Assembly: GCA_903916665.1 (NCBI GenBank)
Contig: CAIWXP010000101.1
Coordinates: 1 to 10,287 of the forward strand
Direction: 5' to 3'
Length of the DNA: 10,287 nt
Origin: Candidatus Iainarchaeum sp.
GTDB lineage: Archaea > Iainarchaeota > Iainarchaeia > Iainarchaeales > 0-14-0-20-30-16
The notes under the pieces were generated by a model. It was not told the origin of the DNA. It did not search any database and saw nothing but the letters and a program-made list of their open reading frames with translations. Below, in pieces: positions 1-10,287 of this stretch. Made by a program: the position numbers and the translations under genes. Every line of letters begins with the position of its first letter. Positions within the stretch are counted from its first letter, which is position 1.

Positions 1-2
1 AT

Positions 3-2276
3 CAAGAAAATCAAGAGAATCTTGATGAAAAAGAAAATAAAGAAGTTTCTTCTGAGAACTATGCCGATGATTTTGCGGATTTAGAAGATAAAGCTAAAGA
101 AACCAGTTTAGTTAAAAGTTCAAAAGAAAAAGATAAAAATAAAGAAGAAGAAAAAGATATAGACGAAGATGATAGTGAAGATTATAGTGATGATAATACA
201 AATCCATTGGTAAAAAAATTCCAATATCTTTTTGATAAACATTATAAAACTAAATTAGAAAAATTACTGCAGGAATCAGATAATAAAAAAAGTTTAACAA
301 TTGATTTTACTTTAATTGAGCAATATGATCCTGATTTGGCAGATGAATTAATTGAAAAGCCAGAATATGTAACAGAAGCAATGCAAATAGCTGCTAAGAA
401 ATATAAATCTAGTTTATTGGATGAATCTAAAGAATTTGATCCTACAATAAGAATTGGTAATTTACCAAAAGATAAACGAATTTTAATTAAAAATATTTCT
501 TCAAGGAATATAGGGAAATTTATTTGTGTTGAAGGTATTGTAAAACAATTTACAACAGTTTTACCCAAAATAAAAGTTGCTCACTGGATATGTAAAAAAT
601 GTGGACAAGAAGTAGATTTGCATCAAGAGGGTTTAGATATAAAAAAACCCAAGATGTGCCCAGAATGTAAACATAAAGATTTTATGTTAGATGAACGAAA
701 TAGTGAATTTCAAGATTATCAAAAATTAGAATTACAGGATTTATTGGATGAATTAAAAGGTGGGGAACAAAGTAGTACAGTTCAAGTATATGTTTACGGT
801 GATTTGGTAAATACCTTTACTGCGGGGGAAAGATTAATTGTTTCAGGAATTTTAAAATTAAGAATTCCCAGTGAAATAAAAAATACTGTTTTTGGAAATT
901 ATATTTTTTGTTCAAACGTGGAATCTAGTAAACAGGACTATGATACTATAGAAATTACAAAAGAAGATGAAGCGAGAATAAAAGAATTTTCTCAAAATCC
1001 AGAAATTTATAATTTGTTAATTGCATCGATTGCACCTCATATTCATGGTCACAATGAAGTTAAAGAAGCCATCTCATTGCAACTATTTGGAGGAGTAAGA
1101 AAATTATTGGAACATAAATCCAAGATTAGAGGAAATATTCATGTGCTATTAGTAGGTGATCCTGGTGTGGGTAAATCACAGGTGCTATTAGCGGCAGTAC
1201 AAATAGCTCCCAAAAGTATCTATGTTGCGGGTAAGACTGCAACCGGTGCCGGTTTAACTGCTACTGCAGTAAAAGATGAATTTGGTGAAGGTGGTTGGAC
1301 ACTAAAGGCTGGTGCTTTGGTTTTGGCCAATGGTGGTTTTGCAATGATCGATGAATTCGATAAAATGGATCCTGAAGATCGAAGTGCAATGCATGAAGCT
1401 TTAGAACAGGAAACAGTATCAATTGCAAAAGCAGGTATGGTAACTTCTTTTAAAACAGAAACTTCTGTTTTGGCAGCTGCAAATCCAAAATATGGTCGAT
1501 TTGATGCCTATAAAACTATTCCTGAACAAATTGATGTTCCTCCAACATTAATGTCAAGATTTGATTTATTTTTTGTTTTACAAGATATTGTTGATGAAAA
1601 AAAAGATACAGAAACTGTTAATTCTATTTTAAAGACTCATAAATCTGGAGAATTAATGCGAAAAGGAGATTTGGAAAGTTTATCAGATAAGGATCAAGGA
1701 ACGTTGGACAAGATAAATGTTTTAGCTGCTTTAGATCCCATATTTTTAAGAAAATATATTTCCTATGCAAGAACTAGAATATTTCCAGTTTTGACAGAAA
1801 ATGCAATAAAAGTTATTCAAAAATTCTTTATAAGTTTAAGAAATAAAAGTCAGGGTGGAAGAGTAACAGTTACATTTAGACAATTAGAAGCATTGGTAAG
1901 ATTATCTGAAGCTAGTGCCAAAATAAAATTATCTGAAAACGTTACTGAAGAAGATGCAAATAGAGCAATTTCATTATTCAGAAGATCAATGGAACAGGTA
2001 GGTTTAGATCCAGAAACAGGAACCTTTGATATTGATATTATTACAACTGGTCAAAGTCATAATCAAACATCAAGAATGATGAAAGTTGTTGAAATAATAA
2101 ATAATATTGTTAAAGAACAAAATGGCCAGGCAGCAAAATATGATACAATTATTCAAGAAGCAGAAAAAGAAGGTTTAGATAAACCAAAAGTAAAAGAACT
2201 AATTGAAAAACTTTTGAAAGTTGGTGATATTTACGAACCTAGAGCCTATTGTTATATGGCTACTAAGAAAGATTAA
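3..2276 (+). CDS. mcm: MCM replicative helicase, 5'-partial (reading frame open to the left window edge; canonical MCM core begins near nt 207)
   Basis: The track protein shows MCM architecture: zinc ribbon CKKC-x18-CPEC, Walker A GDPGVGKS (nt 1155-1178), Walker B IDEFDKM, arginine-finger SRFDL, and a winged-helix-like C-terminus. The same frame is stop-free from nt 3 to 206 (68 codons, Asp/Glu/Lys-rich). The other two forward frames stop at 23-25 (TGA) and 82-84 (TAG). TTG 207 is therefore probably only the first start-like codon, not the true start. Confidence 0.93.
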   Translation, partial: QENQENLDEKENKEVSSENYADDFADLEDKAKETSLVKSSKEKDKNKEEEKDIDEDDSEDYSDDNTNPLVKKFQYLFDKHYKTKLEKLLQESDNKKSLTIDFTLIEQYDPDLADELIEKPEYVTEAMQIAAKKYKSSLLDESKEFDPTIRIGNLPKDKRILIKNISSRNIGKFICVEGIVKQFTTVLPKIKVAHWICKKCGQEVDLHQEGLDIKKPKMCPECKHKDFMLDERNSEFQDYQKLELQDLLDELKGGEQSSTVQVYVYGDLVNTFTAGERLIVSGILKLRIPSEIKNTVFGNYIFCSNVESSKQDYDTIEITKEDEARIKEFSQNPEIYNLLIASIAPHIHGHNEVKEAISLQLFGGVRKLLEHKSKIRGNIHVLLVGDPGVGKSQVLLAAVQIAPKSIYVAGKTATGAGLTATAVKDEFGEGGWTLKAGALVLANGGFAMIDEFDKMDPEDRSAMHEALEQETVSIAKAGMVTSFKTETSVLAAANPKYGRFDAYKTIPEQIDVPPTLMSRFDLFFVLQDIVDEKKDTETVNSILKTHKSGELMRKGDLESLSDKDQGTLDKINVLAALDPIFLRKYISYARTRIFPVLTENAIKVIQKFFISLRNKSQGGRVTVTFRQLEALVRLSEASAKIKLSENVTEEDANRAISLFRRSMEQVGLDPETGTFDIDIITTGQSHNQTSRMMKVVEIINNIVKEQNGQAAKYDTIIQEAEKEGLDKPKVKELIEKLLKVGDIYEPRAYCYMATKKD

Positions 2277-2297
2277 TTATTTCTTAGATTTATTTTT
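2263..2297. terminator. Inverted repeat plus T-tract at the zero-gap junction of convergent mcm and the 2277-2780 gene
   Basis: CTAAGAAA (2263-2270) and TTTCTTAG (2280-2287) form a perfect 8-bp inverted repeat around a 9-nt loop that holds both stop codons (TAA 2274-2276 on +, TTA 2277-2279 = TAA on -). TTTATTTTT follows at 2289-2297 on the + strand. Confidence 0.3.
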
Positions 2298-2780
2298 AAT
2301 TAAGTCTCTTACAAATTTCATTGATTCTGATATTGCGTCTGTTGTACGACTACTACCATCATCTAATGCAATTCTCATAGCTATTTCTAATTTTGTCATA
2401 AATCTTCTTAAATTTGGGTCAGTCATTTTTCTTAAATTAACATAATCAGTTGCAGAATTTAAAGTATCAATAACAAAAAAATCTGCTAATTCTGGATGGT
2501 CTGCAACATATTGTACAATACCTCTACTTGAAGATAATTGTAATAATTCAGGAACAAATGTTTTTTCATAATATTCTAAATTAATTAAACGATTTGTTTT
2601 ATGAACTTCATATACTTTTTTAATTTCTTCTTGCCAAGATCTAACTGTTTTACCTATTCTTGTAGTTCTTAATGTTTTAGCTCTTTCAACTAATTCTTGA
2701 TGTGCTATGCTTCCTGGTTTAATTTTTGTTAAAGGTCTTGCAGTAGGTCTTATAACTCTATTTGGTTTTATAGCAGGCAT
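2277..2780 (-). CDS. Uncharacterised protein, long-form member X of the paralogous family (167 aa from the preferred start)
   Basis: Long ORF, clear paralog of 4167-4649. RPLTKIKPGSIAHQELVERA aligns with KPLTRIKVGSIPHRELVDRA (14/20 identical), and DFFVIDTLNS with EYFVLETLNT. I prefer ATG 2780 (MPAIKP...) over the track start 2795. The minus-strand sequence GGAGATGA (2786-2793) is a Shine-Dalgarno 5 nt upstream of it, and the paralog also begins MP. Confidence 0.75.
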   Translation of the reverse strand: MPAIKPNRVIRPTARPLTKIKPGSIAHQELVERAKTLRTTRIGKTVRSWQEEIKKVYEVHKTNRLINLEYYEKTFVPELLQLSSSRGIVQYVADHPELADFFVIDTLNSATDYVNLRKMTDPNLRRFMTKLEIAMRIALDDGSSRTTDAISESMKFVRDLIKNKSKK

Positions 2781-2795
2781 AGCATTCATCTCCAT

Positions 2796-2879
2796 AAATA
2801 TAATATAATTATAATTAAAGTAATAGAGTTAGGCTTTAAATAATTATATGTCCTAAATTTACTATTGGACGTGATTTTT
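2796..2879. promoter_or_regulatory. Divergent promoter region between the 2277-2780 gene (-) and the PLP enzyme gene (+)
   Basis: 84-nt, extremely AT-rich spacer. TTTAAATA (2835-2842) matches the archaeal TATA consensus TTTAWATA and lies 38 nt upstream of ATG 2880. It is followed by the SD-like GGACGTGA (2867-2874). The minus-strand reading contains TTTAATTATAATTATA upstream of the other gene. Confidence 0.45.
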
Positions 2880-4175
2880 ATGAGTGTAGTTAATGAGAAA
2901 AGTAATGTTGTAGTTATTAAACCAACTAGTCAACCAAGAACTGCATTTGCAGATAATTCTTGGAAAAATTATAAAGAAGAAGGACCATTGGGGAAGATCC
3001 GTTGGAATCATTGGAATAAGGAAACTATATTAGTGCATAGTGCAGGTGCAAGAGGAGAATCTGGACCCTATGTTTCAATACCTACCTATACTGGAACAAC
3101 AAGTGCAGCATTAACCTGTGATGAATTAGCAAAAAGATTTGCTAATGCTGTTGTAGATGGCAGACAAGGAAAAATATATTCTAGATTAGGAACATCTTCT
3201 GGTTTTGAATTGGAATGTGCTTTGGCAGGATTACATGATTGTGGGGATGTTTTAGTTTTGGGCTCAGGTATGGCCGCAATAAGTCATTTATTTTTAACAT
3301 TAGTTACTGCTGGTGATAATATAGTTGTACATCGAACAATGTATGGTTGTACAGATGGTTTATGTAATACAATTTTGCCAGAATTAGGAATTGAAACTAG
3401 ATATGTTGATTTAAGAAACCCAGAAATATTAAAAAAAGTAATTGATGATAAAACTCGATTAGTATTCTTTGAAACTCCTGCAAATCCCACATTGGATTTA
3501 ATTGATATTAAAGCTGTTGTTGATGAAGTAAAAGGAAGAGTTCCTGTTATTGTTGATAATACTTTTTGTTCTCCTTTAGGACAAAATCCATTTGAGCAAG
3601 GTGCAAATATTGTAGTTTATTCAATAACTAAATCCATTGGTGGCCATAGTGATGCAATTGGTGGTGCTATTTTAGGTTCAGGAAAATTTATTGCAAATAT
3701 TTATCCAATAAGAAATGATATTGGGGGAATATTATCAGCAAGAGAATCTGCTGCATTTTTAACAGGAATAAAAACATTAAGTTTACGTTATAATCAAATG
3801 CAAGAAAGTGCAAGAGAAATTGCAAAATTATTAAAATCAAGTAATAAAGTAAAAAAAGTTTATTATCCTGAATTTGATGAAAAATATCCTTTGAATGGAC
3901 AAATGAAAGGCCCTGGATATATTATTTCTGTTGTTTTGGATAGCTTAGAATCTGGAAAGAAGTTTGTTGAATCTTTGCGAGTTATAACCAATGCTGTAAG
4001 TTTAGGGGGCGTAGAATCTTTAGTTTGTCATCCTGCAAGTACCACTCATGCAGTAGTTGCAAAAGAACAAAGAGAATCAAAAGATATTGTTGATGGTTTA
4101 ATAAGATTATCAATAGGTTGTGAATCTTTAGAAGACCTAAAAAAAGATATTCAAAGAGCATTGGATTCAATATAA
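2880..4175 (+). CDS. Cys/Met-metabolism PLP-dependent enzyme (methionine gamma-lyase / cystathionine gamma-synthase / beta-lyase / O-acetylhomoserine sulfhydrylase family; exact activity not resolvable)
   Basis: Family signatures are present: YSRLG..., GSGMAA, ETPANP, DNTFCSP, the PLP-lysine motif SITKSIGGHSD, SLGGVESLVCHPASTTH and LIRLSIGCE. ATG 2880 is preferred to the track TTG 2865 because the SD-like GGACGTGA plus a 5-nt T spacer precede it. Confidence 0.9.
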   Translation: MSVVNEKSNVVVIKPTSQPRTAFADNSWKNYKEEGPLGKIRWNHWNKETILVHSAGARGESGPYVSIPTYTGTTSAALTCDELAKRFANAVVDGRQGKIYSRLGTSSGFELECALAGLHDCGDVLVLGSGMAAISHLFLTLVTAGDNIVVHRTMYGCTDGLCNTILPELGIETRYVDLRNPEILKKVIDDKTRLVFFETPANPTLDLIDIKAVVDEVKGRVPVIVDNTFCSPLGQNPFEQGANIVVYSITKSIGGHSDAIGGAILGSGKFIANIYPIRNDIGGILSARESAAFLTGIKTLSLRYNQMQESAREIAKLLKSSNKVKKVYYPEFDEKYPLNGQMKGPGYIISVVLDSLESGKKFVESLRVITNAVSLGGVESLVCHPASTTHAVVAKEQRESKDIVDGLIRLSIGCESLEDLKKDIQRALDSI

Positions 4176-4200
4176 TTTTTTTCTTAATTCTTGAATCCAA
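4161..4200. terminator. 10-bp perfect inverted repeat spanning the overlapping 3' ends of the convergent PLP enzyme gene and the 4167-4649 gene, with oligo-T tracts on both strands
   Basis: TTGGATTCAA (4161-4170) pairs with TTGAATCCAA (4191-4200) around a 20-nt loop. T7 (4176-4182) lies directly after the + strand stop TAA 4173-4175. A7 (4139-4145), which is T7 on the minus strand, lies 22 nt downstream of the minus-strand stop (4167-4169). Confidence 0.4.
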
Positions 4201-4649
4201 GATTCATATCCATTTAATCCTAAAACATCTTTAATATAATTTGCAACTTCAATGTGGTTCCTTAATTCAATAACTTTTGTAGGTCCCAAGGAATCTAAAT
4301 GTACATTATAAATAGTATTCAAGGTTTCTAAAACAAAATATTCTGCATAGTGTTGATTTCTTGTAATAAAATCATTAATTTCTTTAGTAGTGCCAGAACT
4401 AAATTTTCTTACAAACCCTAAAGAAATTGCTTTATATGAATCTAAATCTATATTTCGTCTAGATTGCATAAGTGATAATCTTAATTCAGTAATATTAATG
4501 GTTGTTTGTGGAGTTTTAGCAGTTTTGCCAGATCGTCTTTCTTCTCTAGCTTTCAAAGCTCTATCAACTAATTCTCTATGAGGAATACTTCCCACTTTAA
4601 TTCTGGTTAATGGTTTAGAACTTTTTGCTAAAGGCCTAACTGTTGGCAT
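4167..4649 (-). CDS. Uncharacterised protein, long-form member Y of the paralogous family (160 aa)
   Basis: Long ORF, paralog of 2277-2780 along its whole length. Minus-strand SD GGAGTGA (4654-4660) lies 4 nt upstream of the ATG (4647-4649). Its 3' end overlaps the convergent PLP gene by 9 nt. Confidence 0.78.
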   Translation of the reverse strand: MPTVRPLAKSSKPLTRIKVGSIPHRELVDRALKAREERRSGKTAKTPQTTINITELRLSLMQSRRNIDLDSYKAISLGFVRKFSSGTTKEINDFITRNQHYAEYFVLETLNTIYNVHLDSLGPTKVIELRNHIEVANYIKDVLGLNGYESWIQELRKKLY

Positions 4650-4701
4650 AAAATCACTCCAATAAATATAATAATTAATATAATATTTGTAAGATTTATA
4701 T
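4650..4701 (-). promoter_or_regulatory. Putative promoter and SD region of the 4167-4649 gene
   Basis: 52-nt spacer made almost entirely of A/T. The minus-strand reading is TATAAATCTTACAAATATTATATTAATTATTATATTTATTGGAGTGATTTT-ATG, which gives several TATA-like candidates and a clear SD. The exact box cannot be chosen by eye. Confidence 0.35.
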
Positions 4702-5340
4702 TTATTTAGGTGATCTTGCTAATTGTTTTCTATATTCTCTGCTTTTTTTTGCAGACAAAGCTCTTACATTTAAATTATCTTTATAATATGAAAATTCAAA
4801 TTGATTAAATTGGTGAAAGCTAGTTCTAGAATTATTTTTGGTTAAATTTACGCCAACACCTTTGTGTTCTAATATTGGTTTCAAAAATCCTTCAGACCAA
4901 TGGTTTACGCAAACATCTCCATCTTCACCAAATACTTCTAAATCAACTTGCTTTCCTAATTTGGAATAAATTCTTTCTGGCAAATATTCTTCTTGATATT
5001 GTGGTAAAAAATTAGTATCAACAAAAGAATCACCTAATTGCTCTCTTGCAAATTCTTTAAATCGTTTAATTAATTTATCATATATTGATTTTAATTCTGC
5101 TATTTGTTCTTTTGATACTTTTGATTTGGGTTTTAAATCGTCTTCTAAATAAGGATCAACTAAAATAAATAAAGTATTTGGATTTCTTGCAGATTCTAAA
5201 ACGGCTTTGCCATATTGAGCAAGATTTATTTTAACTATTTTTAGACATTCTTCTTTACTAATTTTTTTCATAATGTAATCATATAATGGATTAAAAAGAG
5301 GATGCACCAATAGTTTTATTTGATTATATTGTTTAGGCAT
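4702..5340 (-). CDS. Hypothetical protein (212 aa), no family recognised
   Basis: Uninterrupted 212-codon ORF in an AT-rich background. The palindromic TATA-like ATTTAAAT (5361-5368) is centred about 25 nt upstream of the ATG (5338-5340) with no SD. This suggests a leaderless transcript. Confidence 0.65.
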   Translation of the reverse strand: MPKQYNQIKLLVHPLFNPLYDYIMKKISKEECLKIVKINLAQYGKAVLESARNPNTLFILVDPYLEDDLKPKSKVSKEQIAELKSIYDKLIKRFKEFAREQLGDSFVDTNFLPQYQEEYLPERIYSKLGKQVDLEVFGEDGDVCVNHWSEGFLKPILEHKGVGVNLTKNNSRTSFHQFNQFEFSYYKDNLNVRALSAKKSREYRKQLARSPK

Positions 5341-5360
5341 AGTATAATAGGATCTAATCT

Positions 5361-5368
5361 ATTTAAAT
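5361..5368 (-). promoter_or_regulatory. TATA-box candidate for the 4702-5340 gene (leaderless geometry)
   Basis: ATTTAAAT reads as TTTAAAT on both strands and lies 21-28 nt from the start codon. This is typical archaeal TATA-to-TSS spacing if transcription starts at or near the ATG. Confidence 0.4.
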
Positions 5369-5416
5369 TATTTTGGCTATAGATCGATTTTTATTAACTT
5401 TCTTCCAATATTATTT

Positions 5417-5557
5417 ATGGATATTAAAGACAGAGTAATTATTGTAACCGGGGCATCACAAGGAATTGGATTATTTGCAGCAAATAAAGAAGTAATTGAA
5501 TTTTACAAACATTTAGGTTTTGTTGAAGGAAATGGCATGACTCTAAAAGAAAACTAA
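5417..5557 (+). pseudogene. 46-codon chimeric gene remnant: SDR (short-chain dehydrogenase) N-terminus fused to a GNAT acetyltransferase-like C-terminus
   Basis: My own translation is MDIKDRVIIVTGASQGIGLFAANKEVIEFYKHLGFVEGNGMTLKEN*. VIIVTGASQGIG is the classic SDR TGxxxGIG Rossmann start. N..VIEFYKHLGF resembles the C-terminal N..A..FY.K.GF motif of GNAT enzymes. It is far too short for either fold and is absent from the supplied ORF track. Confidence 0.45.
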
Positions 5558-5564
5558 GCTCTAG

Positions 5565-5573
5565 TTTTATATA
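5565..5573 (+). promoter_or_regulatory. TATA-box candidate for the presenilin-like protease gene and downstream array (leaderless geometry)
   Basis: TTTTATATA is centred about 26 nt upstream of ATG 5595, and no SD lies between them. Confidence 0.4.
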
Positions 5574-5594
5574 CTCTTTATTCTTATTTTATCT

Positions 5595-6479
5595 ATGAAT
5601 TCATTTAGTTCACGTAACAAAATAATGTTTCAAGTGTTTTTATCCTATTTATTATCTTTTCTAATTGCAGTATGGTTGTTTCTTTTGTTTAGAGCTAGTG
5701 GTGTAACTGTTGAAACCATTGCGCCAGCAAATAGCCTATGGAATACGGTTTATTTTTTTGCAGTGATAATTGTTGAAACTGTTATTTTAATTTTATTATT
5801 AAAAACCTTTAAAAAATTAAATCTATTAAAAGGTATTGATATTTTTGTAAGTTTTTTTGCAGTGTTTGGAATTTTTTCATTATTCTTTGAATCATTAATT
5901 TGGCCATTATTAATTTCTATACTATTAATTGCAGTAAAAGAAATAACAAAAAGTGTTTGGTTAAAAAATGCAATTGTGTTTTTAGTGGTTGGATTTTTTG
6001 GTGCCTATATTGGCTATAGTTTAGGAATTCTTCCAGTATTTTTATTATTAGTTTTAATTGCAATTTACGATTATATTGCGGTATTTAAAACTAAACATAT
6101 GGTATTCTTGGCAAATCAAATAATTGACAAGAACACTTTATTTGTAATGGACTATGGAAATGTAAATACTACTAGTACAACAGAAATAAAACAAGAAATT
6201 AAACCCGTTAAAACAAAAGAAAAGGAAATAGATCCAAGCAAAAGAAATCATTTACATTTAGGAACGGGAGATTTTGCATTACCTTTAATGGCAATTATGG
6301 CTTTGTTTGCAGTAAATTGGATTTTTGGAATAATTGCTTTTTTTGCTTGTTTATTAAGTTTAGAATTAACAATATATTTATTATTTACAAAAAAACATTT
6401 AGCTTTGCCAGCAATACCTTTGCAAGCAATAGGCTATACCATTGTGTTAGGAATCTATGTTATAATTAGTTTAATTTAA
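5595..6479 (+). CDS. Presenilin / signal-peptide-peptidase family (A22, GxGD-type) intramembrane aspartyl protease homolog
   Basis: Polytopic hydrophobic protein of 294 aa. It has the YD motif (AIYDYIAVF; Asp159, nt 6069-6071), the GxGD motif (HLGTGDFALP; Asp226, nt 6270-6272) and a PAL-like motif (LALPAIP, residues 270-275). A polar loop sits between the two catalytic TM segments, as in archaeal presenilin homologs. Confidence 0.8.
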   Translation: MNSFSSRNKIMFQVFLSYLLSFLIAVWLFLLFRASGVTVETIAPANSLWNTVYFFAVIIVETVILILLLKTFKKLNLLKGIDIFVSFFAVFGIFSLFFESLIWPLLISILLIAVKEITKSVWLKNAIVFLVVGFFGAYIGYSLGILPVFLLLVLIAIYDYIAVFKTKHMVFLANQIIDKNTLFVMDYGNVNTTSTTEIKQEIKPVKTKEKEIDPSKRNHLHLGTGDFALPLMAIMALFAVNWIFGIIAFFACLLSLELTIYLLFTKKHLALPAIPLQAIGYTIVLGIYVIISLI

Positions 6480-6502
6480 ATAGTTTAGTGAGTGTATAGA
6501 AT

Positions 6503-6880
6503 ATGCCAAAACCATTACCTGTCATAGTTAGAAAACCAATGGACCATATTGAGTGCCTTGATCATGATTTACTACATCATGAATTAACTAGAGATGTAAG
6601 GGAATTAAAACCTCATCAAATAGAAAGAACAAAACAAATAACTGCTGTTCTTTTAGGTAAATTTGACATATTTTTAGAACAATTATCAAAACAAGAAGTG
6701 GATAGATTATATGTGCAACATAGAGATAAGGATATTGTAATAAGAGCATTGAGATATAAAATAATTAGGTCAAAAGAGATTGGGCCATTATTAGCAGAAT
6801 TAGGACAAATAGATTATAATTTAGTTACAAATGTAATGAGACATTTGGAAAAAATATTAAGACAAAGATATGATTTATAG
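6503..6880 (+). CDS. Small paralog A (125 aa), uncharacterised family
   Basis: ORF with a weak SD-like AGTGAGTG (6487-6494). The C-terminal KEIGPLLAELGQID-YNLVTNVMRHL aligns to the family motif. The N-terminal MPKPLPVIVRKP...LLHHELTRD resembles the N-termini of the two long forms. Confidence 0.7.
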   Translation: MPKPLPVIVRKPMDHIECLDHDLLHHELTRDVRELKPHQIERTKQITAVLLGKFDIFLEQLSKQEVDRLYVQHRDKDIVIRALRYKIIRSKEIGPLLAELGQIDYNLVTNVMRHLEKILRQRYDL

Positions 6881-6888
6881 TGATTTTT

Positions 6889-7233
6889 ATGGCAAAGGAA
6901 TTAGCTAGACGATTGGATAGATTTGAGAATAGAAGATTAGAACTAATTCCTCAAATAACTTCTAAAGATAGAAAAAGAATAGATTTAGTATTTAGTGTAT
7001 CTAGAAAAATAACTCGATCAGTAATTCATAATAGTAAAGAGTTAAAAAAATTGCCTTTACAAGAAAGAGAAATTGTTATTGCAACACAAGTATTTAAAGA
7101 TTTTCCAGAATTAGTTAGTGTTTTGGAAAAAGTAAGTAGACAAGATCCAGAATTTTATAAACAATTAAGTGCAGCAATAGGTGCAAGAGTTAGATTAGAA
7201 GCAAAAAATGTTGATAAAATATATGAAAGCTAA
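6889..7233 (+). CDS. Small paralog B (114 aa), uncharacterised family
   Basis: ATG 6889 is preferred to the track GTG 6880, because GTGAT (6880-6884) is the 3' part of an SD followed by a T-rich spacer. Motifs: RLELIP at residues 16-21 and PELVSVLEKVSRQDPEFYKQLSAAIGARV from Pro73. Confidence 0.72.
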   Translation: MAKELARRLDRFENRRLELIPQITSKDRKRIDLVFSVSRKITRSVIHNSKELKKLPLQEREIVIATQVFKDFPELVSVLEKVSRQDPEFYKQLSAAIGARVRLEAKNVDKIYES

Positions 7234-7244
7234 GAGTTGTTATT

Positions 7245-7559
7245 ATGCCAGAAGAACCAAAGAAATCAGTAAAAGTAGTTGTTAGAAAAACTAGAATACC
7301 AATAGGGCAGGATCCAAAATCTACTAGAAAGATAGTTAGTATATTTTCAACATTAACTGATTTAATAAGGGAACAGAGAGCTAAATTAAGACCTATGAAA
7401 AAAGTAGATGTTAAATCATTTTTGATTGTTCAATTATTTAAGGTCAATCCAGAATTAAGAGAATTTTTAGCACAATTAGAAGAAGAAGATAAAGAATCCT
7501 ATGCAAATTTAGTTGCCGCAATAGATGTAAGAATTGATGAAGAGATAGGAAAAATATAG
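7245..7559 (+). CDS. Small paralog C (104 aa), uncharacterised family
   Basis: The basic N-terminal half (MPEEPKKSVKVVVRKTRIPIGQDPKSTRK) is followed by PELREFLAQLEEEDKESYANLVAAIDVRI from Pro69. Confidence 0.72.
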   Translation: MPEEPKKSVKVVVRKTRIPIGQDPKSTRKIVSIFSTLTDLIREQRAKLRPMKKVDVKSFLIVQLFKVNPELREFLAQLEEEDKESYANLVAAIDVRIDEEIGKI

Positions 7560-7568
7560 GTGAATTTT

Positions 7569-7889
7569 ATGGTAAAAGAACCAAAAGGAGTAAAACCAGA
7601 AAAAAGATTTTCTAGATTAGAAGTTATTCCGAGAACACAAACTAATCCTAAAACTCAAAGAATATTAAGAGATTTGCAACCTATTTTATATTCAACAATT
7701 GATGCCATTGCCAAAGGAAAACCAACAGAAGTAAGAATTAAAAGAGAACTATCAAAAATAATGATTGATCCTAAAATTAGACCATTTTTGGTAGAATTAG
7801 AAAAGTTAGATGAAAATGCATTTAGAATAGTTATGAATATTATTAGAGTAAGAGTGTTATCACAATTAGAAGGAAAAAATACATTATAA
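7569..7889 (+). CDS. Small paralog D (106 aa), uncharacterised family
   Basis: ATG 7569 is preferred to the track GTG 7560, because AGGTGA (7558-7563) is an SD with a 5-nt spacer. Motifs: RLEVIP at residues 16-21, the same position as in B, and PKIRPFLVELEKLDENAFRIVMNIIRVRV from Pro68. Confidence 0.72.
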   Translation: MVKEPKGVKPEKRFSRLEVIPRTQTNPKTQRILRDLQPILYSTIDAIAKGKPTEVRIKRELSKIMIDPKIRPFLVELEKLDENAFRIVMNIIRVRVLSQLEGKNTL

Positions 7890-7899
7890 GAGAATCGCT

Positions 7900-8232
7900 A
7901 TGCATAAATTACCTGAAAAACCTAAAAAAACCGAGCAAAAGTTAATACCAAAGGTAGTTTCAAAACCCAAAACAAAGGCATCCTATTTTATTGAAAAACA
8001 TAGAGACAGAATAACAGAAATAAGAGATCGAATTATTGGCACTGCTAAATCACATGATAGATTAAAATTAGCCAATGCAATTTCAAGAGCAGTTTTAGGC
8101 GATCCTGAAATTAAAGCAGAATTAAGTATTTTATTTAAAGAAGATAGAGCAGCATATAGAGATGCAATAGTAAACATAAAGTATATTTTATTTCCCAGAA
8201 TAGAGGCTATTTTAAAGGAAGAAAATAGATAA
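7900..8232 (+). CDS. Small paralog E (110 aa), uncharacterised family
   Basis: The Lys/Pro-rich N-terminus (MHKLPEKPKKTEQKLIPKVVSKPKTK) is followed by PEIKAELSILFKEDRAAYRDAIVNIKYIL from Pro69. Confidence 0.72.
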   Translation: MHKLPEKPKKTEQKLIPKVVSKPKTKASYFIEKHRDRITEIRDRIIGTAKSHDRLKLANAISRAVLGDPEIKAELSILFKEDRAAYRDAIVNIKYILFPRIEAILKEENR

Positions 8233-8250
8233 TTGTTTATAAATCTTTTC

Positions 8251-8278
8251 ATTCCTATATATTATATTAATTTTAAAA
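8251..8278 (+). promoter_or_regulatory. Putative promoter of the L1-P0-P1 operon
   Basis: ATTCCTATATATTATATTAATTTTAAAA contains overlapping TATA-like elements 50-75 nt upstream of the L1 start. This is the only sizeable intergenic gap (94 nt) between 5595 and 10221. Confidence 0.4.
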
Positions 8279-8326
8279 GGCTATTTTGCCGTTGTACTGC
8301 CCGTAATCGAGCAGGAGGTCATAAAC
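8279..8326 (+). promoter_or_regulatory. GC-rich structured 5' leader of the rpl1 operon (two short hairpins plus a strong SD); candidate L1 autoregulatory site
   Basis: Positions 8279-8320 contain 23 G/C in 42 nt, in an otherwise strongly AT-rich window. Hairpin 1 pairs GGC (8279-8281) with GCC (8288-8290). Hairpin 2 pairs CUGC (8297-8300) with GCAG (8311-8314), with an inner CG/CG pair and a UAAU loop. SD GGAGGT (8314-8319) shares its first G with hairpin 2 and lies 7 nt before the TTG start at 8327. Confidence 0.45.
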
Positions 8327-9052
8327 TTGGTAAAAGATAAAATAATCTTAAAACAAAAATCTAAAGAATCACTTAATACTGAAAATGTAACTAAGCTGAA
8401 TACTTCTTTAGATTATATAACCAAAGCAATTGCTTCTGTAAAAGGTTTAGATAAAAGAAACTTTGTTCAAACTGTTGAAGCTGGAGTTAACCTAATGGGT
8501 ATAAACTTTAAGCAAACCAACAATAGAATAGGTTTTGATGTAGTTTTGCCTGTTGCTTTTCAAAAAGCACCTAGAGTTGCATTTTTTGGTTTAACTCCAA
8601 ATTTTATAAATAGTGTTAAAGACGTATTTGATAAAGTTATAACTGGAGATCAAATACCTACATTTGATAAAAAAACAGGTAAGAAATTGGCTGCAGAATA
8701 TGATTTATTCTTTGCTGAACCTGCTGCTTTAACTTTGGTAGGTAAGTATTTAGGTCAGACATTAGCCCCAAGAGGTAAAATGCCAAAGCCTTGTCCTCCA
8801 GATATGGCAGCAATTAAAGTATTAATTGCAAATGCATCAAGAACAGTAACTGTTTCTAATAAAAAAGGAGACGGATTACCTGTAGTACATTTCCCAATTG
8901 GTAAAGAAACCATGACTGATAAAGAATTAGCAGATAATTTTTTAACAATCTATGGAAAATTATTACCTTTATTGCCTGCAAACACACAGAATATAAAATC
9001 AATGTACATTAAGACAACAATGGGTCCTACAAAGTACATTTTCAAGAGGTAG
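8327..9052 (+). CDS. rpl1: 50S ribosomal protein L1 (uL1), TTG start
   Basis: Conserved L1 blocks are present: KRNFVQTVE, GFDVVLP, DLFFAEPAALTLVGKYLGQTLAPRGKMPKP and MGPT. TTG is the only start-like codon upstream of the conserved core and has a strong SD. The N-terminus is about 20 aa longer than typical archaeal L1. Confidence 0.93.
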   Translation: MVKDKIILKQKSKESLNTENVTKLNTSLDYITKAIASVKGLDKRNFVQTVEAGVNLMGINFKQTNNRIGFDVVLPVAFQKAPRVAFFGLTPNFINSVKDVFDKVITGDQIPTFDKKTGKKLAAEYDLFFAEPAALTLVGKYLGQTLAPRGKMPKPCPPDMAAIKVLIANASRTVTVSNKKGDGLPVVHFPIGKETMTDKELADNFLTIYGKLLPLLPANTQNIKSMYIKTTMGPTKYIFKR

Positions 9053-9057
9053 ATAGT

Positions 9058-9918
9058 ATGGTTAATAAAGCAGAAACTAAGAACCATTTTAAGAAATGGA
9101 AAGAAGCTGAAAGATCTACTTTTGAGAGCGCTTTAGATAAATACAATTATGTTATTGTAGGTAACTTAAACGAATTACCCGCAAAAGCAGAAAGAACTTT
9201 TAGAGCATTACTAAAAAAAGCAGGCTGTTTTACAAAGGTAATGAATTCAAAAGTTGCAATTAAAGCTTTGCATGCAAAAGGAATTACTGAATTAGATTCT
9301 TATTTAAAAGGACCAACTTTATTTGCATTAAGCAATGAAAGTCCATTTAAATTATATAAAGAAATTAGAAAGAATGCATCACCATCATTTGCAAAAGAAG
9401 GCGCAATAGCTCCTGAAGATATTGCAGTAAATGAAGGAGATACAGGAATACCTCCTGGACCAGCATTAACTGATTTCAAAGTTGCACATATTGATACTCA
9501 AATTAGAAATGGTAAGATATATATTTCAAAGAAAACTGTTGTTGCACACAAAGGATCAAAAATAGATTCAAAAATTGCAACATTGTTAACTAAATTAAAT
9601 ATCAGACCCATGAAAATTTTATTAGATTTGAGAACTGTTTTAGATAGATCTGGAAAAGCTCTTTACTCAAGAGATTTATTAGATATTAATATGGAACAAT
9701 TAATTGATAAAATAAAGAATGCGTATAACAGATCACATTATTTAGCAATAGGTAATGGATATATTACAAAACAAACAATTAAACCTTTATTAATTAAGGG
9801 TTATAAAAGTTCTAAAGCAGTTGCTTTGGCAGGAAATGTTGTAAATAAAGACACTGCTAAACAAATAGTTGGTAAGGCTCAAAGAATTGCCAATGCTTTA
9901 GGCAAGAAGGTTATTTAA
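9058..9918 (+). CDS. rpl10: 50S ribosomal stalk protein P0 (uL10), short form lacking the acidic C-terminal tail
   Basis: Archaeal P0 blocks are present: YVIVGNLNELPA, GPTLFALSNESPFKLYK, IAPEDIAVNEGDTGIPPGP and LLTKLNIRP. SD GAGGT (9046-9050) lies inside the L1 3' end. The protein ends ...GKAQRIANALGKKVI. Confidence 0.93.
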   Translation: MVNKAETKNHFKKWKEAERSTFESALDKYNYVIVGNLNELPAKAERTFRALLKKAGCFTKVMNSKVAIKALHAKGITELDSYLKGPTLFALSNESPFKLYKEIRKNASPSFAKEGAIAPEDIAVNEGDTGIPPGPALTDFKVAHIDTQIRNGKIYISKKTVVAHKGSKIDSKIATLLTKLNIRPMKILLDLRTVLDRSGKALYSRDLLDINMEQLIDKIKNAYNRSHYLAIGNGYITKQTIKPLLIKGYKSSKAVALAGNVVNKDTAKQIVGKAQRIANALGKKVI

Positions 9919-9930
9919 GAGGTGGAATGA

Positions 9931-10221
9931 ATGGAATATATTTACGCTGCAATGTTATTGAACAGTGCAAAAAAACAAATTACTGAAGCAAGTATTACAA
10001 GTATAATTAAAGCTGCAGGATTAGAAGTAGATGGTGCAAAAATCAAGTCATTGGTTGAAGCATTAAAAGATGTAGACTTTGAAGCTGTAATAAAAGACGC
10101 ATCAACAGTTGCTGTTGCTGCTCCAGTTGCTGCTGCACCAGTTGCAGAACACAAAGCTGAAAAGAAAGAAGAAAAAACAGTTGAAGAAGCATCTGCTGGT
10201 TTAGGTTCTTTATTTGGTTAA
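9931..10221 (+). CDS. rpl12: 50S ribosomal stalk protein P1 (archaeal L12)
   Basis: It has the MEYIYAAMLL N-terminal dimerisation domain, an Ala/Pro hinge (VAVAAPVAAAPVA), an acidic stretch and the C-terminal GLGSLFG. SD GAGGTGG (9919-9925) lies 5 nt upstream of the ATG. Confidence 0.95.
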   Translation: MEYIYAAMLLNSAKKQITEASITSIIKAAGLEVDGAKIKSLVEALKDVDFEAVIKDASTVAVAAPVAAAPVAEHKAEKKEEKTVEEASAGLGSLFG

Positions 10222-10237
10222 ACGAATCAGTAATACA

Positions 10238-10277
10238 ATAGGGGAGTAATCCCTTATTATTTCTATTTTTTTATTTT
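10238..10277 (+). terminator. Hairpin plus oligo-T terminator of the stalk operon
   Basis: ATAGGGG (10238-10244) pairs with CCCTTAT (10251-10257): 7 bp including one G-U, with a 6-nt loop AGTAAT. The T-rich run TTCTATTTTTTTATTTT follows, including a T7 at 10266-10272, starting 17 nt after the P1 stop. Confidence 0.6.
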
Positions 10278-10287
10278 AAATTATAAT

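What the first reader, a model, noticed from the sequence alone, without database searches (positions are those of the whole stretch)
6503..8232. Tandem array of five diverged paralogs of an unrecognised small-protein family
Five consecutive 104-125 aa genes share one architecture. The N-terminal arm is Lys/Arg/Pro-rich with a hydrophobic-Ile-Pro motif: RLELIP in B and RLEVIP in D, both at residues 16-21, RIP in C and LIP in E. In C, D and E this is followed by [DNK]-P-K-[ST]. The rest is predicted helical and ends in an acidic, conserved block. From the conserved Pro (residues 68-73 in B-E) the four proteins align without gaps: B PELVSVLEKVSRQDPEFYKQLSAAIGARV, C PELREFLAQLEEEDKESYANLVAAIDVRI, D PKIRPFLVELEKLDENAFRIVMNIIRVRV, E PEIKAELSILFKEDRAAYRDAIVNIKYIL. 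Invariant positions are P0, L+6, D+13, [YF]+17 and I+24, with [LI]+2 and [LV]+9. A fits with a 3-residue gap (KEIGPLLAELGQID---YNLVTNVMRHL). B and D share the N-terminal pattern M-x-K-E...RLE-x-IP and the same SD context. That hints that a two-gene unit (B-C) was duplicated to give D-E, though C/E similarity is weaker. The strong charge bipolarity (basic N-half, acidic C-half) suggests nucleic-acid or ribosome/chromatin association. I cannot assign a fold or function. Five retained, diverged copies in a compact genome argue for selection on diversity or on hetero-oligomer formation.
Basis: partly seen in the sequence, partly recalled or inferred. Interest (0 to 1): 0.85.

Follow-up and report, generated by a model that had tools for sequence, protein, structure and literature searches.

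The report
Orphan small-protein gene array in DPANN archaeon
Five neighbouring genes in a tiny uncultured (DPANN) archaeon really do encode diverged copies of one small, basic, all-helical protein. The family has no detectable relatives outside a narrow lineage and is present in 0 to 5 copies at the same genomic spot in close relatives, so it is a dispensable, fast-evolving accessory family of unknown function rather than core machinery.

Summary
Window 6503-8232 carries five tightly packed same-strand genes (A-E, 104-125 aa) that are homologous to each other. The links are significant directly (B-C, C-D) and, once orthologues from other contigs are added, for all five subfamilies.

The host is a DPANN archaeon close to 'Ca. 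Diapherotrites' CG08. In this clade the backbone is MCM - presenilin-like peptidase (SPP) - L1-L10-L12, and the family sits only in the SPP-to-L1 gap. Copy number there is 5 (window), 3 in the order B-A-E (CG08), 1 (C only) and 0 (four relatives, including the closest).

Orthologues diverge faster than their neighbours: 30-52% identity against 65-86%, and dN/dS 0.4-0.85 against 0.1-0.17.

No hit was found in Pfam, NCBIfam, PHROGs, PADLOC, PDB sequences, Foldseek PDB/BFVD, IMG/VR or GTDB representative genomes. A scan of 1.84 billion proteins found only two real relatives.

AlphaFold gives a disordered Lys/Arg/Pro arm followed by a confident 4-5-helix domain. The conserved residues are helix caps and core positions, so the protein is not an enzyme.

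Best guess at low confidence: accessory nucleic-acid-binding or adaptor proteins. Interest is moderate.

The parts
6503..6880 (+). Gene A (125 aa), the most divergent subfamily. Disordered arm at residues 1-21, helices at 37-60, 63-73, 76-88, 94-103 and 105-123. Conserved block at residues 91-119 (nt 6773-6859).
   Evidence: ORF. Orthologues P0011 (59% identity, directly after SPP on L041) and P0010 (37%, CG08). AF2 pLDDT 82.5, pTM 0.71. Link to the family: hhalign 4e-4 and 9e-4; L5A-wD z=7.1.
6889..7233 (+). Gene B (114 aa from ATG 6889; the alternative GTG at 6880 overlaps the stop codon of A). RLELIP at residues 16-21 (nt 6934-6951). Conserved block at residues 73-101 (nt 7105-7191).
   Evidence: called as 114 aa. 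Orthologues P0006/L5B at 41% identity, z=29. B-C z=7.9 and hhalign 8e-8.
7245..7559 (+). Gene C (104 aa), the hub of the family and the only member with a net acidic C-terminal third. RIP at residues 17-19. Conserved block at residues 69-97 (nt 7449-7535).
   Evidence: Orthologue P0005 at 52% identity, alone between SPP and L1 on L002/L003. AF2 pLDDT 67.5, four helices.
7569..7889 (+). Gene D (106 aa from ATG 7569; alternative GTG at 7560). RLEVIP at residues 16-21 (nt 7614-7631). Conserved block at residues 68-96 (nt 7770-7856). No orthologue was found elsewhere.
   Evidence: called as 106 aa. C-D z=6.6 and D-E z=4.0. L5A-wD z=7.1 and L5E-wD z=4.9.
7900..8232 (+). Gene E (110 aa). LIP at residues 15-17. 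Conserved block at residues 69-97 (nt 8104-8190). It is the last gene before the L1 promoter.
   Evidence: Orthologue P0008/L5E at 30% identity, z=13.2, also last before L1 in CG08.
5595..6479 (+). Presenilin/signal-peptide-peptidase homologue (SPP). It is the conserved upstream neighbour. The array starts 23 nt after its stop codon, so it is probably co-transcribed with SPP (inference).
   Evidence: Pfam PF06550, 8.8e-17. A family gene follows SPP at 12-23 nt in L005, L002, L004 and L041.
8236..8326 (+). Conserved L1 promoter (TTTATAAAT box) and leader. It marks the downstream boundary of the variable gap and is not part of the family.
   Evidence: Conserved in L042, L002, L005, L006, L007 and L043.

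Best explanation
Shown. A-E are real genes of one lineage-restricted orphan family found in 'Ca. Diapherotrites'-like DPANN archaea. The five subfamilies are old paralogues, not a recent expansion. They live in one variable slot between the SPP gene and the promoter of the L1-L10-L12 operon, and they are gained or lost there in a birth-and-death manner (0, 1, 3 or 5 copies in relatives). They evolve several times faster than their neighbours.

Each protein has a roughly 20-residue disordered Lys/Arg/Pro arm with a near-invariant Pro, followed by a compact bundle of 4-5 helices. The conserved residues are two helix N-caps ([DNS]-P-E and [DN]-x-x-x-[YF]) plus buried Leu/Ile. There are no conserved Cys, His or acid-base residues, no transmembrane segment and no signal peptide.

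Inferred. They are non-enzymatic binding proteins. Given pI 9-10.3 and the basic flexible arm, the most likely role is as accessory nucleic-acid-binding proteins, either nucleoid-associated or RNA/ribosome-associated. In this picture the helical domain gives specific contacts or self-association and the arm clamps the phosphate backbone. The 8-11 nt spacers suggest co-transcription with SPP and coupled translation. The paralogues act independently or redundantly, not as one fixed complex.

The confidence of 0.5 applies to the whole statement. The 'what it is' part is about 0.9; the nucleic-acid-binding mechanism alone is about 0.35.
For: Real and homologous.

Lineage and synteny: the closest GTDB genome is Diapherotrites CG08 (L1 72%).

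Orthology of subfamilies across genomes.

Faster divergence: identities; dN/dS 0.43-0.85 against 0.11-0.17 for SPP and full-length L1.

Rarity:
- Only P0005 and P0006 as real relatives among 1.84 bn representatives.
- Only P0011 and the CG08 proteins by word search.
- None in 80 more distant SPP loci.
- None in GTDB representatives with the C-type query.
- None in IMG/VR.

Architecture: AF2 models agree with alignment A6. Basic pI.

No family, fold, defence or phage match.

No DNA-level repeats, tRNA or att-like sites around the array.
Against: - Nothing tests nucleic-acid binding directly. High pI and Lys-rich tails are common in 28% GC genomes, and the neighbouring SPP also has pI 9.35.
- No HTH, histone, RHH or r-protein signal was found in any search.
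- Absence from the closest relative (L042) shows the function is dispensable.
- Expression is unproven.
- dS is near saturation, so the dN/dS values are rough.
Confidence: 0.5

Rival explanations
1. Cargo of a degraded mobile element or virus, or a conflict system (toxin-antitoxin, defence or anti-defence), that landed in an insertion hot spot next to SPP. The small basic proteins would then be regulators or inhibitors under arms-race selection.
For: - Patchy presence of 0-5 copies at one slot, while other relatives carry unrelated genes there: a GNAT in L007 and a 137-aa protein in L043.
- High dN/dS.
- Orphan status.
- A second window-specific insertion of orphan genes (X1, X2, Y) lies on the other side of SPP.
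Against: - No integrase, tRNA, att-like direct repeat or terminal inverted repeat.
- GC content is the same as in the surrounding genes.
- No PHROG, PADLOC, BFVD or IMG/VR match.
- Subfamilies A, B and E stay at the same locus in genomes whose housekeeping proteins differ by 30-35%. This fits vertical descent with losses better than repeated insertion.
Confidence: 0.17
2. Partners of the presenilin-like peptidase. The small soluble proteins would be co-expressed with SPP and would regulate it, or be processed or anchored by it.
For: In every genome that has the family, the first family gene follows the SPP stop codon by only 12-23 nt on the same strand. The array ends before L1's own promoter, so SPP is the likely operon partner.
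Against: - SPP is present and conserved without any family gene in L042, L006, L007 and L043, and in 80 more distant loci.
- The proteins have no transmembrane segment of the kind that intramembrane proteases cut.
- Adjacency may only reflect a permissive insertion point.
Confidence: 0.1
3. Accessory ribosome-associated proteins, for example hibernation or assembly factors, or a very diverged uS15-like RNA binder. This is suggested by the r-protein-like basic extension and the position beside the L1-L10-L12 operon.
For: - Basic arm plus small helical domain.
- The best, though non-significant, hits of the B-E profile and of the C model were bacterial S15: PDB profile E=0.13 and Foldseek E=1.4-8, TM 0.32-0.44.
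- Adjacency to L1.
Against: - The S15 signal disappears with the 10-sequence profile and with the more confident A model (one S15 chain at E=3.1, TM 0.23).
- No Pfam r-protein hit.
- The array is separated from L1 by L1's own promoter.
- Copy number of 0-5 is unlike that of ribosome components.
Confidence: 0.12
4. Not functional genes: chance ORFs or decaying pseudogene copies.
For: dN/dS is up to 0.75-0.85 for B and E. There is no expression evidence.
Against: - Five ORFs of 104-125 codons where the chance per ORF is about 5e-5.
- Orthologues remain intact in four other genomes at 30-59% identity.
- A confident AF2 fold from a 10-sequence alignment.
- Conserved helix-cap and core pattern.
- SD-like GGTGA/GTGA sequences sit before B and D.
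Confidence: 0.03

Closest known systems
Lineage-specific archaeal nucleoid-associated proteins (small basic proteins such as MC1, Sul7d, Cren7, 7kMk and histone paralogues). This is a resemblance of kind drawn from my own knowledge, not homology.
   Same: Small (about 100 aa) and basic, with flexible basic tails. Narrow taxonomic range. Variable paralogue number. No enzymatic residues.
   Different: No sequence or fold match to any of them: no Pfam hit and Foldseek PDB E>1. DNA binding is untested. The genes are dispensable even between close relatives.
Ribosomal protein uS15 (four-helix RNA binder)
   Same: Similar size, all-helical and basic. It was the top, non-significant, hit for the B-E profile and for the C model.
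   Different: E=0.13 at best by sequence, and lost with the wider profile. TM 0.23-0.44. The family is multi-copy and dispensable, and archaeal uS15 has a different architecture (own knowledge).
N-terminal core-binding (SAM-like) domain of tyrosine recombinases such as Cre
   Same: A basic helical bundle of about 100 residues. It appears among the weak hits for both models.
   Different: Foldseek E=3-6 and TM 0.28-0.34, which is noise level. No catalytic domain, no Pfam Phage_int_SAM hit, and no recombination sites nearby.
X1/X2 paralogue pair in the same window (2277-2795 and 4167-4649, minus strand)
   Same: Orphan, basic (pI 9.9), with an MP-K/R/P N-terminal arm. Paralogous to each other (z=20) and located in a variable slot next to SPP.
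   Different: Longer (160-172 aa). No significant similarity to A-E: hhalign E=0.06 over 16 columns around a shared 'PEL'-like motif.

Membership tests
Ribosomal protein uS15 (Pfam Ribosomal_S15; S15 fold) | Significant sequence-profile match to S15 | tested here: not met
   No Pfam hit at E<=1. PDB profile search gave E=0.13 with 4 sequences and no S15 hit with 10 sequences.
Ribosomal protein uS15 (Pfam Ribosomal_S15; S15 fold) | Structural superposition on the S15 four-helix fold (TM > 0.5, significant E-value) | tested here: not met
   Foldseek: C model E>=1.4, TMq 0.30-0.44. A model E=3.1, TMq 0.23.
Archaeal histone / histone fold | Match to the histone-fold profile and a short-long-short three-helix pattern of about 65 aa | tested here: not met
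   No Pfam hit. AF2 gives 4-5 helices with a long first helix and a long last helix. No histone among the Foldseek hits.
ESCRT-III / Snf7 (basic N-half, acidic C-half) | Snf7 profile match, about 200 aa, charge bipolarity across the family | tested here: not met
   No Pfam hit. Length is 104-125 aa. Bipolarity occurs only in C.
Ribbon-helix-helix (Arc/MetJ/CopG) DNA binders | N-terminal beta-strand followed by two helices, with an RHH profile match | tested here: inconclusive
   No Pfam RHH hit at E<=1. AF2 monomer models leave the arm (RLE[LV]IP) disordered, but a strand that forms only in a dimer could not be modelled here.
Tyrosine-recombinase core-binding domain | Significant fold or profile match, and an adjoining catalytic domain or att sites | tested here: not met
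   Foldseek E=3-6, TM 0.28-0.34. No catalytic domain and no repeats.
Known anti-phage defence / toxin-antitoxin proteins (PADLOC) | Profile match to a defence-system component | tested here: not met
   Best E=0.012, each to a single member and to different families.
Virus / phage protein families (PHROGs, BFVD, IMG/VR) | Sequence or structure match to viral proteins, or presence on viral contigs | tested here: not met
   PHROGs best E=0.035 for one member. BFVD Foldseek E>=1.3. No relative in IMG/VR with A-, B- or C-type queries.
The A-E family itself (proposed new family) | Shared C-terminal block [DNS]-P-[EKQ]-[LI]-x3-L-x2-L-x3-[DN]-x3-[YF]-x6-[IM], a basic N-arm with a conserved Pro, and location in the SPP-L1 gap | tested here: met
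   Alignment A6 of 10 members. Pairwise and profile statistics. Synteny.

The most novel reading that the evidence does not exclude
A-E define a previously undescribed protein fold family that serves as lineage-specific nucleoid- or RNA-associated proteins of Diapherotrites-like DPANN archaea. The family diversifies by birth and death of paralogues in a single hot spot between SPP and the L1 operon. Different paralogue sets would give close relatives different chromatin, RNA-handling or host-interaction properties.
Probability: 0.2. Interest if true: 0.6.

Novelty: categorically new. Interest (0 to 1): 0.38.

Why it matters
DPANN archaea have tiny genomes in which a large share of genes is 'dark matter'. 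This case is well delimited. It has five old paralogue subfamilies, a fixed genomic slot, copy number varying from 0 to 5 between close relatives, and a confident predicted structure with no match in the libraries I could search. That makes it a tractable model for how reduced genomes still create, keep and lose lineage-specific genes.

If the proteins bind DNA or RNA, they would add a new type to the very patchy repertoire of archaeal nucleoid or RNA-associated proteins. If not, it remains one more orphan family, which is ordinary for this group. 'Categorically new' is meant only in the sense that no known family, fold or system can be assigned. No new mechanism has been shown.

Tried and rejected
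- uS15 relationship. It was suggested by the top hits. I rejected it because the hits are non-significant, vanish with the broader profile and are not seen with the better model.
- Cre-like core-binding domain. It appears in both Foldseek lists at noise level. Rejected.
- B-C to D-E unit duplication. Rejected on the basis. The B/D similarity is confined to the SD/start patch and the RLE[LV]IP codons.
- X1/X2 as distant members of the family. hhalign E=0.06 and Smith-Waterman not significant. Not supported, although their N-arms look alike.
- Recent DNA-level duplication or flanking repeats: none found. No tRNA. No Rfam element.
- Viral or defence origin: no matches.
- Searches that added little. 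The word-indexed search with B-E returned only self hits. The GTDB scan with the C-type alignment found nothing. The eukaryotic repeat protein P0007 is a spurious multi-stretch hit.
Full report
**Window and neighbours.** The 10,287-nt window has 25-39% GC. Its genes are as follows.

| Coordinates | Strand | Gene |
|---|---|---|
| 207-2276 | + | archaeal MCM helicase |
| 2277-2795 | - | orphan X1 |
| 2865-4175 | + | Cys/Met-metabolism PLP enzyme |
| 4167-4649 | - | orphan X2 |
| 4702-5340 | - | orphan Y |
| 5595-6479 | + | presenilin/signal-peptide-peptidase homologue (SPP; PF06550, 8.8e-17) |
| 6503-8232 | + | the five genes of the finding |
| 8327-9052 | + | ribosomal protein L1 |
| 9058-9918 | + | L10/P0 |
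| 9931-10221 | + | L12/P1 |

The closest genome among GTDB representatives is 'Candidatus Diapherotrites archaeon CG08_land_8_20_14_0_20_30_16' (L1 72% identical). The host is therefore a DPANN archaeon.

**Check of the observation.** Five same-strand ORFs exist as described.
- B most likely starts at ATG 6889 (114 aa) and D at ATG 7569 (106 aa).
- Spacers between the genes are 8, 11, 9 and 10 nt. There are 23 nt after the SPP stop and 94 nt before L1.
- SD-like GTGA and GGTGA precede B and D.
- The chance of a 104-codon ORF at this base composition is about 5e-5.
- The quoted 29-residue block aligns without gaps in B-E, with invariant P, L, D and I.

**Statistics within the window.**
- Smith-Waterman against 1000 shuffles gives B-C z=7.9, C-D 6.6, D-E 4.0, C-E 3.6 and A-D 3.4. 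B-D, A-B, A-C and A-E are not significant.
- Profile-profile comparison gives B-C 8e-8, C-D 7e-4, D-E 2e-3, E vs B/C/D 1.6e-4, A-D 4e-4 and A vs B-E 9e-4, always in register over the C-terminal block.

**Statistics with orthologues from other contigs.** These close the network: CG08-A vs window D z=7.1, CG08-A vs CG08-E 5.8, L002-C vs CG08-E 8.2, and L002-C vs CG08-B 9.3. All five are therefore homologous. A aligns with no gap; its CG08 orthologue even carries the Pro and the 'DPQL' cap.

**How rare the family is.**
- A word-indexed search of 5.8 billion clusters with B-E returned only the window's own proteins.
- An exhaustive HMMER scan of 1.84 billion representatives added two real relatives: P0005 (C-type, 4e-15) and P0006 (B-type, 9e-6). 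It also returned one spurious repeat protein.
- A 10-sequence profile added P0011 (A-type) and the CG08 proteins, which NCBI annotates as 'hypothetical protein'.
- Nothing was found in GTDB representative genomes with the C-type alignment, in IMG/VR, or in 80 JGI metagenome loci carrying more distant SPP genes.
- No member matches Pfam, NCBIfam, PHROGs or PADLOC at meaningful E-values, nor PDB sequences.

**Synteny.** MCM-SPP adjacency holds in a wider clade, and MCM-SPP-L1-L10-L12 holds in the narrower one. The family occurs only in the gap between SPP and L1. The identity columns give SPP and L1 identity to the window's proteins; for L002/L003, L041 and L042 they rest on partial genes at contig ends. 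A dash means the gene is not on that contig.

| Locus | SPP identity | L1 identity | SPP-to-L1 gap |
|---|---|---|---|
| window | 100% | 100% | A-B-C-D-E |
| L041 | 88% | - | A, then the contig ends |
| L002/L003 | 86% | 73% | C only |
| CG08 genome (L005, L044, L004) | 65% | 70% | B-A-E |
| L042 (closest relative with a full-length SPP) | 81% | 78% | nothing; 190 nt intergenic |
| L006 | 51% | 67% | nothing |
| L007 | 53% | 63% | a GNAT gene instead |
| L043 | 67% | 76% | an unrelated 137-aa gene |

Each non-window member has one clear best partner among A-E (z=13-54). Subfamilies A, B, C and E therefore predate the divergence of these genomes, and the present pattern is differential retention and loss. 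This contradicts a recent B-C to D-E duplication. There is no DNA-level repeat beyond short codon patches. It also shows that no fixed five-member complex is needed.

**Rate of evolution.**
- Window vs CG08: SPP 65% and L1 70% identical, but A 37%, B 41% and E 30%.
- Window vs L002: SPP 86% and L1 73%, but C 52%.
- Nei-Gojobori dN/dS is 0.43-0.85 for the family, against 0.11-0.17 for SPP and for L1 over its full length (window vs CG08). The short L1 fragment on L002 gives 0.39. dS is close to saturation, so these figures are approximate.

The ORFs are maintained, but under weak or diversifying constraint.

**Structure.**
- AlphaFold2 on C with 4 sequences gave pLDDT 67.5. Residues 1-23 are disordered and helices lie at 24-48, 53-67, 69-81 and 83-103.
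- AlphaFold2 on A with 10 sequences gave pLDDT 82.5 and pTM 0.71, with the core mostly above 90. Residues 1-21 are disordered and helices lie at 37-60, 63-73, 76-88, 94-103 and 105-123.
- The two models map onto each other through alignment A6. A has one extra short helix.
- The conserved positions are two helix N-caps and buried Leu/Ile/Tyr. No conserved Cys, His or catalytic-type residues exist.
- Foldseek found nothing below E=1 in PDB with either model, nor in BFVD.
- S15 chains top the C-model list (E>=1.4, TM 0.3-0.44) and Cre N-terminal domains recur in both lists, all at noise level.

**Charge.** All members are basic (pI 9.1-10.3). Only the C-type has an acidic C-terminal third.

**Interpretation.** The following is shown:
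- a real, old, lineage-restricted family;
- a variable-copy tandem array in a fixed slot;
- fast evolution;
- a non-enzymatic helical domain with a flexible basic arm.

The function is inferred. My best guess is accessory nucleic-acid binding, either nucleoid- or RNA-associated (about 0.35). Other possibilities are a conflict or mobile-element origin (about 0.17), a ribosome-associated factor (about 0.12) and an SPP partner (about 0.10). Non-genes are very unlikely (0.03). The tight spacing and the position upstream of L1's own conserved promoter suggest co-transcription with SPP rather than with the r-protein operon.

**Verdict.** This is an unassignable orphan family, new at the family and apparent-fold level. 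Such families are common in DPANN genomes (general point, compare PMC9258230 and PMC6393860, listed), so interest is moderate at 0.38.

Noticed in passing
window 2277-2795 (-) and 4167-4649 (-): X1 and X2 form a second orphan paralogue pair: 30% identity, SW z=20, and only self hits in 5.8 bn clusters. Both are basic with an MP-K/R/P arm containing 'KPLT[KR]IK.GSI.H.ELV.RA', and they flank a Cys/Met PLP enzyme on the opposite strand.
   Followed up: partly
window 2277-5340: X1, the PLP enzyme, X2 and Y form an insertion specific to this genome. MCM and SPP are directly adjacent in L006, L007, L042 and L045-L047. None of the four inserted genes has a homologue in any fetched locus. L043 has a different 120-aa gene in that slot.
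   Followed up: partly
window 8236-8326: The L1 promoter box (GTTTATAAATC) and a leader (GGCTA(T/A)TTTGCCGT..GTACTGCCCGTAATCGAGCAGGAGGT) are conserved in six relatives. A CUGC/GCAG hairpin abuts the SD sequence. It has no Rfam match and shows no covariation because the pairs are invariant. It may be an L1 autoregulatory site like those known in Methanococcus (PMC2175363).
   Followed up: partly
L042 23-1675: The MCM gene of the closest relative carries an intein, with homing-endonuclease-like sequence ending ...GGLVLHN|TVSIAKAG. It sits at a site where the window's MCM is uninterrupted.
   Followed up: no
window 6860-6951 and 7540-7631: The 5' ends of B and D share two short DNA patches: the SD plus ATG, and AGATTAGAAnTnATTCC, which encodes RLE[LV]IP. 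The sequence between them is unrelated. The CG08 B orthologue lacks RLELIP. This may be a local conversion or a constrained motif.
   Followed up: partly
window genes A, C, X1 (from Met6), X2, Y; also P0008, P0010, P0011: Many of the orphan proteins begin with Met-Pro followed by a Lys/Arg/Pro-rich stretch (MPKPLP, MPEEPKK, MPAIKP, MPTVRP, MPKQYN, MPEKPP, MPVYKP). The significance is unknown.
   Followed up: no
window 207 and 8327: MCM and L1 both appear to start at TTG. L1 homologues in the relatives also start at TTG or GTG, just after a strong AGGAGGT.
   Followed up: no
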